A DNA stretch of 64,000 bases, taken from contig OX597815.1 in assembly GCA_951406725.2 (NCBI GenBank), positions 95,604,001 to 95,668,000 on the forward strand, in the 5' to 3' direction. Source of the stretch: Octopus vulgaris (lineage: Eukaryota). Position numbers and translations under genes: made by a program. Shown here piece after piece: positions 1-64,000 of this stretch. Numbering within the stretch: the first letter of the stretch is position 1; the number at the start of each line of letters is the position of its first letter. The notes under the pieces are model-generated. The model had not been told where the DNA came from. It did no database searches and was given only the letters and a program-made list of their open reading frames with translations.

Positions 1-440
1 TCAAAATGTTTCCAAGATTTGTGTGCATTGGTTTAAGCATCCACCCATAAACAATGACTTCAGTATTACTATAGTAAGTGACATTATCCAAGATAGTGCA
101 GAGAGAAGACCTCGGTTGCACTTTGCTTACTTTCAGATTTGTAAATAACATAAGTTATTTGTAGCATCTTCAGACATTTTCACTCGTATGATTTGTCATT
201 GGCAAGTTTTAAAAACAAAAGCATTTATATAATATATCACTATTGATAACCTTGAAGAATTTCTTTCTCACTAATTCTAATATAAAGCAAAGCCATCATC
301 TATATTTTACGTCATATGTTTTATGTAAACAGATCAATCATTAATGAAAGGTACTTTCTACGACTTGGAACATCCTACATTTTATCACAGGTATAAATCG
401 CGAATAATCTTGAAACTTGTAACAGACCTTTGATAACATA

Positions 441-850
441 GGCGCAGGAATGGCTCTGTGGTAAGACGTTTTCTTCACCGCTACATGGTTCTAGGTTCAT
501 ATTCATTGCGCTGCAGCTGAGGCCAGTGTGAGCTACTGAAGCTACAATTCGACCAAAGCTTTGTGAGTGGATTTCGTAGACGGAAACGGAAAAAGGTCTG
601 TCGTATATGTGTGCGTGTCTGTATTTATATGCGTGTGTATATTTGTCATTGTGTTTTTCCTCGACCACTGCTTGACAAGTGGTGTTGGTTTGCTTACGTC
701 CCCGTAAGTTAGAAGTTCAGCAAAAGAGGCTGATAGAATAAAGGCCAGGCTGCAAAAAAATCACTATAGTCGATCTGTTTCACTAGACCCTTGAATGTAG
801 TGCCCAGCTTGGCCGTAGTCTAAAGACTGAAACAAAGAAAAGATGAAAAG
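441..850 (+). mobile_element. tRNA-derived SINE (octopus-type family A), diverged full-length copy
   Basis: Head GGCGCAGGAATGGCTCTGTGGTAAG...GGTTCA with A/B-box-like motifs, a central (TG/TA) tract and the tail GACTGAAACAAAGAAAAGA. Colinear with the copies at 35667-36072 and 37998-40667. Confidence 0.85.
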
Positions 851-2174
851 TAAATGGTATGATAAAATAGATGCATCTGAAAATAATTTTTACTGAACAT
901 ATCTACAGATCATTTGTTATAGCATAATTTATTTTAATCATTACGGTATTGTATATTTACAAAATGAAAATTTATGTAGAGATTATGAAAACTGGTATTT
1001 TATTGTTTTGAAGAGCATTGTTCGGATTTTGTGTTATGAAAACATATTGAAGCCCCGTTTTCTCTGTGGTTCATACACATAAATATATGCCTCAATATGC
1101 ACCAGCTAAACTTAATTACATGTAGATATCAATGGCATGGTTTGTCGATTTGCAGAATTAAATTATTCCTTCATATCCAAATTCAATAATTTAGTAACAA
1201 CTAATAACTAATTAATTATATGATAGACACAGATCTTACTACCGTTCGAAAATGTATTACAGTCTACCACGAAAAACCAAATATTCAGTAAATTAATAGA
1301 TCAATAGGAAATAAAGACTTTTATTTATTCAAGAAGGTAGCTTTGTACACACAGTTTAGATTAGAATATTTAAAATAGATATGATTGACTGTTTATGGTT
1401 GCGAAAATCGATGTGTATGTTGAATATGAATTGCCATTCTTAAATCAGAAAACTGTCTTTGTTTAACGTTTGAATTAAAGTACATACTCAGTGCGGATTA
1501 TGTGTTGATAAACAAAGCAATTCGAAGCTGAATTTATCAATGTAAGAATGACACACATACACACAAACACACACATACACACACAGAGGCATGCATATGT
1601 AACACACACACACACACATATATATATGTGTCTATATATATACGGGGCTTCATTACGTGTGCATATGCATGTATTTAAATATGTTTCTGGTGGAGAACAA
1701 GGTAGAACGGCTTAGATAAGAAAACAGATTGATAGATGTAAATTGTATATTTGCATCTTTTTTGCCTTATATCAATTGAAAAGACATTTCATTGGCTGAT
1801 CATGAAAATATCTCTAAAGTCTGATTTTAAAACTGGATTTTGATGCAGTGAATTAGCGAAAAAGCAAGTCTATATACACTGTTAGAGCTCTTTTCAAAAC
1901 AGTGATATGTGATGTTGAATGAATGACTTATTAGCTAAATGAAAAGGTTGTTCTCGATTTTTATTCTAGTGCACGATTCTTATTTTCGTCGACTTATAGC
2001 AATGAAATAATCAGTATAAGATTTTACAATGCATTCTTTTGCGATTTCAGAATCGTACAGCTAGGTAAATGAATGCACGCAACTTCCTTTTTTTGCAAAA
2101 TGGGATGTAAATAATATATAATAGACTCGGTATGAGGACCTAAACTAAAGCCTTCTATAACGTCTGAGTGATAG

Positions 2175-2215
<41 letters not shown>

Positions 2216-2379
2216 CGACAGAGTTTACGCTTTTCTTTCTTTCATATTTTCCTGGTCGTGTATATCTAAACAAATCGGGATGCAGGAGATCATCATGTAA
2301 TTGTTCAAGTGCATGACACAGATTTCAGGCAAGGATTGGTAGTGTGTCAAGTTTAAACTTATACAGTGTACTATACAGG

Positions 2380-3090
2380 AAGCAAAGGCACTGCAATCCC
2401 AAAGTCGCAGGCAGTGATAGACTTGGGGTTCGATATGTGGAATAACGCATCGTTTTAAGATGGCATCAAAGTATACACAACTGGCAAGATGGATACTGAT
2501 GTCCTTCAAAACAAGAGACCAAACTACTATGTTGACCCTGTGGAGAACATTTGTTCTCGGCCACCTGCTCCCAATTATGGTCGCTATACAGTGCCAAACT
2601 AACAGCGCGGCTTGAAGCAGTCCAACGCCACTACAGGGATAGGCTGCGAAGGCTGCAACTTTATTCCCTGGAGCGAAGGTGTGAGAGATAAGCAATAATC
2701 TAGATATGGAAAACTCTAGAAGGGCTAGTACCTAATTTCGGCATTGGTATTGAACGAAAGGTACCATGAACTGCATCTAAATTCAGGATCAGGTACTGTA
2801 ATAGTCTAGGATTCAAAGGCCCACAACACTCCAATGCTCTACCACTAAAAAAAAGAAATCTGCGTTAAGTGGAAGTAGATGTATTCAAAAAGGAACAAGA
2901 CATCCTCCTCTCCACAACATCAGATGAGCAAACAGCCCGAGGGCAGCTGAATCGATCTCCCTTACACACCAAATGGGCCAACAGCTGCGACAAAGGCAAA
3001 TGCAGGAGTAGTGATGCGAAACGCACCAGACTGAGGAAATCAGAAAAACCACGGTGGCGCTCCAGCATCACCGCGATCGCATGGCTGAAA
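2380..3090 (+). mobile_element. CR1/L2-group LINE, 3' ORF2 remnant
   Basis: Broken frames read DLGF.M, ARWILMSFKTRDQTTMLTLWRTFVLGHL, LYSLERRCER*AII*IWKTLEGLVPNFG and VDVFKKEQDILLSTTSDEQT, which are typical CR1-group post-RT motifs. Confidence 0.8.
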
Positions 3091-3639
3091 CGAGTAAAAG
3101 AGTGTAACTTATGTGTTTGGATGAATTTGCATATTGTGCAGAGACTAGGAATCAAATATAATGGAATTGATATCCTGTTTGTGAGAAAAGATATTTCAGT
3201 TAGTTCTCAAAAGTTCCAAACATCTGTTGTCATTCAGATGAATGTGCAATACTTAAACGTTAGCTTTCTATACATGTACTGCATGAGAAGTTAATCAAAT
3301 ATGTACAAAATATTTGGTTGTGAAAAATAGTCAGTATTTTCCGTCATTCATTTAATCCAAAATGTTAATATATTCGATTAACTTATATAATTATTATGCT
3401 ATGAGGAACATATGTTTGCATAAACGCTGTTAGAAAGTATTCGGTGGGATTCATTATATTACTGGAAGAAAACTATTTTTAAAAGTAATAAAAAAAGGTA
3501 CATTGCGGGTTCATCCTCAAAATGTGCAGCAACTTGGCAGCTCTGAAGTAAAAGTGCTTGTTGATGGCGGAGATCTCGACATGTTAAATGTCTGGAAGAA
3601 CATAAGTATATATTCAGACTAACTCCTACCTGTCCGGCA

Positions 3640-4480
3640 TACTAATATCAAATATCAACTATAAGGATTAGTTCTCTTGTCAATGAAAAATTGCAGGAAA
3701 ACAAAAATATATTTCAAACCGATAGACGTTGTGCACTTACAATAAATCATTTGTCGAAAATCTCTCAAAATTATCTAAATAGTTCAAACGGAAAATTGCA
3801 GTCCAACCTATGATATTAATTCTTTGTGGATATTTGAAAATAGATTTAAGTATATGGATGGTATTGCGAAAAGCATTCACTAGTTGAAAATTTGGCATGA
3901 CTACCACTCCCGTATCTGATGTGGAATGCTACAGTTACTTCAGCATAGATGAGCATTTTAGTTGTGATGTAACCTGTGACGAGAAACGCGGGCCAAAATA
4001 TTAAAACACTAATATAAAATAATTTGGTTGTGAAACCACTCAGCATGCAGTAAAACAGTAGCCTACAATATGTTTTCTTATCCCTGCTAACACTTGTTCT
4101 ACAAGACAAAGCACTAGACGAAATCCAGGACAATGTTATTAAAACTCGTAAACCATATTTTGCAACCTCAGATATTTCTTTATCCATATTAATATACAGT
4201 GTGTCTTTCAAAAGCTCAAGCAATGGGACACATGCTTAGAAGTAGAGCAAACTGACTGATAATATCGTATCAGATAGTTCGACAACTAAAATCCACCTCG
4301 TATCAATGGGTTTCCATACATCATATCTATACACTTAGGGAAGAAAACTACTAAATGTGAGCTGGAAAGGAACACTTTCTCTGCAGAACACAACCGGTTT
4401 TTTTACAATTAAAAGTTAAATGCAAATTAACAGAATGTCTTCCTTGGCTATGCTGACAGAGAGACTCGAAAGGATAGTAA
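3640..4480 (+). mobile_element. Highly decayed RTE-like LINE RT remnant
   Basis: EKLQENKNIFQTDRRCALTINHLSKI...FFVDI*K resembles the LR.NQ.GFR..R.C...I..L...FVDF.KAFD block. A later SILIY motif follows. Many stops. Confidence 0.45.
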
Positions 4481-5459
4481 CATAGGTTACTGAAGTCTAC
4501 TCATTTCAACTAACTCCCAGAATATTACGGCTCCGTTTGAAATATACGATTTTACAATATAAGAACAAATAGGTAACAACCAAATAACAGATGTACAGAG
4601 GTGAAAGCGATTAGTGGTTCCGTCTTAGATATTACTATGGGATTAAAAAAAAACAAAGACAATTTTACAACTGGAATATGTTTCATCATACTTCTTCTCA
4701 ATGGAAATGTCCTTGGAGTAATAAACTACAAAAACCACAACAACCACTATATCATATTTTAACTATCGTATCTTATAATAATTCTTTTTCCATTTCGAAA
4801 TATATTTGGATATACAGCCTGAGGTAGGGGAGTGTGTTCATCATTTAGTGTATAAATGGAGATGGGAAAGAGTGATTTACGGGGAAATGAAAATAGAATA
4901 ACAGAAAATGGAGAAAATGTCGATTATAGCGATTAGAAAATCTATGCCGTTTATTAACATGAATATAAGGCTAAAATACTGAAAATGAATGGATTAGAGT
5001 TCTGATTGCGACTACAAAGCCAAACACCAACGCCAGACTCAGAAAACTTCACTTTGCAACAAATAGACTGGATATGGAGAAAATCCAATCTATTCGAAAA
5101 ACCTAGCGATTCCAAGATTTCTTGTAAATATGCAAGTACAAAGCCAAATGCAAAAATGCTGATAGATACAAATGAGAACTTAAACAAAGAGTACAAGAGC
5201 TGTAAGTTCCTTATTCCATCACAATAAATGTTCTCTTTTTCCTGGATAGTAGAAGGTAAATTGAAATCCACTGGGCAGCTGAACTCTACAACCGTGCGTG
5301 ACTGTTGTTCCATGTTCCACAGAACACTATCAAATCTATTACGTTTGCACCTAAATGGTGAGTTTATGGGAGTGTTGCACCATGTATACATGTACGTAAT
5401 GTGGATACGCAAGAGTGTGTGAACTTGTTTACATATATGTATATAAATAACCCCATTCC

Positions 5460-5491
<32 letters not shown>

Positions 5492-5493
<2 letters not shown>

Positions 5494-6450
5494 TTACTAT
5501 GCCACTATTAGCCCGATCGTCCTCAATCAAGTCCTGATTTATAGTATGAAAATCTCAGATATGTCCCGAGGCGAAGTAGATATAATACTTGCGGCGTGAA
5601 ACTCTTTAGTAGATTTTAATGGTAGATTGTGGAATAGATCAGATAGAGAGAATGCTTTCGATATAGCGATGGGAACTTCCATCTCTGCACAAGTCACAAA
5701 CTTTCGTTAATTAATTTTCCTTTTCAGAAATCGCGGGAGTTATATATAGGGATTACGCTCAATTACTCCTCGGCAGAAGTTATAAATTACAAGTAGACAG
5801 CCATAGAAAACATTTCTTTAGATGTTTTAAGATTTTAGGATTCAACATTACCATAGTGTTACTGTATTAATAATAGTAATGAAACAACAGTTCAATAACC
5901 CACCTACTAGAACTAGTACTACTACAGGAAAATATATGTATGAAAATAGCAAAAATGGAGATGTAAACCGCAATGAAAACCACCTGAAACGAGCACATTG
6001 TGATAGTAGTAATAATATCGGTACGGCTAACGTGGTAACAACGTCGGAAAAATCAGTTCAGAACTGCCATATATACAAATAAATATAATAAATGCTCATG
6101 CAGAGAAAAATCAAGATGCTCACAAGGGGAAGACCATAGGTTTAGATTGAAGCAACGGCTGATTCATACAAGAATCGTTACGGCAACCATCTCACCAGCT
6201 TCAAGAGAATCAACAAGAGACATTCAACATATTATGTCGATTGTGTATGACGTCTTAAGGAAGATAAAATTAAGTATTATATAACTTGGTCGATAGTAAG
6301 TCATGCAAAATCATATAATATAATTTCCATGACATGCCGATTCTGCTTCGAGGAATGCCTGTCTATTCTGTGGACCAATGTGAAAATCATGAACAGAATT
6401 TCTGAAAGATCCTGAAGATGCTTACATGCATATAGATGCACTTTCGCACA
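5492..6450 (+). mobile_element. Penelope-like element (Neptune-type) remnant: RT piece fused to GIY-YIG endonuclease
   Basis: RT part: YATISPIVLNQVL...EVDIILAA*NSLVDFNGRLW...FDIAMGTSISAQV. Then an Asn/Thr-rich linker, then CSCREKSRC...DSYKNRYGNHLTSFK...ITWSIVSHAKSY...CRFC (GIY-YIG). Confidence 0.75.
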
Positions 6451-6568
6451 ATGCAGTAGGAAAGAATTTGAGTAAACGTTCACCTTAAAGTGTAGATGAA
6501 TCAAATTTAGCCCTAACCTCCCTATTCTTATAAACATCAAGTAGCTATTGTGTGTGTGTGTGTGCGTA

Positions 6569-6786
6569 TACGAGGGATTGCTGAAAACTTGCTGGCTTCA
6601 AGGATATAGCGAAAGGTTTGATTGGAGACCCAACCTTCTGAATTTTCTCACGGCTCAGAAAAACTGAAGGAGTGTTGCAATAAGTGTGTGAATCTGAAAG
6701 GAGAGCATGTTGAATAAAAACATGATCAACTGACCTTCCTGTATTTTGTTTCACCCAAAGCCAGGAAGTTTTCAGCACACTCCATA
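6569..6786 (+). mobile_element. mariner-derived MITE
   Basis: TIRs TACGAGGGATTGCTGAAAACTTGCTGGCTT / AAAGCCAGGAAGTTTTCAGCACACTCCATA. The internal LRKTEGVLQ/KLKECCNKCVNLKGEHVE* stretch matches a mariner transposase C-terminus. Confidence 0.8.
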
Positions 6787-8541
6787 TACACACATACATA
6801 TAGATGGAATTGGTGTATACTGGACTGCTGGAACTGCAAGAAACAACGGTCAATTTTGATATAAATGACACACTATTATCATAAGATAAAAAGGAAATAT
6901 TTGGTTAGTGTTCTCTAAGCAATTCTTAATCAAATAAAAGTATTGGTCCCTCACTGTGAAATACACGTTTCTGCATCTCTCCACCACTTCAGGCTTTAGG
7001 TATCCCATTTCCTGATATCGGTGACCAACAAACATTGTGTTCACATATAGCCCTCTCCTGAGCCTACTCGACAGTCCTAGCCATGGATTTATTCTACATT
7101 CGCAACAGCAAATGGATGCTAAAACTATGGTATTTGAAATCAGTAAAGTGTAGGATGTACTACACCATCTTAAACAAATGTACATTAGCATAATTTATTT
7201 TCATACAAAAATTAGTAATTTTCTGAATAAGAATTTCTTCAAAGGATTTCCAATCTCTAATCTCGTCAATGTTATGTTTAGCTGCTTTTCTAACGGCTGG
7301 TATGTTCCGGATACCCAACAGATCTTGGATACACTGCTTGTATTTGACACGTTACCCACTTGCCTGGAGGTCGCAGAAAGAAAATGTTTTCACTATGGTT
7401 TTGCCTAATTAGGGATACAATGTTATAATACAGCCCTAAAATAAAGATATAGTAAAGAAATATGTATAACGACTCTACTGTAACTATCATAGTAAAGAAA
7501 GCAAAACGACACACATTCGTTCGTCTCGTTGAGGATTATAGATGTACTCAATCTCTCCGATTTAAATATCAAAAACAGCGTATTTTACATCATCGCAGGT
7601 CATTCCTATTTCACACAAGCCTGAAACGTTCACCGTCTGAGGGAGCAATCCTGCTTATGCACTAATCTGTTAGCGAGGCATATTATTTTTATTGGCTGTT
7701 GTGCGCCTATATTAGTGAGCGATATTTTCAGCCATTTGGAACAGATGGAAATCTGAGGTAATGGTGGCTGCTTTTCTCGACGTAAATCTTCAAAAGAGAA
7801 ACAAAGTAGTAAGGACCATAATTTATTACTAACATAATCATTTTGAAGTGACCTAATAAAAGTTCAGTTGTCGAGGATATATAAGCATAAATCATCGAAA
7901 TTCAATGTAGAATGTTATTAAATGCTTGCAAAGAATATTGGTTAATAGGACGTAACACTTCAAAGCTCTTCGGTAAATACCAAATATATATCTATTACAA
8001 TATTACAATGTTAAATGAATTTTGAATTCTTGTTATTGAATTCTGCAATAGATGTTCTTTGTAGTAAATATCTTCTGATATGATTAATATATTCCCTCTT
8101 CATTTACATTTATTTCATTTTAATACAATTTAATATTTCGATATATATATATTGAGCACAGAGTGTAGAATTCAATCTATAATATATTCATATACATTAG
8201 AAGTATACACATATCATAATACACCTACATATTGAAATGACGTTGATATTTTGTTACACGCTGAATAAATAATCTAATACGGAAAGGCACTTTAATATAC
8301 TTGCTAAAATCATTTACAGGAAGCACAGGGATACAGAAGCAATTCATCAACGAAAATATGAATTCAATCATGGCTTTAACATATTGGTGTTATGATATTA
8401 AACAATCCTTGTCGTAAATATGAGAACGCATTAAACGAATCAATAATGCTGCAAGCAAACATATATTTACACACACACACACTGACAGACAGCTCCCCAT
8501 ACGCATTTATATACGCTTATGTGTTTGCGTATAACGTGGTG

Positions 8542-8581
<40 letters not shown>

Positions 8582-8618
8582 TATATATATATATATGTAT
8601 GTATATATATATATATAT

Positions 8619-8665
<47 letters not shown>

Positions 8666-8819
8666 ACATATATATATGTGTGTGTGTATACACATGTATG
8701 CACGTGGTTTATAGCAAAATTATTGCAACATTAGACGTAACATTTTTTTAAAATGACATAGGTCGCTTAAATTGTATTTGTTTTTCGCCTAAAACGTCTA
8801 AATAAATATGATACTCATC

Positions 8820-9840
8820 AAAATTGTTATCGTAACCGTATACTTGTTCTGCTTCTGATTCCTGCTCTGGAATCCCCTTCGAAAACAGTCAGATATTCTT
8901 TATTTTATTCACTTTTTCACATTGAATGTTATCAAGTGTGACTCCGATATTAAAGACTGATCAGTCGACAGATCAGATATATGTCGAAGACTGTTACACC
9001 TGTGCTGTACAGTCGATGCGGTGTAATGAGAAGAGTAGAGCGCCAATTGCATGATATGTTGTGAAAGATGTATGGGTTTTCCCACTCCCTTGTTCTACCC
9101 TTCCTTTTACTGGCTTCTGAATACCTTTACAATATCTTAATCTACAGTTCATTATTCGAGGTACAAGAACTTTCTAGAAAAGCATTCCCTATTTCCCCCA
9201 AAAGCAACGATAAATGAAAAATCACACTCACTATGTGTTTCTATGCAGATTGCTGGATCTTGAATTTCTTATATCTTGAAGAATGAGGTGTGATACCATA
9301 CTGTGTTTTCTCTTTACGCTCAGAAAGTTGGCCCCACATTTCATAAACTTTCACCAGATGCGCAAAAATACATGTCATCATAGATCGGAAATGACTTAAG
9401 AAATTACCAGAGCATGCTCCCAAACGTTGTTCTTTCAAATCGGTTGTCCATCGTTGAGAAACTGGATTTACACTCGACTTTCGATAACAAATATCTTCCA
9501 CTATCTGCTCTAATGCTTTCATGCCAAATTAAAACAGTATAATAAGCTCCATATTTTGACTCCTCTGTCCGTGCGAATCAGTTCGTCCACTTACAGATGG
9601 TTCGTGTCCGTTGTTGATCTTTGGTACCTGTATGCAATTCTTTAAATTCTTCATCTATCTGCGTTGATCTCGTCAGAGGAGTCGTCACACAAACAAATTT
9701 TTATATTATTCGTATATCGGGTTGCTAACATCGCTTATCCTTCATCAGCCTAATTATGGCACGTTGCTTTTGCACAGAACCAACTATTTTGCAGTCAATG
9801 AAGAACAAGAAAAAATCGTTATAAAAGAGTTTTCTCTACC
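8820..9840 (-). mobile_element. mariner transposase pseudogene
   Basis: Minus strand reads VDELIRTDRGVKI, ALEQIVEDICYRKSSVNPVSQRWTTDLKEQRLGAC (LGYRK..RWVP..LT..K..R motif) and PHSSRYKKFKIQQSA*K (SP..KKFK.Q.SAGK motif). Confidence 0.7.
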
Positions 9841-9860
9841 ATAATGTATCTCTCTCTTTC

Positions 9861-9893
<33 letters not shown>

Positions 9894-9902
9894 ATATATA
9901 TA

Positions 9903-9936
<34 letters not shown>

Positions 9937-9943
9937 AACATAC

Positions 9944-10012
<69 letters not shown>

Positions 10013-10644
10013 CATATATATATACACTCGTTTATTACTCTTCTTATTCTAACTCATGTCCATTGTGCGTAAATCTTTCGCCACACATCTGTGACCTCAT
10101 CAGCGACACATTCTGTGTTCGTGTGTGTTCTTATATATATATGAACTAATGCGATATTCGCATACACACATACACACATATTATCAACATGATATACTTA
10201 ATGGATGTAAGTTGTTGAACACTGAGAACTACAGTGTGTACATTGCGGTATAATGGTGCGAAATCTTTTCATGCATTTACATTCAAATCCCGATTACATT
10301 ACTTCTATCTTCCACGCTTAGAGATTTATGACTTAAAGTATCAATCTAAGTACTGCTGTCCATGGTATTGACTAAAGCCGACCTTTCAAATTTGCGCTTA
10401 AATCAAAAACCGTAATGCAGCCTATATTTGCAGGAGTTGGACTTCATAGTTGAGACTTGTGATGTAAAATTTTTCAATCCGGCCAATCTGTCTTTACTTC
10501 AACCAAGTACACTTATTCACGCTGCAAAGCTCACACAGAATGTGCATTCGCTCGTATTCACAGACATACAGAGAGACAAACAGACAGACAGATACAAACA
10601 CGTACACACATACAAACACAAACACACACATGTATATCGATATA

Positions 10645-11130
10645 TATTGGGTCATTCCATAACTAATGCTGTTTTTTCAATTGCATGCACTAAAGGTCGG
10701 AGGAGGAAGAAATAAATCACCTGCATCATCTTGCTATACGAGCAGGTAGTAATTTTACCTCCTATTTATTCTTAGTAGTTTTGAAAACTGCAGTTCGATT
10801 TTAACACTTACATTTTCAAATCTATTTTGGGGGTGACAAAGTACCCTATTCCGCATATTTTGCTTTAGGAGTTCAATAAAGGAAATAACAGAACGGTAAG
10901 TGCGAGGAAGATTAATGCAGTATATGTGGATCGGACAATAAGCGCATGCCATTGTCAATGGTGGTTCCAGAAATTTCGAGCCGGAAACTAGTCTACAAGA
11001 CGAACCTTTTCGTTGAAAATCTGTAGAGCTCGACGAGGACGTCCTGCAAAACTTGGCGGAACAAAATCCCATCTTAACTGCTGAGGAACTAGCAGAGAAG
11101 ATTGGACATTCAACCAGTCATTCAAGTTCA
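10645..11130 (+). mobile_element. mariner 5' fragment (TIR plus HTH region)
   Basis: TIR-like TATTGGGTCATTCCATAA, then SARKINAVYVDRTISACHCQWWFQKFRAGN and QDEP...VELDEDVLQNLAEQNPILTAEELAEK. Confidence 0.8.
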
Positions 11131-11544
11131 CGCTATATATATATGTGTAAATTTAAAATGAGGCTGAGAAATTAGATATTAATTTAATTAACATCGATTT
11201 CACACCAGCGGTCTAGCATATAAAAAAAATGAAGGTTCAGTAAAATTGCAATATATACATATTTTTATTGCTTTTTCTTTTGTCTTCCTCGATTACGTTT
11301 CGGTTGTTTTGCTAAATGTTTCTTGAGAACATTTCTTAGTGGTAAGACCACAACGGATCTATTTCTAACAGAAGGGGCTCCACATAGTGGTTTCCCTCTA
11401 ATATGTATATATATATATAAAGTAAACAAGATAGACAGAGACGGGCAGAAACAAGAATAATGATCCTCGTATTTGAATACTATGCAAATATACTTTTAAA
11501 AATCCTTTTCATTTAATTTTTGCAAAACTTAATTTTTTCCATGC

Positions 11545-11586
11545 TTACAGTTGAAGAAGTCTCAATGACAGAAACTCGTGTTGAAA
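11545..11586 (+). ncRNA. Degenerate minimal hammerhead ribozyme-like motif
   Basis: TTGAAGA-A-GTC-TCAAT-GAC-A-GAAA-CTCGTG-TT. C3 is replaced by T and stem I is weak. Confidence 0.35.
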
Positions 11587-11664
11587 TGTTTTTTATAAAG
11601 TTATTTTAGCATTTTCTAGTTTTTTCCATATATATATCAACTCGTGTGTTCCTTTAAAACCTTC

Positions 11665-11752
<88 letters not shown>

Positions 11753-12235
11753 CGTGTGTGTGTGTGTGTCTGTGTGTATGTGTGTGTATCCCGACAGGAA
11801 CGAAATGAAAAAATAAAAACTTTTACCATCTAGTTTCCTGGATCCACTCCAGTAGGTCACCAACAGCACTGGTTTCGTTTTAGTTTAGCAAATAAAATAT
11901 ATTCGCTAGGTGAAATCTTCCTCAACATGCACATCTTAGATTAAATATGTAAAACACCAGGCAATCAACTATGTGCCTCTTGTTTATACATCCTAATTTT
12001 TTCAAAATCTACTGCACAGACGAAGCCCCTCGTCGGCAGCAAATAATGCCAACTTTTAAATCTCAGTAGTGGATGCCTTATGTGTTTAAATGTACACTGT
12101 ATTTCATGAGTAATACGTAGTTGTGGATTACATTTTTACACGCTAGGCCAATGGAAGTGAACATTTCTATTAATTTCCATTTCCCTTCGACATGATTAAG
12201 TATATATATATATATACATACATACATACACACAC

Positions 12236-12285
<50 letters not shown>

Positions 12286-12367
12286 ACAGAAAAGCAAAAG
12301 ATAAAGACAGGCGTATAAACATCAAGCAAGTGTATTAGTTTAAATTAGCTCGGGAGGGTGAGAAAAT

Positions 12368-12404
12368 ATTTTATTTTTCGAGCCTATGCTCTTCAACAGA
12401 AAGG
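12368..12404 (-). ncRNA. Hammerhead-like motif with A6U core (repeat family shared with 44866-44902)
   Basis: Minus strand: CCTTT-CTGTTGA-A-GAGC-ATAG-GCTC-GAAA-AA-TA-AAA. Confidence 0.45.
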
Positions 12405-12465
12405 AACACGATGAAATAAGCAGAGAGAGAATAAAAAAAAATCTTTTGGAGCTAGCGTGAATCAT

Positions 12466-13348
12466 GGATGGGTGGAAAGCAACTAGGCATTAGAAATTGC
12501 TTATATATTTTTTTTGTAATCTTGAGTAATAATCTAGCGGGATTATTTTTTCTTAATGTCTTATTTCTTATTTCTTAATGTCATGGTGGTCGGTCGCTTG
12601 GATGTTCAGGAGTGAGCTCAGTTAACAGCTTGCTATGAAGTGTGGAATTCCATTGCTTCGGTTCAGAGATGGCGGCGTGCATGGAAAGGCATGCACGCAA
12701 CGCTACGTTCGGAGAAAATAAAAAGTTTTCATGCAAATCTGATGACCAGAGGCTCTGTGAGCGATGCAAGAAGAAGTGGCCGTCCAATCACATCCCGGTT
12801 AGCGGCGAACATGGCAATACTGTAGGAAATATTTAATCGCAGCCCGCAAAAATCAACACGTCAAACAACTTGTGAAAGTGGAGTAACAAGACTCACAATA
12901 CGTTCGGTGTTGCATAATGAATTAAATTGTCGTCTGTGAAAACCCCATTACGTGCAAGAGATAAAATTTAAAGACTGTGACCGCAGAAGTCAAGAATCTA
13001 AAGCTCCAAGTATTCCAGATCTCACTCTATGTGATTTTCACCTGTAGTGTTACCAAAAAGAGGGAGCTGTGCAAAACAAAACTTCACACACTGGAGGACT
13101 TGGAGACACTGATTCAGGAGGTTTCGAAAGATATCACAGACGACGTCCTTGAGAAGGTTGTTCATTCCATCCCTGGCGGTTTGATAAAACTGTTTGATGC
13201 CACCGGTATTTGCCTTGAAATATGAAGATTTACTTTCATTTCCTCGTGTAATAAAGGACATGCATCATTTGTTTCAATAAATTTGTAGACGGAATGTGCA
13301 TTTTATTATAAATTTTTAATGTCTTCTTACATTTCTCCCACCTTGTAT
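12466..13348 (+). mobile_element. Internally deleted Tc1/mariner element (DUF4817-type N-terminus)
   Basis: SIASVQR...TRGSVSDARRSGRP...FNRSPQKSTRQ...KPHYVQE jumps directly to PSIPDLTLCDF...KLHTLEDLETLIQE. The catalytic DD region is missing. Ends in a CCCACCTTGTA TIR. Confidence 0.8.
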
Positions 13349-13349
13349 A

Positions 13350-14229
13350 TACGAGGGATGATCAATAAGTATCCGCACTGTTGCCATAGTTACGAAGCTA
13401 GAGTAGGCAGAGTGAAGCCGCACGGCAAATATTGATTTTGACCTCTGCTGTGCTTGGGCAACAAGTTTTAACGTTGTCACTCACTTCCGCTGATTACAGC
13501 AATGTTTGAAAAGAAGGTGTGTAGCGTGTTATAATCGCATTGTCGATGACAGAGAAAGTTGTCATTGCGATACTTGCTCAGAAACCTACGTACATTTGCA
13601 GAAAGTGTATGGAAAAGAGTGTATGAGACGCACACAAGTGTAAAAGTGTTTCAGACGTTTCCAAGATGGCCGAAAGCATGTCGAAATTATCGAATATTCT
13701 GAGAGAGCATCGGAACTGAGAAACTCATGGCAGATGCGCGTGTAGCTGTGAGTGGAAATCGTCGAATCACTATCCGTCAACTATCTGAGTATGTGTAGAT
13801 TACTTTCGGTTAAGATCAGTTCATTATCACAGAAGATTTGGGTATGAGACGCGTGCCTGCTGCCAAGTTTGTGCCAAAACCGCTTTCAGTTGACGAAAGA
13901 GACACGCGGGTTTCGGTTGCACAAAATTTTGATTGTATCGAAAAGAATGGAAATGTATTTCGTAGGCATCTGAGCATGTATCGCCAAGCCTTTGGCAAAA
14001 TTTGATGCAGATTATCTGCTGAACCTTCTTTGTCATCGTCAATGCGACGATCACGCGCTACACACCTTTCTTCCAAGCACTGGTGAAAACAGGGCAAGTG
14101 AGCTGGAAATTTAAAACCAAGTGCGCATGCAACATCACTGTCCAAGTTCAATTTGTACCAAGCGGTTTGATTTTGCGTGTTTTCGTCTCGTTACTATGAC
14201 AACATCCTGATACGTATTGATTAGTCCTA

Positions 14230-14232
<3 letters not shown>
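13350..14232. mobile_element. Fold-back mariner element built from two inverted 5' ends
   Basis: The left end (TACGAGGGATGATCAATAAGTATCC...ATGACAGAGAAAGTT) and the reverse complement of the right end (TACTAGGACTAATCAATACGTATC...ATGACAAAGAAGGTT) align over about 250 bp. Both encode a mariner N-terminus (MTKKVQQIICIKFCQRLGDTCSDAYE). The left arm continues to LGMRRVPAAKFVPK. Confidence 0.8.
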
Positions 14233-14322
<90 letters not shown>

Positions 14323-14327
14323 GTATG

Positions 14328-14373
<46 letters not shown>

Positions 14374-15582
14374 TGCATGTATGTATGTATTCGTCAAATT
14401 TTTAATCTTCTGCATATGACTTTAGTTAGATTTGGATCCTATTTTAAAGAATTACTTGAAACATTCTTTGTCGATTAATGTTCTACGCGTAGTATTGATC
14501 CAATACGTCACTTCCGATAAGCATTTCATCTGGTGTACCATTAAAATTGTAGGAAAGACATAAACATTTAAATTACCGTGGTCCACATTTTCTTGTTTCT
14601 TACTAAACTATTATTCTACTTTTCAAATACGATGTCTAGGTTTATAGAGACAAGTGAAACTTATGTTTCCCTTGTGAAGAACTAGGTAAATATCGAAGCT
14701 ATCGATTTGGTTTACAAAGAAATGAAACTAAATTTAGTACAAGAGAAATCCGACAGTAGAAAATACAAAGAAAAAATGAAAATTATCTTTACTTTTAAGT
14801 CAGTATATTAAATCTCTTCTAAAACAACCTTATATCGAGAAATATAAAAAGAAATCAAAATCCGTAATAAGTTTATTATTGTCACATAATATTCAATATA
14901 GATGCACTCCCTTACAGGAACCAGGAAGACACGTATGAGGAACAAATGTTTGAAATATAGCTCCATATATTACAAAAAAGAATAGAGTAGTGAAAGTTGA
15001 AATGCTGTCTGAATAGAGAATTGGACAAATTGATTTGGAAAAACCAAACGCAAGCCATTTTTTAAAATTGTTTTCAAATTTTGAGCATCAGAACATGGAT
15101 ATGACTACAGTGTGCAATATCTCACTTTGTTTCGCCTTTTCTTGATCCATATACATGAAGGCATTTAGTTTAGAAAGATTATAAATATAATCCGTAAATC
15201 TGGTGGTCCCGAATGTAAGTATCTAAAAACTACAGACATCATGTTGTTCTTAAATAAGATATTGGGGAAAGGTAAAGTCAAAAGATGTATAGCTTTAAAT
15301 ATTCGAGATGCATATCATGTTTTAAAAAAATTAAACGAACAGTTGAGCAGACGCATTCCAGTCCACAAATATATTATGCGAGTACCTGTACATATATGCA
15401 AATATGTATGTATAAATCTACATATGTGTGTTTGTTGTGTGTGTGAACGTGTGTGCATGTGTGAACGTGTGTGTGCATTTAGATATGCAATCATATATTC
15501 ACGAATATAAGAATATGCACATGTTTGTTTGATTGCCAGCTTGGATGTGTATACATACACACATACATATACACATATGTGT

Positions 15583-15618
<36 letters not shown>

Positions 15619-15976
15619 GCATATATACTAGCACAAACATATACACACAAACAATCACACACATATATCAATCTGTTCCTTATACATGGAAGAATAAAAA
15701 TGTCTCAATAAAATATATATCAATAACTATACGTCGTCTCACACACAATTATTTATAATTAATATATAAATATCGTTGCCATATAGATTAAAATCTCATA
15801 CACGCACATTGGCGTACAACTATGCATACTCCTTCGTCGTTCCATCCCTATTTCCATTGTTATTGTTCTGAAAAGCCACTCTATATAACTTTGTATGCAT
15901 GCATTCTTGTTTGTCTCTCACTTCCTTGTTGAAGGAGTGCACTATAATAATTGTTATGGTTTAATTATCCATAGTC

Positions 15977-16026
15977 TGATATAATAATAATATTTCGGAA
16001 TAGAAAAATTCCATCTTCAGATATCA
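15977..16026 (-). ncRNA. Type I hammerhead ribozyme (PLE-associated)
   Basis: Minus strand: TGATAT (stem I), CTGAAGA, T, GGAAT-TTTTCT-ATTCC (stem II), GAAA, TATTATTA-T (stem III), T (17), ATATCA (stem I'). Lies about 240 nt downstream of a same-strand GIY-YIG ORF. Confidence 0.75.
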
Positions 16027-16266
16027 CTGAATTGATCGAGTCACTGCTATAATCGGTTTTCTAACGGTTACTGATTTTTTTTCGGTGGTCTCACGAAGCT
16101 CCTTCCGGAATTTCTCATGAGAAGTGTGTGAGGGCGGCCATGCCTCACGCTAATGTGTGCTGGCACATCCGCAGCGCCTCTTCTAATTTATGTATTATAC
16201 GAACTGTTATTTTTTATAATACATGAGCATGTTAGCAAAATCGAACATACACGCATCCAGATGTAG

Positions 16267-16880
16267 CTAAATAATATATTGATTGCCAATCTCCAGCCTG
16301 ATGATAATTTTGGGCCCTTGTCTGTCTATGATGATAGCTTCCTTAATTCTTAGATTACCAAAATTTCTTTCGTTGGTTTCAATTGTGACTGTTATACTTT
16401 TTTCGGTGTCCCGGTATCTGTCTAGATGTTTTCTGAAGAAAGAGGTTCTTGTGTTCAGATGTTCTTTGATGCGAATGTGTAACGAACTTGTTATGCTACC
16501 CACAAAGAACTTGTTCAATTTGTTACATTTTATTTTACACACAGCATTTATCCGTTGGCATAAACCTGTGCCACGGATGTGGCAGTTAGTGTTCACTGAC
16601 TGCTGTCCCTTGCTTGTTTCTTTGCTAGCTGTCTTCTCAGAGAAAGGCCGGAGAGGCTACTTGTATGTCTAATCCTTCATTTCTTATGGCCCCTTCGGAT
16701 GGCTGTAGTTTCTTGTCGCTAAAATGGGGTACTTTAAGGAAGCATGAGTTTCTGGGTTTTCTGTGTGTTCGGCGTGTTCGTCGTCTTGGGTACTTAAGCC
16801 TCATATGAGGTAGCGATTATTAGGTTGCACAATTATCAGTGTTTTATTGTGACCTCATCCCTAGATGTACCATTAATCAG
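16267..16880 (-). mobile_element. Penelope-like element 3' fragment (RT thumb/linker plus GIY-YIG endonuclease)
   Basis: FLKVPHFSD...AIRNEGLDIQVA, then ORF 16267-16596: CHIRGTGLCQRINAVCKIKCNKLNKFFVGSITSSLHIRIKEH...NLRIKEAIII. Confidence 0.8.
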
Positions 16881-17468
16881 GACACGGAGAGACTCAACCC
16901 GATTTTTTTCATTATTATTATTTTTATCATTTTTTTACTATTTGTCATTGTTATATTAACAGACTCATAGGTTACACAGGTGGGGGTAGTGATAGTAGTT
17001 GGGCCTCAGATTCCTGTGTTTGATCAGAATAGTAGTTTCATTATTTTTATTTTTATCATTATCACCATCACCATCAATACTATTGTTATTACCATTATTA
17101 CTATTTCCATTTATCATTAAAAATGTTTATTAAATGCTTTTGATTTTCAGTAGTTGAGATAATCAGAAATATGTGGTTGTTGGAGGAAACATTTGGGGGC
17201 AGACTAGCAGCTTGGTGTATAGATCAAATTCTGTAGGTTTATAAATTGATTCGGCAGATGGTGGGGAGGTGAGATATAGAGACAAAAGAATATTCGCACC
17301 CTTCGGTTCAGCAGAGCTCAAATGTGCTTACTACTACCAGCGACCACTAAGAGCGCTGCACTTGAAAAGAAACAATTCAACCTGTTCTATTAGTAATTAG
17401 CGGTATAAAACACAATAATACACATACACACACACACACACACACTTACACACACTTACACACACACA

Positions 17469-17526
<58 letters not shown>

Positions 17527-17559
17527 GTTGAAAAATATCGTTATAGGTTCACATCTTTT

Positions 17560-17945
17560 TCCACCATGTGGTTGGGAAGCAAGCTCCTTACCTCACTGCC
17601 CGTGGTTCATTGAGTAGGTTTCTTCTACTTCTGCCTCAGGCTGACTAAAACCTTACGAGTGGTAGAGGGAAACTCATAGACGCCCGCCAAACACACACGC
17701 GCACACACGCACGCACATACATGTGTATGTGTATCTTTGTCTGTGTGTTTTACCCCCATCACCGCTTGACAACCGATGTTGGTGTCTTTAGATCCTGTTA
17801 CCAACTGTTTCGGCATAAGAAACTATTATAATATGTACTAGACTTACAAGGAATAAGTTCTGGCGTCGATTTCTCTTACTAAAAAACCCCCTTAAGGCGG
17901 TGCTTTAGCATGGCTGCATTTAAATGAAAGAAGGAAACGAGTGCA
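17560..17945 (+). mobile_element. SINE family A, decayed copy
   Basis: CCCCATCACCGCTTGACAACCGATGTTGGTGT...GAATAAGTTCTGGCGTCGATTT...AAGGCGGTGCTTTAGCATGGCTGCA is shared with the other family A copies. Confidence 0.75.
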
Positions 17946-18084
17946 TATATATATAGCCTCTGTGGTTTCATATTTTGGTACGAGGCCTGGAATTGGTGGA
18001 GAAGAGAGAAGTCAGGAGATGGATAGATAGATAGACAAAAGGCAGGCAGATAGAAAGATAGATATCTTTATTAATATATACAAA

Positions 18085-18560
18085 CACAACAAAACGAAAC
18101 CATCTGTCCATGCAGGAATAAAAATGTGTGCCTACTAAATGGAGCTTGCATGTTCGAGACCATAATTTTTGAAGCCACCGTTGACTCTACAACCACTAAG
18201 GACAGAGTTTCATCCCAAAAATGTGTGGGTCTCACAAAGAGGAAATTTAAAATCAGGTTCAACAATCAGACCTTGAGCTTCAGACACTTGGAAAAAAGAA
18301 AAGCAACAAAAAAAATTACCCAGATATATATGGCCCTTGAAAGGAAAAGGTGTCATTCACAACATCCATTAGAAGATCTTAGCCAAATGTAAGCCTTGCA
18401 CCAACGGCAGTGGGAAGTGCAGTCTTGGTGCTATGGAAAGAAGGCTCATCAGGAAAAGCAGCTTAGACCCCGCTACATGTCTAAATTCAAGAACTGAACT
18501 TTTTGGAACACGTCCCAATGTGGCTAAATATTTGTTACGTATTTGGCCCTCCCGACATCA
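18085..18560 (+). mobile_element. Penelope-like element (Neptune-type) GIY-YIG 3' fragment
   Basis: CPCRNKNVCLLNGACMFETIIFEATV...CVGLTKRKFKIRFNNQTLSFRH, which matches the C.CR...CPL.G.C and YIG.T...FK.RY.NH..SF motifs. Confidence 0.85.
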
Positions 18561-19246
18561 CAGATAGAACCTGCTTTTTATATTGTGTCCACGTACAAGC
18601 ATTTTAGTACTCTATATTTTTAAATACATATTTTCAGATATTCTTATATATTTGTATTACTTTATGTATTTTTACATTTTTTCTGTATATTACCTTTCAC
18701 CCTACATTTTTGTGCATATGCGTATATAGACGTGTATATAAACATAATTGTGCGCGTATTGATATATCTACGTGTATATGTGCGTGAGTGCAGGTATGCA
18801 TAAGTGTACACGTGTATGGTTGCATATATATGTATACATATAGGTGTATGTGTGTGTGGATGTGCATGTATTTGTTTCACCCGTGTGTGAGTGAGCATAT
18901 GCATATATAGCATTTGCATATTTAGACTTGTATATCAATATAAGTGTGAGCGTATGGCTATATATACGTGTATGTGTATGCGTGTGTGCGGATATGCATA
19001 TGTGTACATGTCTATGGTTGCATATATATGTATACATATAGGTCTGTATGTGGGTGTGCATGTATGTGTTTCACCCGAGTCTGAGTGAGCATATGCATAT
19101 ATGCGCATGTACATAGGTGTGCGTGCGCGCTTGTGTATGTATGTGTATGCGCGCGTACGCGAATTCTGTGAGCGTTTTTTACTTTCTCCGATTTTGTGTT
19201 TTGCCCTTTTATTTAACGGTCATTTTCATTGTATTTTTGTTTCTAT

Positions 19247-19309
19247 TAATAACTGACGAGATGCCGAAGCAGATTTCTGCCCTGACATCCGAAACTCGGA
19301 GTTTTATTA
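19247..19309 (+). ncRNA. Type I hammerhead ribozyme at the 3' end of the upstream PLE
   Basis: TAATAA (stem I), CTGACGA, GATG...GCAGA-TT-TCTGC...CATC-C (stem II), GAAA, CTC-G-GAG-T (stem III), T (17), TTATTA (stem I'). Confidence 0.75.
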
Positions 19310-19340
19310 TGGCAACCAAATGATTGTCTCATATTTTATT

Positions 19341-19370
<30 letters not shown>

Positions 19371-19371
<1 letters not shown>

Positions 19372-19646
19372 AACAATTGCAGCGTGGAAGGTGTTTATAA
19401 GCCATTTAAGAAACACACAAAAGCCGTTCGATTCGCTTCAACATTTAAGTTTAATTTGTCAAAATATTTTCGTCGCTAAAATCCGCGACCTGTTCACTGA
19501 GAAAGTCCGTGCTGCATCTCAGCACGGACTTTGTCAGTGAACGACGAAAATATTTTGACAAATTAAACTTAAATGTTGAAGTGAATCGAACGGCTTTTGT
19601 GTGTTTCTTAAATGGCTTATAAACACATTCCACGCTGCAATTGTTT
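19371..19646. repeat. Long near-perfect palindrome (inverted PLE pseudo-LTR-like unit) in a (TA)n tract
   Basis: AAACAATTGCAGCGTGGAA...GTCCGTGCTG / CAGCACGGAC...TTCCACGCTGCAATTGTTT, centred near 19517. The right arm lacks 17 nt present in the left arm. Confidence 0.95.
19455..19504 (-). ncRNA. Hammerhead fold with G3-C8 core variant
   Basis: Minus strand: TTTCTCA (stem I; TTTGTCA in the other arm), GTGAACA, G, GTCGC-GGATTTTA-GCGAC (stem II), GAAA, ATAT-T (palindromic stem III), T, TGACAAA. Confidence 0.65.
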
Positions 19647-19700
19647 TCGTTTCAGCACACGATCTCAGATCAAATTACTTGCTATGCGAGTACATCTCCG

Positions 19701-19740
<40 letters not shown>

Positions 19741-19765
19741 GTAGTATTGTATAGACGGCATAATG

Positions 19766-19839
19766 CTGCAGTAACGGATACGATTCTATCGTATCCATTA
19801 CTGAAGACGGCAAAAGATACAGAAATGCGCTTTTAGCGG
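19766..19839 (+). ncRNA. Degenerate hammerhead with a short 5' inverted arm
   Basis: Inverted repeat CTGCAGTAACGGATACGAT / ATCGTATCCATTACTGAAG, then CCATTA-CTGAAGA-...-GAAA-TGCGC-TT-TTAGCGG. Stem II is disrupted. Confidence 0.45.
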
Positions 19840-20735
19840 TTTACAAAGCTGATAATGTTCTATTCAGACCGTTTACCGTAATTTGTGGTGAAATTGCCGT
19901 GAAAAGTTGATATGCATGACAAGCATGAAAGAATTTAACATAAATTTTGTCAAAATTCAAAATTTCTTTGTGTATCTTGCCAGTTCTGTGAGCTCTGAAA
20001 TTTCAGCCAAGGATTGATTACGTCTAAAGAGTGTCTACTGACCTCATGGATACTTTTACTTAAAACTATATATATTTTCATTCCTTTCTGTTTAATGGAA
20101 AATATAACTTTGTAATACATAGGGGAGAACATAAGCTTTATCAGAAAGAAATTTTATTTAAATTATATACTTATGTTAAATGTATTTGCGGTTGAATGCT
20201 TGTTTGACTTTCACAATGAGACATAATTTAACAAGATATAAGATCTTCTCCGTATAATATCATATCTCTCTCCACTTTCGAACAAGTTATACACTTCTCA
20301 ATGTCTTGATTTTGAATTAGAATATATAGGTACGTAATGAATATAAAATTCATATTTGTAAACGGCAAATATGAAAAAAATTACAAAAGTTAAACAAATA
20401 TTAAATGGTTTCTATACGGATTATTTTTACAATATAATAATTTACTTTGAATGCTTAGTTGCAGGATATCTTTAGTGCTTCACAATAAGTTTATTCGACA
20501 ATAAACATAGGATAACAGCAAAATATTGGCTGAAAACTTCTGTTCCAACAAATATTCGAATAAGAAGCTCACACACATATATTCGGTTTAACTACAGACA
20601 TTTGTATTGAAATAGATATTATTTACAATTTTAGTTCATGAATTATATGTACAAATTTTGCTATAAAGAAATCTTTTGACATTCACAAAAAATACTCAGA
20701 AGAGAACTCATTTATACGTATGTATGTGTGATTAT

Positions 20736-20782
<47 letters not shown>

Positions 20783-20795
20783 AATACATATGTAA

Positions 20796-20828
<33 letters not shown>

Positions 20829-20837
20829 TACACACAC

Positions 20838-20871
<34 letters not shown>

Positions 20872-21385
20872 TAGTAACGAATGTGCAGTAACATAATATA
20901 ACTCTATACAAACGCATATATCTTCTGTATAGAATATTGAAAAGAGAAAAAGAAAGTAAAATCGAATTCATTTCAGTTCACCAAATTCATTAAAAGGAAT
21001 TTAAAAAGAAAATAATTATTAAATTATTGGCAAGGGAACAGTGTGTAGCGTAGTTTGATTATATCATCAAAAGTAATGCTATTGCCATTTTGTCATTTTT
21101 CAAAAGGGTCTGTATTAATTACTAAACTATTTAATCACCATACAATTATAAGTAAATATTTTGATCTACATATCAAAGACATTTTTCTAATATATAAATT
21201 TATTAATAAATACCGTTTGGTAATGTAAAACCACCCACACAGAGACAAACATTTTGTTCTTGCACTTCTAAGAATATATATATATATTCGTGATTGACTA
21301 CAAGTCTGTCTCATCTTATATATGCATACACAAACACACACACATACATAGGTGTATGCATACATTCATACGTGAATACATAGAT

Positions 21386-21429
<44 letters not shown>

Positions 21430-21437
21430 ACTGTGTA

Positions 21438-24400
21438 TGTAGATCGCTTGTTTTCTTATGCAGCTGAAATTATCATATTTTCTGTACCAATCGGAGACGT
21501 GATGCCATATTTGGTGCAAATTTTGTTATCCTTAGCTAACATATCGAAAGTAACTGTGCAGCCGTATGAAGAAGTTGTTTCGAGAATGGCAATTTTTCAG
21601 TCATAATTATTTTCACTTGCTAAAACCTTATCCTATGATTATGTTACTATTCATCTTTCCTTCCTTGAAGCCCCTACGTCTGGTAGTGTTATATCGCACG
21701 TACGGTTGTCTAGACTTCTCCGTATATATCTACGTATTGGGCTATCATACTTCATCGCCTAGGGGCGTCCACACAACACCTGCCCCTTTTGAATTTTTAA
21801 ACCCGAATTTATCAATTTTATTTCCTCGGTGAGAAATTGGCGTATTTTGTTTTTCGCTTAGCGTTAATTTCCATCATTTCTGTCGGTTTTCTTTTCCTGT
21901 TCGACCTACGTGTCGGTACTTCTAGCCTCCCTTGGTTTTTGATATATCTTTTTTTTAATTGGTTTAAACGCCTTCTGTGTTCATATTTTGGTCCTTTTAC
22001 CATGTACATCACGTTATCTAGACGTCCAGTTATACTTACTTGCTCCCAGTCCTTTTTTTCCGTTACTATATATTTTAAAATACACTTTGTTACCTGTGTT
22101 AAAAAATTTCGTTTTTTTCCCTGTATTTTCTACTTTCTGTTTCTTGCTCGGCAACCATTTGTCAAAAATAGAAGGAATTTTTCTGGGAAATATCAAATCT
22201 GCGTGTAACCTACCCGACTCTGCATTTGGATTCGGTGTTATTCTATACACCTGCAAAAGCTTTGTCATATTTGTATCTTCAAGGATTTCCCGTCTGGTCT
22301 TCTTATGGCTTTCTTGAATGTGTCGACGAATCTTTCTGCTAACACATTTGACCTTGGATGGTATGAGGGAGTTAACACATGCTTCATCTGAACCAACTTG
22401 CAGAATCTTTCGAACACCTTCGCCGTGAATTGTGTACCATTATCTGCCACGATCGTATCTGGCATTCCATAGCGAGCGAAGAGTTCTTCCAAGAAGTCAA
22501 TAGTCACACTTGTGGTTGGCCTTGAACATTTAAACGTTCAGGCCATTTGGAATAGCTATCCACCACAATGATATAATGAGAGCTATTTATTTGTCCTGCG
22601 AAATCCACATGTAGTCTAGACCATGCCGAATCCATTTTTGGTCACGGTTGAATCTGCACTGGGGGCGCCTTTGCTGCCATAGTGCATCCACTACAGTGGT
22701 TTACAAGTCTCTCAATTTACCTGTCCACATTCGGCCAATAAACCTAATTTCTCATAAGGCTCTTCATCCGGACAATCCCCGGATATCCTACATAAAAGTC
22801 TTTTAATACTCAGTTTTGCAGTGCCTCAGGCATTACCACTCTTTGTGCATATAATAATACCTCATCACATACTGAATAGTGCTTTGAACCTGCGTCCCGC
22901 TGATCTATATTGTTTGTGTTACTCAACATTTTAAAAATCTTATTTTTAAACCTATCATTTCCCGATTTCTATTTAATTTCTTCCAGGGTTACCGGCAAAT
23001 CACCTGCTACATTGCTCAAAATATTCTTCAGTTCCATTTCTAGTCTTAACGATTGATATCACCGTGTCTTCAAAAGGTTCCTCCAATTTTGGAATTAGCC
23101 TAGACTGCGTGTCCCAGTTTCATTCATGGCGAAACATCCATCTGGAAATCGTAGTTCAACAGAGTAGTCCTCCAGTGCTGTAAGCGGTTTTCTGAGTGCG
23201 TTGGGATACACTTTTTCGAACAGAAATATCCAATAACGGTTAGTGATCTATTTGGTGTTTACATTTCCTACCATGTAAGAATTTATGGAATTGTTTTTAC
23301 TGCGAAGATTAATTATAACGCCTCTTTTTCAATCTGGCTGTAGTTTTTTTTTTTTTTTGTTTTCCGCTGGTAATAGAACTCACGATGCATGTGCAATAGC
23401 TTTGATTTTACCATCATTAAATTTATGCAATATCACAGCTCCTATACCATATTCATTGGCATCCGATGCCACACATAGTTTCAGATTTGGGTCGAAATTA
23501 GTTAATGATAACTCTGATGTTAACCGCTTTTTAAAATTTCTCTAATGATTTCTGACATTCGCTTGTCCAGCTCCTTTTCCAATCCTTCTTTAGCAACTTA
23601 TTCAACGGAGATCTTAGCTCATTCATTTTAGGTATGTACAACTGGTAATAACTTACCAAACCTAAAATCCTTGTAGTGTTGTTTTGTTCATGGGAGTAGG
23701 CATTTTTTCATCGCGTCGATCCTAGAATGGTCTGGTTTTCGTCCGTTTTCATCGATCATCTGTCCTAAGTACTTTATTTTTGTAAAGAAAAAATCACATT
23801 TATCCTCCCTTACTTTAAACCCGTAATCACATATTCGTTTGAAAACCTCTTCTCTATGTTCAATATGTTGGTCCCTTGATTCACTTTTGATCAATATGTT
23901 ATCCAAGTATGGAACTCACAATCTGCTAGCATAGTATCCATCACTTGCTGAAATATTTTTGGTGCGACCTTTACCCCAAATGGTAGTCTTGTGAAACGGT
24001 ACAGACCTTTATGAGTATTGATTGTTAATATTTTAGCACATTCTCGTCCCCTGGTGGGAAATAAAAAAATCGAATTTAGCAAATTCTTCATCTACCAGTA
24101 GTTGGAGGTAGGCCTCTGGCAAATCCAGCTTGGAAAAAAGTTTCCCACCATTGCACTTAGCAAATACTTCTGGGTTTGGAAGCGGATAATTGTAATTTTT
24201 TAAACAATCATTAAGACCAGTTGATAAGTTCGCACATACTCTTACCTCGTTGTTCTTTTTTATATATACCGTAGGAGCCGCCCACTCAGAGTAGTCTACT
24301 TTTTCAATTATATGTCTTCTAATCTTTTAAATTCCTTCTCAACTTGATTTAACGACGCAAAAGGTACATTACTTTTCGGTTTGAACACGGGCACCGCATA

Positions 24401-25490
24401 TTCTTTCAACTCAAACTTTACTTTAATTTTTTATACATACCGAGCTCTTTCGAAAAAATATCAGGGTGCATCTTTCATTTTTTCAGATTGCTTTCTCTGA
24501 GACGGACTGTGACGCATTCACCTTGGTACATAATGTATTCAGTAATAGATCCCACAGGTTGAATCCTTCCATTAAATCTGTCCCGAACAGATTCATTGTA
24601 TTCTTAGACACCATTAGTTTACATTTCCGCGTCCTGTTTTTAAGTTTTATTTCTCGTGAAATTTCGCCCAAGAATTGAACTTTCCAAGAAGTTTTTTTTT
24701 TATACAACGGCCTGCCTATCTTACGCCATGTTGCCGTATTTATTATCGATACGTCCGATACGTCGGTTTTGTCTGGTATAATTTACTTTAGTTGAGTAGA
24801 CTTTCTTCTATTTTACCAATTTCTTTGACTGGAATTTCGTCTGTATATGTCCAATTTTACCATATTTAAAATAGGTTTTATCTTTAAAGGGGCAATCTTT
24901 CCTCAAATGTCGATCTCCGCAACATTAGCACCGTTTTGCATTTTAAATTTTCCTTCTTTCTGTACTTTCTTTACATATTTGTACATTATTATTCTTGTCT
25001 ACTATCTTTCTTGTATCATTTCGAAGGTTTATTATTTGTTGGCATTCCTCAGCCACTTTCTGCAACGTGAGTTTCACATCTTGATTCAACTTTGATAATA
25101 TTCTTTTTCTAATTTCGGCGTCTTCCGTTGCCACTAGCCCTTAAACGAATATTAGGCACTTGAACATATCTGGCTTTAATTCTTCCGGCTTAAACCTTTC
25201 GCAAGCCTTATTAACCATACCGCCATATGTTAAAAATCATCGGACTCATTTTTCTTTAAACTTAAACATTTCCATCGAATGTTAATCTGTGAACTTTCCT
25301 CGCTAAAAACATTAGTCAAAATATTTATCATTTCATCAAAACACAATTCCACGAGCTTTCTCGTCAAAATAAAGTTACAAATATTTTCGTAGCAAGTTTT
25401 CGCAAAAGGAGCTTTACCTTCCTTTCACTAGGCCATCCCTTGCATTCCTCTCGCAATAGGTCTTCGTATCGTCTGTAATATGCAGCAAAA
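21438..25490 (-). mobile_element. Ty3/Gypsy LTR retrotransposon (K02A2.6/Mag-like), decayed, lacking a 5' LTR
   Basis: Domain order is gag (EDAEIRKRILSKL), protease region, RT (INTHKGLYRFTRLPFGVKVAPKIFQQVMD; EDKCDFFFTKIKYLGQ), RNase H (CVASDANEYGIGAV), integrase (FARYGMPDTIVADNGTQF...YHPRSN..AERFV). PPT AAAAGGGGCAGG at 21790-21779 is followed by TG, giving a putative 3' LTR at about 21778-21438. Confidence 0.9.
22265..22507 (-). pseudogene. Gypsy integrase core (rve) fragment
   Basis: TIDFLEELFARYGMPDTIVADNGTQFT...PSYHPRSNVLAERFVDTFK. Confidence 0.9.
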
Positions 25491-28400
25491 TTAGTTTAGT
25501 GGGGTGGACTGAAGAAGCATTAATGAGATGAGAATAATTGCACAGACGGGAATATAAAAATTGAGGAATGAACCTTCTATTAGGAAAAGCATTGATTCAC
25601 AAGGTTAAACATTTTTAATTTCAAGATATTAAGGGTATATATATGATATAGAGATCATTGTTACCACAGCAAGAGAAAGTCTCTGTTGATAAATCCAAGA
25701 ACGAACTTGGTGCAAGGAAACATTGATGCATCGTGTAGTATCCAAGCATACACATCTAATTTGGCGGCTTGGTATAGAGGAGCACGAAACATCCAAGAAA
25801 TGTAAATGCGCCGATACTTTTATTATTTAATCTGTAATTTATACTATGCTGGAAATTAAAGAGATAGTTTAATAGATGTAAGAATTGAAGGTTTAATTAG
25901 TGCGGCTATAAAGTAACCCCTAACATTTCATGTTGCCATTAGTGGAATAAATAGCACTACCTGAGAATGCAAACAACCTGAAGAGTGCATATTTTGGAGC
26001 GAAACTGAAAATCAGCTAGTCTTTGCATTTGGCTGGTTGTGATTGTGAGCTGATGATTGTGGTTAGGAAGTGATAAGGTAGAATTATATCTACAAGAGCT
26101 ATACACGTAATCATATTCATAGTCATACAGTTGATAATTGTGTTGGGCAGTCATGTATATCCGAGTCCGTTCTCTTTTAGTGAAACTTTTCTGAGATCTC
26201 TGCCTTCTACAGTAGAGTGAAATATGATGGATGATCAATATGATTAAATACATTAATAAATCTCTCACTTTATGAACACACACACACATATGCATATATT
26301 TAAAAAGACCTTCGTAAAAATGATTATAAATATAAAAAAATTAAATCTTCAAAAATGTAGTTTTTCGCAAAAAGTTTTATGTTAATCGCTTTCCTCTGTT
26401 TTCATATTTCAAAGAAACGTGTTGCACGCAAACTCGTAAATGTACAATTATTTGGTCGATAAGATCGACAAAATCTCTTCATTGCCATCTGAACCATAAA
26501 TACAGTTCGATGATGGCTATCACAACAATGAATTAGGAAAATCAAATGCGCAATGTATATATAGAGAAAGAACACTTACCCTTTTATATAAAATTTCCTC
26601 AAAGATATAAATATTTTATATCAGACAATACCATATCATTATAGAACCAGTGATTTATTTGATATGAGGTTTAGTTACACTGCCTTTGTTTTAAGCATTT
26701 ATTTCGGCATATATATATAATGTTTAGTAAATGTATCTCATTGATGATATTACTAAATGTCTTGAGCATAGACTAAATCATTCTGTGCTTTACAATTTTT
26801 TTACGCATCAGTTGAACAACTTTGTGAGAGGAAAATAATTAAACAAATAAAGCAGCAATGAACACTTATGTTATTGAGCACTGAGTGGTTACTAAGTCTG
26901 TTAAAAATGGCAATAAAATCTCCGCTCAAATCAATTTCTATCGCAATTCACAAAATAATTCTTCTAAATACACTAAAAATAGTTCAAAATAGCACAAATA
27001 TAATATTTTTGAATACTATTATGTCCTCTGCGTTAAACTGGCAAAGTTATGTCAGCTCGAATATTTATAATTTTCATTCATCAATTGTTTAAATTTATCT
27101 TGTTTCAACCTGTGGAGTTAGCTCATATTGAACTGCTGCAACGATTTTCATCTTGCTAATGTATCGTTTATATACTATGAGGGTTGGGCAGTCGTATTGT
27201 TTGCAATTTTTTTCCAGTGAAATACCATTAAATCGAATAAAATTATTAAATCGAATAAACTTCCGTATGAAATAACTGCAGATAAATTACAGAAAGTCGT
27301 TAATCAGCGATGCCTACCGCATTTGAAAAGAGCTATAATATTTTTTCACGTGGTAATTATTTTCTCCACAGTAACAAGGATGTTACTGTTTCATATTAAT
27401 ATAATTCATGTCAATGTTGCTGGGGTCTGTAGTTTCCAATTTTCCCATTCCAGATATTAATACCAATTAATTTGTCTTCAATTCTCCAGGCAAATATATT
27501 TAGGCTTATTAAAATTCAAAACAGTCCTCACAGTCCAAATATGTATTTATTTTAAGTGGAAAAGTGTCAACAGATTTAAAGAATCACTTACCAAATCAAG
27601 TTGTGTATAGCAATGATATTCTGACATCTTCTACTACTACACATGAGGAAATGGAAAAAGACGACGCATATTATCTATAAAATTAAGTTGCTTTTACAAA
27701 CACAAGAACTAATTCTCTTTGCCGGGCACATGATATGCACATTTTATACACATGGTATGCAGAATATTAAGGTAATAACACCCTGCATGTGTGCAGAAAC
27801 TTATGGAAATTTTGTCACTATAATATGCATATAATATACTAAAATACCATATTATCGGTTACCATTGCAGAATAAACATCATCGTAAATCACGAAAGACA
27901 TAACTTAACCAATACTATAGTACCCACAAACATGACGCTGCACTGCATTAGAGAGTAAACCTCTCGAAACGTCAGCTGTTCATCGAGCTATTCAAATCTG
28001 GATATGTGTAAACGGTGAGCAGCTTTACATTTGTGGAAAGGTCTATGAATACTCTAAAGAAAAAAAAATTCATATTGTCCCTTACGAATCACAAGTAGAT
28101 AATAATTTCAAATTTATGAATGTGCTCTTGTCCCAACCTGTGCAAAGGTTAATATAACAATGAAATTTTGGGCGATCGTATATAAGCAACAACGCTAGCT
28201 CCATTTTATAATATCAGAGTCAAACATATCTTTCTGTGTGACGTTGACATGACATTTGTAGCCCTGTTGTGAGACGTCCAACAATTAGACCAAACTCACT
28301 GACACTATTGCATTTATATGATACATAAATCTCAAAGTGAACTGGCGTGCGATTAAACATGACCTATCATTTGTTGGTTGGTCCTTTACTCTCTCTCTCT

Positions 28401-28599
28401 CTCTTCTCTCTAATGACAATCTCCGTTTCTCAGAAAATATGTTACTAACAAACACAAAAATTCCATTCAGCTGACATACTACTGGCAGCAATACTCTGTC
28501 CTACGGCCAATAACTACGCTAGAGTCGGAAAACACTATGTATTTCATTTTAAAAGCCGAGTAACGGAGAAGACTAGGCTGTTGTAATATTCAGACATAT

Positions 28600-29900
28600 T
28601 TCTATCCCTGTACAAAAGTGCATAGAGTGCATTTTCATTCATTGGACCACTGATTGATGGACACAATATTCTTCAGAGCAATACCAATGTTATACCCTAA
28701 TATATTCAGGCAGTTCCGGTCTACCTTCAATAATAATGATATGGTTGATTTAAGTAGTATTCTTGAAGTAAACGTTGACCTATCCACTAGATAAAATTTT
28801 CAGCGCACTCCAGTTATCATTGTGGTATAATATTAAACAATAGTATGCACTGATAGATTCCTCGCTAATATTGTGAAGGTGTGCACATACCAACATGCGT
28901 CCTTTTCTTTGTAATCTGGGGAGTAAAATGGTTTCAGGTTTTATTGCAAAACATTGTATATTCCTTACTCACTGAATTACCATCTGGGCACACTAAGCTC
29001 GCATATTATTTAATTCTTAAAGAGATCACAAATAACTACGTTCGTTAAGAAAATGCCACTACAGTTTATCAACAAGTATGGTTCCCATGGTGTTGCAGAC
29101 TATCTGGGAAAGCTTTTGTGACATTTAATAACTCTGGGCGAATGCCGCAAAGCAGAGCGTATCTATACTGAATTCAGTAAAACTTTCGACCGAAAAAAGC
29201 CATAATTCTGGAATAAATCATTGTATTTGCCTGGTGTCTGTCGAAATCTACTGTAAGCAACTGAATGTTTCCTGACAAATAATCCCCACAGTAATCGATA
29301 GAATTTAATCAAGACAACCAAAACACATTAGTGGTGTTCAGCGGATGTTTCGTTGGGCTTCTGTTTATCATGTTTATCATGTATATAAATACATTGCAAA
29401 TTCTACGAAATGTAATAAACTAATGTGTTTGCAGATATTGCTATATCCCAGAAATTCACCAAGCCGATTTATAATCAGCGCTACAATGAAGGGAAAATAT
29501 CCATATGCTATAAAGTAGGTAAACATCGCACACGTCCTGTTTGAATAAAATTATAGTTAAATGTTTTTTCATTCGTAGCATCAAAAAATCTTTGAGACTT
29601 CGGAGTAACTGTGGTTAACAACCAAAGCTGCTGTGCACATGTCTACAGTACAGTCGACAGGTTCCACGGGATGTTCTGATAGTTTCTTAGAATATTCCGC
29701 CTCAGAACTTTTGTTACTATTACCCATTTCTTCCTTAGCGTGCCAGCCGTCATCTTGAAAATTGCAACCCACTGAGGTCTTCTTATGAAAAATAAAATCT
29801 TTTGGGAAATGAAGATCTAAAAAGACTCAGTATAAACGAAAAATTTATAAATTCATGACCGGCCTTGGTTATTGGGATCGCTTCTTATACAAATATAGTT
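28600..29900 (+). mobile_element. Highly decayed CR1-like LINE RT remnant
   Basis: RIYTEFSKTFDRK near 29158-29195 matches IYLDFSKAFD. A later FLEY motif follows. Many frameshifts. Confidence 0.45.
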
Positions 29901-32026
29901 AGTAAGAAATATTTTCTCTCAAGACTATTTCCACTGCGAGAGGCATTCCTCTGACTGGATACACTCGAACATGGAAAATATGTTTGCACACAACGCTGCT
30001 TCGTGCGCCTCCAAATATTTATGTGTGTGTATGCGTTAGTGTGTGCTTGTCTTTATAAAAAATTCATTGTGTTCTTATTGTTCCACAAGACAATAACGTG
30101 TATTAAGATAATAGAAATAAATATAATTATAGTTTTCTTTATGCCATCCGGTTACGTGTTATGTAACTATATATATCTTTTAAGTTCATGTTTCATTCGT
30201 ATTTCATTTTTATCTCGGGTATATCTACATTGGTCTTCTCTTTTCCTATCAGTATTTTTCTATATTTTTTCGTCGTAACTTTCGCACTTTCCTCCTGCAC
30301 TTTTCTCTCGCTGATCATGTTTTCTATTACAAAGAAGCACTTATACACACACTTGCGCGCGCACGCATACACACACGCATACACAAGCACATACACTCAC
30401 ACACACACACACACTATTTATGAATATATTATTTGTATCTGATAATTACTATTTGTATTTTCAATGCATTTCCTTGAATCTCAGTTGTAATTAAACTTGC
30501 ATATGTTACGTAAACGTAGATATTTCATTGTCTCCAATTCGATAGCATATGATATATAATGCTGTACTGAAATCAGAACAGAGGTAACTAAATGTCATAG
30601 AACTGTAATGCTAACGTCGCAATTAAGGAATGTGAGTATCCCTGTTACACATCTTAAAATGAATAAAATTTCCTTTTCGCATCCATACACAGGCAGATAG
30701 AATTATGAATATTGACAATATTTTGTCAGATGCAGGAGAGTTTAATCATAAATAAATTAAATACGTAGACATTATCTTCGTATTTCAGAAGGTTTTGTGG
30801 ATATATGTATGCATACACAAATACCTATGTATAAATGTACACAGTAACGTACAAACCCACATACATGTTCATTATAGCTGGCACCTCAAATCTTCTTATT
30901 CGAATTTTCTATTCCCGAGTTTCAAACCGATACGTGAAAGTTGAATTCTTAGACGTGAGTTGTCAGCTGCGACAACCACAAAGTGTATATAATGGTTGAT
31001 TCGGAGTGTGGTTGCACGTCCGAATTTCTAGAAAGTATGAGAAGATAACTTTCAGGATTTCTTTAATTCTCTGTATTTTGAGTTCAAATCACTACCGCAG
31101 TCGTACTATGGAGACAGGTGTAATCAGCTCTTCCCCCATGTATTGGTATATTTGGCCTTGTACTAGTATTAAAAATCGAGGTATGTATTTTACAGATTAC
31201 GGAGAAGAGACAATGTATATATTTTTTTCTTAACAATTGCTACATATTTTATTTGATAATATAAGTCCTCTGTATGTATGGAAATGTGATATTCCTCGTG
31301 TAATTCTTTTCTTTTAATATAATGTTAAGGTCATGTAAAGATTTCTTACATTTGTTTTCTTCATATAATACTTTCTGACATAACAAACGAAAATAATGAG
31401 ATCTTAATGCTGGTTCCAAAGTAAAATATACGGTGAAAAAGAAAAACCATATAGCTGCTGTTTATTACATTTAAATGTCATCGTTGAAGAAATAAAGATA
31501 ATGCTAAAGTTCTCTTCGTGGTGCATCATTATTATTCAGAACAGCAATCTTTCTGGATTTTAGTTGATTTTTTCATCATTCAATAGCGTGTTACAGTTAC
31601 AGAGTGTAATTTTCTCCCAATAATCATCATCATTACCATATTTAATTACGGAATATATAAGCATATCTATTGTCATAGATTTATAGCGCTTAAACTATTG
31701 TTTGGAACATGAGTATCGAATAATTCTAACAAAAAGATTTATTAAAGACATAAACATTATATAATGGATGAAATATACTATTAGGATAAGTTCGTATTTA
31801 TTTTGTTTCTTGACGATCCTCATTCTCCGCTTATCTACATGCGCCATGTTGTATTTTTATTGTCTCTATCGCATGACCGAAATTAGGCTGCCATGAATAC
31901 ATACATATACGTACACACACTCACATACAAAAATGTATACACACACGTATATGTATGCTTTTATATATACATATACACACATATCTGCATATATAATACA
32001 CATACACAAACACATACATGTATATG

Positions 32027-32065
<39 letters not shown>

Positions 32066-32069
<4 letters not shown>

Positions 32070-32400
32070 CTGAGGCAACGCTGAAGGGTTTTGGTCGAAA
32101 AAAAATCAATGTCAGTAGTGACATATTTTCCTTTTATTTAAATGTCACAGTCCATCTCTTTGCTAAACCACTAAGTTACGGAGACATAAACAACCCAAAA
32201 TCAGTTACCGACCATTGGTGAATTACAGACTCAAGCACAAACACTCTGTTACACAGACACGCAGAAACAGACACACACGCACCCCCACATGTATAGACTT
32301 ATATATACGTAGGGCTTCTTTCATTGTCCGTGTAATGAATCCACTTACAAGTCTAAGGTCAGGATGGGACTGAACTCGAAATATGTAGTTGGCAATCACA
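32066..32400 (-). mobile_element. SINE family A, decayed copy
   Basis: TTTGCTAAACCACTAAGTTACGGAGACATAAACAACC and GGGCTTCTTTCATTGTCCGT...TCCACTTACAAG match the reverse complement of family A. Confidence 0.7.
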
Positions 32401-33835
32401 CATCAACAGTGTAAATATCTGTGATAGGATAAAATACACACAAAGGCTCACATGAACACAAACACACACAAACATACACACACAAACACATACACACGTA
32501 CACGCACAAATACACATATATGGGTGAAAAACACATTAGAATGTTGGCAGACACATCGATGTAAATAAATATTTACGCGTTTCAGATAAAAATGAAACTT
32601 GCATTTTCATGAGAACATTTATGTGTTATATTCAAGGCAACCGCTTTACTGATTACACCATGCGATTTTAACCCACCCCACCGTTTTAACATGATAGAAA
32701 GAGTTTCAATCTATTCAATAACAGAATTACATGAACATTGATGTGTTGAGAAGCTGGAATATTTTCGATGTAAATTAACATAAAATATACTGCCTGGCTC
32801 ACATATGCCCTCATATAAACTGCATATTTATGACGAGAATACGCAACCAGAATGTGCAATGTAACAGGTTATATATTTATACGCTCAAGAAATTAATGGC
32901 TGTGCATGTTCTCTTGTCGAGCATTTATCAACAATTTTCTTACACATACAACAGCCACATACATGCAAACACCCACACAATACTCTAAAATACATTCATT
33001 TGCAATGATGCTGTCGCCCAAATTCTAACCTACCTTTTAGCTCGAATCCGTAAGGCTGTTACTATATTTGTACCGTTTTGTTTTAGTCCCCACCAGGTTT
33101 TTCAAAAGACAAATGGCTTGGAATCACGAGGACTGTTGTCTAGTATGATCAATTCCATTTTTGGTATTGGATTTCGAAGCATATAAATGCAATAATCATG
33201 TAAATATTGGATGGAAGAATTCAACTTGATGGAAAAAATTAAACTTGTTTGTTTTGGTACAATGATGGAATACTTGTTATGTTGATAAGGAAAAGAGAAT
33301 TGAGAAAGGTTCACTGATATCATTCCTATGGTCGACATGCTGTGGGTGTTACCACGAGTAGATCATTATATAGAATTTCGCTTAGATTTCCACTGAAGTC
33401 TCCTATATTTAAGATGAATTTATATTACAGCGCATGAAAGATTTTTGTGTGCGATAGTATGTTATTCGTGATGTAGTCATTTTTTGAAATGCTTGTATTT
33501 TACTGTATATGATCCGTTAGATTTGTATTGTTTGTACTTATGGCAGTGTAGACTAAGATGTCCTTGCTTTTAGTTCGTGTTGGGGAATGTGTTCTGAAGT
33601 GTTGGCATTCATGCGATTTTGCATGCGCCATTTCTTTTGATGGCGGCTGTTGTGATAGTGGAGCTGGTGGTTATAGGGATAATGCTTTAATATTACTAGC
33701 GTAGCTGCTGATGTGTTTGCTGTTGCGGAATCATTACTTAAAGGCACCACTGTCATTTGCTCGCATCACCATATTATTTTGCTAAGATTATTGTTCGATT
33801 TGCGTTTGCCTTTTCTGGTCCTCAAGGGTACATTA

Positions 33836-33936
33836 ACAGTAACAGTAGCAGCAACAACAACATCAACAACGACGACGACGGCGACAACTACCACAACAAC
33901 AGCAACGCCAAGAGTAACAGTAGTAGTAGTTGTTGT
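33836..33936. repeat. Compound trinucleotide microsatellite (CAA/GCA/CGA/GTA/GTT)
   Basis: Direct reading of the sequence. Confidence 0.9.
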
Positions 33937-35337
33937 TTATGCTACTGATTTACGGTCAAGGCCGGAGATGTCAATGCAAGTGGATATGAGATGTCATAAT
34001 AATAATGTAGATGACTAATAAATGAAGTAAGATTAGGAGGAAAAGAATCTTGCTGGAATGTTTTGGATTAAATATAAAAGAACTTAAAACTATTCAAAGA
34101 AAAAAAGAAAATATAATTGAAATGATATTATGCTGGTGCCAGTGGAGGTGTGCGCGTGGTTGGTGTTAACTTAATTTTGATTAAAATTTGTCAAGCAAGG
34201 TGTGGCTGAGAGAACTAGCATTTCAGCAGATACGAATTCATTGACTGGGCGGAAGATATATTTCTATCCTCGATAAATAAAAATCAATTTACCTGTGTAT
34301 GTGTCATAATGCCTATATCTGTGCCATTTATTCTGATTATAAGTCTAGTTAAGTCCGAGATTTTGCTTCGAGTGAACGGTGCTATTATTATAAGTCATCA
34401 TGTCAAATTTTCAAAATGTGGTATTAAATTCAGAAATGTGTCTGAAATAGTAAATAATATTTTTCGTGTCTTATAAAATTAGTTCTTGCACAAGGAATAT
34501 CTCACTTTGTATATTCATACATACATGAATACATAAATTTATGAGTGTATACATCTGTGTATGTGCCTTTGTATATGTGTTTTATGTGTGTGAGTATGCG
34601 TGTGTGGGTGTGTGATGTTTGGTTTAAGGGAAGCATATATAAATCAGTTATTGAACTCACAGAAACTTACTTGCGGCATTAAGAATACTATTCAGTATTC
34701 TACATATCAACTATGCTTAATATACATACATTGTTTTTCTACTTATTGTTTATCTGTATGTATCTATAATTAAAAACGTAATTCTGAAGGCGAATAATTG
34801 GCCAGAAGTGATGTGTGTAACTGTGTATATGTTATGTTTGTACACACACTCACACACACACACACACACATGTATACGCACATGTTAAGTGTGCGTGACT
34901 GTGTATGCATCAATATATCTGTTCTTATCTTTGAAACACTGCATACAGATTGCTAATCATATTCATCAATGCAACAAATATACTCTTGTTCATTTTAAAA
35001 TTGTTGGCAGGCATTTGATTATCTATATCATGTTATTGTGAAATGAAAATTCGATAAAGAATCCATAGAGTCTTTTGAAGAATAGGATACACTATTCACT
35101 AAATTTTGTTTACCTTAGCGCAAATCCTATTCAATATTCAGATGGAATTTGTTTTTAGATATTCTAATGCTGATAGAACCTTTATCCACCAATGTTAGTA
35201 TTTTGTGGCTTTATGTATATAATCTAGCATTTCCTAAAAGAAAACCATATATACATGCGTACAATATATATATACATATACACGCGCACGCACACACTTA
35301 AAATAGGTATGGATGTATATATATATATATATATATA

Positions 35338-35500
35338 TAGTGGGTTGTCCGGAAAGTTCGAGCCGATTTTTAAAGAAAAGAAAAAGGTCAATAAATACTT
35401 GCCATTACATTTTTAGTCAACCAGATATGAACAATTTTGTTGCTTAATGCGTCTCCATCTTTCCTTTAACTTGAAAATACCATCTTCCCAGAATTGAGGG
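35338..35500 (-). mobile_element. mariner 3' end (transposase C-terminus plus TIR)
   Basis: Minus strand PQFWEDGIFKLKERWRRIKQQNCSYLVD*. TIR TAGTGGGTTGTCCGGAAAGTTCG sits next to (TA)n. Confidence 0.8.
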
Positions 35501-35666
35501 TGCGTTACTTGTATAGAGTCCTTTAACTTTACGCGCTTATCCCCTTCTCTTAGACACTTCTTTAGCTAACTGTTGCTTATAAGATCCTTACGTTTTCTTT
35601 TTCTTTTTCTCCCCCCTCTCTGCGTTTTACTTCTAGTCTATATGTATACACCAAGTGATTTGTGCA

Positions 35667-36072
35667 TGCGGGTAAGAGTGGCTGTGTGGTAAGTTGCTTG
35701 TTACCAACCACATGGTTCCGGGTTCAATCCCACTGCGTGGCACCTTGGGCAAGTGTCTTCTACTATAGCCTCGAGCCGACCAAAGCCTTGTGAGCGGATT
35801 TGGTAGACGGAAACTGAAAGAAGCCCGTCGTATATATGTATATGCATATATATATATGTGTGTGTTTGTGTGTCTGTGTTTGTCCCCCCAACATCGCTTG
35901 ACAACCGATGCTGGTGTGTTTACGTCCTCGTAACTTAGCAGTTCGGCAAAAAGACGGATAGAATAAGTACTAGGCCTACAAAGAATAAGTCATTGGATCG
36001 ATTTGCTCGACTAAAATACGGTGATCCAGCATGGTCGCAGTTAAATGACTGAAACAGATAAATAAAAGAGTA
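35667..36072 (+). mobile_element. SINE family A, well-preserved copy
   Basis: A box GTGGCTGTGTGGTAAG, B box GGTTCAATCCC, CORE-like CACCTTGGGCAAGTGTCTT, and tail ATGACTGAAACAGATAAATAAAAGAGTA. Confidence 0.92.
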
Positions 36073-36487
36073 AATATGTATACATACGTATATGTATATT
36101 TGTGTGTATATTTACGTCTTACTTATATATGTCTGGAAATGTATATGGTCTGTGTGTATCCATCTGTGTATTTTGATGTATATATGTATATTGATGGTTT
36201 GGTATGCGTGTATACTATTGTAAAATATTCTGATTTTTAATATATTAATTGTATTAATAGAATTATATTTCATATATAATTATTGACAATATATATTTTG
36301 AATCCGCTCTTCGAATTAAGGTTTTTCCTCGACTTTTTTTTATAATAGGATGAATTTATATTGAATTCATTTGTTTTGTTTATCGCATGCTTAAGACCGT
36401 TATTTGAAAGGACAAATGAAACAAATCCATTTTGAAAGGTGTATCCTTTAACTAGTTTTGATCATATCGTTATTTCTGTTTTATTTT

Positions 36488-36540
36488 AACAAAACTGTCC
36501 GACGAATGGGAACGTGAAACTCTGAGTAACAGCCTTTGTT
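36488..36540 (+). ncRNA. Type I hammerhead fold with U4C substitution
   Basis: AACAAAACTGT (stem I), CCGACGA, ATG-GGAA-CGT (stem II), GAAA, CTC-T-GAG-T (stem III), A (17), ACAGCCTTTGTT (stem I'). Confidence 0.6.
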
Positions 36541-36552
36541 ATATTTCTGCTG

Positions 36553-36599
<47 letters not shown>

Positions 36600-36612
36600 T
36601 ATATATATATAT

Positions 36613-36647
<35 letters not shown>

Positions 36648-36653
36648 CATATA

Positions 36654-36762
36654 CACTAGCGGCCATATTATAAGGGTCAGTAAGAATGTTTTTTTAATCT
36701 GTTATGATAAATATTTCAATATACACTTGTTCTTACTGAACCTTATCTTATGGCCGCTACTG
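36654..36762. mobile_element. 109-bp Tc1-type MITE
   Basis: TIRs CACTAGCGGCCATATTATAAGGGTCAGTAAG / CTTACTGAACCTTATCTTATGGCCGCTACTG, flanked by TA. Confidence 0.85.
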
Positions 36763-36857
36763 TATGTATGTATGTATGTATGTATATATATATGTATGTA
36801 TATATGTATGTATATATATGTATATACATGTATGTATATATATGTATATATATATTA

Positions 36858-37885
36858 TGTCAGGTCACTTTCGAGTGCTACTAGTAACATGTATCCCAGT
36901 ACAACCTGTTGCATGGTCGGGCCGTCGGCGACTAAAGCGGCAACCACACCAAGCTTACTTGGTGAGGAGGGTGTTTATTGATCTCCCTGCGGGATGAAAA
37001 ACAAAACCTGTCAAAGGGCGAAGGAACTCTTGAGAGCCATCGGCCATTCAATAAATGTGTAATTGTATACTTGTGAGGGCGCGTGGCTTAGTGGTTAGGG
37101 CATTCGGCTCATGATCGTAAGGTTGTGAGTTCGATTCCCGGCGACGCGTTGTGTCCTTGAGCAAGACACTTTATTTCACGTTGCTCCAGTCCACTCAGCT
37201 GGCAAAAATGAGTTGTACTTGTATTTCAAAGGGTCAGCCTTGTCACTCTCTGTGTCACGCTGATTATCCCCGAGAACTACGTTAAGGGTACACGTGTCTG
37301 TGGAATGCTCAGCCATTTGCACGTTAATTTCACGAGCAAGCTGTTCCGTTGATCGTATCAGCTGGGACCCTCGTCGTCGTAACCGGCGGAGTCTTTAAAA
37401 AAATTGTATACTTACTGTATATATGCCTTTTTCTCACTAATTTTTACATATTGTATATTTTTATAGCTTGCTCATTATATACATTTTTATATACTTCACA
37501 TCATATATTTTAAGTATATTTTGTATATCAATGTTTTTTTATATATATCGTATGTTCTTTTTTCTCCCCTTATATCAATCTTTTCCAGCTTAAGGTTGTA
37601 TCATGCGCGGGGACATAGAAATAATCGGACTGAATACCCGATCGCGCCTAGCCTTTGTTAGGGTATCCGTCTAGGAGAAGGCAACTCAAGTAACTGGGAT
37701 AACTCTGACATAAAACCTGCGGCTCAGTGGTTACCGATGATATTGCTTTGTTCTTCTTTTCGGTTTATGGCTGTTTTTGCTTAGTGAGTGGAATTGACTC
37801 GGTGCACAGCCTTTTCTCAGTTAAAAAAAATCTTGCACAGGTATTGCACGCTAACAACATTGTTAAGCTTCGTGCTTAACAATCT
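36858..37885 (+). mobile_element. Non-coding RTE-related retroposon (5'UTR-like), interrupted by a SINE
   Basis: TAGGGTATCCGTCTAGGAGAAGGCAACTC...ATAAAACC resembles the motif I recall from RTE-clade 5'UTRs. It has GC-rich structured ends and no ORF. Confidence 0.5.
37073..37401 (+). mobile_element. tRNA-derived SINE (family B), young insertion with 12-bp TSD
   Basis: A box GTGGCTTAGTGGTTAG, B box GAGTTCGATTCC, central GTGTCCTTGAGCAAGACACTT and a short A tail. TSD AATTGTATACTT at 37061-37072 and 37402-37413. Confidence 0.95.
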
Positions 37886-38688
37886 TGTTCAGTAGTGGCC
37901 ATAATATAAGGCTCAGTAACGACAAGTGTATATTGAATTATAACAGATTAACAAAACTTTGAGACTAGATATTTCAGATATATTAAGATACATCTAATAC
38001 TCTTTTACTCTTTTACTTGTTTCATTCATTTTGACTGCGGCCATGCTGGAGCACCGCCTTTAGTCGAGCAAATCGACCCCGGGACTTATTATTTGTAAGC
38101 CTAGTACTTATTCTATCGGTCGCTTTTGCCGAACCGCTAAGTGACGGGGACGTAAACACACCAGCATCGGTTGTCAAGCAATGCTAGGGGGACAAACACA
38201 GACACACAAACACACACAGACACATACACACACATATGTATACATATATACGACAGGCTACTTTCAGTTTCCGTCTACCAAATCCACTCACAAGGCATTG
38301 GTCGATCTGGGGCTATAGCAGAAGACACTTGCCGAAGATGCCACGCAGTGGGACTAAACCCGGAACCATGTGGCTGGTTAGCAAGCTACTTTATTTCAAA
38401 ACATTTGCCATAAAGGCAGTACACAGATTAAGTTAGCTTTGCGGGCTGGACGAGGACATTAATGAGGTGAATGATAATGAAAGAAAGATGATAAGGATGG
38501 GAGAAGACAGAAAGCGCCCGCCGACTTTTGCTTCTCTAAAACATTGTTCTTTTTAAAAAAGATTAACACAAAACGAGGTATTAAACCTCTTACAATTTTT
38601 CCAATTTTGGGCTTAGCAGTCCATTATTAATACAAAACGAGGTATTAATCCTCTTACAATTTTTCAATTTTTGGACTTAAGTCCATTA

Positions 38689-39933
38689 CTAATAATACAT
38701 ATCGTCCTCGAAATAGCTTGTGCCCGCGCCCTCCACCATCAACCACGCCTCCCTCAGAACGTAGTCAAGTTCCGAGTTCGCGTCGCCCGGGACCAAGTTA
38801 TAGTCTTCATTGAGCTCCTTTAGCCCTAGCGTCACGTCGAACGCCACGGCCTCCACAGCTACCTGCGGAGGCCATTCGGGGTCCTGTGTGAAGGCTAAAG
38901 GTGCTCCCTTGTAGTGCTCTTCCATCACTTTTTCAATTTCTCCTCCTCTATAGAAGAGGACCAATACATTCAGTTCTTTCGTTGGCGGCACAGTTTCCGC
39001 CAACGGTATTCCTTCTCTTGTCGGTGGCACAACCCCAACCGACGTAGTTCCGCAACATTCCGGTGCCACACTGACAGCCGGCAACGTCCCGTTTTTCTTC
39101 CTCTTTTTCTTTTTTTTTCCCTTTTCAACTGAGGGAGGGTGCGTCTCCTCCGTGGCTGGAAGATTCGCCCTCCTCTCCTCATCCCTATTATCCTTTGGTG
39201 AGCACCCATTGTTGCTCACCTTCCTCTTTCGGCCTCTGCTTGAGGAGTCCTCTGCTTTCTCGGCCGTTATCGTTCCCTCTTGTAGAGGGGTTTTACTTAA
39301 CTGTTCCGGGATCCTATTTTGTTCCCGAGGACAGTTCTTCTTTATGTGGCCGGACTCCAAGCACCGATGACACTTAGGGGGGCGACCCTCAAGCATCACC
39401 GGGTACCTGCACCCGGCCATTTTCAAAAAATCTGGAAAAACCAGATTGGCTGATTGGGTCCACAGGATCAAAACTGCTTTCGAGCCAACCCAAGCAGCCG
39501 CAGGAAGAACTTTTACATTGAGGAGCTTAGTTTCGCTGTCACCCAGACCCCGGCGGATAGTCTCCTCTATCCACTCGGGTTCTATGTCGGGTGGCAGTCC
39601 GCAGATCCAAGCTTTCATCAATTTCTTTTTTTTGTAAGTGGGCAGGAATAAGATTTCCTTACCCTCCAAGGGTTCGCTAGCAAATTTGCAAGCCTCTTCA
39701 GGGGTGTCAAACAGCAACCACACCGTTCCATATTTGACACCCCTGGAAATGAATTTAATTGTTGGCAAATACTCCTCCAACTCCTCCTCTATTGCCGTCT
39801 TTTCGAATAGGGCGATGGTGTCAAGTGCCTTGGAGTATGTTCTCAACACCACCGTCCTATCTTCACGGTCCTTCAACTACTTTTTGGGTGGTATGATTTC
39901 CCACTCCAAAACTTTGTTATTTTTCATTGCCAT
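38689..39933 (-). CDS. gag-like LINE ORF1 protein (putative RRM-like N-half, CCHC zinc knuckle, basic low-complexity tail); one in-frame TAG at codon 19
   Basis: ATG at 39933 gives MAMKNNKVLEWEIIPPKK*, in frame with the 395-aa ORF 38689-39876. Motifs are AWICGLPPDI, YPVMLEGRPPK-CHRCLESGHIKKNC (C-x2-C-x4-H-x4-C) and NLS-like RGRKRK / KGKKKKKRKK. Confidence 0.85.
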
Positions 39934-40579
39934 GTTTTTTAAAAAATATATTCAAATTAGACTCAAAAGCAGGAAGAAAAAAGTTCAAAAGTCTAAATAA
40001 ATTTGATAGATTTTTGAAAAAACAAAAAGGAGAAAGCACAACAGAAGGGAAGAAATTAACGGAAAGTCGCAATAAAGAAAAAACAAAGGGGGGGGGGGGG
40101 TAAATGAAATTCAAAAGAAAGTTAATAAACAGAAAAAACACAGCAAAAATATTCTGGCCTTGCGGTACTCCCGGCCTGGGTTGAACCTGGAACACCGCAA
40201 CTGCAACACAACCTCCACAAAAAGGTCCGAAAGGTAATCCAATAGTGGCTTATTTTTATACTTTTCTTGCGAAGTACTCTGACAAGGGAATAAATTCAAC
40301 AAATCCAAACACAGCACTGGCTACCGCCAACGGTGATTTTAACAGTAACTGTATTGAATTCTGAGGATACGCCCCTCCACTGTTTTTTCTTTTTTTTTTC
40401 AATGAACACAAAAACGGCAGCCGCCTAGAGCAGGCGAAATTGTCTCAGAGTTGGACACAACTTACTGAAATAATAATTGGCACGCAATAAATTATGCCCA
40501 ACTCACAATAAACAAAATCACTTACCTCGACAACTTTCCGTTTTTTGTCTTTTTTCTTTAATTGGACGGAGCTAATTGA

Positions 40580-40620
40580 CTCGCGTCCACTCTCGCTGAA
40601 CAGGAAGCAACTGACTAATT
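40580..40620 (-). promoter_or_regulatory. Putative internal Pol II promoter (Inr plus DPE-like) of the ORF1-only element
   Basis: Minus strand TTAGTCAGTT near the element 5' end, with GGACG about 25-29 nt downstream. Confidence 0.45.
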
Positions 40621-41539
40621 GCGCATGTGCGTTAGCAAGCTACTTACCACACAGCCACTCCTGCGCCTATAATATCTATATTCCGTAAACATTTCAAGTG
40701 AATGAATTAGATATTTCGTAAGTAAGGAGAAAATAAAGAAATATCCTTCCAAACTGCCACGGCCAAATGTTCAGGGTCTCTTAGAAAAACAATGAAAAAT
40801 AGAACAAGAACAAAAAAGAAACCCTTCCTATTAATATTTTGTGAACATCCATTTACTATTAATGGCCTCCTGACGTCCGTTGCCACAAGACTGAATGAAT
40901 TTCTTGCAAGATGATGGGGTAATATTGTTCTATTCGCTTTTCAACAATTCCCAGCGTTCATCGTGGTTCTTTATATTTCTCCTTCGCACCTTATCTCTAA
41001 CAATCTTCCAAACGTTTTCTATTTGGTTGAGATCCGGAAAAGATAAAATGCAAGTTGGCCTGAGCGAGATTGATATTCAGAATGCAATGCGCTTGAAGAA
41101 ATGCAGCGAAGTTTCTCTCTACTTGTTTAACTATTCATCTAGGTTTCTGCATTGTGATAGATAGTGATGTGATAGGCTAGATGGGCCTCAAAACTCAGAT
41201 TACTGTTTGAGTGGCGGTTGACATTTCAAGTACATGGAAAATGTATGGGAAAAATGAAATGAAGAGGGCACGATAATAAACAAGAATTTCAATATTTTGA
41301 GCTCCCCTATATTAGTAGGCCTGTGTGATATTCGTATAGGTTTACTTCTACAGGTGGTCTCCAAATTTGCCAATCGTTGAATTTCAAGTTCACACTGATG
41401 ACGAAAAGGCACATGTCACTCCCAACTTATTTTCTGGAATAAACGGGCACCCCTGTGCCTATTCTCTCCCTTTCCTAAAATAATCTGCCTTTTCAATGGC
41501 TCACTGGAGATGAATACTTCTTCAACATCATTGAAGAGT

Positions 41540-41706
41540 TAATAGAAGAGTTAATTGAGTTTGTCTGTCTAAATTGCGAGGATGATCCGGTCCTTGACTG
41601 AGGATAGAAAGCATTGAATGACCCGTCCTTGTTTTCTTTGTATTGTCTGGATGTTTTCTTGACCCTTTTTGTATCACCTAGCTGTTCTGCATTCTTGTCC
41701 CATTTC

Positions 41707-41707
<1 letters not shown>
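41540..41707 (+). repeat. Short unclassified interspersed repeat ending at (TA)n (also at 45051-45251)
   Basis: Both copies share AAATTGCGAGGATGATCCGGT.CTTGACTGAGGAT...CCCTTTTTGTATCACCTAGCTGT...TTCTTGTCCCATT. Confidence 0.8.
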
Positions 41708-41760
<53 letters not shown>

Positions 41761-42179
41761 TGATGTATATCTGTATACATATATATATTTATATTTGTAT
41801 TTACAGAGAAATAAATAAATAAAGATGTATGAATATAATATGTACATACACCAATATATACGAGCATACATACTACATGAAACAAACAAACATACATATA
41901 TACCTAGTAGTTTTTAATCTTACAACTGATACTGCTCTTTTATAAAGGACATATTTATAATCTCATGAAAAGACGCATCAGCATGAATGTGTATTGTATA
42001 ATTTTGTTAAAACCCTTACATATCCATTCACTGAAGATATAATTGAAATAAATTCGAATTTGTACTGGTCTCAATATAACGATTGTTTAAATATATGTTT
42101 TACATTTGATAATATGATATAAAATTTATAGCACTGTATACGTGTGTGACTTTTGTATGTATGCATGTATATAATTAAA

Positions 42180-42223
<44 letters not shown>

Positions 42224-44865
42224 TATATTTATATTCATTTATTGATTCCTCCTTTTGTTAATTATTTTAATATTTACATATCAAGTTAATGCTCGCCAGT
42301 ATGATGTATAGACATACGAATATACATTCAAATATTTTAGAACCAACGCATTAAAGCAATAAATAATGCACTCAAATAAAATCAAATTACAACTAGTTAA
42401 TTTCAAACGAGTTTGGAGTGATTATTCAAGTGTCTCGGAAATAAATAGTTTTCATTCTCCTTCTAATAGAATAATCTCACAATGTCACGACAAATAAAAC
42501 GAATAGAAAATCCTTTAAGAAAAATTAAGTGTTTCGAAAATATTTCGTGTTTGAAGTATCAGCGTACCATTAATAATATATCCTTACGTGCTCAATGAGC
42601 TATTATGGAACTCATACGTTTTTTAATTACGGATAGAGATTCGAAATTAATTGGACGACCACGAAATTTTCAATGAAAATATATGTAATTAAAACCAACG
42701 GTGTAGTTATTCGATGCGTTAACAGAACACCGCAGGTTAGAAATGTTTTCTAATAAATGTTAAAAAGTTAGAATTGTCTGCTATACATTTTACTGTCGGA
42801 AAAAAACAACCACTGAAATAGCAAAACAATTACTTAGACTAGTTAGTCCAAATCAATTATAAATGGAATCACGACATCTCTTCTAACTCTAGTGTTGCAT
42901 TTTGATCGAACCATTGGGACAAGTCTAAGTGAAATGTCAATGAATATGTCAAGAGTCATGTTAATATTATTGTATCAATACTGTATTCACAAACGTATTC
43001 TTGAGGCTCACATCAATGAGTCACACACTGCAATATATGATACATATTATAACAAATGTTTGTGTGAATGTGTTTAGATGTGTTTGTGCACTGCGTTTCT
43101 ATAAATATGCCTCTGTGTGAGTGCGGGTGTGTGCTTTTCTATACGTCTATCTTGTTTGTTTGGGGGCTTATAAATGTGCGAATTACTACTAATAACAACA
43201 AAATTTTCAGTATACACTTACAAGTTTCGCCTCACTCCGCTAAGCATACACATTTCGGAAATGTTGTGCAGTCGCTAGCTTTGGTTTTACCTTATGTATC
43301 TGGTATGTCTTGCAGATTATTTCGCATTGAGTTAATAGGTTTTCTGTTTCTTTCCTCTTTAACATGCCTTTTTTTCCCATTTCATTTTATTAAACATCTA
43401 AGTTTCTCTGCCATATGAATTTATTCGTTCAACGCAATTTGTTTCAGTTTCGTATTTCATCGTTTCCACGTATTTGTGTGTGATGTGTGTACGTGTGCGT
43501 GATGTGTCTGTGTTGAGCGCGCGTTTTGAAAATTCTTTATTACATTTATCAGTAATTGAGTATTTCGTTTGCATATTCCTAGTTTCACTCGAGCTGTTTC
43601 ATATTTTTGCATAAAAAATGTGCGCAGGGTACGAATATTATGTTATATTCCGAGTGGGGTTGTGATTTCGGCACGCTGTCAGTTGTTTCATCAATATTTT
43701 TCTCTAATTTATCAAATTCAAACTTTTATAATGAAGGTGTATATCATAACTAGCATGACTAACGTATTTATAAATATTACCTTATATCATCCACAGTGGT
43801 TAGATGTTTTAAAAGATTAGTATAACTTCTCTGTATATTTTCTTTCATTTCCATGTGTTTTATTTTTCATCTGAGAATACCAAACGAGTGTTCTTCTTCA
43901 TTTTGACACTCATGTATAGACTTGCTTCCGTTATCTTCGTGCAACATAGTTTAATCAGTATTTTCTAATTTTGTAATATGCAAGGTAATGGTCCAAAGTA
44001 ACCCATGTTTATGTAAGTTAAACGTAGTCGAAATTATTATATTCAATAGCATGTCACCAAATGGCGCTGTACTAATAGTATATCATATATAAGAGAATAT
44101 TTCTAGTAGGATCAAACGTAAAATTTAGCAATAGTTTCTTGGATTTTAAAATTGTTTATCGCATATATCCTTTATGAAGTACATATTTGTATACGTTGGG
44201 AATGTGAAAGTACGTTATGTTAGCTAGCAACTGACCTGCAAGTAAATAAATGAAAATGTCCTCTATCGCATATATTATAACTTACATGCACAATAACACA
44301 ATTAACAAATATACATTCATAAAAACACATATGTGTATATACATATATAAGTACACGTATAGTTTGAGTATAAGCACATATATATTTACACACATACATA
44401 AATATACTCTCATACCCACACAAGTCCATATATCCTGAACACAGATAATATATACACATACACACATGCACACACATGCAGCACGCATAAACACACAACA
44501 CACACACAGGTACTTTACACACGCACACACACATTACACACACGCACTCACATATATTATATACGCACACTCACACCTTACACAGGCACACACATAATAC
44601 ACACGCGCACATGCACAGACACACACGTCACACTCACTTACCCCATTCACATATACATACTTACACACTCACACACACCAATTTCACATACGCATGCGTA
44701 TAGGCACCTTCTCTTTGTGGGATCACCATGAATTATCTCCCCTTCATTCAACCTCTCTTTATTGTTGTCTCAACTTTCATTTAAAGTCTTTTTTCCCAAT
44801 CAATTGCTACGTTAGGCCACTGAACTAAACACCTTTTTGTTCATTCTTTATTTATTTCCTCTTTT

Positions 44866-44902
44866 TTTTCTGTCGAAGAGCGTAGACTCGAAATGTAAAA
44901 GA
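44866..44902 (+). ncRNA. Hammerhead-like motif with A6U core
   Basis: TTTT-CTGTCGA-A-GAGC-GTAG-ACTC-GAAA-TG-TA-AAAG. Same architecture as 12368-12404. Confidence 0.45.
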
Positions 44903-44985
44903 CTTTTCCGTTTCCGAGTCCAAAGATATTATACTTGCTTGTTGTTCTTACACCTAATTTCTATAAAACACACACACACACATAC

Positions 44986-45043
<58 letters not shown>

Positions 45044-45050
45044 TCTTAAC

Positions 45051-45251
45051 TTAGTTTTTCCTTGGGGCTGGCCCGATTGGAGTAATCTCAAGGTTAATCA
45101 GCCGAAATTGCGAGGATGATCCGGTTCTTGACTGAGGATGGAGAGATTCGAATAACGCGTCCTTGATTTCTTTGTATCGTCTATCTGGATGAGTTGGTTT
45201 TTCCCTTTTTGTATCACCTAGCTGTCCGGGTGTTTTGCGTTCTTGTCCCAT
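45051..45251 (+). repeat. Short unclassified interspersed repeat (second copy)
   Basis: Homologous to 41540-41707 and flanked by (TA)n. Confidence 0.8.
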
Positions 45252-45271
45252 TATATATATATATATATATA

Positions 45272-46526
45272 CCAGACGATGATCGCTGCCGGTGTTGAAT
45301 GGCGTCACGACGGAGACGTCATGTAATATACGTCGCTTATCAACCAGGATGTAGTCGATCTCGCTTTGATGCTTTAGTTCTTCCGGAAGCCTGCTTGTTC
45401 CCTCGGTTGTTGTTCGTCGAGACGACGAGATAACCTGTTCAGAATAATCTTTGCGTTGCGTTTATAGACTATGAGAATGCCTTCGATAGCGTCGAAACCA
45501 ACGCAGTGCTGAACTCGCTGCAGAGGCAAGGAGTCGAAGCGCAATATGTGCAGCTGCTCAGATAGGCAAATTCCGGATGCACCACCGACATAGCTCTACT
45601 GTCATCACCCATACGAGTGCCGGTCGAGAAGGGAGTGAAGCAAGGAGATACAATCTCCCCAAAACTTTTCACTTCATGTCTCGAACAGATCATCAGAGGC
45701 ATCGACTGGCAAGGTGGTGTCAACATCAATGGCGAACTCCTCACCCACCTCCGTTTCGCTGACAACATCGTACTCATCGCTGAAAACAGGGATCAGCTTC
45801 AGATCATGCTGACGGAGCTCGACATCAAAAGCTCTGCAGTAAGTCTCAAGATGAACCGCATGAAAACAAAGTTCATGCGGTCAGACAACGTACCAACAGG
45901 TCGAATGGTGATCGGCAGTGATGAAATAGAGGAAGTAAGGGAATATGTCTACCTGTGACAGGAAGTAAATATGTGCCGAGATATCGAAAAGGAGATCTCA
46001 ATGAGAGTAAGGGCCGGATGGAAGGCGTTCAATGGCATAAGGGATGTGCTTAAGGGAAGGTTGGACAGGACCACCCGCGCCAACCTCATTAACAGTGCAG
46101 TTCTGCTTGCAATGTTATATGGTAGTGAAACATGGGCTACCACAAAGAGAGAAGAGCAAAGACTGGTAACGGCTCAAAGAACCATGGAAAGGTTAATGCA
46201 GGGTATCTCGTTGAGAGAGCACATAAATAGCGAGATCATCAGAAAGAAGTCCGTCGTGAGAGATGTCATCGCAGAGTATACACGCAGCAAGTATAGGTGG
46301 GCTGGACACGTCGCCCGGCTCACCGATAATCGCTGGACGCACGCAGTTGTCGAGTGGTACCCGCGCGAGCGGATAAGACCACCCGGAAGACCTCCACGAC
46401 GGTGGACTTACGATTTCAGGTGACGATTGGGATCACGTGGATGAGAAAGGCGCGATCCAGAGAGGAATGGACAGCGTGCTGTGATCAGCGGTGTCAAATG
46501 GACGCATGACGGACTGGTCGGTCAAG

Positions 46527-46530
<4 letters not shown>
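45272..46530 (+). mobile_element. RTE-clade LINE, 5'-truncated with inverted 5' segments, in a (TA)n tract
   Basis: Plus strand: AFIDYENAFDSVE, KGVKQGDTISPKLF, HLRFADNIVL, EYVYL, MLYGSETW, RWAGHVARLTDNRWT, RPPGRPPRRW. Minus-strand RT and APE pieces lie at 45272-45451. Confidence 0.93.
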
Positions 46531-46601
<71 letters not shown>

Positions 46602-46899
46602 GTATATATAGCGGTGTACGTACACTTTGTTCTCTTATATGTAAGTACACATTTTACAAAATCTTGTACAATTCTATTTCTATCAACCCTTTCACGCTTA
46701 TTCGTTCATTTCACTCTTCGTTCTTTCGTTCCCCTTCTCTCACATGTTTTGCCTTCTCTTCTTACTTTCCCTCCACTTTTCACTTCACGCTACAAACGAC
46801 GGATGCAGTGCTATTTGCAACTATCGAGCAACAAAATATTTTAGGTGTGGCCCAAAAAATGGTGTTGCAGCTAGCAAGGGTGCAAACACGACTAAGCCA

Positions 46900-48405
46900 A
46901 ACACACCCACCAACAAAACCGCTACATATAACAGACCTAGGATGGCTACCAGTCCCGCAAAGCCGACAATCACAAAGCCGACAATATTCTCTTAAATATT
47001 AGAGGACTCTTACAAAGCTACAGCAATCGAAAGATTCCATATCTGAGGGATCTTTCTGTATACAATCGAGATATGCATTGCACTTACAAAGACACATTTC
47101 TCTGCAGATGTAAATAACGCCGAGATGCACATACCAAAGTACGCAGTGTTCGGCGCAGGCAGAAGTGGGATAAGTGCCGGTGGAGTTGCATTGTGCATCA
47201 GCGAAGATGTTCCACCTCCAAACTTGTTGTTACACTCAAACTCGATATGTGACACTCATAGTGCATTTAATGCAACTTGATGTGATGATATACACACACT
47301 ATCACACACCTGATGCCTCAAATCACAATGGTAAACTTGAAGGCAGTCTTGCAATGATAAAAGAAGTGCTAATATAACTGGATCAAAGTATTAATATACA
47401 TCTGATGGGTGACTTTAACTTACCAACTTCAAATGGCCCGATGATCACATAACCTCACAAATGACAAAGAGCGTTCAAAGCAGAAACTCCACTTGACTTC
47501 ACAAAAATGATATTCATGGAGCAAACAATACTCTCCACAACCAAGAATGATAACATTTGACCTTGTTTCACCAAGAATATGGGTCTTATCCCCAACTTGA
47601 AAATAACACCAACAATCCTCTCAGATAAATGATGGATTTAACACAGGCGCACCCAAATCCTGTCTAATCTAAGCTTCTACAAGGCTCACTGGAAGTCAAT
47701 TGTAAAATGGAATATTCAGCAAAATTGGCCTAAAAATTCATCTATTCAAGACATTGATATGGAACTTGAAAAATTCATATCAATAAAGCGAGCCATATGC
47801 ATTAGATTTATTCCAGAGAATTGAGCAACTGCATAAAAAACATCATTTCTTCAGTCAGGAGAGTCCTTATGAGAGAGAGAAAATAAAGATATCAATCGCT
47901 TAAATAAACAACATATTGACAATGAGAAACTCATCCTAGAAGAGAGACTTTTAGTGATAGGAAATAAACTAAGACTCTCACATGTAAAGCAATGTGTAGA
48001 AAGAAAAAACCAGGGCTGTGGAAAATAAGTGCCAAAGTCTTCTAGAAGTTCGCAAAAGAATCTGACTCAATGCACTACAGGATAGCTGAAGTACTAGAAC
48101 AAGCAATTCCAGGGTGTCTTCTCCATCGGGAAGATTGCAAGTGGGTGAGCCTAAAGGGTTCTTCAACGCTCCAGACCCTAGATGAGAAAAAAGCAAGTAT
48201 CGATTATATCGACATAAAATAGGAAGCTGTAATATCGGCAACTGATGATATGAGCTCAAACTCAGCAACGGGCAAGGATGGGTTTCCGTCTGTTTTCCAA
48301 AAAACATGCAAGATATCTCCCGCAAAACCACTGCAGATATTTTTAAGAGTTTCCTTTCGACTTTGCCAACGTTTTTGGCAATGTTGATCATGGGATGACA
48401 TATCA
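46900..48405 (+). mobile_element. CR1-like LINE ORF2 5' part (APE endonuclease to start of RT), decayed
   Basis: IALTKTHFSADVNNAEMHIPKYAVFGAGRSGISAGGVALCI, LMGDFNLP and MSSNSATGKDGFPSVFQKTCKISPAKPLQIF. Confidence 0.8.
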
Positions 48406-48414
48406 CAAACTACG

Positions 48415-48945
48415 CGAACTTGGTATTACTGGAAAGATATTGAAACTGTAAGTCACGACTGGTATGGCTAAAGCATTGATCGCTTCGATCCTGTTTCTCG
48501 CATTCAGCTGTCTTGAGTATTACTCTTACTCTGCAATAACATTCTCTCCTGATCCTTTCCTTCATCACTGGATGCTTGATTCCGTCCCCTTCAATTACCC
48601 CAAGGTGTTTGAAGCTCTCCGCTGGGTCTAACTCTTTTATGGCATTCTGCTGGTCAAGGTTAACGTTACATGTTTCTGTCATTTTTCCTTTGATAAAGGT
48701 AGCTTTTGCACATTTATCGAGACCAAATTGCATTATGATGTCATCACTGAATTGTTTAACAATGCCATGGTAGACGGTCGTAAGAACTTCTTTATTATCT
48801 TCCCTAGACCATTTTTAATTCTTTTTCTTTTGGTTATTTGATGACGGGCATGAATGGCCATCTGTTGGAATATTCCGGTTGTGGGGTACTTCCAGCTCCT
48901 GTATGTTGGTAACATTTGAATAAGTAGCTGATCTTCCAATTCGAA
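48415..48945 (-). mobile_element. R4/Dong-type LINE fragment, N-terminus joined to late RT
   Basis: An N-terminal KWSREDNKEVL-like motif (about 48815-48780) abuts KQFSDDIIMQFGLDKCAKATFIKGK...FKHLGV...MKERIRRECYCRVR. Confidence 0.8.
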
Positions 48946-49476
48946 TCTAGTTCAACATTCGAGTATGTGGTCTTTTGTAATACGGTCGATGACCAATCCG
49001 GTTTGTAATTTGTTTTGTAAACAGTGAAGCATGACGAGTTTCGACATTGACATCAGGAGACGGATCTGTCTTTTTAGGGTTAATTTTTTGCGACCACACC
49101 GTCTTCGTGTTCTCTGCATATAAACATTGTTCATATCGTAGCTTCTTAAGGCTAGCAGATCTGCATTCGTCAGTAATTTTTGTGTTGATAAATTTATCTC
49201 CGAACATAGTTTTTTTGTGGTGTTTTTAAACTTATGAATTGTTCACTCTGGTAGTGTGGTCTGTGTTAGTTCGACTATACCTCCGTCTCTAATACTTATA
49301 TCTATATAAGAATGAAAATAAAAAAAGGAAAATGTTTTGATTTTGTTTTTGCTTCCTTTGTGATGCGTGCTTTCATATGCGTGAGTGTGTGTCCTGTAAA
49401 TTGCACGTATTGGTGTAAACTTTGAGATCTATGTGTAGTCCTATGGGTATCAAAATATGTATATGATTGTGTAGAC

Positions 49477-49512
<36 letters not shown>

Positions 49513-50245
49513 GAACAGCTTCTAACGCTGGAGATGTACTGCGGTGTCTGCTGTTCACAACCAGTAAACTAAGGTAACGCCTTTTATTTTTCGAGCACCT
49601 TCCGGAGTATTCGGGCGTTTCCAAGCAGTTCTGTTTTCTGCCAGTGCTCCACCCTTATTGCAGCCCACGTATTTCTCGAGTTTTTGCTCACTCTTCCCAG
49701 GGCTCCGACAATTATTGGTGCTACTGCTACCTTTTCCATCGATCACAACTGCTTAATCTCCCAAGCTTTCTTTCTTATCGCATATCTTGTTGTCAGCTGG
49801 GTATGCTACATCTATGATACAGCATCGTTTGTTTCCTTTCTCAATTAAGACTATGTCTGGGTTCCTATTCTCTACCTCATGGTCGCACTGAATCATGAAA
49901 TCCTATAGGATCTTTGCATTTCTATTTTCGACGATGTCTTCAAGTGTTTGCTCATACCAATTTTTTTGCTCTGCCAAGTCCATACTTGTTGCAAAGTGTC
50001 TAATGGACAAGCCAGGCTATATTGTCGTAGCGTCTCTTATATTCCCTCTGGGCTAGTGGTGTACATTGGCTCGTAATATGCCATGCATTTCACTGTTTTG
50101 TCCACAGATTCTGCACTTCTCACTTTCTGCTGTGTTGTCAATTCTGTATGTTATGTAGTGTGTTGTTAGTGCTTGACTTTGGGCAGCACAGATTAGAGTA
50201 TATATTTCCGGTTTAAATCAATTTTAGTCATCTACGGTCATCTTT
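49477..50245 (-). mobile_element. R4/Dong-type LINE 3' fragment with (AAT)n tail
   Basis: Minus strand: ICAAQSQALTT, KCRICGQ, EYKRRYDNIA, AKIL*DFMIQCDHEVENRNPDIVLIEK...IIDVAYPADN. Ends in (AAT)n at 49477-49511. Confidence 0.88.
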
Positions 50246-50253
50246 TTTTCTCT

Positions 50254-50324
50254 GGGCATATGGCGTAGTGATTAAGAGCGCGGGCTACTGACCCCAAGAT
50301 ACTGAGTTCGATTTCAGGCAGTGA

Positions 50325-50358
<34 letters not shown>
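50254..50358 (+). mobile_element. tRNA-derived head plus (AAT)n; probable 5' half of a SINE split by Dong
   Basis: GGGCATATGGCGTAGTGATTAAGAGCGCGGGCTACTGACCCCAAGATACTGAGTTCGATTTCAGGCAGTGACC has A and B boxes and a tRNA-like length, then runs into (AAT)n. Confidence 0.8.
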
Positions 50359-50360
<2 letters not shown>

Positions 50361-52963
50361 TAATATCAATAAAAGAAACGCTGAAACAAAAAGTCCAAGC
50401 AAAAGCCCAAAGAATACGAAGATTTGAGAAGAGAAACAAGTTTTACAAGCAAAATAAGCTGTTCACATCCAATGCCAAAAAATTCTACAGAGAAATAGGG
50501 AAGGAGAAAGTAACCGTTAAAGACCCCCCTCCCATGGAAGAAGTTCAAAACTTTTGGAAAAGTATTTGGAGTGACAAGAAGACGTACAACATAAATGCAG
50601 ACTGGATTATACAAACTGAAGGATCCTACCAAAATTTACAACAACAAGCATGGGAAGACATCACAATAACAGACCTAAGAAAGGCACTCACGAAGGCCCA
50701 TAATTGGAAATCCCCCGGTAAAGATAGGGTGCCGAATTTCTGGCTCGCATCGCTCCCATGCGCACACGGTAAGCTAGTTCAGCTGCTCAATGGAATTATG
50801 AGAGACCCAAAGAAAACACCTGAATGGTTAGCAAGTGACATTACTTACCTACTCCAAAAGAATAACGAAACCAACCTTCCAAAAAACTATCGGCCTATAA
50901 CCTGTCTATCCACCACGTATAAAATCCTAACATCTATCCTGGCGGAGAAAACATATGCATTCATGGAGAAGAACGATATTTTCCCCATTGAACAAAAAGG
51001 GTACCGCCGAGGCTCTTACGGATGCAAAGATCAACTGCTAATCAATCGTATGATCCTTGAGAACTGTCACAACAGGCGCAGAAATCTCAGCCCCGCATGG
51101 ATTGACTATAAAAAGGCCTTCGACAGTATACCGCATCCATGGATCTTGAGATCGCTGGACATCTTCAAAATTTCCCCTGTGATTTCAAACTTCCTGAAGC
51201 ACAATATGTCGTTGTGGAATACGAATCTCCAATTATACCACTCTAATGGAGTACTTGCCTCAGAAAATATAAACATCAACTGTGGAATTTTTCAAGGTGA
51301 CTCACTTTCACCTTTAATATTCTGCATAGCCCTAATACCCCTTACAAGTAAATTAAACAGAACAGGGTATGGGTATAAAATTGCCAATAAAAAAATAAGA
51401 CATCTATTTTATATGGATGACTTAAAACTTTATGGTAAAGACAATAATGAACTTGAAGGCCTATTGTGCACTGTGAAAGCATTCAGCGATGACATCGGGA
51501 TGGAGTTTGGACTTGAGAAGTGTGCCAAGGCCACTTTCCAGAAAGGGAAAGTGAAGACCACAAATTCAGTCGTGTTAGATGTTGACACAGTCATAAGAGA
51601 GCTTGAGCAAGAACAAACATACAAATATTTAGGGATAAATGAAGGCTCTGGTATTCAGCATGCAAGCATGAAAGAGAAGATCAGGAAGGAATGTTATAGG
51701 AGAGTTCGTGCAGTCCTGAAATCTGAACTAAATGCACGTAACAAGGTGTTAGCTATAAATTCCTTAGCAGTTCCAGTTGTTACTTATAGCTACAATGTGT
51801 TGAACTGGAATATGAGTGAAGTAAAGAATATAGATAGGAAAATACGCAAGCTGCTGAGTTGTAATAGGATGCACCACCCAAAGGCAGACGTAGATCGCCT
51901 TTACCTTCCCAGAGCCCAAGGAGGTCGGGGCCTGATCCAATTTGAACTAGCTTACAAAACAACCACAATTGGACTGGCCAAATATCTCGAAATATCGAAT
52001 GACTGGATGCTAAAACTCGTGGAAAATCACGAGAGACGAAAGAAGCTTCATTCTATTATAAAGGAAAGCAAAAAATTTGCTATTGATCTCGTGCAGGATA
52101 CCCAAACAGAACAACCCGAGGGAAGTACGGCAATTATTGTTGCAAAGAAGGTAAAAATAATGGCAATGAAAAAAGCGCACGAGCAATTGGCTGATAGGTG
52201 GGAGGAGAAACCTCTGCACGGCAAATATGTGACCCGCAGCAAACAAGCTGATGTTGACCAGAAGCAAACCCATCAGTGGCTACGGAGCTCAGGGCTAAAA
52301 GCAGAGAGCGAAGGTTTCATCCTGGCTGCTCAAGATCAAAGCCTATTAACCCGGAACTACCAGGCCAATGTGATGAAAAATGGAGCAGACCCAAAATGCC
52401 GATTCTGCAACGACATGATTGAAACAGTGGACCACCTAATCTCTGGATGTAAAGTCTTAGCTCCAGTGGAGTATAAATTAAGACATGACAGAGTTGGCCA
52501 ATATCTCCACTGGCTAATAAGTCGGCATTACAATATCAAAACTGCCGACAAGTGGTATAATCACCACCCTGAGGCTGTAACTGAAGGAGAACATGTAACC
52601 ATTCTGTGGGACTTTCCAGTACATACAGACCGAACCATCAAGGCCAATAAACCAAATATTGTTGTGAAAGACCAAAACAATAAAGTTTGCTTATTGATCG
52701 ACATGAGCATCCACTGTGATCATAATATCTCAGCGAAAGAGTTTGACAAGCTCAGAAAATATAAAGACCTACTCATTGAAATTGAGAAAATGTGGCATCT
52801 CAAGGTGGTTACAATACCAGTGATCGTAGGAGCACTAGGAATGATCAAGAAGGGAACCGAAAATTATATGAGAGTGATCCCTGGCTTACCATCCCTGCAA
52901 GAAGTGCAAAAGATTGTCTTAACTGGTACATCACACGTATTGAGAAGAGCATTGTCGATGTGA
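50357..52963 (+). CDS. R4/Dong-clade retrotransposon ORF (RT, CCHC finger, restriction-like endonuclease), 5'-truncated
   Basis: KSPGKD, NYRPITCL, WIDYKKAFDS, GIFQGDSLSP, LFYMDDLK, YKYLG, CRFC-x8-H-x4-C, RHD and WDFPVHTDRTIKANKPNIVV...LLID. No APE domain. The nominal ATG comes from the microsatellite. Confidence 0.95.
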
Positions 52964-53146
52964 GAACTGTTGCTGCTCATGTATTTTAATTTAACTTAAA
53001 AAAAAAAAAAAAATGAACGAACTATTGAGTTTGGTTTAATGGCCTACCAATGTATACTATGAGTTTCTTTGCCCTAGGAGTCGGGAAGACACTCGGCAAG
53101 AAATGGAAGCAAATTTGAAAGAAGAAAAAAAAAATAATAATAATAA
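50359..53146 (+). mobile_element. R4/Dong-type LINE inserted in (AAT)n
   Basis: (AAT)n on both sides. The 3'UTR ends GGAAGACACTCGGCAAGAAATGGAAGCAAATTTGAAAGAAG-An-(TAA)n. Confidence 0.92.
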
Positions 53147-53198
53147 CAACTTCGAAAAATAACTTAGGAATGAGAACCCAGTTTCGAAATTTATCTTA

Positions 53199-53244
53199 GA
53201 CACCTGATGAATGCTAGAGGGTATATCAGCCGGAACGTTGTGTT
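53199..53244 (+). ncRNA. Degenerate type I hammerhead (A13G) in the tail following the Dong insertion
   Basis: GACAC (stem I), CTGATGA, A, TGCTAG-AGGGTATA-TCAGCC (stem II, partly mutated), GGAA, CG-T (palindromic stem III), T, GTGTT (stem I'). Confidence 0.6.
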
Positions 53245-53623
53245 AACAACAAACAAGATGAGGCCAAATATCCATCAAATGTAAATAATGTACATAATTT
53301 CTCATCTCTGAAATATAAAACTGTATTAAAAAATGCTTATATTAATAACTACAATTCATCTTTAGTCGTTGATAACGAATCACGTGGCAGTCTCCAATTT
53401 ACATCCTGACCGGCCAGTAGCTAGGTTGTTGGCTATAAATATCATCTCACCCCAATACACTTCCACTTCATTAATGGTTCTGTTTTCTTCCATTCAAGGC
53501 TGTCAAATAGACACGTTCCCACTGCGCAAAGGGAATGTTCTTCCATTGTTTTGGTATATAAGTTATCTGATGAATACGTTTTATTTTTACTATGATGTAT
53601 GTATGTATGTATGTATGTATATG

Positions 53624-53656
<33 letters not shown>

Positions 53657-55560
53657 TCCAAATTAATTAATTTCACCCTTCATTATTACGGATAACCATA
53701 TTTTATCTCAGTGGATGACCATAGCATCTTGTTTTGGCTACACGCGGGTGGGAAGGGGCTGGTGACACAATCCTTTCATTCACACGTTGAGTTTGGTGAT
53801 ACTAGTTGCGGATTCTAGCTCGCTCTGATACTGAGTTGAGTTGGTGCCTTCTAGTATCTCAAAATTCAATATATAATCACTTATGATTATAGTATTCTAC
53901 GCTGAAGAGAAAAGAAGTTTGGGTAACGTAGAATTATTTAACATTTAATTCTCATGCTTTCCTAAAAACTTGATTTCGAAACGTGCGTCCGTAGATAACT
54001 TAAAATTGTATGATAGATTGCCGTCAATTCATTCTCTCTTACCTGTTTGTGTCTGCCTTCCAATTGCTGTGTTTTTTACTGAGATCTCCCTTTTTAGTAG
54101 AAGAAATAGCTATAACTCTTTACTGCTATTTCTAAATTCGGTATGTGGTAAGGCAATTCGTTGCTAAACCCTTTATTGCTTAGTATTACTTATATATATA
54201 TATATATTTATGCATATACATATTATAATAATGGAGGCAGGTTTATGGGGTTTTTTCTGGGTTTCTCGCTCATAAGGGATTTAGCCTTACGGCGTATCTT
54301 CAAACTCCAAACACTGCAGCCCAATACCTCTTCAAAATATGGAGAGAGAAATGGTTCTCTATAAAATTAAACACTAGAAGATTATCTCCCTTTGGTCATC
54401 AAGCTTCGGCTGCGCCGCCACCTTGCGGTCACCAAAGGACTGCGATGGTAACACGAAGGTAAGCGATTGTCACCCTTTCGTCCTTCGCTGTTGGCTTCCG
54501 ACTGTAGTGTCGTCTTTCAGATTCCAAAATACAAAGAGGAATCTTCGAAGATGTAAGAATGGCCCGAATATCTCCATCGTTGGTTTCAGGATGCTTCCTA
54601 GCACGTTTGGACGTTTTAGGATTCTCGTGCCTTCGGCAATCCATTGATGTGGACTATTAAAAGCAATATTTTCAGGAAGCACACGGACGCATACTAATAG
54701 CTTTATTTTATAAAAGTAAAAGGAATAAATATGGTAAGATGTATATGTTTTCAACGTAAAGGTATCATTTGACGATAAACACAACTGGTATGAATAATAG
54801 ACTTCAGAACAAGAAAAACCGATTGTTTTGCGCATAACCAAAGGAATATATATCAAACGAGTTTTAACTTGTTTAGTTCTCCTTGATTAATTTTCTATCA
54901 AATGCATGTTTTGGAAATTTATATAATAACATTAATAATATACAATGTCTATAAATTCAGTGTCATTAAACTATGATTATGCTGAATTGGTTTCTGTTTC
55001 TTTTATGCAAATTTGCTGTGAGTTTAATAATAGAAGTTGAATTACTTTAAATATCTCAGGAGATTCGCTCTTTATTAAAATGTTTCATCGATTTTGTAAA
55101 AATATGTAATTAGAAATATATTGTCTTCGCGAGACTTAGAGAATTAGATGAATCGTAAATGGGATTCTTATACAGTTTAATACACAATTACTGGCATATA
55201 AAACAAAATGACATATTTGGCCGAAAGCCTAATTTTGTGTATTTCATCACGCGACACTTATCACTGAACGTGCTTGTCATGAGATTTGTTTATAATTGCT
55301 TGTGTGTGATTCTAGAAAGCTAATGTATGTGTGAATATATATATACGCAAACATATGTGTGTGTGTGTAAGCGCGTGTGTCAGTTTGTGTACATGTGTAA
55401 ATGTGTTATCAGAGCATTTCAAAGCATGCGATTTCGCAGTTATATGAGAATTACTTTTGGGATGGAATAATAGGAATATGATACCATAGAGCAAAATAAA
55501 GCTGCGATTATTGGAACTAGAGAGATAACATATATAAGTTTCTACTGTTTTAGAATTATC

Positions 55561-55603
<43 letters not shown>

Positions 55604-55700
55604 TTTTAGCATGATGAAAATATAAATTTGTGCTCACCTAGATATTGTATAATACCCATTTGCAATATTAATCCGAGCATGCTCTTGTGTATATTTGTAT

Positions 55701-55796
<96 letters not shown>

Positions 55797-57775
55797 TATG
55801 TATATGAATCTTCAACTTTCTTCCGGAAATAACTCTCTAAAAATACTTGGAGATTCTCCCTTGTAGTACAGAAAATCCTACAAATAAGTTTGATGCTTTA
55901 GCTGGGAAAAGTATATATGCCTGTCCATGATGACTCAAGCGACAAAGCGAAAAGGGAAATTTCATCAATTATAGTCCTCGATAAAAACAACGGAGCACTA
56001 ATTGTCAACCATATAAGATTAATTTCGTTGACATTCGCATCCTCATTAATAATATGCCCTCTCTACTTTTGCTGTGCCATTGTGCCATAGGGTGTATCTG
56101 CTTATCTGTCTGCGAGTTTGTTTGCGAAACTGTTTACAGATTCTGTATTTATACTAATAAGAATGTGAGTTGGAATACGGACGTGGGAAGGAGAGAAAGA
56201 GAGGGATAGGGAGTGTGTGTGTGCGCATACATGTGTGTTTGTGTGTGTGTGTGTGTGTGTGTCTGTCTGTGTGCGTGTGTGTGTGTGTGGGAGTGCGTGT
56301 GCGTGCACCTGTTGATTAGGATGTTGATTCTGTGAGTAAATGTGTTACAGAAAACATATTTGGGTGCGTGAATGCACTGGTGTAGATTCCGTAAAAGGTC
56401 TCTGTATTTGTTCATTTATTTTATGCCTAGTATGTTTTCCTTTGTGAAATGCTGTGTGTATAATGTGAAATGCTGTGTGTATAATGGCGTCTGTGCGTGT
56501 GTCTGCGTGCATGAATACTCAAGGGCAGTCATTTATTAATTTATAGGATGGTTTTCATATTAATATACTACGACATTATTCATCGTTCTGAACGCAAACA
56601 GAACAAAGATATATATTTACCATACTACTTTATGTTTACAAACGCCCCAGTGTATATTTATTAACCTAACACTTATACACCAATTGTATATTACTAAACT
56701 GCAAGTGTGTATTTTCCTCTGTTTGGGGCGGTAGTGACTGTCTAATAAGTCCACGTTATCTAGATTACATATTAAAAAATACTTTGCACAATAGTTATTA
56801 TCATTATGAACATTGTACTCTGATGAAAATGAGTATTTGTTCAAAGTGTTACATAGTGTTTTAAGTGTTCAAAGTGTTTTAATCATAAATAAAAGAATTC
56901 GGTGAATGTAATTTAGATATAGTTATGTCTGCATCGCGTTTACACGATAGTATATCAGAAAATGCAATTAGTATGAGAAGGCATTTATAATTGATGTTGT
57001 TAAATATTTGCTAAGCAGCTGAATTGAGATTACGGTTGGATAAATATGTAGTGGTGATAGTGTATTCATTTTCAACGTTTCGTTAGCGTAATTTTGTCTC
57101 GTTGCATATTTCAGTGCAACAATTCTCTGACAATTATTGAAAATGAGATGAATTTGGCTTCCGCAATTTTAATTAAAAGTTTATATTTGTAATTTAATGA
57201 CCTCCGTCTCTTTCTAAATTAAACATCCTAGTGATGTTTAATGTAGAGATACTTTGTTTAATTACGATACACGTATGAGTAAAAAGCATTGGACATATAA
57301 TTGGAATGCTTAATTGCAGTATTTGCTATATTCGTTTTAGTAAAACTGGATTTTATCAACAATTTTCAATGGGGGAACATAATATCGCTCTTACAAATTG
57401 TCTTCACACATTTTCAACTACAAACAGAAAGCAAAAATCAATAAGTGGCAAATATATTGATATTACAAGCTCGCTATTTATAATGCTGTTTGTAATGCTA
57501 TAGGTGTATTTTCAGTCAAGACTTCGCTGAAGAGTTTTTAGATAGTATTACAGAAAACTGGTTGTATACACTACATAATGTTTTATATTTGAGAGGGAAT
57601 TTGACAGGAGTGAAGTTGCTGCACATATCGTCTCCACAAAATGGCGTGGCTGGGGTCACAATAATGTATTTAGTAGCACATTTGCGATCTTTCCTAAGTC
57701 CATCAGATGCTACGTAATCACGATAGAAATATGAACGTGATTTTTTTTACCGTTTTTACAACCTTGTTTTCATGA

Positions 57776-57818
<43 letters not shown>

Positions 57819-57918
57819 CATCATATAGGCAAAAAAGTAATATTTCAAACGCGGTATACCCGTAAAACACCAGAAAGTTTGGGTACTTTACCCTTATATG
57901 ACAGAAAAAGTTGTCACC

Positions 57919-57990
57919 AGACAGCCCCGAGTCTCGAACCTGCACCTTCCTGATATCGGCTTAGGACTTTAGCAATTAAGTTAAACTGCC
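57919..57990 (-). mobile_element. Decayed tRNA-like head (SINE or tRNA pseudogene)
   Basis: Minus strand GCAGTTTAACTTAATTGCTAAAAG...GCAGGTTCGAGACTCGGGGCTGTC, with a B box and a decayed A box. Confidence 0.5.
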
Positions 57991-58089
57991 CGCTGAGAAC
58001 ATTTTCCACCAAATCTACACGCTAAATACATAGCTTAATTTGAAATGCAACAACGTATGTAAAGAAACTTTTCATATAAATAAAATGTT

Positions 58090-58625
58090 ACTCATATCGT
58101 AAATGAATGAAGTGTGCTGGCACAGAAAGAATACAAGAAAAGACACGACAACCTGGGGAGAGTAATCTACTGGGCGTTACGTAGACAGCTAGGATTTGAT
58201 CATACTCATAAATGGTATCAACATGAACCTAGAAAGGTGCAACAAATTATGAAATATACGTTGTTGTGGGACTTTCATATTCAGACGGACAGAATAAAAG
58301 CAGCTAGAAGACCTCATTTAGTACTACTAGATAAAGAGAATAGAAAGTACTAAATAATTGACTTTACACTCTCAAATGATGAGAAAGTCAATATGAGAGT
58401 TGTAGAGAAAGTAGCAAAGCACCGAGATCTAGGCATCGATTTGAGTTAGAGAGATTATGTAAAGTGCAGGTAGAATGCATCCCTGTAGTTATTAGGTACA
58501 ATCCTTAAAGATCTTAATAGACAAATAGAGAAAATAGGCATAAAATCTAGTTTAGTACAGCTCCAGAAAGTAGTGTTATTAGGGACGGCTAAAATACTTA
58601 GGATGTATCTTGGAATTTTGGGTTA
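58090..58625 (+). mobile_element. R4/Dong-type LINE 3' (RLE) fragment
   Basis: LAQKEYKKRHDNLGRVIYW...KWYQHEP...LLWDFHIQTDRIKAARRPHLVLLDK. Confidence 0.88.
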
Positions 58626-59001
58626 CGTTTTGTTGCCTGATGTATGGAATTATTCTTTTCCAACAGTTTTTGTGCGTATATGAAAGGATCATGATGTTAT
58701 AAACTGCAGGAATACAGGAGTTGCAACAAAACCTATGATAAAAAAGAATCAAGAAGAAGAGTGAACATTTAAACCAAAGACAGAAGGACTACTGAGAAGA
58801 CCAAAACGAAAGCTGAATGGTATGTTTTGGGAGCTATGCAGGAGGTAAGACCTACGATGTATCGACTATTGGTATGAACATCACACCTTTTCTTCACAGA
58901 AAGGAAAATGCAACCTAACAGCGAGTTACCTTTCTCTTACCGAGGGAGACTAGGATATGGATCTTCACTAACATAGCAATGTCTGCATATCATAACATTG
59001 T

Positions 59002-59004
<3 letters not shown>

Positions 59005-59070
<66 letters not shown>
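59005..59070. repeat. (GA)n microsatellite
   Basis: Direct reading. One of many simple tracts; long (TA)n/(CA)n tracts also occur near 8540-8700, 9850-10025, 14232-14390, 17420-17525, 20740-20870 and 55705-55800. Confidence 0.95.
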
Positions 59071-59071
<1 letters not shown>

Positions 59072-59199
59072 GGAATCCAAGGTTATTATCAAAACGTGCA
59101 GTTTGATCCACAGTGTAATCAAAGGGCTTCAACATTGAATGTTATAATAATCATGATAGCTCTAATTGGGCCATCTCAAAGGACACACAAATCTCGTAT

Positions 59200-60130
59200 A
59201 AGAAGATGGAATTTCTCATACCGTATATCATTGAAAGTACACTACTGAAAATAATACTTGAATCAGTGCATGTAGTTAGGAAATGGTTTAGTTGCTAAGT
59301 TTAGTTGATGCATGGCATATTTAACACGGGAGATGAAAGTGAAATCTAGAGAGACGGGTTTAAGATTACCATGGATAGATTATAAGAAAACCTATGGCAT
59401 AACGTATTAAAAATGCAAAGAATAAAAAAATGAAATAAATTCTTTAATACTATCGCTAAAACTCTTCAGCAAAGATATAGGTATAGAATTTAGATTAAAT
59501 AACTTTATAATATCAGTCATAAACACGGGTTGTGCAATCAGTAGTAAAAACGTTCAGTTTTTGCAATTATAAATGCAAAATAATGAAAACATGCCCTAAC
59601 TCCAAATGCAGAATGTGCAACCAGCAGAATGAGACAGTTGACCACATCATGATATATATATATATATATATATAGATACGACCGAGTAAGTAGTTATATC
59701 CATTGGACTTTAAAGCTGATAACATATTATATAAATATGTGCCGAACAAAGTTCTAGACAACCACCAGATCACAATCCTCAGGGATATGCCGGTTCAAAC
59801 CAACAAAGAAATAAAAACTAACCGCCTTCACACAATAATCAAAGATTGGGATAAAAACCCTGCTAAATGATAGATATTGGAGTCCCTTCTGATCAAAATA
59901 TTGTCCAAAAAGAAATGGCAAAATGTCAAAGTACAAAGACCTCGAAACTGATATGTCCAAGACGTGCAGCATAAAGGGGAAAACAACACCAATAATAATG
60001 GGAACATTGGGCATGATAAATGGACATATGAGCAAAAGCGTAGGAGCCACACCTGGATCTTCAACACTACACACTGTCCAAAAAATAGCCCTCCTACGAA
60101 CAACCCACATCATATGCAAGACACATGAAT
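59200..60130 (+). mobile_element. R4/Dong-type LINE decayed fragments (RT remnants, CCHC, RLE)
   Basis: KCRMCNQQNETVDHI, ITILRDMPVQTNKEIK and SKYKDLETDMSK...PIIMGTLGMI...VQKIALLRTTHII. Confidence 0.8.
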
Positions 60131-60574
60131 TAAATAATGCAACTTAAACAAAACAGCAATTTTCCCGGCGTGCTAAATATTCTGCCAGATCACTGCTTTC
60201 TAATGATAATATAGGTGTTAAGAAGACACACGGCAAGAAATAGAAATAGAAGTGAAAGGAGATGATAATGAAAATTATCAGACACAACAAAGTAGACACA
60301 CACTATACGGCAATTATCTAGTGATGTCATATAAGCTTCAACCAGTAATTCATATAAGCAACGCATTAAATACAATACAAGCAGTAATACAAAAAAAGAC
60401 TTGACCACACCACGAGAGAAAAAAAAACTGGTACAATAGAATGCCAGGAAGAGTTTGCACACCCCTAACAACAGAAAAGAACTCACAGTGCTGCACACAT
60501 CCCATCAACACGGAGGTGATGCAATAGAAATTTGCCTGCACTACCAAATGCTAAATAATTATAATGATAACAAT

Positions 60575-60790
60575 AATCCTTTTTACTATAGGCACAATGC
60601 CTGAAATTCTTCGGTGTGGAAGTCGATTAGAGCTGCCCCAGTGCTCAATTAGATTAAATTAATTTATCGACTTCGAAATAATGAAAGTCAGTGTCGACCT
60701 CGGCGGAATTTGAACTTAGAACGTGTAGACGGACGAAATGCCGCTAAGCATTCTGCTCGGCGTGCTAACGATTCTGCCAGCTCCCCGCCT
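60575..60790 (-). mobile_element. tRNA-derived SINE (family C)
   Basis: Minus strand AGGCGGGGAGCTGGCAGAATCGTTAGCACGCCG...AAGTTCAAATTCCGCCGAGGTCGAC...TTTCAT...GTCGATAAATTAA, with the tail running into (ATT)n. Confidence 0.8.
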
Positions 60791-60869
60791 TCTAGTATTA
60801 ATATAGGTGTCAGGAAGACCCACGGCAAGAAATGGAGACAGAATTGAAAGAAGATGATAATGAAAATTA

Positions 60870-61340
60870 TCAGACACAACCAGGTAGCCCAAAATCTTCA
60901 CTCCCTACTAGGTCGGAAGTATAGTCACGAGGAAAAGGACGAAAAGAGGAAGGCAAAAATCCTCTGGGACTTTGACTTCAAGACAGGCAAGATCTTAGGG
61001 CACAGAAGTCCGGATATAGTACCCTTTAGGAGGGATAAACAAGAGTGCTTAATAATCGCTATGGCAGGCGGTCAAAAAATTGTCATGAAAGAAAGAGAAA
61101 AGACTGATAAATATGGAAACCTGAGAACTGAGACACCAAGATGTGGCAGCTACGAGTCAAATATAAAGATTGCCCCAATTGTCATCGCAGCACTGGGTTC
61201 GATGACAATGCCAGCCAACCTAAAGTAATATATGAAAACTTTAGAAGTAACTTGCAATCTAGGTGTATTGTAAATATCGCCATTCTGCTTAAAATACTGT
61301 CTGTAAAAGTTCCTTGATGTGACTTGACAGATAGTACAAT
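60870..61340 (+). mobile_element. R4/Dong-type LINE 3' (RLE) fragment
   Basis: RHNQVAQNLH...AKILWDFDFKTGKILGHRSPDIV...EKTDKYGNL...PIVIAALG. Confidence 0.85.
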
Positions 61341-61479
61341 TTCCAGTGGACACAATATCTTCAATAAACAACACTATATTGGATACTGTACAACGTCTTA
61401 AATAATAATAATAATAATAGTAGTAATAACAATAATAATAATAATAATAGTAATAATAGACAACACATGAGAAAACGTT

Positions 61480-62104
61480 GAATCTGTGAATAAAATGGTG
61501 AAACCGTATGGCATATTACCAGGCAATGAACACCACTAACTCAGCACGAATATAAGAGACATTATGACAACATAGCAAAGATTGTCCATTGGACACTTTG
61601 CAACAAGTATGGACTTGAAGATCAAAGGAGTGGTACGAACATAAACCCGAAGTTATCATCGAACATTTCAATGCAAAGCACCTATGGGATTTTATGAAAC
61701 AGTGCGGCCAAGAGATAGAGAATATGAAGCCAGATATAGGCTTAATTGAGAAAGAAAGCAAACGATGCTGGATCATAGATGTAGCAAGCTCAGCTGATAA
61801 CAACGTATGCGATAAGAAAGTAAGAAAAGTTGATAGATATGACAGATTAGCTCGGGACGATAAGTAGTTGTGGTCGATGAACATGTTGGTAGTAGTATCA
61901 ATAATTGTCGGACCCCTGGGAACATTGGGTAAAAAATCTTGAGAAGTACATGGAACAAATGCGGCTGCAATAAGGGCGGAACCTTTGCAGAAAAAAACAC
62001 TGCATGGAACTGTTCTTATATTTCAGATGGTGTTACCATTGTTCAGTGGTAGAGAACAGCTGACACCATACACCTTCAGCGCTAGAAGCTGTACAAAGAC
62101 AATA

Positions 62105-62151
<47 letters not shown>

Positions 62152-62200
62152 TAATAATAATAACAACAATGAAATAATAATAATAATAATAATAATAATG
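61480..62200 (+). mobile_element. R4/Dong-type LINE 3' fragment with long (AAT)n tail
   Basis: YKRHYDNIAKIVHWTLCNKYGL, WYEHKPE, AKHLWDF...KPDIGLIEK...IIDVAS. (AAT)n at 62101-62200. Confidence 0.85.
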
Positions 62201-63560
62201 ATAACGAAAAACAAAAAATGGGAATGAAATTCTGAAATACATCAGAAAAAAAAGACATCACAGAAACAAATAATTTGATCAATGTAGCAAGAATTGCTGC
62301 AGCAGAAAATGGGTATTGATGTCAAGAAAAAGAAATATAATGGAACTGAGAAACGAGAAGATCTATCGTGGAAAAGAAAAATACAGGTGGTTTTAGATAA
62401 GCTCTCGAATGACATTTCTGTGTTAGCACTAAAAATACTGAACAAGAAGTATGATATTGTAAGAAAGGCCCTGAAAGTGGTAATGGAGGAACTGAAATAG
62501 CACCTTGTTTCAAAGAAAGCACCGATGGTAAGATACGATCAAAGAATGAAGGGATAGCAGCAGAATAGGTTATTCAGGGTAGATCAGAAGAGATTCTACA
62601 AGGAAAGAAATGAAGAATGTACAAATGAAAAGTTGATACCAGACAACATTGAGAATCAAAGGTTCTGAGTGGTTGCAAGAATTGGAACAAACAATAGTCC
62701 AAAACTGGCAGAACTAGTCATTTCCGTTAGGGAAGTGAAGGAAGTAAAAAAAAATGGGGCAACTGGAAGACCTCGGGACCAGATGGAATTCAAGGTTATT
62801 GGATCAAAAGATTTGGTGAATGCCCTGCACAAATAGCTGCAACACCTTGTTAAGTGCCGACCAACTAACGCCAGAGTGTTTGACAATGGGTAGAACAGTG
62901 TTGTGCTTGAAAACATCGAAAAAGGCAATACGGTAGACAATTACGAGCCGATCTCTTGCTTGTCACTTATTTGCATATTATTGACTGGGATAGTAAAAAC
63001 AAATGGAACCCTGCCACATAAGCAGAATGGTTGCAAGCATAAGCGCAGAGGTACCAAGGATCAACTCCTGGTAGACAAAACCGAAATAATAATAATAATA
63101 ATAATAATAATATGGAATTTATGAAACTATTGGGTATTGCATCGAATGTTGAGCGATTGCTTGAAAAATGTATGGCGAAGTGGAGGACGGAACTGACAGC
63201 ATATGGAAGAAGTTTAAGAACGATAAGAATCAGGAGAGGCAGCTTCCAAGGGGACTGCCTTTTCCCGCTGATCTTTGTACTGTGTATGATACCACTAACA
63301 CGAGGAAAACAAAGGTTGGATATATATTCAATAGCCTCCAACAAAAAGTCAAGCACTTGTTATTCATGGATGGCCCCAAATTTTATGGTAGAGATGAATC
63401 CCATATCAGTTCCCTCGTTGATACGCTGCATACACGGCAGTGAAGAAGGAACGGACATGGGCATGGTATGTAAAAAATGCCACAGAACCGCTATTATTGT
63501 GTTGGATGGAAGGTTGCAAATATAAAGCACCGTACAAGCAGTTGAGAATGAATGAAACTG
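62200..63560 (+). mobile_element. R4/Dong-type LINE decayed N-terminal/RT fragment
   Basis: ITETNNLI, NYEPISCL, QNGCKHKRRGTKDQLLVDK, IRRGSFQGDCLFPLIFVLCMIPL and KHLLFMDG. Confidence 0.85.
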
Positions 63561-64000
63561 AAACATAAACACAATTACCTTAATGTGCCAACCTGTTGAT
63601 CAACATCGAAGTCGTAATGCTGGAAAGTGAGCAATGTAATATTGCAGCCTGGTCTACGTCGATTTATTGCTTTGATTTGTCGTAATTCATTTATATAAAC
63701 AATTTATCATAATTTAAAAAAAAATAAATTGAATTTATTTAACATGTCTTGTTTTTGTACGTATGCATCTAAATAGATGGATTAATGTGTGTTTTTGTGG
63801 CCGATTGATTTAATTTGATATATAGCATCTTGTGAAAAAAGTTGCTTGAGAATTAATTGGATTTTTTGCTGCGCTTGTTTATTCCGTTAATTGGATAATG
63901 TTAATGTCTTGTGTGTACTAAGTTTTTGTATGTGAAGCGAATTCTAGTGATAACGTTTCATATATGATAACACGTTGTTTAAGTTATGTTCATACCGATA

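Follow-up and report, generated by a model that had tools for sequence, protein, structure and literature searches.

Within a 64-kb window of the Octopus vulgaris genome (the window being the whole stretch of DNA that was analysed, 64,000 nucleotides), a unit of 2239 nt with a single open reading frame is enclosed by two exact copies of a 15-nt sequence, and the question that this locus raises is what kind of element the unit is and how it could have been inserted. An earlier note had read it as a recently active, non-autonomous, ORF1-only element, placed in the L1/Tx1 group and dependent on a second LINE. We found that the core of this reading is supported, and the partner LINE was identified; the note did not recognise the SINE as target, the arrays or the sister families, nor did it see that ORF1 stops prematurely and that the 15-bp repeat stems in part from the element. 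In our view the unit is, with high probability, a full-length member of an ORF1-only family whose copies occupy one fixed base of a tRNA-like SINE head, and it was likely inserted by the endonuclease and RT of a full-length Tx1-type LINE found at the same base.

The unit in the window

A scan of the 64-kb window located the 15-mer GTTAGCAAGCTACTT at positions 38377-38391 and 40631-40645 and at no further site, even when two mismatches were allowed (chance mean 0.12), which bears out the exact 15-bp duplication described before. Read on the minus strand, the 2239 nt between the two copies consist of a 5' UTR of about 697 nt (earlier given as 700 bp), one ORF and a 3' UTR of about 297 nt, and a reading-frame check found no RT or endonuclease frame in the unit, in agreement with the earlier claim. 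The features are listed in the order of the minus strand.

40646..40667, minus strand: 5' piece of the host tRNA-like SINE head; the insertion point lies directly behind its A-box-like motif
40631..40645, minus strand: 5' copy of the 15-nt repeat, likely a 9-10 nt target duplication plus an element-encoded target-like leader
38392..40630, minus strand: ORF1-only retroposon, family A, full length
39934..40630, minus strand: 5' UTR; some subfamilies carry other 5' UTRs instead
38689..39933, minus strand: ORF1, 414 codons, from the ATG at 39933 to the stop at 38689, with a lysine-rich C-terminal half
ORF1 residues about 15-103 and 100-185: predicted RRM-like domains
39328..39375, minus strand: CCHC zinc knuckle of ORF1, residues 187-202
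38392..38688, minus strand: 3' UTR with a 64-nt tandem duplication (38562-38679), without poly(A)
38406..38418, minus strand: 3' hairpin with a 4-bp stem and a 5-nt loop, 14 nt before the element end
38377..38391, minus strand: 3' copy of the repeat, which is the original SINE sequence at the target site
38000..38391, minus strand: remainder of the host SINE (B-box-like motif, body and short-repeat tail)

Judged by the box consensus, we take 40647-40657 to be the A-box-like motif and 38350-38360 to be the B-box-like motif of the host SINE. ARAGORN detected no tRNA gene in the window, and when the element was compared with Rfam neither a ribozyme nor any other structured RNA was found. The 3' UTR is short, as stated previously, but the AATAAA at its end is composed of the terminal AATA of the element and the first AA of the target, and no poly(A) follows. 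The description of one ORF with a CCHC knuckle is correct, but ORF1 of the window copy is broken by an in-frame TAG at codon 19 (39877-39879), where 37 of the 38 sequence contexts examined have TGG.

A young family of full-length copies

The earlier note had proposed a search for 2.2-kb copies of the same structure. In the species' own genome (2.8 Gb) we identified 31 full-length copies among 40 candidates scored, with 95-100% identity, and these establish a family. All 31 are about 2.2 kb long and none has room for ORF2, so that a one-off deletion from copies that carry ORF2 can be set aside. The last 24 nt of the element gave 217 exact matches in the genome and the reversed control gave none; the unit is a member of a young family with at least 200 copies, sampled by exact matching that favours young ones. 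Forty regions were fetched by their 3' end, 24 from the first 30 3' ends by position and 16 hand-picked from later ends, and 39 of them hold a unit of 1.9-2.3 kb with its 5' junction at the target site. Beyond these 40 regions, one copy is a 106-nt internal deletion and one is 5'-truncated and has no SINE head.

Among the 30 best family A copies, 14 have an unbroken ORF1 of 414-416 aa. The non-intact copies examined are broken by stops or by frameshifts near A runs, and some of these breaks could be assembly errors. With its own conserved ends and its amplification as a family, the element behaves as ORF1-only non-autonomous LINEs of the HAL1/HeT-A/Ag-Sponge type do.

One base in a SINE head as target

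The SINE that carries the insertions has box-like motifs, 71,412 exact heads and a short-repeat tail. Its head found no match in Rfam, and the sole tRNA match at locus L001 (25 bits, below the cut-off) lies elsewhere than in the SINE head. The 3' end of the element abuts the same SINE base in 30 of the 30 best family A copies, and again in all 30 of the 3' ends that come first by position; as the queries held no flank, the shared target site is not a selection artefact. At the 5' end, the 30 best copies start behind the A-box-like motif (26 copies), behind another element (three) or at a small deletion (one). Genome-wide, 593 exact target sites are filled versus 71,412 empty ones, and at the same base of a second SINE head variant 107 are filled versus 4,250 empty. 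Among the first 30 filled sites, 18 have an ORF1 within 1.5 kb of the end, five an ORF2 and seven neither, and among 12 filled loci of the second head variant a related ORF1 was found in seven, an ORF2 in one and neither in four. Different TSDs among copies, which had been expected, do not occur, as insertion is site-specific in this family: nearly the same repeat occurs at every copy.

A shared site could also go back to one ancestral insertion, with SINE and insert travelling as one composite and no repeated targeting, and we regard this as very improbable. It would account for the same flanks at every copy and for the correlation between element and SINE-flank distances (Mantel r=0.43, p=0.009), which could itself reflect age or partial co-movement. 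However, the SINE flank is five times more divergent between copies than the insert (7.7% vs 1.5%, 29 copies), which argues for separate insertions. The composite also fits poorly with the SINE variants TAAC, TTAC and TTTAC among the targets under an unchanged leader, with the filling of the second head variant, and with the unrelated cargoes found at the same base, namely two partner subfamilies, several ORF1-only families and pieces of 51-106 nt.

The 15-nt repeat and the 5' leader

The "perfect 15-bp TSD" has to be revised: the repeat is exact, but it is not a TSD of a random site, being part of the SINE head. Only about 9-10 nt of it are likely to be derived from the target, the rest being, to judge from sequence comparison, a target-like stretch that the element encodes. 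Past about position 10, the 5' copy agrees with the element subfamily and not with the target. TAAC is retained on the 5' side in every one of the 17 TAAC-leader copies that sit in TTAC-type targets, and in another subfamily 13 of 15 copies begin with a leader of their own, CTTCTTAC. The leader is thus subfamily-specific and, by this token, element-encoded. Four short or 5'-clipped copies (L091, L200, L230, L232) have a duplication of 9-10 nt, and in L002 a target variant at position 7 is present on both sides. Of 11 target variants at positions 2-9, only two reappear on the 5' side, so that even these first 9-10 nt could have been templated by the RNA or have mutated since the insertion. That the repeat of the window copy seems perfect is due to a chance agreement between its SINE and the leader.

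The partner LINE

Directly behind one family A copy we found a LINE of 5.43 kb with Exo_endo_phos, RVT_1 and zf-RVT domains. It has 24 full-length copies at 98-100% identity, and its 3' junction lies at the same SINE base in 24 of 25 loci, the alignment of the 25th having stopped internally. Ten of the 25 loci have an unbroken ORF2 (1133 aa), and three have both ORFs unbroken. A second partner subfamily, whose intact ORF2 is 93% identical, forms the middle unit of a triple array just past the end of the window, with an ORF1-only unit on either side, and its endonuclease domain matches that of L1 (E=1.5e-10). The partner ORF1 has a CCHC knuckle, and its RRM was recognised by alignment to the modelled family A ORF1. 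The combination in ORF2 of an APE endonuclease, an RT and a C-terminal zinc finger, together with the target specificity, is that of Tx1 elements, and a type I ORF1 (RRM + CCHC) is consistent with Tx1 according to the accessible part of PMC5203782. Judged by domain order, the type I ORF1 and site specificity, the partner appears to be an L1/Tx1-group LINE of Tx1 type; the matches of its RT contained unnamed RT proteins only and no named Tx1 reference.

The partner, family A and the sister families have a common 3' end, made up of a 4-bp hairpin, a short spacer and AATA. The stem variants TGTC/GACA and CGCC/GGCG are compensatory, with pairing kept. The similarity between the 3' ends of family A and the partner extends over about 36 nt (78%), with E=0.065 taken alone, and the 3' 60 nt of family A fold no better than shuffles (z=+0.44).

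ORF1: fold, relatives and selection

In the window unit Pfam recognised only the CCHC knuckle, below cut-off, and no Transposase_22 match was found in ORF1. AlphaFold, run on 52 sequences, modelled residues 1-211 with a mean pLDDT of 84.6. Foldseek with this model returned tandem-RRM proteins first (E about 1e-4), and in VIA-align each half of the model matched an RRM (Z up to 8.9, rmsd 2.5, 79 residues aligned). ORF1 is therefore modelled, by predicted fold, as a putative RRM-RRM-CCHC protein of type I. A PDB sequence search with ORF1 matched the CCHC knuckle and nothing else, and no LINE ORF1 structure was among the fold-search matches listed.

Among the ORF1-only families A, B and C, ORF1 identity is 54-66%, whereas to the partner ORF1s it is 21-27%, which indicates an old, separate lineage; for the family A ORF1 and that of the partner LINE, values of only 25-29% were obtained, which speaks against a close tie between the two. 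Between six representatives, dN/dS over residues 1-205 was 0.10-0.30 in all 15 pairs, a check on ORF1 that had been suggested before, and dS between ORF1-only families exceeded 1, with synonymous sites near saturation. For the C-terminal half dN/dS was 0.22-0.63. Shared variants in 19 intact family A ORFs were 17 synonymous to eight non-synonymous (p=2e-6 against site counts). Singleton variants in intact family A ORFs also leaned towards synonymous (33 to 37 non-synonymous), partly because only intact ORFs were counted. These substitution patterns show purifying selection on ORF1, in family A as well as in the older ORF1-only families.

The shared target and 3' end would also be expected if the family had arisen from the active partner LINE by recent internal deletion, with ORF1 as a passive leftover, and at locus L234/L238 an ORF1 nearer to that of the partner (39%) is indeed present with no room for ORF2. 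This origin has very little probability for family A, given that the ORF1-only families share 54-66% identity among themselves but only 21-27% with the partner ORF1s, that their synonymous sites are near saturation at low dN/dS, and that a protein of another octopus species, Octopus sinensis, has 74% identity to ORF1 over the N-terminal 211 residues.

The purifying selection, and a predicted fold that resembles host tandem-RRM proteins, would agree with a processed pseudogene or with a domesticated host gene that codes for an RRM/CCHC protein. We nevertheless give this origin next to no credence, as hundreds of dispersed copies lie at one site without poly(A), and family A ORF1 shows homology to that of the LINE found at the same base (29% over 196 residues, E=1e-24). 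A match to a spliced host gene, which the earlier note had set against its own reading, was not obtained: the relatives are LINE ORF1s. Weaker relatives occur in O. bimaculoides, O. vulgaris and Argonauta, as unnamed or CCHC-type cephalopod proteins.

Sister families and arrays

Several older ORF1-only families occupy the same SINE base. Within a single SINE, members of families A, B and C and the partner follow one another head-to-tail in mixed arrays of 2-4 units. Another unit stands in front in four of the first 30 copies by position, versus a site occupancy of 0.8% (binomial p=1e-4). The six dimer partners need five changes on the family-A tree, four of which are forced by well-supported branches; this scatter implies that arrays arose repeatedly. 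A fixed B+A dimer that moves as a unit was considered and found no support. The 3'-most array unit often has the nearest relative, and upstream families are poorly sampled. The arrays fit both sequential re-insertion and serial priming on a second RNA.

A model for insertion

The family is probably a HAL1/HeT-A-like parasite of a SINE-targeting Tx1-type LINE. The most likely route is target-primed reverse transcription by the partner ORF2 on RNA packaged by the element's own ORF1; that the partner acts in trans is suggested by the shared site, the shared 3' end and the arrays. The element would be transcribed, and its own ORF1 protein (RRM-RRM-CCHC) would be made and package its RNA. The partner ORF2 would recognise the 3' hairpin and AATA end, nick the SINE right behind the A box and prime reverse transcription there, and the second strand would be cut about 9-10 nt downstream. 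As the 5' leader of the RNA repeats the target, the end of the cDNA could anneal to the overhang, which would make insertion precise and nearly always full-length. Each insertion would leave target-like sequence at both junctions, so that further units could stack head-to-tail. The A and B boxes of the host SINE would end up 2.2 kb apart, and that SINE copy should then be silenced.

A wider picture is offered tentatively, and we would sooner doubt than accept it as a whole. The locus may belong to a long-lived system of three tiers at one promoter base, namely the SINE, a Tx1-type LINE that cuts the SINE, and an ORF1-only radiation that outnumbers the LINE about 3-4 to 1. The built-in target copy might both seal full-length insertions and re-create the landing site, ORF1 may act on behalf of the partner in the way that HeT-A Gag does for TART, and single multi-template events may have built the arrays. 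If true, a telomere-like retrotransposon partnership would have moved into a dispersed SINE, inactivating the SINE copy by copy.

Relation to known systems

Where papers are cited below, the comparisons draw on excerpts of them. HAL1 has a type II ORF1 (Transposase_22) and a poly(A) tail and is not known to be site-specific. The octopus family, with no Transposase_22, an RRM-RRM-CCHC model and no poly(A), is not HAL1 in the strict sense. As in HAL1, the octopus elements encode ORF1 only, are non-autonomous and form their own lineage in the L1/Tx1 group (PMC5753468, PMC5786205), but HAL1 is described as derived from the L1 clade, whereas the octopus family has a type I ORF1, no poly(A) and one fixed base. 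The likeness to HeT-A beside TART seems closer: HeT-A is an ORF1/Gag-only element that has a target in common with the RT-encoding TART/TAHRE and forms same-direction head-to-tail arrays (PMC5537684), and ORF1-only coding, a shared target and mixed arrays recur here. HeT-A, however, is in this account Jockey-derived, adds to chromosome ends and serves the host, while the octopus family uses an internal site in a dispersed SINE, with arrays of 2-4 units.

Target-specific Tx1 elements include Tx1L in Tx1D, Tx1-Mar and SINEU in Mariner-N4_AMi, Keno (U2) and Kibi/Koshi (PMC4494074), and also Dewa and Mutsu (PMC3706591). The targets named in the excerpts of these two papers are DNA transposons, LTR elements, snRNA and 5S genes, a tRNA spacer and microsatellites, and none is a SINE head. 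The octopus system resembles them, as there described, in a preference set by the endonuclease, often for another transposon, and in non-autonomous passengers that share the target; their passengers are non-coding, whereas those in octopus encode a selected ORF1. Dada elements insert in true tRNA genes, at the A box (PMC8869645, PMC3706591), and the octopus insertions likewise lie at or beside a Pol III A box of tRNA-type sequence; from what these sources report, Dada are DNA transposons, in contrast to a retroposon in a tRNA-like SINE. For Drosophila R1A/R2, target sequence at the RNA 5' end was proposed to anneal the cDNA to the cut target and give precise 5' junctions (PMC2718515). By analogy, such annealing may apply to the octopus leader with its 5' target homology; in the excerpted R1A/R2 work the homology is to flanking 28S rDNA and a small deletion is made, whereas the octopus leader is element-encoded and duplicates downstream target sequence.

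ORF1-only LINE derivatives are already known, being listed from the Jockey, L1 and CR1 clades in the accessible part of PMC5786205, and so are Tx1 LINEs that target other transposons and have non-coding passengers. A 2026 repeat annotation of O. vulgaris gives counts only for 13 recently active L1-Tx1 families, with no mention of their target in the text available (PMC13282606). We found no published ORF1-only Tx1 derivative or SINE-head target in the literature searched, although Repbase, Dfam and the Zenodo library of PMC13282606 may hold them. The octopus system joins the ORF1-only habit to Tx1 targeting; new beside these are the SINE promoter that is hit, the strict precision to a single base and the fact that most insertions are full-length. 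As intact young copies of passenger and partner exist, the old question of why ORF1 is kept when a SINE needs none becomes testable. The system also provides a natural case in which 5' target homology makes LINE insertion precise and full-length, and its many young insertions at a defined site could serve as markers in octopus populations.

Sequencing runs

In the best sequencing runs of three organisms, 41-67% of the sampled element words were present. Three runs, of an RNA type that is only guessed, cover the element, and they are given no weight as evidence for expression. Joins of empty sites in the runs can stem from any SINE copy and are therefore not taken as a sign of polymorphism at this locus. 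One run of guessed RNA type yielded a contig of 2083 nt, with TGG at codon 19.

Exchange and reduction among the ORF1-only elements

Based on the regions fetched from the O. vulgaris genome, we observed that the ORF1-only families (family A, to which the window copy at 38392-40630 on the minus strand belongs, and its relatives B and C) exchange modules. At seven loci (L035, L139, L143, L146, L149, L150 and L166), 5' UTRs were swapped between families, and chimeras combined the N-terminal half of the ORF1 of one family with the C-terminal half/3' UTR of another. The ORF1 of L234/L238, which lies within 1.4 kb of a filled 3' junction, matched the ORF1 of the partner Tx1-type LINE at 39%, in comparison to 27% for family A. 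L234/L238 is possibly a second origin of the ORF1-only form, or else an internal deletion. Very small derivatives were also identified (L108/L185, L200, L230 and L232), all located at the family-A target base, namely a unit of 106 nt composed of family A's 5' and 3' ends, and 3' pieces of 51-96 nt.

A triple array (L209 and L152) is located on the contig of the window at 95,670,400-95,680,500, starting 2.4 kb beyond the window end, with the following units:

Unit 1: family-C ORF1-only unit
Unit 2: second partner subfamily, with an intact ORF2 of 1133 aa
Unit 3: older family-A copy, followed by SINE body

Other features in the window

40531-40645, minus strand: 5' leader and the sequence just downstream, which could pair into a long stem
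From 50330, plus strand: unrelated open frame of 877 codons
About 447 and 35675, plus strand: two further target SINE heads, empty and more decayed

The potential stem of the window copy was weak (z = -1.7, equalled by 11 of 200 shuffles). The 877-codon frame is probably part of another LINE.

A second SINE

Additionally, a second, very common SINE was found on the minus strand of L040 (about 9600-9720) and at about 25 further loci. Its last ~70 nt are shared with the 3' end of the partner LINE (alignment score 72, against a maximum of 51 among 1000 shuffles). This SINE may owe its mobilisation to a related LINE of the Tx1 type that has a target of its own. The sequence after the second SINE is often GGTAT or another head of this SINE, the latter giving tandem copies.

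What the first reader, a model, noticed from the sequence alone, without database searches (positions are those of the whole stretch)
50254..53330. Apparent tRNA-headed, hammerhead-tailed SINE-like element split by a Dong insertion
Seen: a tRNA-like head with A and B boxes (50254-50327) runs into (AAT)n, the Dong LINE follows, (AAT)n resumes near 53134, and a 180-bp tail contains a type I hammerhead fold (53199-53244). Removing the LINE gives a roughly 300-bp unit of Pol III promoter, (AAT)n and hammerhead. Known: minimal type I hammerheads with palindromic stem III mark Penelope-like pseudo-LTRs, and Schistosoma SM-alpha repeats combine a tRNA-like promoter with a hammerhead. Inference: a Pol III retrozyme or SINE mobilised by PLE rather than LINE machinery, whose internal microsatellite seeds Dong target sites.
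Basis: partly seen in the sequence, partly recalled or inferred. Interest (0 to 1): 0.8.

Follow-up and report, generated by a model that had tools for sequence, protein, structure and literature searches.

The report
Penelope retroelement end carrying tRNA promoter
The short repeat split here by another jumping gene is the end module of an octopus Penelope-type retroelement that carries a tRNA-derived head next to its hammerhead ribozyme motif, and its many short copies, likely made from that head's own promoter, look like a SINE family whose parent element still carries it.

Summary
Observation confirmed. Head, (AAT)n and hammerhead tail form one unit: 761 exact uninterrupted junctions and 2,377 intact hammerheads in the genome, controls 0. 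The window copy is decayed and split by a younger R4/Dong LINE. Such splits recur (7 of 20 hand-picked loci).

The unit is the pseudo-LTR of a Penelope/Poseidon-type element. The tRNA-Arg-like head sits about 29 nt after its endonuclease stop in 26 of 30 loci. The tail runs in frame into its ~800-codon ORF.

Insertions carry Penelope marks: head-to-head inverted arms, 11-14 bp duplications (46 of 72 pairs), and one long plus one short 3' end, 34 nt apart, in 53 of 55 pairs. 57 of 67 arms reaching the tRNA start stop there, as Pol III transcripts would. Pol III use and self-cleavage are untested. Scattered monomers and inverted pairs do not fit a circular retrozyme.

Verdict: new variant of a known kind. 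I found no tRNA-headed Penelope end in print, but repeat databases and the 1994 octopus SINE paper were not visible.

The parts
50254..50329 (+). tRNA-derived head of the Penelope pseudo-LTR (closest to tRNA-Arg in a partial panel); A box 50261-50271, B box 50304-50315; this copy begins at the tRNA start
   Evidence: 71 of 76 bases match the family majority; majority versus genomic tRNA-Arg(TCG) scores 63, shuffles 26.6 +/- 4.5, max 45
50329..50365 (+). (AAT)n linker, left part; Dong target
50366..53133 (+). 5'-truncated R4/Dong-type LINE (RT, CCHC, restriction-like endonuclease), younger than its host element; exact ends blurred by the AAT runs
   Evidence: 98.4% identical over 2787 bp to a longer copy in L243
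53134..53147 (+). (AAT)n linker, right part
53146..53327 (+). pseudo-LTR body plus 'tail'; from the ATG at 53170 it is the first 52 codons of the Penelope ORF
   Evidence: (167 of 182 bases match the majority)
53199..53244 (+). minimal type I hammerhead motif, core at 53204-53210, predicted cut after 53239; damaged here at 53212, 53216 and 53233
53291..53325 (+). 34-nt optional tail between the short (about 53291) and long (about 53325) 3' ends of the family; this copy has the long end

Best explanation
[quoted passage not shown] Shown: the order ORF stop, ~29-nt spacer, head, (AAT)n, hammerhead, ORF start, two 3' ends 34 nt apart; inverted long/short arm pairs with 11-14 bp duplications in both short and ORF-bearing copies; 5' ends piled at the tRNA start; later Dong insertion into the linker. 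Inferred: (1) a tRNA-Arg-derived piece with an AAT tail entered the 3' untranslated region of a master element; (2) Pol III reads from it through the hammerhead and the protein-binding region, giving ~300-nt RNAs; (3) the RT-endonuclease, probably a dimer, nicks both target strands about 12 nt apart and primes one cDNA from each nick, one at each of the two internal start sites, and the two cDNAs are joined head to head; (4) uncut RNA is the template. The window copy is a lone long-ended copy, later split by Dong and probably inert.
For: Head directly after the endonuclease frame in 26 of 30 loci, head plus tail in 25 of 30. The tail continues in frame into the ORF in L296, L317, L323 and abuts the ORF body in L328, L329, L333, L338. 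The majority ORF is about 806 codons with RT and endonuclease motifs in order; seven database relatives carry PF26215, five of them also RVT_1. Pairing: 53 long+short, 2 short+short, 0 long+long among 55 classifiable pairs from loci not picked for a long tail (4 more unclassifiable; p 4e-14); 17 of 20 in ORF-bearing insertions, the other 3 unclassifiable. Duplications of 9 bp or more in 46 of 72 pairs, shuffled partners 0-4. Arms of a pair share 36 non-CpG variants against 12.6 +/- 4.1. The two ends recur in RNA reads of organism B (loose ends at 1591-1592 and 1625 of L168). 57 of 67 arms that reach the tRNA start end within -10..+5: 0.057 per base against 0.009 inside the head and 0.009 upstream. 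No run of four T in the majority head or tail. PMC11167929 (sections read) reports both-strand cleavage and extension, two internal RT start sites bounding the tail, one 111-118 nt into the ORF (here 122 and 156), and uncut RNA as template.
Against: No direct Pol III evidence: RNA-seq shows even strands, 85-86% read-through and no start or end peak. Short and ORF-linked copies are equally old (90.3 versus 90.4% to the majority) with no clear diagnostic subfamily split, so independent SINE masters are not shown. The head boundary is a weak hairpin (z -1.12), and inverted junctions can mimic the -7 end, so the pile-up has another possible cause. No intact ORF among the 150 best hits of either search (longest 362 and 569 aa). 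Pfam's GIY-YIG model does not score this domain; that label rests on recalled motifs. Shared variants between arms could come from gene conversion. Only 4 of 21 lone copies have a duplication, and the window copy has none.
Confidence: 0.6

Rival explanations
1. Ordinary Penelope end fragments. The tRNA piece is a passenger that landed in a master element. Short copies are 5'-truncated or lone pseudo-LTR insertions from Pol II or read-through RNA, and they stop at the head because of the hairpin or a pseudo-LTR start site there.
For: Palindromes at pseudo-LTR 5' ends, solo pseudo-LTRs, inverted copies, tails and 8-10 bp duplications are all described in PMC3846280 (passages). Equal age and no subfamily split. 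RNA-seq shows only read-through. An earlier AI note (e1-7858714, unchecked) reports 5' ends clustering at a Penelope end module with no tRNA mentioned.
Against: The pile-up falls at the tRNA start with A and B boxes at tRNA spacing, while the acceptor and anticodon stems have decayed. Tail-bearing candidates outnumber endonuclease-bearing ones about 7 to 1 (38,111 versus 5,708, rough first-look counts).
Confidence: 0.3
2. The short SINE came first and a Penelope master picked up its head later by template switch or insertion, so SINE and parent exchanged ends rather than one budding from the other.
For: Short copies dominate and recur in five organisms. Nothing here fixes the order of events.
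Against: The tail is the N-terminus of this same ORF, so it must derive from the Penelope element. No head-less relative of the ORF turned up: of 20 further ORF loci, 15 had a head hit and the 5 without one were cut short or stopped before the stop codon.
Confidence: 0.07
3. A Pol III retrozyme: tandem units self-cleave, circularise and are reverse transcribed as circles.
For: A type I hammerhead with palindromic stem III and a tRNA-like promoter, as in Schistosoma Sm-alpha (PMC6765202, PMC2770079, passages). A few partial tandems (L171, L188).
Against: 47 of 75 hammerhead-picked loci have an inverted partner, and no long head-to-tail array was seen in the fetched loci. Arm 5' ends are spread with no visible pile-up at the cut site in 97 junctions (by eye) or.
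Confidence: 0.03

Closest known systems
Endonuclease-positive Penelope-like elements, Penelope/Poseidon clade (Poseidon of Anolis, PMC11167929; Adineta Pen2a, PMC3846280; PMC8557442)
   Same: Single RT plus C-terminal endonuclease ORF, pseudo-LTR overlapping the ORF start, minimal hammerhead, 30-40 nt optional tail on one arm, inverted 5'-truncated partner, short duplications.
   Different: The pseudo-LTR contains a tRNA-derived head with A and B boxes and an (AAT)n linker; most copies begin at that head; the long/short rule is near absolute (53 of 55, 17 of 17 classifiable).
Schistosoma Sm-alpha / Sj-alpha SINE-like repeats (PMC2770079, PMC6765202, passages)
   Same: tRNA-related Pol III-type promoter together with a type I hammerhead, tens of thousands of copies.
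   Different: Those act as multimers cut into units and no parent element is named in the passages read; here the hammerhead is of the minimal type, copies are monomers or inverted pairs, and the parent ORF is attached.
Animal non-LTR retrozymes (PMC7229834 passages; bioRxiv 10.64898/2026.07.22.740005 parts 1-3 of 5)
   Same: Non-coding, hammerhead-bearing, derived from Penelope pseudo-LTRs.
   Different: Defined by head-to-tail tandem arrays and circular RNA; no tRNA head described in the text read.
tRNA-derived SINEs that share a 3' end with a LINE; octopus OK/OR1/OR2 SINEs (Ohshima and Okada 1994, seen only as a citation)
   Same: tRNA head plus the partner's recognition region. From recall, OR1 and OR2 are tRNA-Arg-derived, so this head may be one of them.
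   Different: The partner is a Penelope element, the shared part is its ORF start and ribozyme, and the parent carries the head too. I could not compare sequences with OR1/OR2.
Dong (R4 clade) LINEs
   Same: RT with restriction-like endonuclease, inserted in TAA microsatellites (PMC3812793, passage); Dong-R4 is recently active in Octopus vulgaris (PMC13282606, parts 1-2 of 3).
   Different: Nothing notable, except that a Penelope end module supplies the target.

Membership tests
EN+ Penelope-like element, Penelope/Poseidon clade | Single ORF with RT followed by a GIY-YIG endonuclease | tested here: met
   relatives with PF26215 and mostly RVT_1; Pfam GIY-YIG did not score it, so the domain name rests on recalled motifs
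EN+ Penelope-like element, Penelope/Poseidon clade | Direct pseudo-LTRs flanking the ORF and overlapping its start | tested here: met
   L296, L317; L328, L338
EN+ Penelope-like element, Penelope/Poseidon clade | Minimal hammerhead (extra base between 9 and 10.1, G10.1-C11.1, palindromic stem III) | tested here: met
   features as listed in PMC4209133 (parts 1-2 of 4)
EN+ Penelope-like element, Penelope/Poseidon clade | Optional 30-40 nt tail, inverted 5'-truncated partner, short duplication | tested here: met
EN+ Penelope-like element, Penelope/Poseidon clade | Clade placement by RT tree | not tested
   No tree built; the Neptune-type zinc-finger linker is absent by eye and identity to a Neptune protein is 32% over 113 aa
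tRNA-derived SINE | tRNA-derived head with A and B boxes | tested here: met
   the panel held 30 tRNA loci of few isotypes, so 'Arg' is best of a partial panel
tRNA-derived SINE | Short, dispersed, high-copy, most copies starting at the head | tested here: met
tRNA-derived SINE | Transcribed by RNA polymerase III | not testable with these tools
   Standard RNA-seq shows read-through only
tRNA-derived SINE | Own master lineages, separate from the autonomous partner | tested here: inconclusive
   equal divergence; 4 sites at p<0.003, explained by my locus selection, a CpG site or gaps
tRNA-derived SINE | LINE-type 3' end (poly(A) or simple repeat) | tested here: not met
   Ends are the two Penelope-type sites
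Non-LTR retrozyme | Head-to-tail tandem units each with a type I hammerhead | tested here: not met
   monomers and inverted pairs, a few partial tandems
Non-LTR retrozyme | Self-cleavage and circular RNA | not testable with these tools
   No start or end peak and no listed back-joint at the cut site, but 88 joints were not shown and such libraries lose small circles
Dong/R4 LINE (the insert) | RT with restriction-like endonuclease, inserted in (TAA)n | tested here: met
   R4 versus other such clades not tested by tree

The most novel reading that the evidence does not exclude
A Penelope element that captured a tRNA gene as its terminal-repeat promoter and thereby bred a true Pol III SINE family of tens of thousands of copies, a SINE whose partner is a Penelope element and whose parent still wears the head. 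Its insertions record a two-primer mechanism: one cDNA from each nicked strand, each from its own start site on the same RNA. At the extreme the whole element is a Pol III unit (no run of four T in the 2.45-kb majority; P 0.03-0.10, weak).
Probability: 0.45. Interest if true: 0.75.

Novelty: new variant of a known kind. Interest (0 to 1): 0.6.

Why it matters
SINEs are described as parasites of LINEs, and the link between hammerhead repeats and Penelope elements has rested on co-occurrence and terminal similarity. Here head, ribozyme and parent ORF are physically joined, which shows how a tRNA-headed repeat can bud from a Penelope end. The near-absolute long/short pairing with 11-14 bp duplications gives a genome-scale, testable prediction for the unsolved later steps of Penelope insertion. 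The family also seeds Dong target sites and inverted hairpins that are likely A-to-I edited in octopus transcripts.

Tried and rejected
Neptune-type elements as partner: the Pfam GIY-YIG search returned mostly these, and none shared the head or tail. Pattern searches for sister hammerhead families gave only mutated copies (2 and 28 matches). Protein searches with the 52-codon tail peptide did not find the parent. It was found by reading upstream of heads. A pair of copies 5 kb apart held no Penelope ORF. Selection on the tail frame among copies: nonsynonymous/synonymous 0.86, neutral. Cut-site pile-up of 5' ends: not seen. Expression search: no RNA holder listed. Absence of T runs: P 0.03 by codon shuffle on a frame-broken majority, 0.10 by Markov model; kept as weak only. 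Family PF26215 was not in the search library. The bacterial promoter scan is irrelevant here. Literature: searches found no tRNA-headed Penelope end; one search concerned Dong. Repbase, Dfam, the Zenodo library of PMC13282606, Ohshima and Okada 1994 and preprint supplements were not visible and may already hold this family.

Full report
Setting. The window lies in a 2.8-Gb genome (G000). Protein hits to the repeat are named Octopus sinensis and O. bimaculoides, so the host is an octopus; the species was not determined.

Observation. ARAGORN and Rfam recognise neither the head nor the hammerhead, and the window hammerhead has three damaging changes and folds like shuffled sequence. The family is real. 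Head and tail are in order within 900 bp in 20 of 29 tail-picked and 22 of 29 head-picked loci. Exact patterns give 761 head-linker-tail junctions and 2,377 intact hammerheads with controls at 0. Only 7 of 73 sampled tails matched a similar exact pattern, which points to tens of thousands of copies; a peptide search gave 38,111 rough candidates. The sequence is held by runs of five organisms. The head majority is closest to tRNA-Arg among 30 genomic tRNA loci of few isotypes. Its A and B boxes are intact and it has no run of four T.

The insert. The 877-codon frame has an RT domain and resembles R2 proteins. It is 5'-truncated and 98.4% identical to a longer copy, whereas head and tail differ from their majority by 7-8%, so it is the younger element. 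Of 20 loci picked because a head or tail was missing nearby, 7 show head, R4-type ORF, tail in order, with several LINE families (27-97% amino-acid identity). That is not a frequency, but the linker is plainly a recurrent target. Dong elements target TAA microsatellites (PMC3812793, passage).

Insertion marks. 3' ends fall in two groups, about positions 146 and 180 of the tail (hits ending at 153 reflect a 9-bp duplication variant). RNA reads of organism B show loose ends at the same two places, 34 nt apart. 47 of 75 hammerhead-picked loci have an inverted partner upstream. Among 59 pairs from loci not picked for a long tail, 53 are long+short, 2 short+short, 0 long+long and 4 unclassifiable (p 4e-14 on 55). 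The tail-picked set gave 19, 2 and 2. Pairs are single events: 46 of 72 have a duplication of 9 bp or more, mostly 11-14, against 0-4 with shuffled partners. The arms share 36 non-CpG variants against 12.6 +/- 4.1 (0 of 2,000 shuffles). Lone copies rarely show a duplication (4 of 21) and the window copy shows none. These marks are described for Penelope elements (PMC8557442 and PMC3846280, passages), with the tail 'optionally' on one arm.

The parent. Neptune-type elements did not share the tail. Reading upstream of heads showed 17 of 123 hits (some duplicate loci) continuing into a shared spacer, and the longer ones into an endonuclease-like frame. Searching with that frame gave 5,708 candidates; 26 of the 30 loci fetched have the head right after the stop and 25 have head plus tail. 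Walking 5' gave RT motifs and near full-length copies in which the tail runs in frame into the ORF (L296, L317, L323) or abuts it (L328, L329, L333, L338). L317 has a head at both ends. The majority ORF is about 806 codons with one frame wobble where copies align poorly; 74 long hits average 90.7% identity to it. No intact ORF appeared among the 150 best hits of either search, so the family looks dead. Pfam's GIY-YIG model missed the domain; seven database relatives carry PF26215, five of them also RVT_1. ORF-bearing insertions obey the same end rule: 17 long+short of 20, 3 unclassifiable.

Mechanism. In the Anolis element the protein cuts and extends both strands, starts at two internal sites that bound the tail (one 111-118 nt into the ORF), is predicted to be a dimer and uses uncut RNA (PMC11167929, parts 1-2 of 4). 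Here the two ends lie 122 and 156 nt after the ATG. I infer that each nick primes one cDNA at its own site and the two are joined head to head. PMC3846280 proposed self-priming on an antisense template instead; my data do not exclude it, and gene conversion could explain the shared variants. Of 107 arms mapped, 67 reach the tRNA start and 57 of these stop within -10..+5, six times the per-base rate on either side. That is what Pol III transcripts would leave. A boundary hairpin or an ordinary pseudo-LTR start could do the same, and short copies are not a distinct subfamily. RNA-seq of organism B has 6,800-9,245 reads per 11.5-12.9 million, even on both strands, 85-86% running on into other sequence, with no start peak; it neither supports nor refutes Pol III.

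Comparison. It is a member of the Penelope-like elements by every feature tested; clade placement was not done by tree. It works like a SINE, but Pol III use is untested and the LINE-type end is absent. It fails the tandem-array test for retrozymes. Sm-alpha is the nearest precedent for tRNA plus hammerhead (PMC2770079, PMC6765202, passages). Nine literature searches found no tRNA-headed Penelope end. Papers seen: parts 1-3 of 5 of bioRxiv 10.64898/2026.07.22.740005; parts 1-2 of PMC4209133, PMC11167929 and PMC13282606 (plus a term search of its supplement); passages of PMC8557442, PMC10886601, PMC7229834, PMC4758252, PMC6685494, PMC6962438, PMC2770079, PMC6765202, PMC3846280, PMC4640811, PMC3812793. 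Ohshima and Okada 1994 was seen only as a citation; its tRNA-Arg SINEs (recalled) may include this head. Earlier AI notes from other genomes describe similar short Penelope ends (e1-7858714, e1-7858806) and a tRNA-bearing Penelope-type repeat (e1-7810660); none was checked.

Verdict. Real feature; new variant of a known kind; interest 0.6.

Noticed in passing
L168:1350-1640 (RNA reads): Likely A-to-I editing: 22-26 A>G and 19-21 T>C places per RNA run against 4 and 3 in a contig run; at four T>C places 13-24% of reads differ against 1-2% of genomic copies. The inverted arms would form long hairpins. No matched DNA, and organism B may be another species.
   Followed up: partly
window 19247-19309 (+): A second minimal hammerhead-like motif of another family, with an AT-rich stem I and a palindromic stem III; a further core match at about 25978.
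   Followed up: no
L091:1245-3590, L092, L093: A young Neptune-type family with many intact 781-aa ORFs, preceded by a 327-378 codon frame in another register; its 3' end seems to hold a U-A core hammerhead variant (by eye, L085).
   Followed up: partly
P0001, P0003: Octopus gene models include part of the element's N-terminal peptide (an uncharacterised O. sinensis protein; a dystrobrevin beta isoform of O. bimaculoides): exonisation or annotation error.
   Followed up: no
P0005, P0007-P0009, P0011: Predicted proteins made of ~42-residue tandem units about 50% like the tail peptide, likely translations of tandem, retrozyme-like relatives of this end module in other genomes.
   Followed up: no
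L168:1536 and junction list: A 3-base deletion at the hammerhead cut site occurs in 8-10% of RNA reads and in several genomic copies; slippage or a cut-dead subfamily.
   Followed up: no
L002, L022, L227: A second, unrelated repeat sits in or beside the (AAT)n linker just upstream of the tail.
   Followed up: no
window 48439-48765 (-), 61516-62022 (-), 63043-63525 (+), 38689-39876 (-), 45959-46423 (+): More R4-like LINE fragments near AAT arrays, a 395-aa zinc-knuckle ORF1-like frame and an RTE-like fragment (labels recalled).
   Followed up: no
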